From positions 1-44,367 of IMG/VR virus record IMGVR_UViG_3300044305_003822: a DNA stretch of 44,367 bases; one strand, 5' to 3'. Shown piece by piece: positions 1 to 44,367 of the stretch. How positions within the stretch are numbered: the stretch's first letter is position 1; every line of letters starts with the position of its first letter. The notes beneath the pieces are model-generated. The model did not search any database and had not been told where the DNA came from. It saw only the letters and a list, made by a program, of their open reading frames with translations. The translations under genes were made by a program, and so were the position numbers. This stretch comes from a virus. Lineage: Duplodnaviria > Caudoviricetes.

Positions 1-546
1 ACTCCCGTTTTTGTTAATGATAATGTAATAAATTCTAGAGATATTGACCTTACTGTTCCCTTTACTGCATTCGAGGAAAATGAAGAAATAGTCGGGGGAA
101 AACCAACAGATATTTTTAAACCTTATGAAGATAGAACTTATAAAGATGGTAATCTTACTACTTCAACATTAAGAATTGGGTTTGGTAGTGAAACTATTAC
201 TAGAGGAGGAGGATTTAAAAAGGTTGCAAAAGGTGATCTGATAACAAAAAAGGAAGCTTATGCTGATCTTGAAAGATTATTAAAAAATGTAACAAAACCT
301 TATGTAGTTAGTAAATTAAAAGCAGGAGGAGTAGATTATTATAAATTAGATATAAAAATGCAAGTTGTAATTTTAGATATTGCTTATAATTATGGGGGGA
401 ACCATAAAACTTTGTATAATCAATTTGTAAGTGCTATTAAAAAAGGAAAACAAGGTTTAATTGATGAATTAATAAGAAGAAAAAATATGGGAGGTGGTCA
501 AGTACCATCTAGAAGAGAAGCAGAAATTAATTATTTAAGAGGATAA
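1..546 (+). CDS. 5'-truncated protein with C-terminal GH24 phage-lysozyme domain (tail/baseplate lysozyme-like)
   Basis: Frame 1 is open from base 1 into the listed 358..546 ORF. Translation has FEE...PYED...TLRIGFG...ITKKEAYADL...DIAYNYG...RREAE, the pattern of GH24 lysozymes. Confidence 0.7.
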   Translation, partial: TPVFVNDNVINSRDIDLTVPFTAFEENEEIVGGKPTDIFKPYEDRTYKDGNLTTSTLRIGFGSETITRGGGFKKVAKGDLITKKEAYADLERLLKNVTKPYVVSKLKAGGVDYYKLDIKMQVVILDIAYNYGGNHKTLYNQFVSAIKKGKQGLIDELIRRKNMGGGQVPSRREAEINYLRG

Positions 547-547
547 T

Positions 548-1507
548 ATGGGATATATACCAAAATCTTTAGTTAATACAGGTTTATATACAAATGGTGG
601 TGAATTTACTACTACTAATGGTAAACCTTATAAAGGATATTACCACCAATTATTTGATGGAGAAATAGCTTCTGGAAAAACTCCTAATAGTCCTGATTCT
701 CAACCATTGATAACAAATTATAGTACTGATCAACAAAATTATTATCTAGTACCTACTCAAGAAAATATAAATTATGCTTCTCTCCAACCCGCTAATCAAG
801 AATTATATTCATCATCAGGTGATCCATTACCTCATTTTCCAATTATTACAGGTAAAGATTATCAAAGAGGTCAAATAATTAGATATTTTGCTAAAAAAAG
901 AAATGAAGAAAAACCTCAAATTAGAGAAATAAAAAAAGATGCTTTTAATGATTTAAATTTTAGTGCAGGTAAGTATAATTATGCTTTATGGACTGTAACT
1001 AGTGTATTTTGGAAAATCTCTGGTCCATTAAGAGATTCATTAAATAAAAATGGAGTAAAAACTTCTGGAATTATTGATACAAATAGAAGATTAGTTGAAA
1101 ATGCTAATAAAGATTTTAGAGGTATTAGACAATATCTATCTAATTTAATTCAATTTGCAGTTAAATCAGAATTAGTATTATTAGAAAATTTGTATACTGG
1201 TGGTAATGAATTAACTGTTAAAAAAGACAATAGTGATTATACAGGTTACTATCATATAATGGGTGATAAAAAAATAATGGATGGAGCTACACACGAACAA
1301 TCTACAGGTAAAGTACTTTTATCTGCCGATGCTTCATTTTCAAATCAATTAGGAGGATTAATACAAACAGAATTAGGAAAAATAGGAGCACAAGATAATG
1401 TGGCTCCTACAAATAATAGTCGTACATTACAAACACAGTTACAAAATAATATCTCTGAAACACCAGTAACAAGACAACCCTCAGGTGGAGGAGGTGGAGG
1501 TTATTAA
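548..1507 (+). CDS. Hypothetical phage protein with an internally duplicated LYTxGxE...Y.GYYH motif
   Basis: 319-aa ORF 1 nt after the previous stop; the repeat is visible in the translation; Gly-rich C-terminus. Confidence 0.7.
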   Translation: MGYIPKSLVNTGLYTNGGEFTTTNGKPYKGYYHQLFDGEIASGKTPNSPDSQPLITNYSTDQQNYYLVPTQENINYASLQPANQELYSSSGDPLPHFPIITGKDYQRGQIIRYFAKKRNEEKPQIREIKKDAFNDLNFSAGKYNYALWTVTSVFWKISGPLRDSLNKNGVKTSGIIDTNRRLVENANKDFRGIRQYLSNLIQFAVKSELVLLENLYTGGNELTVKKDNSDYTGYYHIMGDKKIMDGATHEQSTGKVLLSADASFSNQLGGLIQTELGKIGAQDNVAPTNNSRTLQTQLQNNISETPVTRQPSGGGGGGY

Positions 1508-1526
1508 ATAGTTATGAAAAAAGGTT

Positions 1527-2846
1527 ATGTATTATATAGTTGAAACAGAACAACAACTAAACAGATTATATTTTTCGGATAAAGAGTGTTACATTAGAAT
1601 CATTCCAATGAATGATGAATATCATTCGATTCTAACATCCCCTTGCTTGGTTTATTTTAAAACACCAACAAGTAAAGGATATATGTTTACTATCAATCAT
1701 AGTGAGGCCTTTAAATTACCCTTATCTAAAGTTTTAGATTTTATAGAAGATAAATTTGAAAAAATTTATACTTTAAATAAAAAAGAAGTTTTATACTATT
1801 TTAATAGTAATAAACTAATTGATATAGATGGAAGATATAAGTACAAGACAATTATTGGAGACAATTTTACTAAGTTTCGGGATAGGGTGTACAATAACTT
1901 CGATTCTTTGGGTTATACTAACTCTATTATTCCCATATCAAAGCATTATGAAAGTGAAGAAAAAACTTTTCAAGAAATTAGACAATGTTTTTTATTGGAT
2001 ACAGATCAAAATATTTTTTATAACGATATTTTTCCAAAAGTTTTTAAAGCAATTGAAGAACAAGGAATAAAAATTCATCCTGATTATTTTCATAAACATT
2101 TTAAATATAATGATAAATCGTGGTTCCTACGTGGAGAAACAGTGTATACTAAGTATAATCTATATAATCTCACCACTCGTCCAACGAATTCATTCAATGG
2201 CGTCAACTTCGCTGCTTTAAATAAAAACGATGGTTCAAGAACTGCACTTATTCCTAAAAATGATTTATTCTTTGAATATGATTATGATTCATATCATGTA
2301 AGAATTTTAGCTAAATTAATTAATTTTGAATTAGGTAAAGATTCTGTACATACCCAATTAGGAAAAATGTATTTTTCTAAAGATGAATTAACAGAAGAAG
2401 AATATAAACAATCCAAAGAATTAACCTTTAAACAATTATATGGAGGGGTATTCGAACAATATAAAGATATTCCATTTTTTAAATCAATGAATGAATATGT
2501 AGATGATTTATGGAAAACCTTTAATAAAGAAAATAAACTTAAGTTAATAGGAGGTAAAGTATTAACTAAAGATCAAATACAAAACCCAACACCTAATAAG
2601 ATACTTAATTATACTATTCAATCAGCTGAAACTTATAATAATGTAATGTCTTTAAAAAGAGTGATAGAATATTTGGAGAATAAACAAAGTAAGGTTATAT
2701 TATACACTTATGATTCCTTCCTTATTGATTACTCTAACGGTGATGGTAAAAAAACTTTACAAAAAATTAAACAATTATTAGAGATGGACGGGTATGTGAT
2801 AAAAGTTAGTTATGGCCGTAATTACAATTCTCTAAAATATATATAA
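1527..2846 (+). CDS. Compact family-A DNA polymerase-like protein
   Basis: TTRPTN...NFAAL (TGRLSS-like), motif A EYDYDSYHVRILA, motif B KELTFKQLYGG, NYTIQS, motif C LYTYDSFLID, VSYGRNY; no 5'-3' exonuclease domain. Confidence 0.75.
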   Translation: MYYIVETEQQLNRLYFSDKECYIRIIPMNDEYHSILTSPCLVYFKTPTSKGYMFTINHSEAFKLPLSKVLDFIEDKFEKIYTLNKKEVLYYFNSNKLIDIDGRYKYKTIIGDNFTKFRDRVYNNFDSLGYTNSIIPISKHYESEEKTFQEIRQCFLLDTDQNIFYNDIFPKVFKAIEEQGIKIHPDYFHKHFKYNDKSWFLRGETVYTKYNLYNLTTRPTNSFNGVNFAALNKNDGSRTALIPKNDLFFEYDYDSYHVRILAKLINFELGKDSVHTQLGKMYFSKDELTEEEYKQSKELTFKQLYGGVFEQYKDIPFFKSMNEYVDDLWKTFNKENKLKLIGGKVLTKDQIQNPTPNKILNYTIQSAETYNNVMSLKRVIEYLENKQSKVILYTYDSFLIDYSNGDGKKTLQKIKQLLEMDGYVIKVSYGRNYNSLKYI

Positions 2847-2851
2847 TATTT

Positions 2852-3271
2852 ATGATGGAAGAAAAAATTAATTTAGAAGACTTGGCAAATAAACTATTTT
2901 GCACATTCACCACTAAGGAAGAATTAGATTCCACAGTAGATACTATTAAAGATCAATATGATATTTTATTTAATAAGATATTTGTTCTTTTTGTAGAATC
3001 TACTAATGAATACGTTTGTACTTATAACGTTGATTCTTTTAATATGTCTAATACTATATTAGATAATACTATTCTCCTTCATAGAAAAAAAGACTCTAAT
3101 ACTCTATATACTATAAATGCACTTAATGATTTAATTAAAGAATTAAATGGTGGTATTTTAGATATGAAATATAAAGTAAATTGGAGCGAATACAGAAATT
3201 GTATTTTATTAACCACTGGGGGTGAATTAAAAAGACTTGATACAAAAGTCCACGATATTCTCACTTTTTAA
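2852..3271 (+). CDS. Hypothetical phage protein
   Basis: 139-aa ORF in operon context; the true start may be 2855. Confidence 0.7.
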   Translation: MMEEKINLEDLANKLFCTFTTKEELDSTVDTIKDQYDILFNKIFVLFVESTNEYVCTYNVDSFNMSNTILDNTILLHRKKDSNTLYTINALNDLIKELNGGILDMKYKVNWSEYRNCILLTTGGELKRLDTKVHDILTF

Positions 3272-3280
3272 CCAAATTAT

Positions 3281-3309
3281 TTGGTTACCAGTTTTATTTT
3301 TATTATATT
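3281..3309 (+). promoter_or_regulatory. Putative sigma70-like promoter TTGGTT-N17-TATATT
   Basis: Exact 17-nt spacer; one of seven near-identical copies at gene boundaries. Confidence 0.7.
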
Positions 3310-3341
3310 ATTAACAGTTACATTAAAAACAATAAATAGTT

Positions 3342-4127
3342 ATGGATTTAAAATTAATCTCAAGCAAGTTAGAACAACTTCAGACCCCACAAGGTCAACA
3401 ATCCCAACAAAAATTTGACAGAAGTCAGTATTTTTGGAAAGCTCCACTAGGTAAATCACAAATTAGATTTGTGCCTTATGTGGAAAACAAAGACAACCCA
3501 TTCCAAGAAGTATTTTTTCATTATGGAATAGGAAATAGAACAATGATCTCACCTATTAATTTTGGTGATAAAGATCCTATTGTAGAATTCTCAAAAGAAT
3601 TACGTAAAACATCTGAACCCGAAAATTGGAGACTAGCTAAAAAGTTAGAACCAAAAATGAGAGTATTTGCTCCTGTTATAGTTCGTGGTGAAGAAAATAA
3701 AGGTGTACGTTTTTGGGAATTTGGAAAACAAGTATACCAAGAATTATTAAGTTATGCTGCTGATGAAGATTACGGTGATTTTACTGATGTAATTTCTGGT
3801 CTTGATATGACAGTAGAAGTAGTTCAAGGTAATCCTTACCCACAAACTTCAATACGTGTTAAACCAAAACAAACTCCATTATCAGATGATAATACTTCAG
3901 TTGAAAAATGGTTAAAAGAACAACCTGAATTATTTAAATATTATAAGAAATACACTTATGATGAAATGAAAACAGCTCTTCAGGACTGGTTAAACCCAGA
4001 AGATGGAGGAGAGGAAGTAGGTAGTTCCAATGATCAATCATCTAAAAAAGATGAAGGTTACACATTAAATGTTAAACAAAAAGAATCGTTTAACGAAGAC
4101 GAGTTTGACGATCTATTTAAAGATTAA
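3342..4127 (+). CDS. Single-stranded DNA-binding protein (T4 gp32-like)
   Basis: FWK...IRFVP, PVIVRGEE...GVRFWEFGKQVY, DFTDVISGLD; acidic tail DEFDDLFKD; precedes the recombinase. Confidence 0.8.
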   Translation: MDLKLISSKLEQLQTPQGQQSQQKFDRSQYFWKAPLGKSQIRFVPYVENKDNPFQEVFFHYGIGNRTMISPINFGDKDPIVEFSKELRKTSEPENWRLAKKLEPKMRVFAPVIVRGEENKGVRFWEFGKQVYQELLSYAADEDYGDFTDVISGLDMTVEVVQGNPYPQTSIRVKPKQTPLSDDNTSVEKWLKEQPELFKYYKKYTYDEMKTALQDWLNPEDGGEEVGSSNDQSSKKDEGYTLNVKQKESFNEDEFDDLFKD

Positions 4128-4132
4128 TAAGA

Positions 4133-5209
4133 ATGGCAAGAAAAAAAGCAAGTCTTGGGGGCGATATCTCTAAGTCTGTTAAGGGGACATTCTCCTTAGA
4201 TAAATTTAAAGCAGCTAAAGGATTAGGATCAACTAATAATTCATTTAAAGAACAAGAATGGATCCCTCTATCACCAGCATGGCAAGAAATGGTTTCTTTA
4301 CCTGGAATTCCTCATGGTCATATTACTTTACTACGTGGGCATTCAGATACAGGAAAAACTACAGCATTATTAGAAGTAGCAGTTAATGCTCAAAAAATGG
4401 GTATTTTACCTGTTTTTATTGTTACTGAGATGAAATGGTCTTGGGAACATGCCCAAATGATGGGGCTACAAGTAGATGTAGAAAAAGATAATGAAGGTAA
4501 AATTTCTGGCGTTGATGGAAATTTTATTTTTGCTGATAGAGGACAATTACCTACTGTAGAAGCTGTCGCGGGATTCATGGCAGATCTAATGAGTGAACAG
4601 AAGAAAGGTAATTTACCAATGGATATGGTGTTTTTATGGGATTCAATTGGATCTGTGCCGTGTCAAATGTCAGTTGAAAAAGCAAAAAATAATAATGAAT
4701 GGAATGCCGGTGCAATGTCTACTCAATTTGGTAATTTTATTAATCAAGAAATATTATTATCAAGAAAAGAATCGTATCCATATACTAATTCATTAGTTGC
4801 TGTAAATAAGATTTGGGTTGAAAAACCTATAGGACCTATGTCACCTCCAATTATGAAAAATAAAGGAGGTAATACTATGTTTTTTGATTCTACTTTAATT
4901 GTTACTTTTGGTAACATTTCTAATCCAGGTACATTAAAAATTAATGCTGTAAAGGATGGTAAAAAAGTAGAATGGGCTAAAAAAGTTAAAGTTGCCATTG
5001 AAAAAAACCATATTAATGGTATTACTACAACAGGTAAAATTTTAGCTACGCCTCATGGTTTTATTTCTGAAAAGAAAAGTGATATAGAAAAATATAAAAG
5101 ACAACATCAAGAAGAATGGGGTAGAATTTTAGGTGAAGGCCCATTCGAAGTAATTACAGAAGGATCAGAAGCCGAAGATTTCCAAAATCCATCTGCAACG
5201 GATGAATAA
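4133..5209 (+). CDS. uvsX: RecA/UvsX-like recombinase
   Basis: Walker A GHSDTGKT, Walker B VFLWDSIG, KGG loop, KNH motif; lies between SSB and exonuclease. Confidence 0.8.
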   Translation: MARKKASLGGDISKSVKGTFSLDKFKAAKGLGSTNNSFKEQEWIPLSPAWQEMVSLPGIPHGHITLLRGHSDTGKTTALLEVAVNAQKMGILPVFIVTEMKWSWEHAQMMGLQVDVEKDNEGKISGVDGNFIFADRGQLPTVEAVAGFMADLMSEQKKGNLPMDMVFLWDSIGSVPCQMSVEKAKNNNEWNAGAMSTQFGNFINQEILLSRKESYPYTNSLVAVNKIWVEKPIGPMSPPIMKNKGGNTMFFDSTLIVTFGNISNPGTLKINAVKDGKKVEWAKKVKVAIEKNHINGITTTGKILATPHGFISEKKSDIEKYKRQHQEEWGRILGEGPFEVITEGSEAEDFQNPSATDE

Positions 5210-6233
5210 AAACTATCAAACTATACTCGATAACTTGCACGAGGGATCAAGTCTGGAGCCCCTACATTTAAACAGTAGGGTGCTCCTAATTGATTCAATG
5301 AATACTTTTTTAAGATCATTTGCAATTATACCTGCAATTAATCCGCAGGGCAATCATATCGGGGGTTTAGTAGGTTTTATGAAATCATTAGGTTATGCAA
5401 TTAAATTAATTCGACCTACTAGAGTAATATTAGTATTTGATGGTCAAGGTAATATTACAAATAGAAGAAATACTTATTCTGATTATAAAGCTAATCGCCA
5501 AATAAAAAGAATAACAAATTTTAATGTATTTTCTACTCTAGAGGAAGAATCAGATTCAGTTTCTACCCAGATGTTAAGGTTATTAGATTATCTAAAAACT
5601 TTACCTGTAAATATTTCTATTATTGATAAAATAGAAGCAGATGATACTATAGCTTATTTATCTAAAAAATTAAAAGATGATATTATAATATATTCTGCTG
5701 ATCAGGACTTTTTACAATTAGTAAATAAAAGAATAACAGTATATTCTCCTATTAAAAAGAAATTTTATAAACCACAAGATGTTTTTGATCAATATGGTTT
5801 ATATCCTCATAATTTTATTACAATGAAATGTTTAATGGGTGATAAATCAGATAATTTACCTGGAGTTAAAGGTTTAGGTCCAAAAAAATTATTTAAATAT
5901 TTTCCTGAATTAGAAACAAATAAAAAATTTACTTTAAAAGAAGCTTATGATAAAGCAACTGAAAAAGTAGAAGAACATGGAATTTATGGTAATGTTCATT
6001 TATTTAAACAACAATTAGAAATTAATTATGAATTAATGTCTTTAGAAGATATTGAATTATTAGAAGCAGATCAACAAGAACTTGATCAATTAATTGAAAC
6101 ACCACCATATAATTTTAAAAAAAATAAATTTTTAAGTTTATACGAAAAAGATTTACTAGGAAGAGGAATACCTAACACAGAATTTTGGTTATCAGAAGTA
6201 TTTTCGTATCTTCAAAATTATAAGATTAAATAA
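5202..6233 (+). CDS. 5'-3' exonuclease / flap endonuclease (T4 RNase H-like)
   Basis: LLIDSMN, VFDG, YKANR, EADD, SADQDFLQL, GDKSDNLPGVKGLGPK (H3TH). Confidence 0.92.
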   Translation: MNKNYQTILDNLHEGSSLEPLHLNSRVLLIDSMNTFLRSFAIIPAINPQGNHIGGLVGFMKSLGYAIKLIRPTRVILVFDGQGNITNRRNTYSDYKANRQIKRITNFNVFSTLEEESDSVSTQMLRLLDYLKTLPVNISIIDKIEADDTIAYLSKKLKDDIIIYSADQDFLQLVNKRITVYSPIKKKFYKPQDVFDQYGLYPHNFITMKCLMGDKSDNLPGVKGLGPKKLFKYFPELETNKKFTLKEAYDKATEKVEEHGIYGNVHLFKQQLEINYELMSLEDIELLEADQQELDQLIETPPYNFKKNKFLSLYEKDLLGRGIPNTEFWLSEVFSYLQNYKIK

Positions 6234-6236
6234 GTT

Positions 6237-7607
6237 ATGACGTTAAAGAGTTTATCGCAGTATGGACCTCACTTTCAAGTTAAAGTTCTAAATTCTTTAC
6301 TTAAAAATAAAAAATTTACACTTAATATTCGAGATGTAATTTTACCAAAATATTTTGAAAATCAAGCTCATCAATGGATAGTAAAAGAAACATTACAATA
6401 TTTTGAGGAATATCATTCTCCCCCAACATTAGATTTTTTAAAAATTGAAATTAAAAAAATAGATAATGATATTTTAAAAACTTCTGTTATTGATCAATTA
6501 AAAGAAATTTTTAAGATAATTAATGATGATCAAGAATATGTTGAATCTGAATTTTCAAGTTTCTGTAAAAATCAAGCATTAAAAACAGCATTAGTAGAAT
6601 CTGTAGATTTATTAAATGATGGTATGTTTGATGATATTCGTTTTAAGATTGATACTGCTTTAAAAGCGGGACAAGATAAAGATATAGGACATGAATATAT
6701 CAAAGAAGTAGAAGCACGATATAAAGAAGAAGATAGACAAGTAATACCTACTCCTTGGTCTATTATTAATGAAAGGTTAATGGGTGGTTTAGGTGGAGGT
6801 GATTTTGGTTTAATATTTGGTTCACCTGGTGGGGGTAAATCATGGACTATGGTTGCTTTAGGTGCTCATGCTGTAAAATTAGGATTAAACGTTGTACATT
6901 ATACCTTAGAATTATCAGAAGGATATGTTGGTAAAAGATATGATTCTCATTTTATAAATGAACCTGTAAATACTATCCATTTACATAAAGAAAAAATTAA
7001 TGAATATATTGATAATTTAAAAGGTTCTTTAACCATTAAAGAATATACACCAGGTCAAGCTTCAATTCCATCAATTGAATCACATGTGGCTAAAATGACT
7101 GATTTAGGATATCCTCCTGATATGGTTATTATTGATTACGTTGATTTACTAAAAAGCACCATCAGTTCAAAAGATGAGAAAGAAAAATTAGATAACACTT
7201 ATGTATCAACTAAAGCATTAGCAAGAACATTAAATATTCCTGTTTGGTCTGTTTCTCAGGTTAATAGAGCAGGTGCAAGAGATGATATTATTGAAGGAGA
7301 TAAAGCAGCAGGTTCTTATAATAAGATAATGATTACAGATTTTTGTATGTCTTTATCAAGATTACCTCAAGATAAAATTAATGGAACAGGTAGATTTTTC
7401 TTAATGAAAAATAGATACGGTATAGATGGTATGACTTATCATGCAACGATAGATGCATCAACAGGCCGTATAGAAATGGATGAAAACCCACAGGAGTTAC
7501 CAGAAGGTTCTGCACCTGCTAAACAAGCATTTGCTAATGACTTCACTCCACAAGATATGAAAGCATTAAAAGTAATGAAAGATGATTTTCTTTTAAATAA
7601 AGAATAG
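6237..7607 (+). CDS. dnaB: Replicative DnaB-like helicase (T4 gp41-like)
   Basis: Walker A GSPGGGKS, YTLEL, IIDYVDLL, SQVNR, KNRYG. Confidence 0.9.
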   Translation: MTLKSLSQYGPHFQVKVLNSLLKNKKFTLNIRDVILPKYFENQAHQWIVKETLQYFEEYHSPPTLDFLKIEIKKIDNDILKTSVIDQLKEIFKIINDDQEYVESEFSSFCKNQALKTALVESVDLLNDGMFDDIRFKIDTALKAGQDKDIGHEYIKEVEARYKEEDRQVIPTPWSIINERLMGGLGGGDFGLIFGSPGGGKSWTMVALGAHAVKLGLNVVHYTLELSEGYVGKRYDSHFINEPVNTIHLHKEKINEYIDNLKGSLTIKEYTPGQASIPSIESHVAKMTDLGYPPDMVIIDYVDLLKSTISSKDEKEKLDNTYVSTKALARTLNIPVWSVSQVNRAGARDDIIEGDKAAGSYNKIMITDFCMSLSRLPQDKINGTGRFFLMKNRYGIDGMTYHATIDASTGRIEMDENPQELPEGSAPAKQAFANDFTPQDMKALKVMKDDFLLNKE

Positions 7608-7625
7608 TCATGCATAGTATATACT

Positions 7626-7633
7626 ATATTTAT
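7626..7633 (+). promoter_or_regulatory. ATATTTAT motif (putative phage late/middle promoter)
   Basis: One of seven copies located in short intergenic gaps upstream of genes. Confidence 0.5.
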
Positions 7634-7665
7634 GAAAGCGTTACAAAACAGTTAATTAATAATTT

Positions 7666-8646
7666 ATGAGAGACATTACCAAAGAAAGAATAGTTTACAA
7701 ACCCTTTGAATACCAAGAAGCACACGAATATTGGATGAAACAACAACAAGCCCATTGGCTTCATACTGAAGTTCCTATGATGGCCGATGTAAATGATTGG
7801 AAACAAAACTTATCAAAAACAGAAAAAAATATAATTGGGAGTATTTTAAAAGGATTTGCACAAACTGAAACAGTGGTAAATGATTATTGGTCAAGTTTAG
7901 TAACTAAATGGTTTAGAAAACCAGAAATTATTAAAATGGCTGTAACATTTGGTGCGTTTGAAACTATTCATGCAGAAGCATATTCTCTTTTAAATGAAGA
8001 ATTAGGGTTAGATGATTTTAGTGAGTTTTTAGAAGATGAAACTACAATGGCTAAAATAGAAACTTTAATGAATGTTAGAGATGAACATAATGGTGAAGTA
8101 AATTGGAGTGAAAGAGCCCGTTCATTAGCTATATTTTCAGCTTTTACAGAAGGAGTTAATTTATTTTCTTCTTTTGCAATTTTATTATCTTTTAAATTAA
8201 GAAATCTATTAAAAGGTGTAGGACAAATAGTAGAATGGAGCATCAGAGATGAATCACTACATTCAGATGCTGGGTGTTGGTTATTTAGACAATTATTAAA
8301 AGAAAACCCACATTTAAATACACCTGAATTACAAAAACAAATAGAAGATGCTGCTAATTTATCTTTAAAATTAGAATTAGATTTTATAGATAAAGTTTAT
8401 GAAATGGGAGATTTAGAAGGATGCTCAAAATATGATTTAGTATCCTTTATTAAACATAGAACTAATACCAAAATGAGTGATTTAGGTTATAAACCTATTG
8501 TTAATGGTATTGATAAAGCTGCAATTAATAGAATGAAATGGTTCGATTCATTATCAGCTGGAAAACAACACACTGATTTCTTTGCAAATCGAGTTACAAA
8601 TTATTCAAAAGGCGTTACAAAATGGGACGCAAATTCGTTATTTTAA
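7666..8646 (+). CDS. nrdB: Ribonucleotide reductase class I beta subunit
   Basis: ETIHAEAY (radical Tyr), EGVNLFSSF, RDESLH, DFFANRVTNYSK. Confidence 0.95.
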   Translation: MRDITKERIVYKPFEYQEAHEYWMKQQQAHWLHTEVPMMADVNDWKQNLSKTEKNIIGSILKGFAQTETVVNDYWSSLVTKWFRKPEIIKMAVTFGAFETIHAEAYSLLNEELGLDDFSEFLEDETTMAKIETLMNVRDEHNGEVNWSERARSLAIFSAFTEGVNLFSSFAILLSFKLRNLLKGVGQIVEWSIRDESLHSDAGCWLFRQLLKENPHLNTPELQKQIEDAANLSLKLELDFIDKVYEMGDLEGCSKYDLVSFIKHRTNTKMSDLGYKPIVNGIDKAAINRMKWFDSLSAGKQHTDFFANRVTNYSKGVTKWDANSLF

Positions 8647-10359
8647 ATGGACAGTAATTTAATATCAAACACAGAAAACTGGGAGAAAGGTAAAGATTAT
8701 CCTTCTTTCATGGATGAAATTTCAATAGCTACTTTATCAAAAGGTTATTTATTACCTGGAGAAACTCCTAAAAAAGCTTATAGGCGTGTAGCTAATGCTG
8801 CTGCTAGAAGATTAGGCAAGCCCGAGCTTGAAAATAAATTTTTTAAAATTATTTGGAATGGATGGTTAGGTTTAGCATCACCTGTTATTTCAAATATGGG
8901 TACTGATAGAGGGTTACCTATTTCTTGTTTTGGAGTTGACACACCTGATTCTATAAGAGGGATTAGTTTAACTAATGCTGAATTAATGAAATTAACTTCT
9001 CAAGGAGGAGGAGTAGGAATTTCTGTTTCTAGAATTAGACCTAGAGGAGCTCAAATAGCAGGAAATGGAAAATCTGAAGGAGTAGTACCTTGGTGCAAAA
9101 TTTATGATTCAGCAATCATAGCTACAAATCAAGGTAATGTAAGAAGAGGAGCAGCTTCAGTTAATTTAGATGTTAACCACCCAGATATTAAAGAATACTT
9201 ACAAATTAGAAGACCTAAAGGTGATCCTAATAGACAGTGTTTGAATTTACATCAATGTGTCGTTGTAGATGATCCATTTATGAGAAAATTAGAATCTAGA
9301 GACCAAGAAGTTATGGCTTTATGGGCAGAAATTTTAAAATCTAGAATGGAAACTGGAGAACCTTATATAATGTATAAGGATAATGTAAATAAAAATAATC
9401 CTATTTCTTATATGATGAATAATTTAGAAGTAAGTATGACAAATATATGTACTGAAATTACTTTATTTACAGATGAAGAACATAGTTTTATTTGTTGTTT
9501 ATCTTCTTTAAATTTAGCTAAATATGACGAATGGAAAGATACGGATACTGTAGAATTGGCTACTTGGTTCTTAGATGGGGTAATGCAAGAATTTATAGAT
9601 AAATCAAATGGTAAAGATTCATTAAAAAGAACACATAACCATGCTAAAAAAGGTAGAGCATTAGGATTAGGAGTAATGGGTTGGCATACATTTTTACAAC
9701 AAAAACAATTACCATTTAATTCGATTGCTTCTACAGCTCATACACATAATATTTTTAGTGATATCAGAAACAAAGCTGAAAAAGCATCAAGAGATTTAGC
9801 TGATGAATATGGAGAACCAGTTTGGTGTAGAGGTACAGGTATGAGAAATACGCATTTATTAGCGATTGCTCCTACTGTATCGAATAGTGTAATTACTGGT
9901 GGTATTTCTGCAGGTATTGAGCCGTTACCCGCTAATATTTACACATTTAATGGCGCTAAAGGTACATTTATCCGTAAAAATAAAGTATTACAAGACATTT
10001 TAATTGAAAAAGGAGAAGATAAAGATAAATGGTGGGATCAAATGCTTAAAGATGGAGGATCAGTACAAAATTTACCTGATAATATTTTATCTCAAGAAAA
10101 TAAAGAATTATTCTTTACTTTCTCTGAAATAAATCAATTAGAATTAGTTAGGCAGTCCGCTATCCGTCAACGTTATTTAGATCAAACTCAATCTCTTAAT
10201 TTATCTTTCGATCCAAATGATTCTCCTAAATGGATAAATCAGGTTCATATCGAAGCTTGGAAATTAGGTGTTAAAACTCTTTATTATTTACGAACAGATT
10301 CCGTAATTAAGGGTGACTTAGGCTCTAGAATGGCTGATTGTATTTCTTGTGATGGTTGA
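8647..10359 (+). CDS. nrdA: Ribonucleotide reductase class I alpha subunit (no N-terminal ATP cone)
   Basis: ISCF, GGGVG, RRGA, TNICTEI (NxCxE), AIAPT, DQTQSLN, KTLYYLR, C-terminal CISCDG. Confidence 0.95.
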   Translation: MDSNLISNTENWEKGKDYPSFMDEISIATLSKGYLLPGETPKKAYRRVANAAARRLGKPELENKFFKIIWNGWLGLASPVISNMGTDRGLPISCFGVDTPDSIRGISLTNAELMKLTSQGGGVGISVSRIRPRGAQIAGNGKSEGVVPWCKIYDSAIIATNQGNVRRGAASVNLDVNHPDIKEYLQIRRPKGDPNRQCLNLHQCVVVDDPFMRKLESRDQEVMALWAEILKSRMETGEPYIMYKDNVNKNNPISYMMNNLEVSMTNICTEITLFTDEEHSFICCLSSLNLAKYDEWKDTDTVELATWFLDGVMQEFIDKSNGKDSLKRTHNHAKKGRALGLGVMGWHTFLQQKQLPFNSIASTAHTHNIFSDIRNKAEKASRDLADEYGEPVWCRGTGMRNTHLLAIAPTVSNSVITGGISAGIEPLPANIYTFNGAKGTFIRKNKVLQDILIEKGEDKDKWWDQMLKDGGSVQNLPDNILSQENKELFFTFSEINQLELVRQSAIRQRYLDQTQSLNLSFDPNDSPKWINQVHIEAWKLGVKTLYYLRTDSVIKGDLGSRMADCISCDG

Positions 10360-10574
10360 TTTTTACCATTTCTAACAAATTCAAACCACATTTTTTGAGC
10401 AGTTTTTAAGTCAATATCACCGTTATCTAATTTAACTTTGATTTCTTGATAAACTATTTCCCTTCCTTCTTTATTATTACCTTTATGGGCATGTGCAAAT
10501 CCTATATACCCTAATACAAAAAGAAGAAATATTTGTAATAGTCTAATTTTATATAATATATCTCTAGTCATCAT
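10284..10574 (-). CDS. Small predicted secreted/membrane protein; the only credible minus-strand gene
   Basis: Fills the otherwise empty gap after nrdA; hydrophobic N-terminus ending AHA; ATATTTAT motif directly upstream on the minus strand (10577-10584); overlaps the nrdA 3' end by 76 nt. Confidence 0.6.
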   Translation of the reverse strand: MMTRDILYKIRLLQIFLLFVLGYIGFAHAHKGNNKEGREIVYQEIKVKLDNGDIDLKTAQKMWFEFVRNGKNQPSQEIQSAILEPKSPLITESVRK

Positions 10575-10588
10575 TCATAAATATATAA

Positions 10589-10631
10589 GTCATATTAAAG
10601 TCATATAAAATATGAAAGACGTCATATTAAA
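10589..10631. repeat. Three GTCATATWAAA direct repeats (Pho-box/OmpR-family-like site)
   Basis: GTCATATTAAA at 10589, GTCATATAAAA at 10600, GTCATATTAAA at 10621, between divergent genes. Confidence 0.55.
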
Positions 10632-10632
10632 C

Positions 10633-10661
10633 TTGGTTATTTCAATATCTTTTCGTATATT
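10633..10661 (+). promoter_or_regulatory. Putative sigma70-like promoter TTGGTT-N17-TATATT
   Basis: Exact 17-nt spacer; the -10 ends 6 nt before ATG 10668, suggesting a leaderless transcript. Confidence 0.7.
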
Positions 10662-10667
10662 GATTGT

Positions 10668-10904
10668 ATGAGAAAAAAATGGACTAAAGATGGGGGTTAC
10701 GCTAAAGTCCCGATCGCTATTGTATTTGCAACATCAAATAGGAAAAATGCAAGAATGAAAATGAAAGTAGTTCGCAATAGAAATATTGATGATTTGATAG
10801 ATTGTAATTTTGTTATTCCTGGAATACCTGCAAAAGCAATTATTAAAGAAGTTGGATTAGGAAATTATTTTATTCAAAAATATAAAGAAAAATATGGTTT
10901 ATAA
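10668..10904 (+). CDS. Hypothetical basic protein
   Basis: 78-aa ORF downstream of a promoter motif. Confidence 0.65.
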   Translation: MRKKWTKDGGYAKVPIAIVFATSNRKNARMKMKVVRNRNIDDLIDCNFVIPGIPAKAIIKEVGLGNYFIQKYKEKYGL

Positions 10905-11400
10905 TCCTCCACTTACTCGTAGACAACTTCAAAATAGATTCTCTAAATTACAAAAACTAAATTATAATCAATTTAGGTGGTGGAGAATGTATGAGAGTAA
11001 AATTAAACCTTTAAAAGGTAGAGCTTCATTTCGTGATCGTATTTTAAATGGAGATTATGATGTTTCTTGTTATTTAGACCAAGCTCATTGGTGTGAACAT
11101 GAAATAAATGATCTTCATAAAAGATATGACCATGATCCAGTTCAATTAAATGAGCATTCTAAAATATGGAAAGCTCGTCGTACTAGATTAATAGAAGATC
11201 ATGATAAAGAAGAACATGAAAAATTAACTGCAATTAGGGATGGATTTTTTCAAAATTTTCAAATTACTAAAGACGAAATTCAAAAAGAAATGCTTAATTG
11301 TCGTGGTTCCCTAATAGACCTTTATTACATTATAGAGGAAAAATACAAAATTAAATACGTAAAACATGAAAAAAGAGGTAGACCTAAAAAAATTACCTGA
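10894..11400 (+). CDS. Hypothetical protein with C-terminal AT-hook-like KRGRPKK
   Basis: 168-aa ORF overlapping the previous stop. Confidence 0.7.
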   Translation: MVYNPPLTRRQLQNRFSKLQKLNYNQFRWWRMYESKIKPLKGRASFRDRILNGDYDVSCYLDQAHWCEHEINDLHKRYDHDPVQLNEHSKIWKARRTRLIEDHDKEEHEKLTAIRDGFFQNFQITKDEIQKEMLNCRGSLIDLYYIIEEKYKIKYVKHEKRGRPKKIT

Positions 11401-11542
11401 TCCCAAAAAACATTTAATAGCATCCCTAATAAAATCTGTTGTAAGAATATTAGGATATTTTGCTTTGTTTTTTGACATTCACATGGCTGCCGCTTTATTA
11501 ATTCTTTCTGAAGTAGTAGGGATAGGTGAAGAATTAGTTTAA
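11366..11542 (+). CDS. Small membrane protein, 58 aa (not in ORF track)
   Basis: MKKEVDLKKLPDPKKHLIASLIKSVVRILGYFALFFDIHMAAALLILSEVVGIGEELV; fills the gap before thioredoxin. Confidence 0.65.
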   Translation: MKKEVDLKKLPDPKKHLIASLIKSVVRILGYFALFFDIHMAAALLILSEVVGIGEELV

Positions 11543-11555
11543 TTAAATTTTAAAA

Positions 11556-11804
11556 ATGAAAAAAATACTTTATTTTACAGCAGCATGGTGTGGTCCATGT
11601 AAAACACTAGGTCCTATAATGCAATCATTAAGTGGACAAATTAATTATGAAAAAGTAGACGTAGATAGTAGTAATGATTTATCTATACAATACGGGGTTA
11701 GAAATGTACCTTCTTTAATCTTAGTTGATGAAACAGGAGAAGTAAAAGGTAGATTAGTAGGAGTTCAATCTAAAGATGAAATATTAAATTTTTATAATGG
11801 GTAA
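11556..11804 (+). CDS. trxA: Thioredoxin
   Basis: FTAAWCGPCK active site; VRNVPSL cis-Pro loop. Confidence 0.93.
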   Translation: MKKILYFTAAWCGPCKTLGPIMQSLSGQINYEKVDVDSSNDLSIQYGVRNVPSLILVDETGEVKGRLVGVQSKDEILNFYNG

Positions 11805-12261
11805 ATTTCAATCAACAAAAATATTTGACGGATTTAGTACAGTATTTCGTCAATGGAAAGCAGAAGAAACTCACTGCAAATATCTTCATGGTTATGGAGT
11901 TTCATTTAAAGTATGGTTCGAAGGAGAACTAGATGAAAAAAATTGGGTTTGGGATTTTGGAGGAATGAAACGTGCCAAAACTCAAATTGATGGTATGTCC
12001 CCTAAAGAATGGATGGATCATATGTTTGATCATACTTTAGTAGTAGCAGAAGATGATCCATTTGTAGAATCATTTCAATCAATGGGAGTACATGGTGCAG
12101 CCCAAGTAAGAGTTATCCCAGCTGTTGGCGCCGAAAAATTTGCTGAATTTGTATTCAATAAATTAAATGAATTTGTAAAAACAGAAACTGAAGATAGAGT
12201 TAAAGTAGTAAGAGTAGAGTTTATGGAACACGGTAAAAATAGTGCTATTTATGAAGGTTAG
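11797..12261 (+). CDS. queD: 6-carboxy-5,6,7,8-tetrahydropterin synthase (PTPS family)
   Basis: HCKYLHGY, WVWDFG, FDHT, AEKFAE, E-x-x-KNSA; clustered with queC/queE/folE. Confidence 0.85.
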   Translation: MGKFQSTKIFDGFSTVFRQWKAEETHCKYLHGYGVSFKVWFEGELDEKNWVWDFGGMKRAKTQIDGMSPKEWMDHMFDHTLVVAEDDPFVESFQSMGVHGAAQVRVIPAVGAEKFAEFVFNKLNEFVKTETEDRVKVVRVEFMEHGKNSAIYEG

Positions 12262-13054
12262 TCATGAAGTTCCACGTTGTTTATTAAATAATAGTCGTGA
12301 ATTTAATGATTATGATTATTGTCTTCCTCATCTATTAGATAAAGATGAACACTATAAAAAATTCTTTTACGAATCTAAAAAACAAGGCCGTTATATAATA
12401 ATGGATAATTCACTTCATGAATTAGGAGAATCTTATGATTTTGAAAGATTACATTATTGGATTCAAGAATTAAAACCAAATGAGTTTATAGTACCTGATG
12501 TTTGGATGAAACATTCCCAAACAGCAGCTATGGCTAAGTATTGGAAACAATTTACATATCCTAAAGGTACTACTCCAGTAGCAGTTATTCAGGGAGAAGA
12601 TAAAAATGCTGCCTATTTATGTGCTGGATTATTAGTTGGTTTAGGTTATAAAAAATTATGTATTTCATATGGCGCAGATTGGTATAATGATTTTTTTCCT
12701 CACGTAAACGAAGATTTAGGAAAATCATTAGGTAGAATAAGATTTGTAAATGGTTTATTAAAATTAAAACAATATAAAGATATTCAATTCCATTTATTGG
12801 GATGTTCAGTACCCCAAGAATTTGGTTGGTATGATAATCATCCTCAAATAGAATCAATAGATACTTCAAATCCTATATTTGCAGCTTTAGAGAAAAATAT
12901 TTATAGCAGTAATGGATTAAACGAAAAACCAAAATTAAACATGAATACTTCTTTTAATATTGATGGAAGTAAAGTTAATTATAATAGTGTATTAAAAAAT
13001 ATTGAAATGTTTAGATCAATTAACGGATTAAAAAATTATGGCAGAAATAATTAG
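12251..13054 (+). CDS. Divergent TGT/DpdA-like TIM-barrel protein (candidate deazaguanine transglycosylase)
   Basis: IIMDNS, IVPD, VAVIQG, FHLLG, SIDTS occur in the order of TGT-family motifs; lies between queD and queC. ATG 12251 preferred over GTG 12242. Confidence 0.55.
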   Translation: MKVSHEVPRCLLNNSREFNDYDYCLPHLLDKDEHYKKFFYESKKQGRYIIMDNSLHELGESYDFERLHYWIQELKPNEFIVPDVWMKHSQTAAMAKYWKQFTYPKGTTPVAVIQGEDKNAAYLCAGLLVGLGYKKLCISYGADWYNDFFPHVNEDLGKSLGRIRFVNGLLKLKQYKDIQFHLLGCSVPQEFGWYDNHPQIESIDTSNPIFAALEKNIYSSNGLNEKPKLNMNTSFNIDGSKVNYNSVLKNIEMFRSINGLKNYGRNN

Positions 13055-13220
13055 ACATATTAGTGGAATGTGTGGTGAACATTTTCACCCAAACATTTGG
13101 CATCTTCTTGTAGGAGGATTTGGAATATCTACAATTTTATCTTATATTTTTTTATATATAAAATGTAGATTTAAAGCGTTTGCCTATACGCTTAATAATA
13201 CCTGGCAAAAAATTAAATAA
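13038..13220 (+). CDS. Small membrane protein
   Basis: 60 aa, His/Cys-rich N-terminus (HISGMCGEHFHP) plus one hydrophobic helix. Confidence 0.6.
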   Translation: MAEIIRHISGMCGEHFHPNIWHLLVGGFGISTILSYIFLYIKCRFKAFAYTLNNTWQKIK

Positions 13221-13228
13221 TAAATAAA

Positions 13229-14023
13229 ATGGCAAAAAATGTTGTAGTATCCTTATCTGGAGGGATGGATTCCTCTACTTTATTACTTAGATGTTTATCT
13301 GAGTATGATAATGTAACAGCTTTATCTTTTGATTATGGTCAAAAGCATAGAGTAGAACTTGAAAGAGCCCAACAATTAGTTGGTTATTTACTTCAAAAAG
13401 GTTTAAATGTAAATTACCAAGTAATTAAATTAGAAGGTTTACAAAACCTATTAAATTCGGCTTTAGTACAAGGTGGAAAAGATGTCCCAGAAGGACATTA
13501 TGAGCAAGATAATATGAAAGAAACTGTTGTTCCTAATAGAAATAAAATATTTGCTTCATTAACTCAAGCAGTAGCTTTATCTCAAGCTAATGCAAATGGA
13601 AATATTACTGATATAGCTTTAGGTATTCATGCTGGTGATCATGCTATTTATCCTGATTGCAGACAAGAATTTAGAGATGCAGATGATGCTGCCTTTAGAA
13701 TAGGAAACTGGGAAGCAGATAAAGTAGGTTATTTTACTCCATATTTAGAAACTGATAAATTAGGTATTTTGAAAGATGGAGAATTATTAGCAACCCATTT
13801 AAATTTAAATTTTGATGAAATATATAAAAGAACTAATACAAGTTATAAACCGTATCCTTCGGGAAATAGTGATTATAAAAGTGCCTCATCTGTGGAACGT
13901 ATTGAAGCGTTCATTGCTCTGGGTCGTAAAGATCCCGTACAATATGAAGATGACAGTGGAGAAGTGGAATGGAATACTGCGAAAACATATGTAGAAAAAG
14001 TATTAGCAGATTTTCCAGGATAA
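13229..14023 (+). CDS. queC: 7-cyano-7-deazaguanine synthase
   Basis: PP-loop SGGMDSST, FDYGQKH, VVPNRN, YPDCR; the canonical C-terminal Zn Cys cluster is replaced by non-Cys residues (TSYKP...SASSVER). Confidence 0.93.
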   Translation: MAKNVVVSLSGGMDSSTLLLRCLSEYDNVTALSFDYGQKHRVELERAQQLVGYLLQKGLNVNYQVIKLEGLQNLLNSALVQGGKDVPEGHYEQDNMKETVVPNRNKIFASLTQAVALSQANANGNITDIALGIHAGDHAIYPDCRQEFRDADDAAFRIGNWEADKVGYFTPYLETDKLGILKDGELLATHLNLNFDEIYKRTNTSYKPYPSGNSDYKSASSVERIEAFIALGRKDPVQYEDDSGEVEWNTAKTYVEKVLADFPG

Positions 14024-14041
14024 AAATCCTATTAAATTAAT

Positions 14042-14074
14042 AAAAGGTCATTTGGATACCCAAGTGGCCTTTTT
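14042..14074 (+). terminator. Intrinsic terminator hairpin after queC
   Basis: AAAAGGTCATTTGG-ATAC-CCAAGTGGCCTTTT, a 14-bp stem with two G-U pairs and a U-run. Confidence 0.7.
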
Positions 14075-14080
14075 TATATT
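14052..14080 (+). promoter_or_regulatory. Putative promoter TTGGAT-N17-TATATT for the tRNA locus
   Basis: 17-nt spacer; the -10 ends 7 nt before the tRNA 5' end. Confidence 0.7.
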
Positions 14081-14087
14081 CGTATAT

Positions 14088-14159
14088 CGCGACGTGGAGA
14101 AGTGGCATCTCGTTGGGCTCATAACCCAAAGGTCGTAGGTTCGAATCCTACCGTCGCAA
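14088..14159 (+). tRNA. tRNA-fMet (initiator, anticodon CAT)
   Basis: Full cloverleaf: CGCGACG/CGTCGCA with C1:A72 mismatch, anticodon arm TTGGG-CTCATAA-CCCAA (three G-C pairs), T arm GTAGG-TTCGAAT-CCTAC; CCA not encoded. Confidence 0.95.
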
Positions 14160-14166
14160 CTAAAAA

Positions 14167-14308
14167 TGCGAGATAGTTCAGTAGGTAGAACATTTGGATT
14201 GCTTGTTATCTAAAGCTAAGATAATAAGGCCAACTAAAAACAAAATTCGCGCGCAGAAAAGTAGTTTTTAGGTTCGGAAGGACGGGGGTTCGAGTCCCCC
14301 TCTCGTTG
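14167..14308 (+). ncRNA. tRNA-framed structured RNA with about 69 extra nt in the anticodon loop
   Basis: Acceptor TGCGAGA/TCTCGTT, D arm GTTC-AGTAGGTA-GAAC, variable AGGAC, T arm GGGGG-TTCGAGT-CCCCC; the insert has two hairpins. Confidence 0.7.
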
Positions 14309-14325
14309 CTAAGTAACCCTTTATA

Positions 14326-14333
14326 ATATTTAT
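14326..14333 (+). promoter_or_regulatory. ATATTTAT motif upstream of the tail-fibre-like gene
   Basis: Recurrent intergenic motif. Confidence 0.5.
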
Positions 14334-14358
14334 TAGTGTATTAAAAAACAGCTGTTAA

Positions 14359-15708
14359 ATGTCTACATTCACTAATAGGACAATAAAGTCTACCTATGAT
14401 CAGTTATTACACGTTGAAAACGAAAGAATCCAAAATGGATTAGGATATACTCGTCTAACTGCTTCTTTAGATTTATCCGGATCTACTGCACTAACAGGAT
14501 CTCTGCTTGTTAGTGGGGCAACTGCTTTTACAGGGTCTGTAAGTTTATCTGGAGATATGTACATAGACGGTACTGCTTCTATTTCTTATTTAGTAACTAC
14601 TTATGAATCTGCTTCCATTATATATGCTAGTGGTTCTACAAAATTCGGAGATTCTTTAGATGATACTCATGAATTTACTGGTAGTGTAACTATAACAGGT
14701 TCTTTAAATAGTCCTTATATTAGTGGTTCATTTAGTGGATCGTATCAAGGAGATGGTTCTGGTTTAACAGGAACTATAACTTCATCTCATGCAGTAACAG
14801 CAAGTCATGCAATTTCAGCTAGTTATGCTGTATCATCAAGTGAAGCAACATTGGCTACAAATGTATTTGTTCATCCTGATAATACAGATGCAAGTACAAA
14901 TTATGTTACATTTGGTCAAAGTGCATCTGGTAGTGCTAGAATTAATACTGATGATAGTTTTACTTATGTTCCTTCTACTAATACATTAACAGTTACAAAA
15001 GTTATAGGGGCATTAGAAGGAAATGCAACATCAGCGGATACTGCTTCTATAGTATTAGGTACAATTACAAGTGCTAGTTTTGCAGTTACAGCCTCATATG
15101 CTGAAAGTCAATCAGTAATAAATGTAACATCAGGTTCATTTGCCGCAAGTGGGGATGGTCCATTTACTGGTTCATTCTCTAGTAGTAGAGTTTCTATGTT
15201 ATCAGGATCATTTACAGGTTCTTCTACAGGTTCTTTTTCAGGATCATTTTCAGGTAGTGGGGATGCAATAAAAGGAGTAATATCATCTTCTTATGCAATA
15301 ACTGCTTCATTTGCTGAAAATGCAGGTGGTGGAACTTCAGGATTCCCACATACAGGATCAGCTGAGATAACTGGAGCATTAGCTGTTACAGGTGCTTTCT
15401 TTGCTACTAGTATAACAGAAACATCAGCATTAAGATATAAAGAAAACGTAACTGATTTGGATTCTGTATCTAGTTTATATAAATTACGTCCTGTTAAATT
15501 TAATTGGAAAGATTCAGGAAATGATGATATTGGATTAATAGCAGAAGAAGTAAATAAACATGTTCCTGAATTAGTACATCTTGATGAAGAGGGAGGAGCT
15601 GAAGGTATAAAATATTCTAAATTAACTTCTTTACTAATTAAAGCTGTACAGGATCAACAAAAAGAAATAAAGGATTTAAAATCTAGGTTAGATAATTTGG
15701 ATACTTAA
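14359..15708 (+). CDS. Ser/Thr/Gly-rich tail fibre/spike-like protein with C-terminal peptidase S74 intramolecular chaperone
   Basis: SGS/TGS and ASYA/ASFA repeats; TSALRYKENV...LRPVKFNWK...IGLIAEEV...YSKLTSLLIKAVQ plus coiled coil. Confidence 0.8.
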   Translation: MSTFTNRTIKSTYDQLLHVENERIQNGLGYTRLTASLDLSGSTALTGSLLVSGATAFTGSVSLSGDMYIDGTASISYLVTTYESASIIYASGSTKFGDSLDDTHEFTGSVTITGSLNSPYISGSFSGSYQGDGSGLTGTITSSHAVTASHAISASYAVSSSEATLATNVFVHPDNTDASTNYVTFGQSASGSARINTDDSFTYVPSTNTLTVTKVIGALEGNATSADTASIVLGTITSASFAVTASYAESQSVINVTSGSFAASGDGPFTGSFSSSRVSMLSGSFTGSSTGSFSGSFSGSGDAIKGVISSSYAITASFAENAGGGTSGFPHTGSAEITGALAVTGAFFATSITETSALRYKENVTDLDSVSSLYKLRPVKFNWKDSGNDDIGLIAEEVNKHVPELVHLDEEGGAEGIKYSKLTSLLIKAVQDQQKEIKDLKSRLDNLDT

Positions 15709-15725
15709 AAAAGTTATATTATATT
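15697..15725 (+). promoter_or_regulatory. Putative promoter TTGGAT-N17-TATATT for queE
   Basis: 17-nt spacer; recurrent motif. Confidence 0.7.
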
Positions 15726-15734
15726 GGAGCCCAA

Positions 15735-15774
15735 TTTGGTTCAAGTGACTGTAAAACCACTATAAAAAATTAAC
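15735..15774 (+). promoter_or_regulatory. PreQ1-I riboswitch-like element in the queE leader
   Basis: TGGTTC...CCACT-ATAAAAAATTAAC resembles the preQ1-I pattern GGUUC...stem-AUAAAAAACUAA and lies between the promoter and the queE ATG; the P1 stem is imperfect. Confidence 0.4.
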
Positions 15775-15778
15775 ATAT

Positions 15779-16552
15779 ATGATTAAACGACTAGAAGACT
15801 ATAATAAAGTCTTACCAATTCTTGAATTATACACCGCAGTACAAAGTGAAGGAAGCCGAGCAGGTTATCCTACTATTGTTGTAAGAACATCAGGTTGCAC
15901 CCATAGATGCTATTTTGGTGAAGGTGGATGGTGTGACTCTTGGTACACATCAATACACCCAGAAAAAGGTAAATACACTTTCAATGACATAATTGAAATG
16001 TATGATAAATACCCTCATATTAATGAAATGATGCTAACAGGAGGTTCTCCTACTATGCATCCTACTATAGTAAATGAATTAACACATTTAGCTCATGAAA
16101 GAGATATTTTTATTACTATTGAAACTGAAGGAAGTCATTTTCTCCAAACTGATTATCCTATTAATTTACTTAGTATTAGTCCTAAGTTTTCCAATAGTGT
16201 ACCTGTATTGGGAGTGGAAACACCTCAGGGCGCTATTACGGATGAAAAAATGGTCAAAAGACATAATAAATTTAGATTAAATAAAGATGCAATTAAAAAA
16301 AGTATTAATTATCATTCTGATTACCATATCAAGCCTGTCCTTGACAAAGAGCTTTCGATGGTTGAAGAAGTTGAAGAATTCATTAATGAATTAAATATTC
16401 CTAAATCAAAGGTATGGGCAATGCCCGCTGGAGATACTCGTGTTTCTTTAGTAGAAAGTTATCCTGTAGTTATGGATTTTGTAAGAGATAGAGGATGGAG
16501 ATTTACTGGACGTTCTCATATAATGGCTTTTGATACACAACGGGAAGTATAA
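15779..16552 (+). CDS. queE: 7-carboxy-7-deazaguanine synthase (radical SAM)
   Basis: ELYTAVQSEG...G.P...VRTSGCTHRC-(insert)-WCDS, LTGGSP, IETEGS, SISPK. Confidence 0.9.
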   Translation: MIKRLEDYNKVLPILELYTAVQSEGSRAGYPTIVVRTSGCTHRCYFGEGGWCDSWYTSIHPEKGKYTFNDIIEMYDKYPHINEMMLTGGSPTMHPTIVNELTHLAHERDIFITIETEGSHFLQTDYPINLLSISPKFSNSVPVLGVETPQGAITDEKMVKRHNKFRLNKDAIKKSINYHSDYHIKPVLDKELSMVEEVEEFINELNIPKSKVWAMPAGDTRVSLVESYPVVMDFVRDRGWRFTGRSHIMAFDTQREV

Positions 16553-16713
16553 TGAAAAATGTATGGAGGCTGTGGGCCAAGGCATTAGGAGAGAAAATAG
16601 GAAATTCAAAAGAAGCAGATAAGATAGCTATTATAAGAACTTTTATAGTGGCACAAGCTGTAGTATGTAATGCTTTTATAGTTTGGAATATCTTAAAACG
16701 TTGGAATGAATAA
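16552..16713 (+). CDS. Small membrane protein, 53 aa (not in ORF track)
   Basis: MKNVWRLWAKALGEKIG...IAIIRTFIVAQAVVCNAFIVWNILKRWNE; TAATG coupling with the queE stop. Confidence 0.7.
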   Translation: MKNVWRLWAKALGEKIGNSKEADKIAIIRTFIVAQAVVCNAFIVWNILKRWNE

Positions 16714-16846
16714 AGAAGAAGCATTAGAAGTTTTAGAAGAAATAAAAGAAAATGTAAATACATGTTGTGCCATTACTATGGATCCTGACGACGTGTTAGA
16801 TTTAATTGAAAAATTAGAAGAATATTTACAAAAAATTGGAGATTAA
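16706..16846 (+). CDS. Small acidic protein, 46 aa (not in ORF track)
   Basis: MNKEEALEVLEEIKENVNTCCAITMDPDDVLDLIEKLEEYLQKIGD; overlaps the previous stop. Confidence 0.65.
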   Translation: MNKEEALEVLEEIKENVNTCCAITMDPDDVLDLIEKLEEYLQKIGD

Positions 16847-16864
16847 ATTAAAATTTATTATATT
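16836..16864 (+). promoter_or_regulatory. Putative promoter TTGGAG-N17-TATATT for folE
   Basis: 17-nt spacer; recurrent motif. Confidence 0.65.
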
Positions 16865-16875
16865 AAGTTATATAC

Positions 16876-17571
16876 ATGAGTAAAAATAGAAAACAAGTTC
16901 ATAAAGAACTAGAAGTAGTACAAGAAGGTTTTGCAAATGGTGTTGCACCTGGTTATCCCCTTTCCCCTGTAGATCAACAAACAATGATTAATAATGCAGC
17001 TGAAAAGTATGGAGAATTTCTTACTGCTTTAGGATGTGATTGGAAAAATGATCCAAACTCCTCAGATACACCAATGCGTGTAGCAAAAGCTTACGTAAAA
17101 GATTTATGGAAAGGCAGATATAATGAAATGTCTGACATAACCTCATTTCCATCAGATGGTTATGATGGTATAGTAATAGAAAGAAACATTCCACTTACAT
17201 CAATGTGTTCTCACCACCACCAAACAATTCAAGGTGTAGTACATATAGGTTATGTTGTAGGTGAAGAAGGTAGAGTAATCGGTTTATCAAAATTAAATCG
17301 TATTGTAGAATTATTTGGTAGAAGAGGAGCAATTCAAGAACAATTAACCTCAGCTATCCATAATGCAGTAAATAAAATTTGTCAAAATAATAAAGGTGTT
17401 ATTGTAACTGTTGTAGGAACTCATAACTGTGTATCCTGTAGAGGTGTTAAACATCAAGGTGCTTCAATGGTTACCACTAAAGTATCAGGAGTATTTTTTG
17501 ATAATAAAAATGTAGCACGTAAAGAATTTTTTGATAGTGTAAAAATAAACAATGGAAACCATCCAGTATGA
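16876..17571 (+). CDS. folE: GTP cyclohydrolase I
   Basis: DTPMRVAK, SMCSHH, GLSKLNRIV, IQEQLT, HNCVSCRGV. Confidence 0.95.
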   Translation: MSKNRKQVHKELEVVQEGFANGVAPGYPLSPVDQQTMINNAAEKYGEFLTALGCDWKNDPNSSDTPMRVAKAYVKDLWKGRYNEMSDITSFPSDGYDGIVIERNIPLTSMCSHHHQTIQGVVHIGYVVGEEGRVIGLSKLNRIVELFGRRGAIQEQLTSAIHNAVNKICQNNKGVIVTVVGTHNCVSCRGVKHQGASMVTTKVSGVFFDNKNVARKEFFDSVKINNGNHPV

Positions 17572-18002
17572 TAGAAGTAGATAAAAAAGAGCATTATTAT
17601 TGGGGAGACATAGATAAAGCAACTGATAATTTAGCTAAACAAATATTAAATTTATATATTAAACCACTTTATATATGTGGTATACCTAGGGGAGGTTTAA
17701 TTCCTGCTGTTTTATTATCTCATAAAACAGGAATACCTTACCAACAAATTTCTACAACAAATACACATCCGGGATCAGATTTATCTCATGTTTTATTTGT
17801 AGATGATATTTGTGATTCAGGTGTTACTTTAGAAAAAATAAGAAAAACATTTAATAAATGTCGTATCGCAACTTTGCTCACTAAAGAATCAGCATCTGGA
17901 CAACCAGATATTTATTGGAAAACAACAGAGTGTGATTGGGCTATATTCCCTTGGGAAGCGCATGGAGCTCTAGAAACAAGAGATAATACAGATATTAAAT
18001 AA
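17568..18002 (+). CDS. Type I phosphoribosyltransferase (xanthine/guanine PRT-like)
   Basis: GIPRGGLIPA, PRPP-binding VLFVDDICDSGVTL, W-x-IFPWE; ATGA-coupled to folE. Confidence 0.85.
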   Translation: MIEVDKKEHYYWGDIDKATDNLAKQILNLYIKPLYICGIPRGGLIPAVLLSHKTGIPYQQISTTNTHPGSDLSHVLFVDDICDSGVTLEKIRKTFNKCRIATLLTKESASGQPDIYWKTTECDWAIFPWEAHGALETRDNTDIK

Positions 18003-18004
18003 TT

Positions 18005-18400
18005 ATGGGTTCAAGAAAACCAAAAGGCAAATCAAAAGGGTTAGGGGATACAATTGCTAAAATAACTCATGCTACTGGATTAAATAAAGTAGCTGAAGCA
18101 GTGGCTAAGGCCGCTGGTAAAGACGATTGTGGTTGTGGTAGAAGACAAGATAAGTTAAATGAAATGTTTCCTTATCTTAAAGAAACAAAACAAGAATCAC
18201 CTAAAGTTCCCCCTCAACCATTAGATGAAATAGAGGGATTATATGAAGTTCTCCAACCTATTACTTTTACCTTAGATGATGGAAACACAATAGATTTAAC
18301 AGTAGGATCTGTTTTGCCTATTGATAAACAACATCCATTGTATAAAGATATGGAGCACTATCATAATAATTCAATTGTAAAAAAAATAAATAATGGGTAA
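18005..18400 (+). CDS. Hypothetical protein with KGLGD...DCGC..R...LN..FPY N-terminal module
   Basis: 131-aa ORF in operon context. Confidence 0.65.
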   Translation: MGSRKPKGKSKGLGDTIAKITHATGLNKVAEAVAKAAGKDDCGCGRRQDKLNEMFPYLKETKQESPKVPPQPLDEIEGLYEVLQPITFTLDDGNTIDLTVGSVLPIDKQHPLYKDMEHYHNNSIVKKINNG

Positions 18401-18950
18401 ACAATTAAAATTAAAATTTAACGAAAATGCTTTTAATTTAAGAAACAGCGAATTTCCTAGTGATGTTCCCTTCGTTAATGAAGTAGAAACATTTAATAGA
18501 TTAACAGGCAAACCTAACAATTATAAACCTGTAATTCCTGAAGAAAAAGAATGGAAATTTGTCTATGATTTTATTTTAGAAGAACTAGAAGAATATAAAG
18601 AAGCTTGTGAAACAGGAAATATAGTAGAAATTTTAGATGCTCTTTGTGATATAGCTTATGTTTCTCTTGGAAATGGTACTATGTTACATGGACTTAAAAA
18701 TAAAATATGGCCTGCTTATCAGGAAGTACAAGCAAGTAATTTATCAAAAGTTTGTAAAACTGTAGAAGAAGCAGAACTTACCGTTGAAAAACGTAGTAAA
18801 GAACAAGGTGAAGAATGCCATTGGGAGGAAGTAGGCAATATGTATATCGTGTATCGCACTCGGGATCGCAAAGTAATGAAATCTATTAATTATTTTAGAC
18901 CTGATTTAACAAAATTTTTCACTAATGAAGAGCTTTCTGAATTCAATTAA
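18393..18950 (+). CDS. MazG-like all-alpha NTP pyrophosphohydrolase (DR2231/PRA-PH-like)
   Basis: EELEEYKEA...EILDALCDIAYV...EVQASNLSK...KVMKS. Confidence 0.8.
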   Translation: MGKQLKLKFNENAFNLRNSEFPSDVPFVNEVETFNRLTGKPNNYKPVIPEEKEWKFVYDFILEELEEYKEACETGNIVEILDALCDIAYVSLGNGTMLHGLKNKIWPAYQEVQASNLSKVCKTVEEAELTVEKRSKEQGEECHWEEVGNMYIVYRTRDRKVMKSINYFRPDLTKFFTNEELSEFN

Positions 18951-20376
18951 GAAAGGTTTTTTTCCATTTTTAATAGCGTTTTCAGCCCTTTCAGTATCTG
19001 CCTCAGCGGCATTTTACTCAGTTACTGGTCTGTCAAAGTTATTTGCTGGAGCTTCTCTAGAAGTAATAATAATGGCTGGATCTTTAGAGGTATCTAAGTT
19101 AGTTATTGCTTCATTATTATATCAATATTGGGATACTTTAATAGGATGGTTAAAATATTATCTTTCAATAGCATGTTTTATATTAGTAATAATAACATCT
19201 GCGGGTATTTATGGATTTTTATCTGCTGCTTATCAAGAAACAGCTAATAAAGCAAATGTAGTAGATAAAGAAATAGCGTTTTTAAGTAAACAAAAAGATT
19301 TTTATCAAGAAGATGTAGATAGATATGAAGAAGAATTAAGATTAATATCTCAAAATATATCTAATTTATCACAAGCGAAAGTAGCAAATATACAAATTAA
19401 AGATACAGCAGTTGCCGGTGGCGTTAGAAATACAATATCAACAGCTGAATTAAGATTAGCACGTGAAAGATTAGTAGTAGAAGAAAATAACAGAAATAAC
19501 ATACAATCTAAAAGAAACATATCAGCTGATAGTTTAAAGACCATAGAAATAAAAATATTAAATTTAGAATCAAATACTGATTTAGCTGCGGAATTAGGTC
19601 CATTAAAATATCTTCAAAATCTTACTGGAATTTCAATGGATAGGATAATAAATTATCTATTACTAATTATTATATTTGTATTTGATCCATTAGCTATTTC
19701 TCTTGTTGTTGCAGCTAATTTTGCTTTTGCAAGAGCTTTTCCTACATTACCCGAGACAAGGGGCTCTGTAATAGAATTAGAAGAAGATAAAGAAGAAGAT
19801 GAAGACCAAGAAGAAAAAATACTAACTAATCAAGAAAAATTTGATAAAGATTTTGGATTAGAAGACTGGGAGGATAATGATTATTATGAAACCGAAGATG
19901 ATCTAGATTATCCTGGGTCATTAGATGAATATACTGAGGAAGATGAGCAAAGAATGAATATAATAGGTCAAAATGGAAATGATGGAGAACATTATGATGA
20001 TAGTGAAATAAAAAAAACAATAGATGATTTAGAAGACGATTTTCATAAAATTGCAGAAAAAACTAATGAAGATTTAGGTAAATTTTATGGTCTACAAACT
20101 GAAATAAAAGATAAGTTAACTGAAAATGAAAAAGAAATAAGTTCAATTAATAAAAGAGTAAAAAGTATAGATGAGTATTTAGAAAAAAATGCTCCTTACT
20201 ATGGAGAAAAAGCAGAAGCAACAAAATCTTTAGAAGATTTTTATGGTGAAGAAAAACCTGCTCCTGAGGAACCTAAAAAAAAGGTAACTAAATTGTATGA
20301 TTGGAATAAATTAGATAGATCATCTCCTAATTATGGAGATCCAAAAGAAGAAGAAGAAGGAGGAAAAATATATTAG
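18925..20376 (+). CDS. Multi-pass membrane protein with coiled coil and long acidic C-terminus
   Basis: Three N-terminal hydrophobic helices, coiled coil, IIFVFDPLAI helix, D/E-rich tail. Confidence 0.75.
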   Translation: MKSFLNSIKKGFFPFLIAFSALSVSASAAFYSVTGLSKLFAGASLEVIIMAGSLEVSKLVIASLLYQYWDTLIGWLKYYLSIACFILVIITSAGIYGFLSAAYQETANKANVVDKEIAFLSKQKDFYQEDVDRYEEELRLISQNISNLSQAKVANIQIKDTAVAGGVRNTISTAELRLARERLVVEENNRNNIQSKRNISADSLKTIEIKILNLESNTDLAAELGPLKYLQNLTGISMDRIINYLLLIIIFVFDPLAISLVVAANFAFARAFPTLPETRGSVIELEEDKEEDEDQEEKILTNQEKFDKDFGLEDWEDNDYYETEDDLDYPGSLDEYTEEDEQRMNIIGQNGNDGEHYDDSEIKKTIDDLEDDFHKIAEKTNEDLGKFYGLQTEIKDKLTENEKEISSINKRVKSIDEYLEKNAPYYGEKAEATKSLEDFYGEEKPAPEEPKKKVTKLYDWNKLDRSSPNYGDPKEEEEGGKIY

Positions 20377-20392
20377 AAATTTAAAATAAGTT

Positions 20393-22111
20393 ATGTATAA
20401 AAAAATTCATGAACATGGTACAGGAAAAGATAATGTACACGTAATACATTTATGGACAGATGAGGGTTATGAAAAAATAGAATGGAATAATTACGCTTAT
20501 AGAGAATGTTCTAAACAAGATTCTGAATTTACAGGATTAAAAAATGAACCGTTACGCCGTACTCACGATTACGATAGAAAAACCACTGGTTTACACTTCT
20601 CAGATATTGAAGCTTATCAAAAATTTCTTATAGAAAAATATGGTACTAATGACGAGCCCTCTAAATCACATAGAGAGGTTTTTTTTGATATTGAGTGTGA
20701 AATGGGTGGGGCATTAACTGAAGAATATATTTCTAATGCTCCTAAACCTATTACTTCTATTGCTTGGTATGATAAACAAGCTGATTGGTGGTCAATTGTT
20801 ATTTTAGATAAAAAAAATCAATTAAAACATACTAAAACTAAAAATAAAGAAATTATACCTCTAAAACATGAAGCTGATCTATTAGATACATTTTTAAATA
20901 AAATGGAAGAAATAGAACCTGATATTTTAATAGGTTATAATAGTGATTATTTTGATATTCCTTATCTATATCATAGAATGTGTATCGTTTTAGGAGAACA
21001 AGATGCAAAACGTTTATCTCCTATAGGTAAAATAAAATGTAAAAAAAATAATCAATATTGGTATAAAAAAGATAGGTTTGTTGATATAGCAGGAGTTGAA
21101 TCACTTGATTATATGAGATTACATAAAAAATATAATTGGGAAGATGAACCATCTTGGAAATTAGATGCTATAGGAGAAAAATATGTTGGTATAAATAAAA
21201 TAGAATATGAAGGTTCATTAGATAGATTATTTGAAGAAGATATACATAAATTTATTCAATATAACTTTGTTGATGTTGAAATATTAGTTGAATTAGATAA
21301 AAAACTACAATATATAGATTTAACAAAAAATCTAGCCCATAAAGGTAAAATCAAATATAGTGAAGTGTATGCATCATCCAAGATCCAAGATGGAGCCATC
21401 TCAGCTTATTTACTATCTCAAAAAATAATACCACCAAACCGTCCTTCGGGAGTAGGTAAATTAAACTATGCTGGTGGTTATTTATTCTGCCCTAAAGCAG
21501 GTTTATACAAATATATGTTTGATGAAGATTTAACTTCACTATATCCTTCAATTATAATGACTTTAAATATTGGAAGAGAAACTATAGTAGGTAAAATTAT
21601 AGATGAAAATGATCGTAATAATAGATTAGGTTTAAATGATTTAAAAGAAAAAGATGGTGAAGAAGAAGTTATCATTATGAACCCTAATAAAAAATCAGAT
21701 AATGAAAGAAGAGTATCTATAGAAAAATTAATTCAAATGGTTGAAAAAAATAATTGGTCTGTAGCAGCTAATGGTACATTTTTTAAAACAGATAAAAAAT
21801 CTGTATTATCTATTATTTTAGATAAATGGTTTAAGGAAAGGGAAATATATAAAAATAGAATGAAACACTGTTATCAAAAAGGTGATACTGAAGGTGGAGC
21901 CAAAAATCATCTATTACAATATACTATGAAAATTTTATTAAATTCATTATATGGTGCTACTGCCTTACCATCATTTAGGTATGGTTTACCTGAATCTATA
22001 TTAAGTGAATCAATTACTTTATCAGGTTGGCGCATTATTCAAGAATCCGCACTTGCTGCTAATCGCCATATGAATAAAGTTTTAAGAAATGAAATTGAAT
22101 TAAAAATATGA
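20393..22111 (+). CDS. polB: Family-B DNA polymerase, N-terminal part (3'-5' exonuclease, motifs A and B)
   Basis: ExoI FFDIECE, ExoII GYNSDYFDIPYL, ExoIII YNFVDV, motif A DLTSLYPSII, motif B KILLNSLYG; motif C absent. Confidence 0.92.
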   Translation: MYKKIHEHGTGKDNVHVIHLWTDEGYEKIEWNNYAYRECSKQDSEFTGLKNEPLRRTHDYDRKTTGLHFSDIEAYQKFLIEKYGTNDEPSKSHREVFFDIECEMGGALTEEYISNAPKPITSIAWYDKQADWWSIVILDKKNQLKHTKTKNKEIIPLKHEADLLDTFLNKMEEIEPDILIGYNSDYFDIPYLYHRMCIVLGEQDAKRLSPIGKIKCKKNNQYWYKKDRFVDIAGVESLDYMRLHKKYNWEDEPSWKLDAIGEKYVGINKIEYEGSLDRLFEEDIHKFIQYNFVDVEILVELDKKLQYIDLTKNLAHKGKIKYSEVYASSKIQDGAISAYLLSQKIIPPNRPSGVGKLNYAGGYLFCPKAGLYKYMFDEDLTSLYPSIIMTLNIGRETIVGKIIDENDRNNRLGLNDLKEKDGEEEVIIMNPNKKSDNERRVSIEKLIQMVEKNNWSVAANGTFFKTDKKSVLSIILDKWFKEREIYKNRMKHCYQKGDTEGGAKNHLLQYTMKILLNSLYGATALPSFRYGLPESILSESITLSGWRIIQESALAANRHMNKVLRNEIELKI

Positions 22112-22455
22112 AATACGAAGTAGAAAGTAGACCTTGGGGTATGTATGAAGTTTTATTAGATTCTGATGAATGTAAAGTAAAACGAATTACTGTTGCTCCT
22201 GGTCAAAAATTATCTTATCAATATCATCATAAAAGACAGGAACAATGGACTGTAGTTAAAGGTAATTTAACTATTATTTTAGATGATGATAAAGTATTTA
22301 GATCACCTGGAGAATCAATAAAAATTCCTTTAGGAGCTAGGCATAGGGCCTGGAATGAAACTGATGAATTAGTACAATTTATCGAAGTCCAAACCGGAAC
22401 TTATTTTGGTGAGGATGACATAATTAGAATAGAAGACGATTATAATAGAGAATAA
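22108..22455 (+). CDS. Mannose-6-phosphate isomerase type II C-terminal cupin-like protein
   Basis: RPWG, KVKRITVAPGQKLSYQYHHKRQEQW, IEVQTGTYFGEDDIIRIEDDY. Confidence 0.9.
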   Translation: MKYEVESRPWGMYEVLLDSDECKVKRITVAPGQKLSYQYHHKRQEQWTVVKGNLTIILDDDKVFRSPGESIKIPLGARHRAWNETDELVQFIEVQTGTYFGEDDIIRIEDDYNRE

Positions 22456-22456
22456 T

Positions 22457-22717
22457 ATGGCATTAACACCACAAGCATTAAGACAAGGAGTTCACGTTTT
22501 AATAGATGAAGAACTTGCAACGAAAGAAGAACTCATAGAAATGAGCAAAGAATGGAGCGAAAAAAGAGAAGTTTTTTTTCGTAAAATGCTCCAACAAGGA
22601 GGGCGTTTTAAATTTGATAATAAACAATTTGAAGTTAAATTGAGACAAAAATTACTCAATAGTCAAGGGGAAAAAGATGGTGGAATCATTCAAATCCCTG
22701 GTGATAGTAGGTTTTAA
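22457..22717 (+). CDS. Hypothetical protein inserted between the polB halves
   Basis: 86-aa ORF whose stop overlaps the next ATG (TAATG). Confidence 0.7.
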   Translation: MALTPQALRQGVHVLIDEELATKEELIEMSKEWSEKREVFFRKMLQQGGRFKFDNKQFEVKLRQKLLNSQGEKDGGIIQIPGDSRF

Positions 22718-23640
22718 TGAAACATTTAGAAGATACACCCTGGTTTATATGTGATGAAGGCGATACTAACCTATGTGCCTATGTGGATACAGATTCAAAT
22801 TATTTTAATGCTGAACCACTTTTAAATCATTTATATCCTAATTTTAAAGATTTATCTAACGAAGAAAAAGATTCTAAACTTGAAGGATTAGCAATTGCTT
22901 ATCAGGATATAATTAATGATAGTTACAATAATCTTACTATTAATTGTTTTAATGTTAAATCTCATAGATTAGAGATGAAAACAGAATGTGTTATTCGTTC
23001 TGCCTATTTTAGAGCCCATAGACGTTACGCTCAGTGGATTACAAAACAAGAAGGTATTACTAAAGAAACCTTAGATGTAAAAGGTTTAGAATATAAAAAA
23101 TCTAATTTTCCTAAAGTATTTGGTAATTTTTTTAGAAAAGCACTTGAAGATGTTTTAAAAGGTACACCACAAAATGAAATTGATAGACGTATTCTAGATT
23201 TTAAAAAGAAAATATTAACAGACATGCCTATCGGGGAATTAGGTAATCCCACTAGTGTAAAAACATTAAATAAATATATTGAACGTAAACCTGTTGGAGG
23301 AGAAGTCTTCACTATAATACGTAAAGGAGCACCTGCTGCTGTTAGAGCTGCTATCAAATATAATGATTTATTAAAATATTGGAAATTAGATACTAAACAT
23401 AGTCCTATAGTTCAAGGTGATAAAATTAAATGGATTTATATGAAAAAAAATCCATACAATATTGAAGCATTAGCTTATCTTGATTTTGATATGCCTGATA
23501 AAATAAAAGATCTATTAGAACGTTTTGCAGATAAAGAAAAAGTATTTGATACTATTTTGTTAAATAAACTAGAAGGATTCTATAGTGATTTAGAATGGGA
23601 ATTAAATACAAATCCTTATATTAATCAATTTTTTATATGA
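22717..23640 (+). CDS. polB: Family-B DNA polymerase, C-terminal part (motif C, thumb)
   Basis: YVDTDSNYF (motif C), RRYA, LDVKGLE, GDKIKWIY. Confidence 0.9.
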   Translation: MKHLEDTPWFICDEGDTNLCAYVDTDSNYFNAEPLLNHLYPNFKDLSNEEKDSKLEGLAIAYQDIINDSYNNLTINCFNVKSHRLEMKTECVIRSAYFRAHRRYAQWITKQEGITKETLDVKGLEYKKSNFPKVFGNFFRKALEDVLKGTPQNEIDRRILDFKKKILTDMPIGELGNPTSVKTLNKYIERKPVGGEVFTIIRKGAPAAVRAAIKYNDLLKYWKLDTKHSPIVQGDKIKWIYMKKNPYNIEALAYLDFDMPDKIKDLLERFADKEKVFDTILLNKLEGFYSDLEWELNTNPYINQFFI

Positions 23641-24395
23641 TTTATATTTTTGATATTGATGGTACATTAACTCCTAGTAGAAATAAAATGGATAAAGATT
23701 TTCAACAATTCTTTAAAGAATTTATGGAAACTCATAAAGTTTGGTTAATATCTGGTAGCGATAAAGACAAAACAATAGACCAAATAGGAGAAGAAATTTG
23801 GAGAAAAGCACAAAGAGCTTATCAATGTTCAGGTAATCAACTTTACCAAGCAGGTGAATTAATTAAAGAAAATAAATTTGAATTACCAATACAAACTAGA
23901 GCATGTTTAGAAGCATTCTTAACAGAATCTAAATACCCCCATCGTTACGGAAATCATATAGAAGAAAGACCAGGTATGGTTAATTTTTCTGTAGTAGGTA
24001 GAAATTGTACTCAAAAACAAAGAGAACATTATTTTGCATGGGATAAAGAAAATAAAGAAAGAAAAAAATTTGCTTGGGAACTAAGAGAAAGATATAGTTT
24101 TTTAGAAGTTACAATAGGTGGTGAAATTAGTATAGATATTACTGAAATGGGGAAAGATAAAGGTCAAATTATATATGATTTACATGATGTTCAAGAAGAT
24201 TTTACATTTTTTGGTGATAAATTAAAACCGGGTGGAAATGACTATTCTATGAAATTATCCTATTTACATTATAAAAATACTCCTCCTAAGAAAAAGAGAG
24301 AAAAACCAAAAATTGATGGTACCTTCCATCCAGTAGAAACTTGGAGAGACACTAAAAATTTATTATATTCCATCATATTAAGCTCTATACTATGA
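23637..24395 (+). CDS. HAD-IIB phosphomannomutase-like protein (eukaryote-type PMM family)
   Basis: IFDIDGTLTPSR, SGSD, IEERPGMVNFSVVGR, IGGEISIDI, FFGDK...GGNDY. Confidence 0.85.
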   Translation: MIYIFDIDGTLTPSRNKMDKDFQQFFKEFMETHKVWLISGSDKDKTIDQIGEEIWRKAQRAYQCSGNQLYQAGELIKENKFELPIQTRACLEAFLTESKYPHRYGNHIEERPGMVNFSVVGRNCTQKQREHYFAWDKENKERKKFAWELRERYSFLEVTIGGEISIDITEMGKDKGQIIYDLHDVQEDFTFFGDKLKPGGNDYSMKLSYLHYKNTPPKKKREKPKIDGTFHPVETWRDTKNLLYSIILSSIL

Positions 24396-24772
24396 CAATA
24401 GAAATTTCAAATGGCGAATTAATAGATAAACTAACTATATTAGAAATAAAGTTAGAAAAAGTTATAGATAAAAAGGCATCTGCTAATATTCTTAATGAAT
24501 GGGAGATATTAAATGAAAAAGCAAATTTATTATTTAGTATCCATAGTTCCCAAGAATTATTTAAGGCACAAAATGATTTAGAAGAAATAAATAGACAATT
24601 ATGGTGGGTAGAGGATAGTATTAGAGAAAACGAAAAACAAGGAGTATTTGATAAAGAATTTGTGGAATTAGCTAGATCAGTTTATAAATTAAATGATAAA
24701 AGATTTAAGTTAAAAAATAAAATAAATAAATTAACTCATTCAGAATTACGTGAAGAAAAATTATATAGTTGA
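24392..24772 (+). CDS. DUF6165-like helical protein
   Basis: EISNGELIDKLTILEIK...LWWVEDSIR...FVELARSVY..ND.R..LK; family recognised from memory. Confidence 0.65.
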   Translation: MTIEISNGELIDKLTILEIKLEKVIDKKASANILNEWEILNEKANLLFSIHSSQELFKAQNDLEEINRQLWWVEDSIRENEKQGVFDKEFVELARSVYKLNDKRFKLKNKINKLTHSELREEKLYS

Positions 24773-25475
24773 AAATATAGAAAAATATTTCTTAGGGGGC
24801 CTAGTTAGTGGTGTAGTATGGAAATTAGATGGTAATCAAGTAACTATTAATTTTAGTACTGAAACTAAAGATGCTGCTGGTATATTAACTTTTAATTTAC
24901 CACTTCCCGAAGGACAAGTAGGTATTTACAATACGGATTCATTACTAAGATTATTAAGTATAACTAATGAAGATTTACAATTAGAATTACAATCAGATAA
25001 TACAGGTATAGTTAAAAGATTAAAAATACTTGATAATAAATTTGATTTAGATTATAATTTAAGTGATCCTAACATAATCGAGGTACCTAAAACACCACTT
25101 GAAGAAAATTATAATTTTAATTTTCACTTTAGTATTGATGATGAGTTTATTAATGGTTTCTTAAAAGCACATAATGCATTAGAAAAAATTAAAGATTTTA
25201 CTCTTAATACAGCAACAACTAAACAAGATGAAAATGTAGTTGAAATTATATTAGGAGAACGAACACAATATTCAAATAAAGTAAAATTTACAGAACCGTG
25301 TGAATTTACATCACACAGTGATATTATACCATTCTCAGCCATAGCTTTTAGAGAAATACTATTAGCAAATAAAGGTACAGAAGGTAAAGTATCTGTTGAT
25401 AATAATGGAATAGCAAAAATAGAATTTATAAATGATGAAAGTTCTGTTAAATATTTTATTATAAGACAAGAATAG
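24750..25475 (+). CDS. Sliding clamp (gp45/PCNA-like)
   Basis: About 240 aa, alternating beta/alpha pattern, GIYNT..LL.LL and Y.L.DP..I linker; replication context with the clamp loader downstream; GTG start. Confidence 0.65.
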   Translation: MKKNYIVENIEKYFLGGLVSGVVWKLDGNQVTINFSTETKDAAGILTFNLPLPEGQVGIYNTDSLLRLLSITNEDLQLELQSDNTGIVKRLKILDNKFDLDYNLSDPNIIEVPKTPLEENYNFNFHFSIDDEFINGFLKAHNALEKIKDFTLNTATTKQDENVVEIILGERTQYSNKVKFTEPCEFTSHSDIIPFSAIAFREILLANKGTEGKVSVDNNGIAKIEFINDESSVKYFIIRQE

Positions 25476-25478
25476 TAT

Positions 25479-25486
25479 ATATTTAT
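25479..25486 (+). promoter_or_regulatory. ATATTTAT motif upstream of hsp20
   Basis: Recurrent intergenic motif. Confidence 0.5.
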
Positions 25487-25491
25487 AATAA

Positions 25492-25552
25492 ATGACTGAG
25501 ACTCTAGGGCGAGCAGTTATGTTTTAAGTTTAACCCGAGTAGCTTAGGCGCT
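25492..25552 (+). promoter_or_regulatory. Structured 5' leader of hsp20 (two hairpins)
   Basis: ATGACTG-aga-CTC-TAGGGC-GAG-CAGTTAT hairpin, and a second hairpin GAGT-a-GC-TTAG-GC-GCTC; GC-rich against an AT-rich background. Confidence 0.6.
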
Positions 25553-25569
25553 CACAAATATAAAATGAT

Positions 25570-25998
25570 ATGAGTACATTAGAATTGTTCGAAAGAACAC
25601 AGTTCGAAAGAACACCGTTTGACATCCTATTTAGGAATTTTTTCCAAGACCAAGGGCAGTACGTGCCAATGGTAGAAAAAAACAAAGTTTCCCACCCCGT
25701 AGATCTTTATGAAACAGAAAAAGGCTTAAATTTTGATATAGCCTGCACTGGTATCTCTAAAGATGAAATTGAAATTCAACTCAATGGGGATATATTAAGA
25801 GTAAATTACGACCGAAATGAAGAAGACGATAAAGAGTATATCTATAAAGGTATAGCTAAACGATCTTTTAATTTAGGTTGGAAAATTAATTCACGTTTCG
25901 ACGTATCCAAATCCTCAGCAGGGTTCAATGATGGTTTATTAACTATTACTGTTCCTTATGCAAAAGGTTCAGAATTAAAAACCCTGAAAATTAAGTAA
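25570..25998 (+). CDS. hsp20: Small heat-shock protein Hsp20/alpha-crystallin
   Basis: HPVDLYE, YIYKGIAKRSF, DGLLTITVP, C-terminal LKIK. Confidence 0.92.
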   Translation: MSTLELFERTQFERTPFDILFRNFFQDQGQYVPMVEKNKVSHPVDLYETEKGLNFDIACTGISKDEIEIQLNGDILRVNYDRNEEDDKEYIYKGIAKRSFNLGWKINSRFDVSKSSAGFNDGLLTITVPYAKGSELKTLKIK

Positions 25999-26019
25999 AA
26001 AGCTCCGCCCTAGAGCTTT
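25999..26019 (+). other. 3' hairpin after hsp20 whose loop is complementary to the 5' leader loop
   Basis: AAAGCTC-CGCCCTA-GAGCTTT; loop GCCCTA is the reverse complement of TAGGGC at 25505-25510. Confidence 0.6.
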
Positions 26020-26046
26020 GGTTATCATAAAAAATTTTCGTATATT
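26018..26046 (+). promoter_or_regulatory. Putative promoter TTGGTT-N17-TATATT for the groES/groEL unit
   Basis: 17-nt spacer; recurrent motif. Confidence 0.7.
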
Positions 26047-26072
26047 ATACCGTAATAAAAAAAATTAGTTAT

Positions 26073-26354
26073 ATGGCAAATCCCAACTTTAAAGGTCGCC
26101 CAAAGGGCTCCGGAAAATCTACATTTATAGAAGATCCTTTATTAGGAGATTATAAAATTGCTATTGATGAATATAGCTTTAATGTGGTAGATACTAAAAA
26201 AAATAAAACTTTAGGTTTTCATACTAGTTTACCCCAAGCTATACTTTCAATTGCGAAATATCAAATGTTAAAAGAAAAAACATTTAAATTAACAGAATAC
26301 GCTGAAGAATTTGAGAATACACATCTTAATCTTAAAAATGCTATATTAAAATGA
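26073..26354 (+). CDS. Hypothetical protein with N-terminal AT-hook-like KGRPKG
   Basis: 93-aa ORF after a promoter motif. Confidence 0.7.
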   Translation: MANPNFKGRPKGSGKSTFIEDPLLGDYKIAIDEYSFNVVDTKKNKTLGFHTSLPQAILSIAKYQMLKEKTFKLTEYAEEFENTHLNLKNAILK

Positions 26355-26467
26355 GTAGCTCAAGAACCTCAAGATCTTGGGGAAGAAAATCTAGAAGATT
26401 TAGTCCTACAAAATTAACAACCAATAAAGGGAATAAAATAAACGCTAAAAAAAATAGAAAAAAATGA
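26351..26467 (+). CDS. Very basic 38-aa peptide (not in ORF track)
   Basis: MSSSRTSRSWGRKSRRFSPTKLTTNKGNKINAKKNRKK; ATGA overlaps at both ends. Confidence 0.55.
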   Translation: MSSSRTSRSWGRKSRRFSPTKLTTNKGNKINAKKNRKK

Positions 26468-26757
26468 GTAAATTAAAACCTATTAATGGAAATGTTATCC
26501 TTCGTCCTGTAGAGGAACAAGAAATGATGTCTGGTAACATTATTATCCCTGATATGGGAAAAGAAAAACCTGAAATGGGAGAAATAGTTGCTATTTCTCA
26601 AATATATAATTTTAATAAGGGTGAATATGTCCCTACTGTTTTAAAAGTAGGAATGAAAGTTTTAATCCCTAAATTAGGGGCACAATCAGTTACTGTAGAG
26701 GGAGAAGAATTCTACATTACAGCCCAAAGTTCAATTTTATCAATTTTAGAAGATTAA
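26464..26757 (+). CDS. groES: Co-chaperonin GroES
   Basis: LKPINGNVIL, SGNIIIPD..KEKP..GEIVA, LKVGMKV; adjacent to groEL. Confidence 0.92.
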   Translation: MSKLKPINGNVILRPVEEQEMMSGNIIIPDMGKEKPEMGEIVAISQIYNFNKGEYVPTVLKVGMKVLIPKLGAQSVTVEGEEFYITAQSSILSILED

Positions 26758-26758
26758 C

Positions 26759-28402
26759 ATGACAGAAACAAGTTTTGGAAAAGAATTAAAAAACAGACTT
26801 TTGGATGGAGTTCAAAAGTTGAATAATAGTGTGGCTTCCACTTTAGGACCCGCTGGTAGAACCGTTTTGATTAAAGATCAAATGGGAGAAATTAAAGTTA
26901 CTAAAGATGGAGTAACTGTAGCAAGAGCTTTTAAAGAATTAGAAGATCAAACAGAATCTATAGGAGCTGAATTAGCTAAAAAAGTAGCTATAAAATCTGC
27001 TAATGAAGTAGGAGATGGAACAACTACTTCAACAGTATTAGCTACTACTATTTTAGAGGAAGGAATTAAACAAATTAATGATGGTTCTAATCCTGTAGAT
27101 ATTAAAAAAGGTATTGATGAAGCTACTTCTGCTGTTGTAGAAGAATTAAAAAAACTATCAACTGAAATTACGGATGATGCACAAATTAAAGAAGTTGCAA
27201 CAATATCAGGTAATAATGATCCCGAGATAGGAAATTTAATTGCTACAGCTTTAGATAAAGTAGGCAGAGATGGTGTTGTAGCTATAGAAGAATCAAAAAC
27301 AGGTGATACTTCATTAGAAATAGTAGAGGGAATGCAATTTGAAAGAGGATACAAATCTCCATATTTTGTAACAGATAATAATACAATGTCAGCTGTTTTA
27401 AATGATCCCTATATTTTAATTTATGATGGACGTATAACTCAAGCTTCTGAATTACTTAATGTTTTAAATAAAGTAAGTGGAGAAACTAAACCTTTATTAA
27501 TAGTTGCAGAAGATATTGATGGGGAAGCATTAGCAACCCTTATTGTAAATAAAATGAGAGGTACTATTGATGTAGTTGCTGTAAAAGCTCCTGATTTTGG
27601 AGATAGAAGAACAATGGCTTTAGAAGATTTAGCTACAGTAACAGGTGGTCAAGTAATTTCTAAAGATAAAGGACATAAGTTAGATAAATTACAACCTCTT
27701 CAATACAGTGAATTATTAGGTAGAGCTAGAACAGTAAATGTAACTAAAGAAAAAACTACTGTTGTAGATGGTAAAGGAACTGAAGACGCAATATCTCAAA
27801 AATCTTTAGAAATAAAAGTTCAATTAGATAAAGCATCATCTGCATTTGAAAAAGAAAAATTACAAGACAGACTAGGTAAACTAGTTGGTGGAGTAGCTAT
27901 TATCAATGTAGGTGGTAATTCTGAAATTGAAATTAAAGAAAAGAAAGATAGAGTAGAAGATGCTTTATTTGCTACTAAAGCTGCTTTAGATGAAGGTATC
28001 ATAGTAGGTGGGGGAACTGCCTTCTTACAAGCTTCAAAAAGATTAGATAAAATGATATCTAAAAATAGTGATGTTATGATTGGTAAAAATATTGTAAAAC
28101 AAGCTATTCAAGAACCATTTATCAAAATATTAACTAATGCTGGACATGATGATAATGATGTAAGATTTGCATCTTATAACTTATTAAATGGAAAAGGTAA
28201 TTCTTGGAAAGGTTTAGATTATAAAAATCTAGAAATAGTAGATTTTAAAGAATTAGGAATAATCGATCCTAAAAAAGTTACTCGTATTGCATTAGAAAAT
28301 GCTGCTTCAATTGCTGGAACTATCCTTACCACTGAATCAGTTATATATGAAAAAAATGAGGATAAAGAAGAAACACCAAACCCTATGGCGGGAATGATGT
28401 AA
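26759..28402 (+). CDS. groEL: Chaperonin GroEL
   Basis: TLGPAGR, TKDGVTVA, GDGTTTSTVLA, EGMQFERGY, KAPDFGDRR, GIIDP.KVTR.ALENA, GMM tail. Confidence 0.97.
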   Translation: MTETSFGKELKNRLLDGVQKLNNSVASTLGPAGRTVLIKDQMGEIKVTKDGVTVARAFKELEDQTESIGAELAKKVAIKSANEVGDGTTTSTVLATTILEEGIKQINDGSNPVDIKKGIDEATSAVVEELKKLSTEITDDAQIKEVATISGNNDPEIGNLIATALDKVGRDGVVAIEESKTGDTSLEIVEGMQFERGYKSPYFVTDNNTMSAVLNDPYILIYDGRITQASELLNVLNKVSGETKPLLIVAEDIDGEALATLIVNKMRGTIDVVAVKAPDFGDRRTMALEDLATVTGGQVISKDKGHKLDKLQPLQYSELLGRARTVNVTKEKTTVVDGKGTEDAISQKSLEIKVQLDKASSAFEKEKLQDRLGKLVGGVAIINVGGNSEIEIKEKKDRVEDALFATKAALDEGIIVGGGTAFLQASKRLDKMISKNSDVMIGKNIVKQAIQEPFIKILTNAGHDDNDVRFASYNLLNGKGNSWKGLDYKNLEIVDFKELGIIDPKKVTRIALENAASIAGTILTTESVIYEKNEDKEETPNPMAGMM

Positions 28403-28426
28403 TTATTAATCATAAATAATTTTAAA

Positions 28427-28591
28427 ATGAAAAACGAAATTTTTGAAAAAATAAAAGACCTATATTACGAATTCGAAAGAGAACATAATGGTACCACTAA
28501 AGTATCTCAACAAAGAGCTAGAAAAGCTTTAGGTGGAATTAAAAAATTAGTTACAGAATACAGAAAAGCAAGTGTAGCTGAAGCTAAATAA
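28427..28591 (+). CDS. Histone H1-like (Hc1-family) small protein, 54 aa (not in ORF track)
   Basis: MKNEIFEKIKDLYYEFEREHNGTTKVSQQRARKALGGIKKLVTEYRKASVAEAK; RARK...K....YRK.S pattern of short Hc1-like proteins. Confidence 0.7.
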   Translation: MKNEIFEKIKDLYYEFEREHNGTTKVSQQRARKALGGIKKLVTEYRKASVAEAK

Positions 28592-28598
28592 ATACGTA

Positions 28599-28606
28599 AT
28601 ATTTAT
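28599..28606 (+). promoter_or_regulatory. ATATTTAT motif upstream of the tRNA fragment and lipoprotein
   Basis: Recurrent intergenic motif. Confidence 0.5.
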
Positions 28607-28608
28607 CT

Positions 28609-28646
28609 AAAAGAGGTTGAGGGTTCGATTCCCTCTTCCTTTTCTA
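28609..28646 (+). pseudogene. Isolated 3' half of a tRNA (variable loop, T arm, acceptor 3' strand)
   Basis: AGGTT-GAGGG-TTCGATT-CCCTC-TTCCTTT-T-CTA; no D arm or anticodon arm upstream. Confidence 0.6.
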
Positions 28647-28663
28647 CTTTTAACAAAGTAACT

Positions 28664-29470
28664 ATGAATAAATTAATTTATATATTATCGTTTGTACTCA
28701 TTGGTATGGGTATAAGCTGTGAGAAAGAAAATTGGTTCTCACCCGAAGAAGTAGACGAAATTAGAAGCGAATATCAAGAACAGATAAATGCACTTAAAAT
28801 TTCAAAAAATGAGTTAGAAACTCAAACTGCTTCATTAACAACTCAGATTGAAGATTTAAATGCAACAGTAGAATCATTAGGAATTACTAATGACGATCAG
28901 TTAGCAGAAATCGCAACATTGACAACGTCAATAGACAGCCTAAATACACAGGTTACAACTTTAGATGCAGAAATTACAACATTGACTGCATCAAACACTG
29001 ATTTAACTTCCCAAATTAGTACTTTAAATACAGAAGTTACTAGTTTAACTACATCAGCAACTACTTTACAAGCATCACTAGATGCTGCTTTAGTAGATAT
29101 TCTGATTTTACAGGATTTTAAATCTATTAGGGATAAATTAGATACTATGGTTGCAGCAACTATTTCAGATGCAAATTTAAATACTGCTATTGATTCTGTA
29201 TCTATTGGGTTAACTACCCCAATTCTTTCCCCTTCTGTATTAAATGGATTTATAAATGGTCAATCTAATTGGATTTTTAATAATGCAGTTAAATCCGGTA
29301 CTGTGTCTATGACTACAGCAGTTAGTAATTTTTATGATAATTCTACTGATACTAATGTAGTTAATTTTAGAACATTAGTTACTGAAATGACAGCCGCCTG
29401 GAATGCAGCTAAAGAAACCACATTTATTTTGTGGTGGATTGAATTCATTAAAGAATACGAAAATCTATAA
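28664..29470 (+). CDS. Predicted lipoprotein with long Thr-rich coiled coil
   Basis: MNKLIYILSFVLIGMGIS-C lipobox followed by EKE; heptad repeats over roughly residues 30-150. Confidence 0.75.
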   Translation: MNKLIYILSFVLIGMGISCEKENWFSPEEVDEIRSEYQEQINALKISKNELETQTASLTTQIEDLNATVESLGITNDDQLAEIATLTTSIDSLNTQVTTLDAEITTLTASNTDLTSQISTLNTEVTSLTTSATTLQASLDAALVDILILQDFKSIRDKLDTMVAATISDANLNTAIDSVSIGLTTPILSPSVLNGFINGQSNWIFNNAVKSGTVSMTTAVSNFYDNSTDTNVVNFRTLVTEMTAAWNAAKETTFILWWIEFIKEYENL

Positions 29471-29479
29471 AAATTTATT

Positions 29480-29510
29480 ATAGGGGAGCTTGTCTCCCCT
29501 ATTTTATTTT
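29480..29510 (+). terminator. Intrinsic terminator
   Basis: ATAGGGGAG-CTTGT-CTCCCCTAT followed by TTTATTTT. Confidence 0.8.
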
Positions 29511-29518
29511 ATTACATT
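29490..29518 (+). promoter_or_regulatory. Putative promoter TTGTCT-N17-TACATT for the clamp loader
   Basis: 17-nt spacer; variant of the recurrent motif; overlaps the terminator. Confidence 0.6.
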
Positions 29519-29527
29519 AATGGTTAT

Positions 29528-30448
29528 ATGATTAGAGAACATACTTTATTTACAGAACGTTTTCGCCCTACAGATCCTAAAGACTATATAGGGAATGAAG
29601 TATTCAAATCAAGTTTAGATACTTGGATTAAACAACAAGATATTCCTCATATTTTATTATATGGGCCTGCTGGTACAGGTAAAACAACCGCTGCCAAATT
29701 AATTACTGCTAATTTAGATGTTGATGATTTATATATTAATTGTTCTGATGAAAATGGTATAGAAACAATTAGAGAGAAAGTAAAATTATTCGCTTCTGCC
29801 GCGACATTCCGCGCTTTAAAAGTGGTTATAATGGATGAAGCTGATTTTTTAACCATAAACGCACAAGCTGCTTTACGTAATGTTATTGAAACATTTTCAA
29901 AAACAACAAGATTTATATTCACTTGTAATTACATTGAAAGAATTATTGATCCCATTCAATCTAGAACCTCAGTATTTGAAATATTACCTCCATCTAAATC
30001 AGAGGTAGCTAAACGTTGTACTACTATTTTAGATGAAGAAAAATGTAATCGTACATCTAGTGATATAGTAGAAATTGTAAATAAAACATATCCTGATATT
30101 AGAAAAACACTTAATTTATTACAATCATGTGTAGTTTATGATCCTTCAGGTACATTTTTACAATTAAATAAAGATATTGTTAATCAAAAACAATATACAG
30201 ATCAAATTATTGATCTAATAAAATCTAATAATGATAAAGCATTTAATCAAATTAGACAATTAGTTGCTGATTCAAATATTAGAGATTATAATGAATTATA
30301 TAGGGCCTTATTTGAAAACTTAGATTCATTCCATAATCCTGTATTGGGCACAGTTATTATAGCTGAAGCACAGTACCAATCTGTAATGGCCCCAGATAAA
30401 GAAGTAAATTTTATGGGATGCATCGCTAACTTATTAAAACCATTCTAA
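29528..30448 (+). CDS. Clamp loader AAA+ subunit (gp44/RFC-like)
   Basis: ERFRP, GPAGTGKT, NCSDENGI, IMDEADFLT..AQAALR, IQSRT. Confidence 0.93.
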   Translation: MIREHTLFTERFRPTDPKDYIGNEVFKSSLDTWIKQQDIPHILLYGPAGTGKTTAAKLITANLDVDDLYINCSDENGIETIREKVKLFASAATFRALKVVIMDEADFLTINAQAALRNVIETFSKTTRFIFTCNYIERIIDPIQSRTSVFEILPPSKSEVAKRCTTILDEEKCNRTSSDIVEIVNKTYPDIRKTLNLLQSCVVYDPSGTFLQLNKDIVNQKQYTDQIIDLIKSNNDKAFNQIRQLVADSNIRDYNELYRALFENLDSFHNPVLGTVIIAEAQYQSVMAPDKEVNFMGCIANLLKPF

Positions 30449-30684
30449 TGCAACAACAACCGCAAGTAAATTTAGATTTAACTAAGACTACGCCTGTAGA
30501 TCTTCCAAGTGGAGGAAAAATATGGCAATCTGGAGTTATTTTACGTAGAGTTTCAAAGTTTGTTACAGGAACAAGTGAAGACGGTCTTATACCTATTCCT
30601 ATTTTTTATGATCCTGAAACTAATGAAATTTTAGAAGATACTGTTCCTAAAGAAATAAGAGAAGAGTATACAACAGCTAAATAA
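30448..30684 (+). CDS. Hypothetical protein
   Basis: 78 aa, translationally coupled on both sides. Confidence 0.7.
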   Translation: MQQQPQVNLDLTKTTPVDLPSGGKIWQSGVILRRVSKFVTGTSEDGLIPIPIFYDPETNEILEDTVPKEIREEYTTAK

Positions 30685-31091
30685 TGAATATATTTGATTG
30701 GCTTAACGAAATTAGTTATAAGAAAAGTCCTTGGTCTTCCTTTTCGGAGGATGATAAAGACAATTTTAATTCTTATATGATAAATCGTTTTGTCAGTATG
30801 AAATCAAATTATATTGATTTGGTAAATTTAATTCAAAAATATACTATACCAAAATCAGTACTTTATAATTATTACTGTAAAACGATCCCTAAAAGTAGAA
30901 CATTTTTTAGATATATAAAACCTAAAAAAAGTAATATAAATAAGGATTTATTAAATATTTTATCTAAACATTTACAATTAAGTAAACGTGAAATAAAAGA
31001 TAATTATAACTTAATTGGGAAAGATTTTAAAATAGAACTTCTTACCAATTTAAATATTGACAATAAACAAATTAAAAAATTATTAAAATGA
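30684..31091 (+). CDS. Clamp loader small subunit (gp62-like)
   Basis: FDWLN.I...K, YMINRFVSM, IPK...F.RYIK; size and position next to the gp44-like gene. Confidence 0.65.
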   Translation: MNIFDWLNEISYKKSPWSSFSEDDKDNFNSYMINRFVSMKSNYIDLVNLIQKYTIPKSVLYNYYCKTIPKSRTFFRYIKPKKSNINKDLLNILSKHLQLSKREIKDNYNLIGKDFKIELLTNLNIDNKQIKKLLK

Positions 31092-31318
31092 AAATTGAAC
31101 TTTATGACATGTTAATGTCTCAAGCTATTTCTGAAAAAGATAAGGCGTTATTAACACTTAATCTATTATCAGAACATCCGGCTGGAATTGGAGATCACTC
31201 GACAGAAGACTTTTATAAAAACGCTAATGAAGCATTAGGAATGCTTGTTGACGCTGATGATAAAATCTCTATTTTACAAAAATATTTTCCAAAAAGTAAA
31301 AATGCAGTAAATGGGTGA
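31088..31318 (+). CDS. Hypothetical helical protein (PAGIGDH motif)
   Basis: 76 aa, ATGA-coupled. Confidence 0.7.
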   Translation: MKIELYDMLMSQAISEKDKALLTLNLLSEHPAGIGDHSTEDFYKNANEALGMLVDADDKISILQKYFPKSKNAVNG

Positions 31319-31742
31319 TTCTATAAAAAAATTTGAAGAAATGAAAGAAGCAGATCCTAAATGGGAGAGTACTTCTACATATAATAAACTAGACTTTAAA
31401 TTTGCTACTTCAGAACCCGAAGAGGCTGTCAAAGAAACCTATCCAGAAATTTCTGAAGGTTTTATTGAATTACAAAAAGAACAACTTAATTTATTTTCTA
31501 AAAAGATGATGGATTATGGTTTAGGTAATATAGCTTTAGGAGGTAATTTAAATTCATCTGATGATAAAAATTATGCTCTACAGGGAATTCAAATTAGGTT
31601 AAATGATAAAGTAAATAGGTTAAAAAATTTATTCAAAAATGGAGAAAATTTTGTAAAAGATGAATCTGTTGAAGATACTTTTATGGATATAGCCAATTAT
31701 GGAATAATAGGTTTACTTCTTCTTAAAGATAAATGGAAATAG
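31311..31742 (+). CDS. DUF1599 / nucleotide-modification-associated domain 1-like protein
   Basis: K..DYG...IRLNDKVNRLKNL...DESVEDTFMDIANYGII. Confidence 0.75.
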   Translation: MGDSIKKFEEMKEADPKWESTSTYNKLDFKFATSEPEEAVKETYPEISEGFIELQKEQLNLFSKKMMDYGLGNIALGGNLNSSDDKNYALQGIQIRLNDKVNRLKNLFKNGENFVKDESVEDTFMDIANYGIIGLLLLKDKWK

Positions 31743-32674
31743 ATTATACTAAAGATAAAGTAGTTTCTTTTTCACAGTATTCTATGTATAAATCTTGTCC
31801 TTACAAGTGGTACTTACAGTACGTGAAAGGACACAAAGATGAAAAACCAAACATGCATTTTGTTTTTGGAACAGCTATGCATGAAGCATTACAATATTAT
31901 CTTCAAACCATGTTTGATACCTCAGCTAAAAAAGCTGATGAATTAAAATTAAATTTATTTTTTAAAGAAAGTTTAGTTAAAGAGTATCAAAAATATAAAA
32001 AAAAGTATGGTCATTTTTCCAATCCTGAAGAATTAAATGAATTTTATATAGATGGCGTTTCTATTTTAGATTGGTTTAAAAAACATAAAAGAGGTAGAAG
32101 TTTATATTTTTCAAAACGTAAACATGAATTAAAAGGAATTGAAGTACCTCTTATTCTTCAACCCATTTCGGAACGTCCTAATATCAAGTATATGGGTTAT
32201 ATAGATTTAGTTATCTATGATAAAAGAAATGGAGAATACACTATTTTTGATATTAAAACTTCTACAAAAGGTTGGTCTAAATGGGAAAAAGGAAATAATG
32301 TAAAACATCAACAATTATATCTATATAAAACCTTTTATTCAAAATTATATAAAGTCCCTTTAGATAAAATAAATATAGAATTTTATATTGTTAAAAGAAA
32401 AGTATTAGATTTTGATGATGAAAATTTAAAATCTCCCCACCAAGCTTATCGTGTCCAAAATTTTAAACCTGTTGATAATAAAAAACGTTTGCGAGAAGCA
32501 AACGAAGATTTTATATCTTTTATTAAAGAATGTTATACAGCCGAAGGGAACCCAATAGATAGAGATCATGAAAAAAATATTTCAAAAGCATGTGATTGGT
32601 GTGAGTTCGGAAGAGATAGAGAACTATGCGGAGCAGGTTTGGCTCCTAGTGAAAAATTTTTTACATTAGGGTAA
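31733..32674 (+). CDS. PD-(D/E)XK exonuclease, AddB/Cas4-like with predicted 4Fe-4S staple
   Basis: SFSQ...CP, FGTAMHE, GYIDLV...DIKTS, QL.LY, C-terminal CDWC.......C. Confidence 0.85.
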   Translation: MEIDYTKDKVVSFSQYSMYKSCPYKWYLQYVKGHKDEKPNMHFVFGTAMHEALQYYLQTMFDTSAKKADELKLNLFFKESLVKEYQKYKKKYGHFSNPEELNEFYIDGVSILDWFKKHKRGRSLYFSKRKHELKGIEVPLILQPISERPNIKYMGYIDLVIYDKRNGEYTIFDIKTSTKGWSKWEKGNNVKHQQLYLYKTFYSKLYKVPLDKINIEFYIVKRKVLDFDDENLKSPHQAYRVQNFKPVDNKKRLREANEDFISFIKECYTAEGNPIDRDHEKNISKACDWCEFGRDRELCGAGLAPSEKFFTLG

Positions 32675-32691
32675 AGAAAAAAAATTCATAT

Positions 32692-32699
32692 ATATTTAT
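32692..32699 (+). promoter_or_regulatory. ATATTTAT motif at the start of the glycosylation operon
   Basis: Recurrent intergenic motif. Confidence 0.5.
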
Positions 32700-32716
32700 A
32701 TCCAAATAATATAATT

Positions 32717-32908
32717 ATGAATAAAAGAGAGTTACAATTAACAAGTGTTAAGGTTCATAGAGAATTGTTCGAAGAGTTTAAAATTGAATGTGTTAAAACA
32801 AAATTTTCATTTCAAAAATTATCTGATAGAGCAATTTATCTTTACTTAACAGATGAAGAATTTAGAAAGACTATACATAATCAAACAAATTTACAATTAA
32901 ATAAATAG
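32717..32908 (+). CDS. Small protein, possible ribbon-helix-helix regulator
   Basis: LTSVKV strand followed by two helices; first gene of the glycosyltransferase run. Confidence 0.55.
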   Translation: MNKRELQLTSVKVHRELFEEFKIECVKTKFSFQKLSDRAIYLYLTDEEFRKTIHNQTNLQLNK

Positions 32909-32916
32909 AGTTATAA

Positions 32917-34353
32917 ATGAAAGAAGGTTATTTACCATACACAAAAAGGAAAACAATTTTATTCCTTTGTGATGACATTAGAATGCATTCCGGAATAGCA
33001 ACCATGGCTCGTGAAATAGTACTAGGTACAGCCCATAAATACAACTGGGTAAACGTTGGAGCCGCTATAAGCCACCCAGAAAAAGGGAAAAAAATAGATT
33101 TAAGTGAAGATACTTCAAATAGAGTAGGTATCCCTGATGCTAAAGTTACTTTATATCCCCAAGATGGATATGGTAACCCTGATATTATCAGAGCTATAAT
33201 AAAAGTTGAAAAACCAGATGCTTTATTCTTTTTTACAGATCCTAGATATTGGGAATGGTTATTTAGAATGGAAAATGAAATCAGAACAAAAATACCAATG
33301 ATTTATTTAAATATTTGGGATGATTTACCAGCACCATTATACAATGAAGTATATTATGATTCTTGTGATACTTTACTAGCTATATCTAAACAAACGGAAA
33401 ATATTAATAGACTAGTATTAGGAGAAAAAGCAAAAGATAAAATTATAGCTTATGTTCCTCATGGTATAGATGAAGAAGTATTTAGACCAATGAAAGAAGG
33501 AGATAAACATGCTAAAGAATTAAAAGATACAAAACAAAGACTATTAGGAGATAAAGAATATGATCTTGTTGCTTTCTTTAATTCTAGAAATATTAGAAGA
33601 AAAAGTGTATCCGACTTACTTGTAGCTTGGAAATTATTTAAAGAAGGTCTTCCAAAGGATAAACAAAATAAAGTTGCATTAATATTACATACTGCTCCTG
33701 TAGATGATAATGGTACTGATTTATATGCCGTAAGAGATTTATTATTAGGTGAAGATCCAAATATATTATTCTCAAGTGGTAGAATTACTCCTGAATCTAT
33801 GAATGTTTTATATAATTTAGCTGATGTAACAATTTTACCATCTTCTAATGAAGGATGGGGGTTAGCATTAACTGAATCAATGATGGCAGGAACTATGATA
33901 ATTGCAAATACAACAGGAGGAATGCAAGATCAAATGCGTTTTGTAGATGAAAATAAAAAATGGATAGAATTTGATGAAAATTTCTGCTCTAACCATTTTG
34001 GTACTTATAAAAATCACGGTGAATGGGCAGTCCCAGTATATCCTTCAAATATAAGTGTAGTTGGTTCACCTAAAACACCTTACATCTTTGATGATAGATT
34101 AGATTTTAGAGATTTAAAAGATGCTATCCAAAAAGTTTATGATATGCCTAAAAAGGAAAGAATAAAAAGAGGTGCATCAGGTCGTGAATGGGTTACTTCT
34201 GATGAAGCTAATATGACAGCTAAAAATATGTGTAAAAACGTAATGAAATATGTTGATCAAACTTTTAAAGATTTTAAACCTAGAAAAAAATTTCAATTTA
34301 GTAAAATTGAAAAATTAGAACCTAAAACATTAACACATAAATTAATATATTAG
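32917..34353 (+). CDS. GT-B glycosyltransferase (GT4-like)
   Basis: SGIA, VPHGID, RNIRRK, ADVTILPSSNEGWGLALTESMMAG. Confidence 0.9.
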   Translation: MKEGYLPYTKRKTILFLCDDIRMHSGIATMAREIVLGTAHKYNWVNVGAAISHPEKGKKIDLSEDTSNRVGIPDAKVTLYPQDGYGNPDIIRAIIKVEKPDALFFFTDPRYWEWLFRMENEIRTKIPMIYLNIWDDLPAPLYNEVYYDSCDTLLAISKQTENINRLVLGEKAKDKIIAYVPHGIDEEVFRPMKEGDKHAKELKDTKQRLLGDKEYDLVAFFNSRNIRRKSVSDLLVAWKLFKEGLPKDKQNKVALILHTAPVDDNGTDLYAVRDLLLGEDPNILFSSGRITPESMNVLYNLADVTILPSSNEGWGLALTESMMAGTMIIANTTGGMQDQMRFVDENKKWIEFDENFCSNHFGTYKNHGEWAVPVYPSNISVVGSPKTPYIFDDRLDFRDLKDAIQKVYDMPKKERIKRGASGREWVTSDEANMTAKNMCKNVMKYVDQTFKDFKPRKKFQFSKIEKLEPKTLTHKLIY

Positions 34354-34355
34354 TT

Positions 34356-35648
34356 ATGAATAAACCTTTTGTAGTAGTTAGCTGTCCATTAGATACTTAC
34401 AGCGGTTACGGAAGTAGAGCAAGAGATATAGTTAGAGCTCTAGTAAATTCTGAAAAGTATGATGTAAAAGTACTTTCACAAAGATGGGGATCAACTCCAT
34501 TTGGGTTTTTAAAAGAAGACAATCCTGAAGATAAAAAATTATTAGATTGTATTCTTCCTCCACCTTTACAGAGACAACCCGATGTTTGGATCCAAATCAC
34601 GGTTCCTAATGAATTCCAAAAAATAGGAAAATTTAGTATAGGAATTACTGCTGGTATTGAAACTGATGTTTGTACACACCAATTTTTAGAAGGTTGTAAT
34701 AGAATGGATTTAGTTTTAGCATCTTCTAACCATACTAAAAATATATTTGAAAAAACAGTATATGATAAGAAGAATAAAGAAGGTAAAACCGAAGGTACAG
34801 TAAAACTTGAGACACCAGTAGAAGTATTATTTGAAGGAGTTGATTTGGAAAAATATTTCCATATTCCAGCAAATAAATTACCTAAAACTGAATTAGTAAA
34901 AGATTTAAGTGAAATAAAAGAACAATTTAGTTTTTTATTTGTAGGTCATTGGTTAAAAGGTGCTATAGGAGAAGATAGAAAAAATGTAGGTTTATTAATT
35001 AAAACATTTTTAGAAACTTTTAGAAATAAATCAAAACAACCTGCTTTAGTATTAAAAACTATGAGTGGCCCTGCTTGTCTTATGGATAGAGATGATGTTT
35101 TAAAGAAAATTGATGCTATACGTAAAGGAGTTACTGGTAAATTACCTAGCATTTATTTACTTCATGGAGAAGTTGATGATGAAGATATGAATCATTTATA
35201 TAATCATCCTAAAATTAAAGCTATGATTAGTTTAACTAAAGGTGAAGGATTTGGTAGACCTTTACTAGAATTTACTCAAAGTAAAAAACCGGTTATAGCA
35301 ACTAATTTTAGTGGTCATTTAGACTTTCTTGATAAAGAATTTGCTAGTCTTATCCCAGGTGAATTAAAACCGGTTCATGAATCTGCTATTCAAGAAGGTT
35401 TAATAATAAAAGAAAGTAAATGGTTTGCTCCTGATATTGATTTTATTCAATTATTATTAAAAGATTATTTTGGTAGTTATAAAGCTTATGAAGTAAAAGG
35501 AAAACAATTAGGATATAGGTGTAAAACTAAATTTTCATTTGAAAAAATGAGCGAAGAACTAATTAGTATAATAGATAAAAATGCACCTAAAAAAGTAGAA
35601 ATTAAATTACCTAACATTAAAAAAATATCATTACCTAAAAAGTCATGA
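34356..35648 (+). CDS. GT-B glycosyltransferase (GT4-like)
   Basis: SGYG, FLFVGHW, RKNV, KGEGFGRPLLEF...KPVIATNFSGH. Confidence 0.88.
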   Translation: MNKPFVVVSCPLDTYSGYGSRARDIVRALVNSEKYDVKVLSQRWGSTPFGFLKEDNPEDKKLLDCILPPPLQRQPDVWIQITVPNEFQKIGKFSIGITAGIETDVCTHQFLEGCNRMDLVLASSNHTKNIFEKTVYDKKNKEGKTEGTVKLETPVEVLFEGVDLEKYFHIPANKLPKTELVKDLSEIKEQFSFLFVGHWLKGAIGEDRKNVGLLIKTFLETFRNKSKQPALVLKTMSGPACLMDRDDVLKKIDAIRKGVTGKLPSIYLLHGEVDDEDMNHLYNHPKIKAMISLTKGEGFGRPLLEFTQSKKPVIATNFSGHLDFLDKEFASLIPGELKPVHESAIQEGLIIKESKWFAPDIDFIQLLLKDYFGSYKAYEVKGKQLGYRCKTKFSFEKMSEELISIIDKNAPKKVEIKLPNIKKISLPKKS

Positions 35649-36118
35649 AACAACCCAAAGATAATTTAGAAATATGTCCCCGAACGGATTGTTGTGGGAG
35701 TGATGCATGTTATGTTACTGAATTAAGCCCAAAAATTAAAAATTATTTTTGTTTTGGATGCGGTTTTACAACTAATGATTTAATGATTCATGGTGAGTTT
35801 GATTTTGAAAAATATGAAGAAACACTTCCTGAAATTTATAAAGCTCTTAAAGTAGGAGATGAAACAGGAAGAGTATGGTATCCCACCTCTATCAATATCC
35901 CAGAAAAGGGAACTGTTTTTGTTAATGGAAAAAGTTGGAGAAATTGGGCTTGGGCAGGAGTTAAAGTTACAGAAGTATTAGAAGAAGAAAAGGAAAAATT
36001 TAAAATTCCTGGAAAAGAAAATGAATACTATAAATTTAAAACTGATATGAAATCTTTACATGAATTTGATCAATCTGATTTTATGGATGCATTAGAATAT
36101 ATTGGTTTTTTTGAATAA
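35645..36118 (+). CDS. Hypothetical protein with N-terminal Cys cluster (Zn-ribbon-like)
   Basis: CPRTDCC...C...CFGCG. Confidence 0.7.
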   Translation: MKQPKDNLEICPRTDCCGSDACYVTELSPKIKNYFCFGCGFTTNDLMIHGEFDFEKYEETLPEIYKALKVGDETGRVWYPTSINIPEKGTVFVNGKSWRNWAWAGVKVTEVLEEEKEKFKIPGKENEYYKFKTDMKSLHEFDQSDFMDALEYIGFFE

Positions 36119-36123
36119 AAATT

Positions 36124-36759
36124 ATGGGAATAAGTTTTGCTATTACAGCTTATAATGAGCACGAAGAATTAAATAGGTTATTAAGTCAAATAATTAAAAT
36201 TTTAAAACCTGAAGATGAAATTGTTATCCAATTGGATAGTAAAGCAACTATAGAAGTAATTTCTTTAGTTGATGAATTTTTAGTAAAAAATAAAAAAGAA
36301 TATAATATTAAAAGATGTATTTTTGATTTAAATAAAGATTTTGCATCTTTTAAAAATAATCTAAAATCTTATTGTGCTAAAGATTGGATATTTCAAATTG
36401 ATGCTGATGAAACTTTAAGTGAAACGTTTGCTAGAGTAATTCATGAAGTATTAGAAAATAATGAAAATGTAGATTTAATTGCTATACCTAGAGTTAATAT
36501 CGTTAAAGGTTTAGAACAAAAAGATGTTATTGAATGGAGATGGCAACTAAATGAACAAGGTTGGGTAAATTGGCCCGATAATCAGCATAGAATATTTAGA
36601 AATAAACCGGAAATAAAATGGGTTAACAAAGTCCATGAACAAATAGTTGGGTGGACTACCTACGCTGAATTACCAGCAGATGATGATTCTTATGCTTTAT
36701 ATCATATAAAGGATATAGATAGACAAAGACAACAAAATTTATTTTATTCAACAATATGA
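36124..36759 (+). CDS. GT-A glycosyltransferase (GT2-like)
   Basis: ISFAITAYNE, WIFQIDADE (DxD), RIFRN, VHE. Confidence 0.9.
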   Translation: MGISFAITAYNEHEELNRLLSQIIKILKPEDEIVIQLDSKATIEVISLVDEFLVKNKKEYNIKRCIFDLNKDFASFKNNLKSYCAKDWIFQIDADETLSETFARVIHEVLENNENVDLIAIPRVNIVKGLEQKDVIEWRWQLNEQGWVNWPDNQHRIFRNKPEIKWVNKVHEQIVGWTTYAELPADDDSYALYHIKDIDRQRQQNLFYSTI

Positions 36760-37670
36760 AATTACTAGTTACAGGAGGTCAGGGAATGGTAGGTAGCGCC
36801 GTAGAAGGTAAAAATGATGAAATTATACATTTGTCTAGAGATAATTGTAATTTATTAAATAAAAAACAAACACATAGGCTTTTTTCTCAACTTAAACCTG
36901 ATGGGGTTATACACTGCGCAGGTAAAGTAGGAGGTATAGGAGGAAATTCTAATTTTAAAGGTGAATACTTTTATAATAATTTACTTATTAATACTAATGT
37001 AATAGAGGCATCTAGATTAGCAGGTGTAAAACGTTTAGTAGCATATTTATCTACTTGTGTATTTCCCGATAATGTAACTTATCCACTAACCATAGATCAA
37101 ATTCATACAGGTGAACCTCATAGTTCAAACTATCCTTATGCTTATGCCAAAAGAATGGCTGATGTTCAAATTCGAGCTTATAGAGAACAATATGGTTTAA
37201 ATTATACATCAATAATTCCATCTAACATTTATGGTCCAAATGATAACTTTAATTTAGATCATGGTCATGTAATGCCTATGTTAATTCATAAATTATACCT
37301 GGCTAAGAAAAATAATACAGATTTTACTGTATGGGGTAGTGGGAAACCATTAAGAGAATTTATATATTCCAAAGATATAGCTAAAATATCTAAATGGATT
37401 TTAGAAAATTATGAAGGTACAGATCCATTAATAATAAGTGGAGATGAAGAAGTTAGTATTAAAGATTTAGTTGATTTATTAGTCCAAGAATTTAATTTTA
37501 AAGGTAATGTAATATTTGATTCTACAAAACCAGACGGACAGTATAAAAAACCATCAGATAATTCTAAAATTAAAGAATTACTTCCAAATTTTGAATATAC
37601 TCCTTTTGAAAAAGGTATTAAAGAAACAGTTAATTGGTTTATAGAAAATTATGAAAACGCTCGAAAATAA
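36756..37670 (+). CDS. fcl: GDP-L-fucose synthase
   Basis: TGGQGMVG, AGKVGGI, STCVFP, YAYAK, NIYGPNDNF, VWGSGKPLREFIY. Confidence 0.93.
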   Translation: MKLLVTGGQGMVGSAVEGKNDEIIHLSRDNCNLLNKKQTHRLFSQLKPDGVIHCAGKVGGIGGNSNFKGEYFYNNLLINTNVIEASRLAGVKRLVAYLSTCVFPDNVTYPLTIDQIHTGEPHSSNYPYAYAKRMADVQIRAYREQYGLNYTSIIPSNIYGPNDNFNLDHGHVMPMLIHKLYLAKKNNTDFTVWGSGKPLREFIYSKDIAKISKWILENYEGTDPLIISGDEEVSIKDLVDLLVQEFNFKGNVIFDSTKPDGQYKKPSDNSKIKELLPNFEYTPFEKGIKETVNWFIENYENARK

Positions 37671-38634
37671 AGTTGCTTTAATTACTGGTATAAATGGTCA
37701 AGATGGATCTTATTTAGCTGAATTTTTATTAGAAAAAGGATATGAAGTATGGGGAACCATTAAACGTAATTCTGTTGCTGAAAATCAAACTTCTCGTTTA
37801 GATGAAATATACCCTCAATTATTAGGTAAATTACAATACGCCGATTTAACTGATTTATCTTCTTTAATATCAGTTATACAACAAAGTAAACCAAGTGAAA
37901 TTTATAATTTAGCTGCCCAATCACATGTTAGAATTTCATTTGATCAACCAATATACACAGCACAAGCTACAGGTATAGGAACTCTTAATTTACTTGAAGC
38001 AATAAGATTAACAAATCCTAAAATAAAATTATATCAGGCATCAAGTAGTGAAATGTTTGGTAATAATGTTGATGAAGATGGTTATCAAAGAGAAACTACA
38101 CCTTTATCCCCAGTATCTCCTTATGGTTGCGCAAAAGTATATTCTTATAATATATGTAATAATTATAAAAATTCATATAATTTATTTATTTCAAATGGTA
38201 TACTTTTTAACCATGAATCCCCAAGACGTGGAACTAATTTTGTTACAAATAAAGTAGTAAAAGGAGCTGTACAAATTAAAAAAGGATTAAAAAAAGATTT
38301 AGTATTAGGTAATTTAGATGCTACTCGTGATTGGGGGCATGCTAAAGATTATGTTAAAGCAATGTGGTTAATATTGCAACAAGATAAACCTAATAATTTT
38401 GTATGTTCTACTGGTGTATCACATTCAGTTAAAGATTTAGTTAAATATACTTTTAATAAATTAGATTTAAATTGGAAAGAGTATATTAAAACAGATCCGA
38501 AATTTTTACGTCCTGAAGAATTAAGAGATTTAAAAGGAGATTCAACTAAGTTAAGAAAATTAGGTTGGAAACCTGAATATACATTTGAAACAATGATTGA
38601 TGAAATGATAGAATATTGGATGGAAATATTATGA
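37651..38634 (+). CDS. gmd: GDP-mannose 4,6-dehydratase
   Basis: ALITGINGQDGSYLAE, AAQSHV..SF, YQASSSEMFG, SPYGCAK, LFNHESPRRG, RDWGHAKDYV. Confidence 0.97.
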   Translation: MKTLENKVALITGINGQDGSYLAEFLLEKGYEVWGTIKRNSVAENQTSRLDEIYPQLLGKLQYADLTDLSSLISVIQQSKPSEIYNLAAQSHVRISFDQPIYTAQATGIGTLNLLEAIRLTNPKIKLYQASSSEMFGNNVDEDGYQRETTPLSPVSPYGCAKVYSYNICNNYKNSYNLFISNGILFNHESPRRGTNFVTNKVVKGAVQIKKGLKKDLVLGNLDATRDWGHAKDYVKAMWLILQQDKPNNFVCSTGVSHSVKDLVKYTFNKLDLNWKEYIKTDPKFLRPEELRDLKGDSTKLRKLGWKPEYTFETMIDEMIEYWMEIL

Positions 38635-39452
38635 AATTAAAAATAAAACATTTTGATGCTTCTGTATTTGAAGCGAAAATGGAACATCTTAAAGATATAA
38701 ATTTTACTTTATTTGTAGATGATTATCCTTCAAATGAAGAAGATTTATCTGAAATAAACATTTTAGTATTGCAAGAACCTGATGAATATTTTGGTTTACA
38801 TAATTGGGCTATTGAAAATAGTCACTATTTTTCTTTTATATTAACTTGGGATGATAAAGTATTAAATAACACTGATAATTCAACTTTTTTACCTTTTGGT
38901 CATACTTGGTTTAAACCAAATGATTATCAATTTAAAACTCATAAAGAATTTAAAATTTCTCATTTAGCGGGAAAATTAAATAAAACATATGGTCATGGTT
39001 TAAGACATGAATTATTAACTAGAGAAAAAGAAATAAATAGAGTAGAAAAAAATTTTTATCACACATATGGAAATAGACACGATATTGATGATGCTAGAAA
39101 AGGCAAAATGGATGTATTTGGAAAAAGTATGTTTGCCGTCGCAATTGAAAACACAAATCATAGAGGGTATTTTACAGAAAAAATCTTAGATTTATTTTTA
39201 TTAAGATCAATTCCAATTTATTGGGGTTGTTCTAATATAGGAGATTTTTTTAATTTAGATGGAATAATACAAGTAAATAATGTAGATGACATCATATACC
39301 AGTCTAATAAATTAAATAGAGCTTTTTATATGGAAAAAAAAGATTCTATAGAAGATAATTGGAAACGTGCTTTAGAGTTCGTAGATTACGAGCAAAATAT
39401 AGTTAATGAAATAACTAGTATTTTTAAACACAATGGGATATTGGCCGTATAA
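38631..39452 (+). CDS. GT10 alpha-1,3-fucosyltransferase-like protein
   Basis: FAVAIEN....GYFTEKILD.......PIYWG is the GT10 signature; ATG 38631 couples to the gmd stop. Confidence 0.75.
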   Translation: MKLKIKHFDASVFEAKMEHLKDINFTLFVDDYPSNEEDLSEINILVLQEPDEYFGLHNWAIENSHYFSFILTWDDKVLNNTDNSTFLPFGHTWFKPNDYQFKTHKEFKISHLAGKLNKTYGHGLRHELLTREKEINRVEKNFYHTYGNRHDIDDARKGKMDVFGKSMFAVAIENTNHRGYFTEKILDLFLLRSIPIYWGCSNIGDFFNLDGIIQVNNVDDIIYQSNKLNRAFYMEKKDSIEDNWKRALEFVDYEQNIVNEITSIFKHNGILAV

Positions 39453-39960
39453 AAAATTATTTGAAGAATTTAGACCTAATGATTGTGATATTTTTGTTGA
39501 AACTGGAACATATAAAGGAGATTCTGTACAAGATGCACTTGATTTAGGATTTAAAGTTGTTATCTCAGTAGAAAAAAATAAAACATTTTATCAAGAATGT
39601 TTTAAAAGATTTAATGAATTAGATATATGGGGATACAGACCAACTCAAGATCCTAATTTATATCTGTTCCATGGTGATTCATCAGAATTAATGCCAAACT
39701 TACTTGAAAAAGTAAATGGTAAAGCTTTATTCTGGTTAGATGCCCATGAAAATGGAGAAGTAATACCTACTATAAATGAAATAGATTATATATTAAAAGA
39801 TAAAAGAAATGATCATACTATTATAATAGACGATATGGATTTAGTAGAATATTCAATCTCATTAAATGATTTAAAATCAAAATTTTTAGAAAAAAATTCC
39901 GATTATAAATTTAAAAATATGAAAGTATCAACAGCACAACAATTAATAATATACACATGA
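39433..39960 (+). CDS. SAM-dependent methyltransferase-fold protein
   Basis: FVETGTYKGD, SVE, GDS, FWLDAH, IIIDD. Confidence 0.65.
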   Translation: MGYWPYKKLFEEFRPNDCDIFVETGTYKGDSVQDALDLGFKVVISVEKNKTFYQECFKRFNELDIWGYRPTQDPNLYLFHGDSSELMPNLLEKVNGKALFWLDAHENGEVIPTINEIDYILKDKRNDHTIIIDDMDLVEYSISLNDLKSKFLEKNSDYKFKNMKVSTAQQLIIYT

Positions 39961-41111
39961 GAAAAAAAGTTTGGTATGCTCCCCATAAATTTGAATCTTA
40001 TGGAGAGGAAGAAATACAAGCAGTAGAAAAAGCATTAAGAGATGGCTGGTTAGCTGGCTTTGGTCCTTATACTAAAGAATTTGAATATGAAATATCCAAA
40101 GAATTTGGCAAAAAACATGGTGTATTTGTCAATTCAGGTTCATCAGCATGTTTATTAGCTTTGGCATCTTTAGATCTTGAAAAAGGAATGGAAGTAATTA
40201 CTCCTGCTTTAACTTTTTCTACAACATTAGCACCTATAATACAATTAGGATATGTTCCTAAATTTGTTGATTCTGAATTAACTACTTATGTTCCTAGTGT
40301 AGAAGCTATTTGTGATGCTATTACAAGAAGAACTAGAGCTATTATGATACCTAATTTAATAGGTAATAAAATGGATTTCAGCACTTTAAGAAATGAATTA
40401 ATGAGAAGAAGTTTAGAACATATACCGGTAATAGAAGATTCAGCAGATACTATTACATATACAGAAGATACGGATGTCTCAACAACCAGTTTCTATGCTT
40501 CTCATGTTATAACTGCAGGTGGAATGGGTGGTATGGTAATGTTCAATAAAAAAGAACATATGGAAAGAGCATTAATGTTTCGTGATTGGGGTCGTATAGG
40601 GGACAATAGCGAAAATATGGATGAAAGATTTGCTCATGATGTAGATGGATTACCTTATGATTATAAATTTTTATATGGTGTTTTAGGATATAATATGAAA
40701 TGTGCCGAAGCAAATGCTGCATTTGGATTAGTACAATTAGAAAAATTTCAAACATTTAAAGATATAAGACGTGCTAATATAGAGCGTTATTTAGAAAATC
40801 TAAAAGGTATAGAAGAAATACTTCTACCAGATGATAGTATTGAACCAAATTGGTTAGCTATACCTTTACAAACTGAAAATAGATTAGAACTATTACGTTT
40901 TTTAGAGGATAATAATATACAAACAAGAGTTACTTTTGCTGGTAATGTTACTCGCCACCCAGTTTATAGAAAGTATTTACAAGATTTTGAAGTAGCAGAT
41001 ACAGTAATGAAAAATGGATTTTTATTAGGAGCTCATCATGGAATGAATTTAGATGATGTCGATTATGTTTGCGATAAAATAAAAGAATTTTTTAATGAAA
41101 AAAGAAAATAA
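39957..41111 (+). CDS. DegT/DnrJ/EryC1/StrS-family PLP/PMP enzyme, RfbH/ColD-type 3-dehydratase-like
   Basis: NSGSSA, TFSTT..PI, IEDSAD, SFYASHVITAGGMGG (His at the usual Schiff-base Lys position), GYN. Confidence 0.85.
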   Translation: MRKKVWYAPHKFESYGEEEIQAVEKALRDGWLAGFGPYTKEFEYEISKEFGKKHGVFVNSGSSACLLALASLDLEKGMEVITPALTFSTTLAPIIQLGYVPKFVDSELTTYVPSVEAICDAITRRTRAIMIPNLIGNKMDFSTLRNELMRRSLEHIPVIEDSADTITYTEDTDVSTTSFYASHVITAGGMGGMVMFNKKEHMERALMFRDWGRIGDNSENMDERFAHDVDGLPYDYKFLYGVLGYNMKCAEANAAFGLVQLEKFQTFKDIRRANIERYLENLKGIEEILLPDDSIEPNWLAIPLQTENRLELLRFLEDNNIQTRVTFAGNVTRHPVYRKYLQDFEVADTVMKNGFLLGAHHGMNLDDVDYVCDKIKEFFNEKRK

Positions 41112-42069
41112 AATAGTTTATGTAACTGGTTGTCTAGGTTTTATAGGTTCTTATGTAACAAGAGCTTGTTTAAATAAAGGGTGGTATGTACGAGGAATTG
41201 ATAAAATTACTTATGCTTCTAATTCAAATCTTTTAGAAGAATTTGAATCATGGGATACTTTTACCTTTGAACAAACTGATATTAATGATTTAGAATTTTT
41301 ATATGAATGTGATTATGTTATTAATACCGCAGCTGAAACCCATGTAGGTAATTCAATAGTTAAAAGTGAAGAATTTATGCACTCAAATATAAATGGAGTT
41401 CATAATTTATTAGAATTAATTAAAAACTATAGAGCTGAAGGTAAAAATAGTCCAATACTTTTACATTTTTCTACAGATGAAGTATATGGAGACATTACAG
41501 ATGGAGAACATATTGAAACTGACATTTTAAAACCATCAAATCCTTACTCTTCAACTAAAGCTGCTGCTGATCAATTAATATTAGGGTGGGCTAGAACCTA
41601 TGGTATAAAATACGTAATAGTAAGACCAACTAACAATTATGGAATAGGTCAGTATGTAGAAAAATTAATCCCAAAAACAGTAAAATACCTTGGATTAGGT
41701 AAAAAAATTCCATTGCATAATCATGGATTACCTATTCGTAATTGGTTACATGTTGAAGATACAGCTGAAGCAGTAATTAATATTATAGATTCAAATGTAG
41801 AAAATGAAATTTATAATATATGCGGGGGATACGAACAACCTAATTTATATATAGTTAATAGTATTCTTCACAAATATATTAATACTACTAATCTAGATGA
41901 TAATTCAGTAACTAATTATTTAGATTTTTCATATTCCAGACAAGGACAAGATATAAGATATGCTTTAAATGATGATAAATTAAAAAAATTAGGATGGAAA
42001 CCTAAAAAAGAATTTGAACAAGAATTACAAAAAATTGTAGATTATTATAAAAATACCTTTATATGGTAA
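41095..42069 (+). CDS. rmlB: NDP-glucose 4,6-dehydratase (RmlB-like SDR)
   Basis: VTGCLGFIGS, DKITYA, AAETHV, STDEVYG, PYSSTKAAAD, EKLIP, WLHVED. Confidence 0.85.
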   Translation: MKKENKIVYVTGCLGFIGSYVTRACLNKGWYVRGIDKITYASNSNLLEEFESWDTFTFEQTDINDLEFLYECDYVINTAAETHVGNSIVKSEEFMHSNINGVHNLLELIKNYRAEGKNSPILLHFSTDEVYGDITDGEHIETDILKPSNPYSSTKAAADQLILGWARTYGIKYVIVRPTNNYGIGQYVEKLIPKTVKYLGLGKKIPLHNHGLPIRNWLHVEDTAEAVINIIDSNVENEIYNICGGYEQPNLYIVNSILHKYINTTNLDDNSVTNYLDFSYSRQGQDIRYALNDDKLKKLGWKPKKEFEQELQKIVDYYKNTFIW

Positions 42070-43859
42070 AAGTTAGTGATTTAATAGCTCATTTTTTACA
42101 AGAAAAAGAAATTGAGGTTGTTTTCGGAATTATAGGTTCCGCAAATTCTCATATTTTTGATTCTATTAATACTTTAGGTTATACTAAAATAATTAATGTA
42201 CATCATGAACAAGCCGCTGTAATGGCTATGGGTGCTTATTATAGAACATCTGGAAAATTATCTGCTACTTTAGTTACAGCAGGGGGAGGAGCTGCTAATT
42301 CAATTACAGGTATAGTAAGTAATTGGGCTGATTCTATCCCAGGTATAATAATATCTGGAAATGAATCATCATTTTACATAAAAAATCAAGAACATTTAAG
42401 AATGTATGGTACTCAAGGATTTAATGTTTCTAAAATGGTTAGTGATATAACCAAATATTCTCATTGTTTACTTGATGAAAAAGATATTCAAGATGAATTA
42501 GAAAGGTGTTATGATATAACAAATCGAGGTAGAAAAGGTCCGGTTTTATTAGATGTTCCATTTGATATTCAAGCTAAAAAAGTAACTCCTAGAAAATGGT
42601 CTTCTGATCCTATTTCTAAAACAATTTCATTTGGATTAAAAACAGAAGATTATATAATTGAAGCAATTAATAAAGCTAAAAGACCATTAATATTAGGTGG
42701 CCATGGAATCAGACTATCAGGTTCGAAATGGAAATTTATGGACTTTATAAATAAAACAGGTATACCAACTACTTTATCTTGGTCAGGTATTGATTTATTA
42801 AATAGTGATCATCCTAATTTTTATGGAAGGTTTGGTTTATATGGACAACGTGCTTCAAATTTTATAGTTCAAAATTGTGATTTACTAATTGTATTAGGTA
42901 GCAGATTAGCTTTACCTCAAACCGGTTATAATTTTGATGAATTTGTTAGAGAAGGTAAGATTATAATTATTGATATTGATACTCCTCAATTTCCTATAGA
43001 TAAAATTGAAAAATTCTTTAAAGCTGATTGTGGTGATATATTAGATGTACTTTTATCAAATGTTAAATCGATTAATCCTATAAGATCCAATTGGACAGAA
43101 TATTGTAATCTTATAAGAAAAATATATCCTTGGATTGATAAAGAACATGATCATACAGATACTTATCTTAATTCATATCAATTTATGGATAAACTATCAA
43201 ATCATTTAAAAGATGATCATGTTATAGTAACTGATATGGGAACAGCTTTATTAAGTGGCCACCAGTCTATTAGATTAAAGAAAAATCAAACAATGTTTAC
43301 TTCATTAGGATTAGGTGAAATGGGATATGGAGTTGCTGGTGCCTTAGGTGCTGCTGCTGCTTGTCCTACTAAAGATATTTTATGTTTAAATTGTGATGGG
43401 GGTATAATGATGAATTTGCAAGAATTACACACTATAATTGAAAATGGATTTAATGTAAAAGTTGTAATATTCAATAATGATGGTTATTTAATGATCAAAC
43501 ATACACAAAAAATGTTATTTAAAGGTAATCATGTTAGTGTAGATAAAGATACAGGTGTTGGTTTACCTGATTTTAGTAAATTATTACCTGCTTTTGGTTA
43601 TGATTATTTTGAATTAAAAGAATGGGATAATACAGATGAAATACTAGATAAATTTTTAAACCACCCTACCTCAGCAGTACTAGAAGTTTACATGGATCCA
43701 GAACAAGGGTTTTTACCTAAAGTTAAAGGTGTATTAAAAGAAGATAATACTATATTGGCACCCCCAATTGAAGAAATGTCTCCATTAATATCTCAAGAAA
43801 AACTAAAAACAAGTATGTTAGTAAACTTAAGTGAAAAATCAAATCAAATAAAAAGATGA
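42063..43859 (+). CDS. ThDP-dependent enzyme, acetolactate-synthase-like (YerE-type candidate)
   Basis: HHEQAAVMA, GPVLLDVPFDIQ, MGYG, CDGGIMMNLQEL...NNDGY (GDG..NN variant); located in a sugar cluster. Confidence 0.85.
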   Translation: MVKVSDLIAHFLQEKEIEVVFGIIGSANSHIFDSINTLGYTKIINVHHEQAAVMAMGAYYRTSGKLSATLVTAGGGAANSITGIVSNWADSIPGIIISGNESSFYIKNQEHLRMYGTQGFNVSKMVSDITKYSHCLLDEKDIQDELERCYDITNRGRKGPVLLDVPFDIQAKKVTPRKWSSDPISKTISFGLKTEDYIIEAINKAKRPLILGGHGIRLSGSKWKFMDFINKTGIPTTLSWSGIDLLNSDHPNFYGRFGLYGQRASNFIVQNCDLLIVLGSRLALPQTGYNFDEFVREGKIIIIDIDTPQFPIDKIEKFFKADCGDILDVLLSNVKSINPIRSNWTEYCNLIRKIYPWIDKEHDHTDTYLNSYQFMDKLSNHLKDDHVIVTDMGTALLSGHQSIRLKKNQTMFTSLGLGEMGYGVAGALGAAAACPTKDILCLNCDGGIMMNLQELHTIIENGFNVKVVIFNNDGYLMIKHTQKMLFKGNHVSVDKDTGVGLPDFSKLLPAFGYDYFELKEWDNTDEILDKFLNHPTSAVLEVYMDPEQGFLPKVKGVLKEDNTILAPPIEEMSPLISQEKLKTSMLVNLSEKSNQIKR

Positions 43860-44367
43860 TAAAAGCAGGTATTATAGGTACAGGTAATATTGGTACGGAT
43901 TTATTGTTAAAATTAATAAAAACAGATTTTATAGAACCTATTATTTTTGCTGGTAGGAGAATGGATTCTAATGGTATTAAACTGGCACAAGAAAAAGGAA
44001 TAAATGTTACTGATCAAGGTATTCAATTCTTTTTAGAAAATCCTAATTATTGTAACTTAATATATGATTGTACAAATGCTATTGATGCTAAAAAACATGC
44101 TAAAGTATTTGAAGATCAAGGTATAAAAGTAATAGATTTAACACCTGCTAAAGTAGGAGATTTATGTGTACCAACTATCAACCCCGAAAGTATAAAAACA
44201 AAAGGTAATGTTAATATGATTACTTGTGGAGGACAAGCTTCTACTCCTTTATTAAATATTATTTCTAAACATTGTGATTTAGAATATATTGAAGTAGTAT
44301 CTCAAATAGCATCTGATAGTGCTGGTATGGCTACTAGATTAAATATTGATAATTACATCCATACCAC
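43856..44367 (+). CDS. mhpF: Acetaldehyde dehydrogenase (acetylating), 3'-truncated (not in ORF track)
   Basis: MIKAGIIGTGNIGTDLL...IDLTPAK...NVNMITCGGQA...IASDSAGMATRLNID. Confidence 0.9.
   Translation, partial: MIKAGIIGTGNIGTDLLLKLIKTDFIEPIIFAGRRMDSNGIKLAQEKGINVTDQGIQFFLENPNYCNLIYDCTNAIDAKKHAKVFEDQGIKVIDLTPAKVGDLCVPTINPESIKTKGNVNMITCGGQASTPLLNIISKHCDLEYIEVVSQIASDSAGMATRLNIDNYIHT

Follow-up and report, generated by a model that had tools for sequence, protein, structure and literature searches.

What kind of RNA keeps the frame of a tRNA while giving up the anticodon loop? The question is raised by a 142-nt RNA gene at 14167-14308 (+) of IMGVR_UViG_3300044305_003822, of which we analysed positions 1-44,367 (the window). 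The window is a phage fragment with T4-like replication genes. Judged by RNR, its closest cultured relative is Flavobacterium phage immuto, with which it shares 74% identity in the small subunit; the sequencing runs that best hold the window carry a marine label, and the phage host is probably a member of Flavobacteriia. As a separate observation, the family B DNA polymerase of the window (20393-23640) is apparently split into ORFs 20393-22111 and 22717-23640, with two small genes between them.

A tRNA frame around an enlarged domain

The original prediction described a tRNA frame whose anticodon loop is replaced by a two-hairpin insert, and sequence inspection found every part of frame and insert where it had been placed. 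The features of the element and of its upstream neighbours are:

12242..13054, +: DpdA-type DNA guanine transglycosylase relative (the "TGT-like" gene), by tblastn
13229..14023, +: queC
14088..14159, +: ordinary initiator tRNA-fMet (CAU), 7 nt upstream of the element and dispensable for it
14167..14173, +: 5' strand of the acceptor stem, pairing with 14301-14307; 1:72 is U.U and 2:71 is G.U
14174..14192, +: U8-A9, D arm (itself 14176-14191) with loop AGUAGGUA, and A26
14193..14199, +: extended anticodon stem, seven pairs with 14272-14278, within which 14193-14197/14274-14278 is the stem seen first
14202..14228, +: accessory 10-bp hairpin in the bulge, its loop AAAGCUA holding the 4-base palindrome AGCU (14214-14217)
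14234..14271, +: 8-position helix (14234-14241/14264-14271) with apical loop, conserved across the family
14248..14254, +: self-complementary loop core CGCGCG/GCGCGC, a predicted kissing site and the counterpart of the hexamer in 90 other members
14279..14300, +: variable loop AGGAC (14279-14283) and T arm (14284-14300, loop UUCGAGU)
14301..14311, +: 3' strand of the acceptor stem, discriminator G (14308) and CUA replacing CCA, by family comparison

The element has the acceptor, D and T arms of a canonical tRNA (RF00005), together with U8, G18G19 and TTC; the canonical 7-nt anticodon loop with U33 and a purine at 37 is absent, and the window has 76 nt in its place. Among the annotation checks proposed, Rfam recognised the tRNA frame as its sole match (39.7 bits, with 78 positions skipped), whereas ARAGORN called the upstream tRNA-Met and missed the element. 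The anticodon stem, first described as 5 bp, is present, but family comparison makes it 6 bp plus one more pair; the copy in the window holds three G.U pairs. The 8-bp stem at 14234-14271 is likewise present, and because it has the same length and place as the family helix we take it to be that helix, which family comparison identifies as a conserved continuation of the anticodon stem.

The folding z-score of the element is -2.41, with one of 200 shuffles as stable. Its minimum free energy structure (-41.8 kcal/mol) lies 5 kcal/mol below the family-type fold (-36.7 kcal/mol) and gives the 5' anticodon strand another partner, 14230-14233; family-style folding is predicted for 79 of the 91 family members described below. 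Elsewhere in the window, a T-arm-like hairpin after groEL (28511-28643) scores a weak 25 bits to the family model and may be a terminator or tRNA remnant.

Eight of the 24 listed runs were compared with the window, all as assembled contigs from libraries that may hold DNA. Contigs from X2 (13881-14444), X7 (14171-14371), X6 (14153-14410) and X18 span the insert and one from X8 covers 14085-14234, while runs X9, X10 and X12 leave the insert uncovered and give no evidence either way. No joint inside the insert was found among the matches listed for the eight runs, a result from contigs, which cannot prove absence of splicing. The X18 contig joins 14081 to 14167: the tRNA-fMet is gone (14082-14166) and the element is kept. 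Two variants in the X2 and X18 runs, C14210T and T14225C, fall in the accessory hairpin with pairs kept, and every stem change seen in near-identical contigs preserves pairing.

The family and its surroundings

Pattern scans supplied 58 and 46 viral loci, and 119 of about 210 estimated metagenome loci. Filtering the 160 distinct pattern matches for D, T, acceptor and anticodon stems and for GG before the returning strand left 92, from which we removed one by hand (L253) that passed the filters with an unrelated insert. The family comprises at least 91 distinct sequences in 140 locus records (repeat contigs and the window counted in) and forms 36 clusters at 90% identity. One locus (L211) is identical to the window; the nearest relative is 58% identical, and the window sits on a long branch of the family tree. 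Members are 111-144 nt long with inserts of 43-76 nt, and a complete carrier genome (177 kb) holds a single copy. A scan that left the D loop free covered 120 of about 220 loci and returned 18 known members, one unrelated RNA, and a new, divergent member (L383) with D loop AGUCGGUA and a palindrome of just 4 bases, CGCG; the D loop proved nearly invariant there too (18 of 19 members).

Beyond these collections the family was not encountered. A GTDB genome scan gave 28 matches, none with the family insert; we rejected all of them, as archaeal tRNAs with introns or as tRNA pairs that were tandem or due to chance. An exact 24-nt search of viral contigs gave no match; blastn searches of cultured phage records with the element and with two members gave only short tRNA-arm matches, none covering 80%; and Flavobacterium phage immuto has no member (best 22 bits). 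In Rfam scans of nine member loci tRNA alone exceeded the cut-off. The RNA had been called undescribed. The family is without description in the literature searched, which took in few subscription journals and few old T4/T5 papers, but the architecture is already annotated in phage T5. The family may also be among the 10,006 candidate viral RNAs of PMC10690425, which lists five tRNA-like candidates; in the passages and six supplementary files covered we could match none of them to the family.

Other enlarged tRNA frames were seen in passing. Ten unrelated viral frames (L094, L095, L104, L110, L121, L145, L161, L166, L179 and L181) have 20-65 nt extra in the anticodon loop. tRNA-Asn-like genes (L255, L283, L305, L313, L327, L330 and L331) have introns near position 37, several with a similar core, and five genome matches among these genes are archaeal.

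All members share a 4-bp D stem, a 6-bp anticodon stem to which one further pair, C-G or U.G, is added, a bulge whose sequence is UUAA in 76 of 91, and the 8-position helix, and U8, purine 9 and purine 26 are kept in 91 of 91. Helix positions 2, 3, 7 and 8 are paired in 91, 91, 91 and 89 of the 91 members, with several pair types. In a 38-row alignment two-sided changes occur in 24 of 29 pairs, and 98.5% of alignment cells pair, a level reached by none of 500 shuffles and well above slid controls (34-53%). Because the frame helices were partly selected for by the search, the weight rests on helix positions 2, 3, 7 and 8, which were unselected, as was the palindrome. Covariation among homologues, put forward as a check, is found family-wide, and with the 91 members it bears out the prediction of a conserved, tRNA-scaffolded non-coding RNA. 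We consider it very probable that the element is a real, structured RNA that stays unspliced.

The frame best fits tRNA-Met(CAU), at 39 of 41 positions, with other isotypes at 35 or fewer (326 ordinary tRNAs compared), and equals the Flavobacteriia initiator tRNA in its D loop, T loop and 3' CUA. Pair 1:72 forms in just 36 of 91 members (it is U.U in the window, as befits the unpaired end of initiator tRNA-fMet), and both top acceptor pairs form in only 3 of 91. The discriminator varies (A in 58, G in 30 of 91) and so does the acceptor sequence, which, by the general rules of tRNA identity, leaves no fixed synthetase identity. The frayed top of the acceptor and the variable discriminator make charging of the RNA unlikely.

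A link between the element and the deazaguanine cluster had been suggested from its location near the TGT-like gene, and this link turned out to be positional only. The TGT-like gene has 18 tblastn matches at 32-38% identity, four of them annotated "DNA guanine transglycosylase", and matches DpdA of Campylobacter and Flavobacterium phages; given this relationship, the cluster most likely modifies phage DNA, as judged by sequence similarity. queC lies upstream of the element in 31 of the 62 family loci with enough flank, but the element is present in just 8 of 80 loci fetched with QueC; in most relatives the slot after queC is empty or is taken by ordinary tRNAs or other RNAs. The window has a tRNA next to the element, as do 21 of the 86 members whose flanks are long enough. 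Downstream genes vary among family loci, and neighbour clustering found no dedicated, consistently co-occurring partner gene. Two loci with the same downstream tail-fibre gene as the window (L001 and L007) have neither the element nor tRNA-fMet there. A promoter scan found 2 sites against 3.0 expected. Between queC and the tRNA (14042-14087) there is a terminator-like hairpin overlapping TTTG, a 20-nt gap and TAnnTTCG, an arrangement that we take to resemble the Bacteroidota promoter consensus.

The post-queC slot has further contents of its own. Six loci (L011, L026, L028, L069, L074 and L075) have a different structured RNA, so far without annotation, directly after queC. It measures about 100-130 nt, its purine-rich and pyrimidine-rich ends are complementary, and blocks in its interior are conserved; no Rfam match reached the cut-off in the five of these loci that were scanned. 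In L003, L015-L020, L024, L028-L030, L032 and others the same place holds a conserved ORF of about 45 residues with an N/Q-rich start and a basic end with W, frequently with a tRNA or the element right behind it; it is present in 10 family loci. A related phage (L078) has a tmRNA and a GOLLD RNA (271 bits) in its post-queC tRNA cluster, at 6299-6684 and 8691-9113.

A loop that stays palindromic

In 90 of the 91 members, the window being the exception, the six bases centred exactly 18 nt before the 3' strand of the anticodon stem form a perfect palindrome, against a background of 2.0% for perfect hexamer palindromes. These counts come from end-anchored scripts because in the MAFFT alignment the hexamer of ATGCAT-type rows is shifted by one column and the window insert is misaligned. 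The hexamer is CGATCG in 73 members, ATGCAT in 8, CGTACG in 6, GTGCAC in 2 and CATATG in 1. Its inner three pairs are Watson-Crick in 90 of 90; complementarity is not kept further out, the fourth pair being formed in 41 of 90. The central pair, which is AT in 73, GC in 10 and TA in 7, is always complementary. Adjacent central bases cannot pair within one strand, so they can covary only if two molecules pair; such covariation of neighbouring loop bases is how cross-chain kissing loops were recognised in OLE and GOLLD (10.1101/2024.12.08.627333).

The window has its palindromes slightly displaced: CGCGCG and GCGCGC are centred 22 and 21 nt before the returning strand, 3-4 nt deeper than the family's 18, and each occurs once in the 44-kb window, both in this loop. 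The CGCGCG loop had been noticed in the original prediction, which missed that it is a covarying palindrome.

How often has the hexamer changed? At least five state changes are needed, and a tree built without the hexamer requires seven among six states, although this tree rests on few columns and has many open forks. Single-change hexamers do not occur in the family. By count, palindromes make up 9 of the 135 possible hexamers two changes away and 27 of the 1215 four changes away, and four symmetric switches would arise by chance about four times in a million (9/135 x 27/1215 x 9/135 x 27/729; a rough figure). Independent events are nevertheless few, since 73 of 90 members carry one hexamer.

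A second palindrome accompanies the first in the long forms. Besides the window, with AGCT, 64 other long members have an accessory loop, which holds ACGT in 53, AATT in 10 and CATG in 1; the accessory hairpin lies in the bulge in the window and at an apical junction in the other long members. Short apical domains number 27, that of the window among them, and inserts shrink to 43-46 nt, with little but the palindrome left. Short forms without the second loop still switch palindromes.

Folding predictions are less clear-cut. Two hexamer duplexes are weak (CAUAUG -3.6 and AUGCAU -4.7 kcal/mol), and the hexamer is predicted to be mostly unpaired in just 54 of 91 members. Whole-molecule dimer folding gives T-arm strand exchange at about -10.5 kcal/mol regardless of the insert and is therefore uninformative.

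Because the loop stays self-complementary while its letters change, we think it likely that the RNA pairs with copies of itself. The account we prefer, and hold to be probable on balance, is that the element is a phage gene for a tRNA-framed RNA without an anticodon loop that works unspliced as a palindromic-loop homodimer. The host would excise and stabilise the RNA through RNase P, 3' trimming and CCA addition, in the manner of engineered tRNA scaffolds. A loop-loop contact of 6 bp would then join two copies, and the second palindromic loop would supply another contact in long forms. Conceivably the dimer, which would present a pair of uncharged tRNA elbows and their 3' ends, occupies a host factor that reads the tRNA body, for which a tRNA-attacking defence enzyme or an uncharged-tRNA sensor would be the most plausible candidate. 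Such a decoy role is a guess, and we think it less likely than not. Some defences cut the tails or variable loops of tRNAs (PMC12851939, PMC13096335). A decoy for anticodon nucleases, as first suggested, is unlikely because the anticodon loop is exactly what this RNA lost, and the other early suggestion, a guide or aptamer, leaves the self-complementarity of the loop unexplained.

Alternative readings and known systems

A possible objection is that, with the RNA and its self-pairing unchanged, the tRNA frame is only a chassis for processing and stability, the working part being an insert dimer or oligomer used in storage, as a scaffold or in a condensate, in the manner of GOLLD and ROOL. We consider this unlikely, though the frayed and variable acceptor end speaks for it, as do the occurrence of GOLLD and ROOL near phage tRNA islands and their assembly via kissing loops (10.1101/2024.12.08.627333, PMC12990946), the GOLLD in the tRNA cluster of L078, and engineered tRNA scaffolds, which operate in just this way (PMC3753655). 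It sits poorly with inserts reduced to 43-46 nt and little beyond a palindrome, and with a D loop near-invariant even when left free in the scan (18 of 19), which suggests that the elbow is read by something. A further reading is a natural multivalent tRNA mimic built from a host-type initiator tRNA: one or two kissing loops per RNA would give dimers or closed rings, which would present several uncharged tRNA elbows and 3' ends and thereby soak up tRNA-targeting immune enzymes of the host. This version is speculative and distinctly unlikely; if true, the phage would have a counter-defence made of RNA only, and the long-known tRNA-like stable phage RNAs would gain their first mechanism.

Another reading makes the element an intron-containing tRNA like those with "enigmatic introns" in Lak phages, whose tRNAs do contain inserts (10.1101/356790), removal leaving a Leu(UAA)-like tRNA. 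Excision shifted by one base would give CUUAAGG (U33, anticodon UAA, G37) in 76 of 91 members, and ARAGORN labels such members tRNA-Leu with intron. The product would nonetheless carry one additional anticodon pair and G38, its variable loop would be short and its acceptor would lack a fixed identity, and 15 of 91 members, the window included, yield no UAA loop at all. The 3' cut would fall inside a continuous helix paired in 91 of 91, leaving no bulge-helix-bulge; none of the intron families matches the inserts of 43-76 nt; on the phage side, four carrier records (one complete) yielded neither RtcB nor a splicing endonuclease; and the contigs of the eight runs, within the limit given above, show no joint. 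We judge this reading very unlikely. Group I introns are excluded, as the original prediction had it, with inserts far below their core of at least 200 nt and no Rfam intron match in the window and nine loci. So is tmRNA, on C3-G70, the 4-bp D stem, a best member score of 20 bits against a cut-off of 47, and no ARAGORN call. Among other candidates, bacterial Y RNA (YrlA, RF02553) was rejected at 25 bits against a cut-off of 69, in a match that runs across the neighbouring tRNA, with no TROVE in four records, and hammerhead and riboswitch readings had no Rfam support.

The palindrome could instead act as DNA, as a protein or methylase site, or pair with some other RNA, the element itself being monomeric. 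Six-base-pair palindromes are typical of DNA sites and the phage has DNA-modification genes, but a protein partner would have had to change along with six unrelated hexamers, all of which keep one fixed distance from an RNA helix, and pairing with a foreign RNA requires no symmetry. For a monomer, intramolecular loop-loop pairing fails both in the window and in members of the ATGCAT type, and short forms change their palindromes with no second loop to pair with. This reading is accordingly highly improbable. Least credible is a decaying tRNA pseudogene with a chance insertion, already largely refuted: the lack of any RNA gene in L001 and L007 and the three G.U pairs of the window stem would suit decay, whereas the insert is conserved and covaries across the family, and stem changes in near-identical contigs keep their pairs. 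Nor did any known Rfam family match beyond the tRNA frame.

Annotation tools miss these genes or label them intron-bearing tRNA-Leu. The Lak phage and archaeal intron tRNAs (archaeal tRNA-Asn genes were among our own matches) also have extra anticodon-loop sequence, but they restore a canonical tRNA, which in the normal register at most 3 of 91 family members would do (cuts keeping 2-7 5' bases). The Flavobacteriia initiator tRNA-fMet (e.g. Empedobacter, L304) shares the D, variable and T loops, unpaired 1:72 and 3' CUA with the family, and its 5' acceptor strand is that of the X2 variant of the window; the family, in contrast, lacks the CAU loop and the three G-C pairs at 29-31/39-41, and the window differs further in having U-A at D stem pair 11:24. 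In the engineered tRNA scaffold of Ponchon and Dardel a foreign RNA placed at the anticodon stem is processed and protected by the host (PMC3753655); the family is a natural and conserved counterpart, in which processing would presumably be similar.

The dimerisation initiation site of HIV-1 has the loop palindromes GCGCGC and GUGCAC. Both occur in the family; the RNAs are unrelated, the likeness being a convergence of dimer motifs. Symmetric kissing loops that switch palindromes, adjacent bases included, are found in OLE, GOLLD and ROOL as in the family; in OLE the L9.3 loop has GGCC, GAUC or AGCU (10.1101/2024.12.08.627333). Those RNAs are 500-800 nt long, whereas the family has 111-144 nt on a whole tRNA frame and does not match their Rfam models. 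Short natural RNAs able to oligomerise have been reported (10.64898/2026.07.01.735769, PMC12990946), and the parts of these two sources covered do not mention the family. With it, the few known natural RNA-only oligomers gain a very small candidate, and symmetry-dependent self-pairing can be tested sharply and cheaply in an RNA of 111-144 nt.

The closest architectural parallels are phage RNAs. For decades, annotations of T4 and T5 have listed tRNA-like stable RNAs to which no function is assigned. RNA1 and RNA2 of T5 (misc_RNA T5s03 and T5s06 of NC_005859, "tRNA-like stable RNA with unknown functions") and species I and II of T4 (rnaC and rnaD) are phage RNAs of 120-145 nt that lie among tRNA genes, and the T4 species derive from a tRNA precursor (PMC2330249). 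T5 RNA1 and RNA2 keep acceptor, D-like and T arms and have the anticodon arm replaced by an enlarged domain, as in the family. Sequence homology of the element to the T5 and T4 RNAs was not found: T5 RNA1 and RNA2 score 6.5 and 15.2 bits with family model R1, below ordinary tRNAs. Their inserts also lack a perfect 6-base palindrome, whereas the family has one on a frame that, unlike theirs, is initiator-tRNA-like with a short variable loop. On this sequence comparison we file the putative self-pairing loop as a new trait among the tRNA-like stable phage RNAs.

Follow-up and report, generated by a model that had tools for sequence, protein, structure and literature searches.

The hsp20 gene of this phage poses the question of why a single gene should be bracketed by two hairpins with complementary loops, and of what pairing across the whole gene would do to its message. 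The DNA analysed (the window; 44,367 nucleotides) is a 44-kb fragment of the genome of a large marine phage, 27% complete, and the description of it as AT-rich is borne out by a GC content of 29%. Besides hsp20, it encodes a split family-B polymerase, a sliding clamp, a clamp loader, groES and groEL, and no close cultured phage is found among the collection compared (best matches 30–39%). Shine–Dalgarno (SD)-like motifs are located upstream of only one of 45 window ORFs, a scarcity that fits Bacteroidota according to published abstracts. As the promoter-like boxes also resemble the Bacteroidota −33/−7 promoter consensus given in passages of PMC6847099 (TTTG/TANNTTTG), we infer a Bacteroidota host. 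Elsewhere in the window, queD, queC, queE and GTP cyclohydrolase genes form a 7-deazaguanine pathway set (11797–17571), and the two polymerase ORFs are separated by a cupin-like gene and a further ORF of 86 aa (20393–23640). A small ORF behind groEL is followed by a tRNA T-arm-like hairpin and then a T run (28600–28643); this element gives a weak tRNA-Sec match (E 0.035) and is terminator-like in the terminator scan.

Table 1. Features of the hsp20 locus in window coordinates
Feature	Position	Strand	Basis
Promoter-like box, Bacteroidota −7-like, last base A not G	25478–25485	+	box in 107 of 109 loci
5' arm of long-range helix (core 25502–25511)	25492–25514	+	folding, conservation, covariation
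5' hairpin, predicted transient; loop presents purine-rich seed	25492–25520	+	folding, conservation
Hairpin 2 (4 bp, bulged A at 25541, 2 bp, UUAG loop); candidate Hsp20 operator	25537–25553	+	conservation, covariation
hsp20 ORF (142 aa)	25570–25998	+	PHROG 432 (E 6e-18); PF00011
3' hairpin; present in window, not in all lineages	25999–26019	+	folding; outside terminator list
3' arm of long-range helix (core 26006–26015)	26002–26025	+	folding, conservation, covariation
Downstream promoter-like site (TTTG 26017–26020 in 3' arm, −7-like box 26041–26048, 20 nt apart)	26017–26048	+	inferred
groES and groEL, downstream context	26464–28402	+	profile annotation

Both hairpins fold at the positions given by the original prediction (−6.6 kcal/mol for the 5' and −6.3 kcal/mol for the 3' hairpin). 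Their loops (25505–25510 and 26006–26012) are reverse complements, and the pairing extends to 13 bp with one bulge between arms that are 487 nt apart (about 490 had been claimed). Nine further pairs, overlooked at first, lie beyond one A·C mismatch (25492–25500 with 26017–26025), and the predicted helix between the two arms has 22 bp and −32.2 kcal/mol. It belongs to the minimum-energy and the centroid folds of the whole region, and none of 100 shuffles of 25470–26040 folds as well (z −4.0). The 10-mer of the 5' core and its exact complement in the 3' core each have one copy in the window, and the flank duplex of hsp20 is the strongest of all 51 window ORFs (runner-up −21.6). Of 24 RNA runs, all in the form of contigs, four were compared. 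RNA-library contigs cover the leader and the ORF (25514–25725 and 25502–25693, with 25562–25999 in a relative); they begin at varied places, carry no information on RNA ends, strand or level, and have no back-joint among the joints listed for them.

The arms were compared over 164 phage and metagenome loci, of which 156, including the window, have enough flank and reduce to 113 distinct arm pairs. Duplexes of cognate arms average −29.7 kcal/mol compared to −18.0 for non-cognate arms, and 110 of the 113 pairs are stronger than all 50 of their shuffles. In a sliding-window scan, 101 of 102 hsp20 loci reach −20, as against 5 of 275 neighbouring other genes, a control in which intergenic length is unmatched to the hsp20 loci. 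The core could be anchored in 109 arm pairs, leaving out L081, L104, L112 and L131. Eight core columns are paired in 106–109 of these, and four columns show double changes. Several core pairs do not vary within the 109 but do so once the 12 loci found via hairpin 2 (see below) are taken in. The helix measures 16–27 bp over the loci (median 21), with a longest unbroken run of median 12. An unguided MAFFT alignment of 31 rows places 98.4% of cells in pairs, with double changes at 9 of 16 pairs, and slid controls on the same alignment give 31–50%. The 109 rows are not independent; the 92 of them placed on a groES/EL tree fall into three well-supported main clades and 12 core types. Independent contrasts on this tree give matched changes in 7 of 7 cases at one column (p 0.016) and in 3 of 3, 5 of 5 and 4 of 6 at the others, none being opposite. 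Counts of changes on a tree of hsp20 itself were not relied on, being inflated because the coding region appears to be exchanged between clades. A search with hairpin 2 alone, which makes no use of the arms, located 12 new distinct loci; all 12 have the helix, with several new core sequences. In the aligned flanks of related phages the loop complementarity is thus not lost and is accompanied by compensatory changes, as expected of the proposed long-range interaction closing the hsp20 mRNA. We regard it as nearly certain that an RNA helix at the hsp20 flanks exists and is selected.

The arm types agree with the groES/EL tree and are dispersed over that of hsp20, which suggests that the hsp20 coding region has repeatedly been swapped between phage clades inside the arms. 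Such movement is the one point in favour of reading the arms as inverted repeats that act in the DNA, as recombination or protein-binding sites, and not in the RNA. We consider this the least credible of all readings: G·U makes up 11% of the helix pairs, the plus-strand duplex is more stable than that of the minus strand in 103 of 113 arm pairs, the arms are imperfect and turn over in sequence, and the 5' arm starts where transcription is predicted to begin. In one locus (L105, 1620–2140), arms of different types pair poorly (−15.6), which suggests a natural recombinant or an assembly chimera. Among the outgroups compared with shuffles (6 cyanophage loci and 14 of 42 bacterial hsp20 loci), none is clearly above them, the best being L214 (−19.5, shuffled −14.5 ± 1.8). 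The strong raw flank energies of GC-rich bacteria disappear against shuffles, and a diffuse flank duplex of Escherichia coli ibpA, for which there was no control, was excluded from the comparison.

The locus had been described as a pair of hairpins that meet through their loops. Counts for the hairpins refer to 108 loci, L105 being omitted. At the 5' arm, 107 of the 108 can form a hairpin around the seed. Because most of its 3' strand is not part of the long helix, this hairpin can be tested separately; its mean is −4.8, compared to −1.1 after shuffling of that strand (p ≤ 0.05 in 76 of 108) and −0.7 after swapping it between clades. Folding of the nascent leaders gives the 5' hairpin P ≥ 0.5 in 74 of the 108 and leaves the seed open in 96 of them. 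The window is an exception, as its nascent leader past about 25575 is predicted to pair competitively with hairpin 2 (P of 0.12 for the 5' hairpin and of 0.03 for hairpin 2). The 3' hairpin passes the strand-shuffle test in 55 of 108 loci. It is found in 31 of 32 loci of the window's clade and is absent from 30 of 108, including all 19 of one core type. When full transcripts were folded (every fourth of the 108), the extended duplex had P ≥ 0.9 in 27 of 27, in a model that is unable to score pseudoknotted kisses. The 5' half of the hairpin pair therefore stands across lineages, but the 3' half does not, and the predicted end state is an extended duplex. The conserved design is, on these predictions, a seed-presenting 5' hairpin and a 3' target; obligatory kissing is unsupported because the 3' hairpin is absent in 30 loci, and a true loop–loop kiss would be an optional step, possible in some lineages including that of the window. 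U-turn (YUNR) loops are a feature of antisense RNAs. A U-turn reading of the present loops was rejected, since the CCCC core type has no YUNR on its 5' side.

The promoter-like box upstream of the gene lies 24–26 nt before the core C in 92 of the 109 loci, and the first paired base is a median of 5 nt downstream of the box (range 0–10, n = 107). This would match the box-to-start spacing of 4–5 nt mapped in Flavobacterium, as given in passages of PMC6847099, and transcription in the window would accordingly start at 25490–25491, just ahead of the 5' arm. The A that ends the window box replaces a near-invariant G of the host consensus, so a phage-specific promoter is possible. Of the 109 loci, 91 have a second box downstream of the 3' arm, with a TTG 19–20 nt ahead of it in 65 of the 91, and groES is present in the flank fetched around hsp20 in 105 of 109. 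The TTG overlaps the outer 3' arm and therefore explains part of the sequence conservation of that arm.

These features bear on whether the helix controls transcription, either as a terminator made of the GC core and a U-rich run with the whole gene as its loop, or as an antiterminator in which the local 3' hairpin is opened by the 5' arm so that transcription continues into groES–groEL. A U-rich run does follow the core (T in 61–95 of 109 loci at 8 of positions 9–18), no ordinary terminator is evident in the 30 loci that lack a local 3' hairpin, and in folding the 3' hairpin loses out to the long helix. The TTG overlap weakens the U-tract argument, however, as its G breaks the run, and the run is also explained by pairing with the A-rich transcript start. 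Terminator stems need less than the approximately 21 bp found here. The terminator scan, which requires a GC stem and then 5 or more T in 8, lists none at the 3' hairpin, and the box of their own that downstream genes have after the 3' arm weakens the idea of a read-through switch toward groES/groEL. We judge control of termination in either form to be distinctly unlikely.

The long helix stops 55 nt upstream of the start codon, and SD-like motifs are present in none of the 113 hsp20 leaders. Openness of the start region is predicted as 0.57 without and 0.54 with the helix. An RNA thermometer, in which heating melts the pairing and frees translation, had been among the functions suggested, and the pairing does flank a heat-shock gene. 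Hairpin 2 is weak, and its predicted probability in the window is 0.98 at 4 °C but drops to 0.38 at 37 °C. The long helix itself has P 1.0 at 4–60 °C and 0.99 at 80 °C, there is no SD for it to hide, and openness of the start region, 0.56 at 4 °C, rises only to 0.65 at 37 °C. These values make a thermosensor highly improbable. A ROSE-type thermometer was rejected on prediction, with no SD masking, no physiological melting and no ROSE or other relevant Rfam match in the window or 16 related loci. Just before the gene, an upstream ATG opens a Met-Ile-stop frame (25565–25573) whose stop overlaps the hsp20 start, and in 104 of 113 loci the start is immediately preceded by ATGAT; the overlap is possibly a coupling device or a start context. 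Within the N-terminus of hsp20, a 15-nt tandem duplication (25587–25616, two FERT units) is shared only by the closest relatives.

The absence of SD motifs would also leave room for other aids to initiation, such as a closed loop in which the helix sets the stop codon beside hairpin 2 and the start codon, allowing ribosomes to be reused by the message they have just translated. The core starts 8–9 nt past the stop codon in 84 of 109 loci, roughly where a ribosome at termination would have its edge. One clade departs from this spacing, with its core 18–21 nt after the stop (18 of 109), and no bacterial precedent was found in the literature examined. We hold the closed loop to be very doubtful.

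Our predictions are best accommodated by an end clamp, in which a helix of about 21 bp would tie the first bases of the message to those just past the stop codon and shield both ends from decay. We favour this function tentatively over any other single one, because the helix reaches the predicted 5' end, does not involve the start region, is longer than terminator stems and has a tested precedent in hbs of Bacillus subtilis. Of the functions first suggested, a stability or processing device would fit best. Once transcription had started, the 5' arm would first form its weak hairpin with the purine-rich seed left open in the loop. The emerging 3' arm would then pair with the seed, via a kiss where a 3' hairpin exists, and zip into the long helix. 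The start region would be untouched, and hairpin 2 is predicted to remain folded before the start codon.

The passages on hbs (PMC5737220) describe how the 5' UTR pairs with the 3' UTR in a way that limits cleavage and slows decay. As in hbs, the phage pairing lies within one mRNA, spans the whole ORF and leaves the start region uncovered, and the complementary UTR segments at the hsp20 flanks covary. By analogy, the phage clamp may resemble hbs in its effect on nuclease attack and decay. The hbs pairing has, in those passages, 14 bp and is described for one species, whereas the phage helix has about 21 bp reaching the predicted 5' end, family-wide covariation and a seed-presenting 5' hairpin. 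The folding order predicted for 74 of 108 leaders, though not for that of the window, resembles that of the Helicobacter pylori type I toxin mRNA aapA3 (passages of PMC6733600), in which a transient 5' hairpin gives way to an end-to-end helix, formed after transcription, that yields a stable full-length RNA. The aapA3 structures hide the SD and silence a toxin; the phage has no SD, its helix lies well away from the start codon, and what it encloses is a chaperone gene. In icaR of Staphylococcus aureus (passages of PMC3868564), intramolecular UTR–UTR pairing is also linked to RNase III but blocks the SD, unlike the phage helix, which avoids the start region. The phage helix would thus be akin to hbs in its action and to type I toxin mRNAs in its predicted order of folding, and is a member of neither. 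The original prediction knew of no described element of this layout. None was found in Rfam or in the literature searched, a search that had most subscription journals and supplements (often with motif catalogues) outside it. Functional 5'–3' UTR pairing in bacterial-type mRNAs is known from few single genes, and phage hsp20 is a family-wide covarying case. Its natural matched arm variants are ready-made compensatory mutants, and they make testable the effect of pairing both ends on a translated mRNA.

The same dimensions suit an RNase III substrate as well as a clamp. Both strands of the helix would then be cut, which would release hsp20 from longer transcripts as a one-gene message or set off its decay. 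In B. subtilis, RNase III cuts duplexes of 10–36 bp with up to 505 nt between the sites (passages of PMC11780869), and the phage values are 16–27 bp and, in the window, 487 nt. The icaR pairing likewise creates an RNase III substrate (PMC3868564, in the part cited above), a Bacteroides control genome encodes RNase III, and the core pairs are conserved. The invariance of several core pairs among the 109 loci in fact hints at sequence-specific recognition rather than passive clamping. On the other side, the helix is broken about 10–12 bp from its inner end in the window and in most relatives, and the pairing that adjoins the B. subtilis cut sites exceeds 90% in the passages of PMC11780869. With a promoter-like box of its own at the 5' arm, the message would need no excision on the 5' side. 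The B. subtilis cuts have been mapped (PMC11780869, same passages), whereas the phage helix is known by prediction and brackets exactly one gene, from the predicted start to past the stop. There is no RNase III gene in the window, a 27%-complete fragment. Cleavage is somewhat unlikely on balance; it is compatible with residual clamping by the GC-rich core, and the two could coexist.

Between the helix and the gene, hairpin 2 ends 14–16 nt upstream of the ATG and is found in 110 of 113 phage leaders. All 24 scored variants are paired at the five columns with compensatory changes (3 of 27 variants were missed by the anchor), and all 39 matches of its pattern in viral contigs precede an hsp20-type start, one of them truncated. 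The leaders of E. coli ibpA and ibpB have a hairpin of the same shape, with a stem, a bulged purine, 2 bp and a tetraloop. A shape descriptor, drawn up after viewing these hairpins, matches 110 of the 113 phage leaders and both of those from E. coli, along with 3 of 6 from cyanophages and 12 of 47 from proteobacteria, with shuffled means of 0.0–0.4 and no match before 44 other window genes. IbpA represses its own translation and requires the leader stem-loops, according to passages of PMC10474464 and PMC10410725. The same passages give R93, the aromatic residue 34 and cationic residues 97 and 98 as needed for repression, alanine at R97/K98 abolishing it, and do not name the bulged hairpin as the binding site. 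The equivalent of R93 is R in all 113 phage proteins, and that of Y34 is Y in 77 and F in 22 (14 not anchored). At the equivalents of R97 and K98, all 113 have L/F and G, respectively, which are not cationic. The phage leader also differs from those of ibpA and ibpB in having no SD-masking hairpin. As the phage proteins keep R93 and the aromatic residue but lack the cationic pair, hairpin 2 as an Hsp20 operator is only a lead. By analogy with IbpA, it may bind Hsp20 and bring about self-repression, and the end clamp would then preserve a ribosome-free message.

The full combination, in which phage Hsp20 silences its own message via the bulged hairpin and a clamp nucleated by the seed loop keeps the silent message intact, is speculative and in our view unlikely. 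If true, it would be a stored-message device for hosts without SD control, in which unfolded proteins arising in infection release a ready pool of chaperone mRNA. The bulged-purine hairpin of E. coli ibpA/ibpB and cyanophage hsp20 would then be the general RNA site of small heat-shock protein feedback. The RNA shape recognised by self-repressing small heat-shock proteins is a second question that phage hsp20 makes testable. Bulged-G hairpins occur in cyanophage and proteobacterial hsp20/ibp leaders (L216, L218–L221, L207, L210, L179, L214 and L222). Rfam has no match for them in the leaders scanned, which do not include L222. They usually precede a YGCU motif and an SD.
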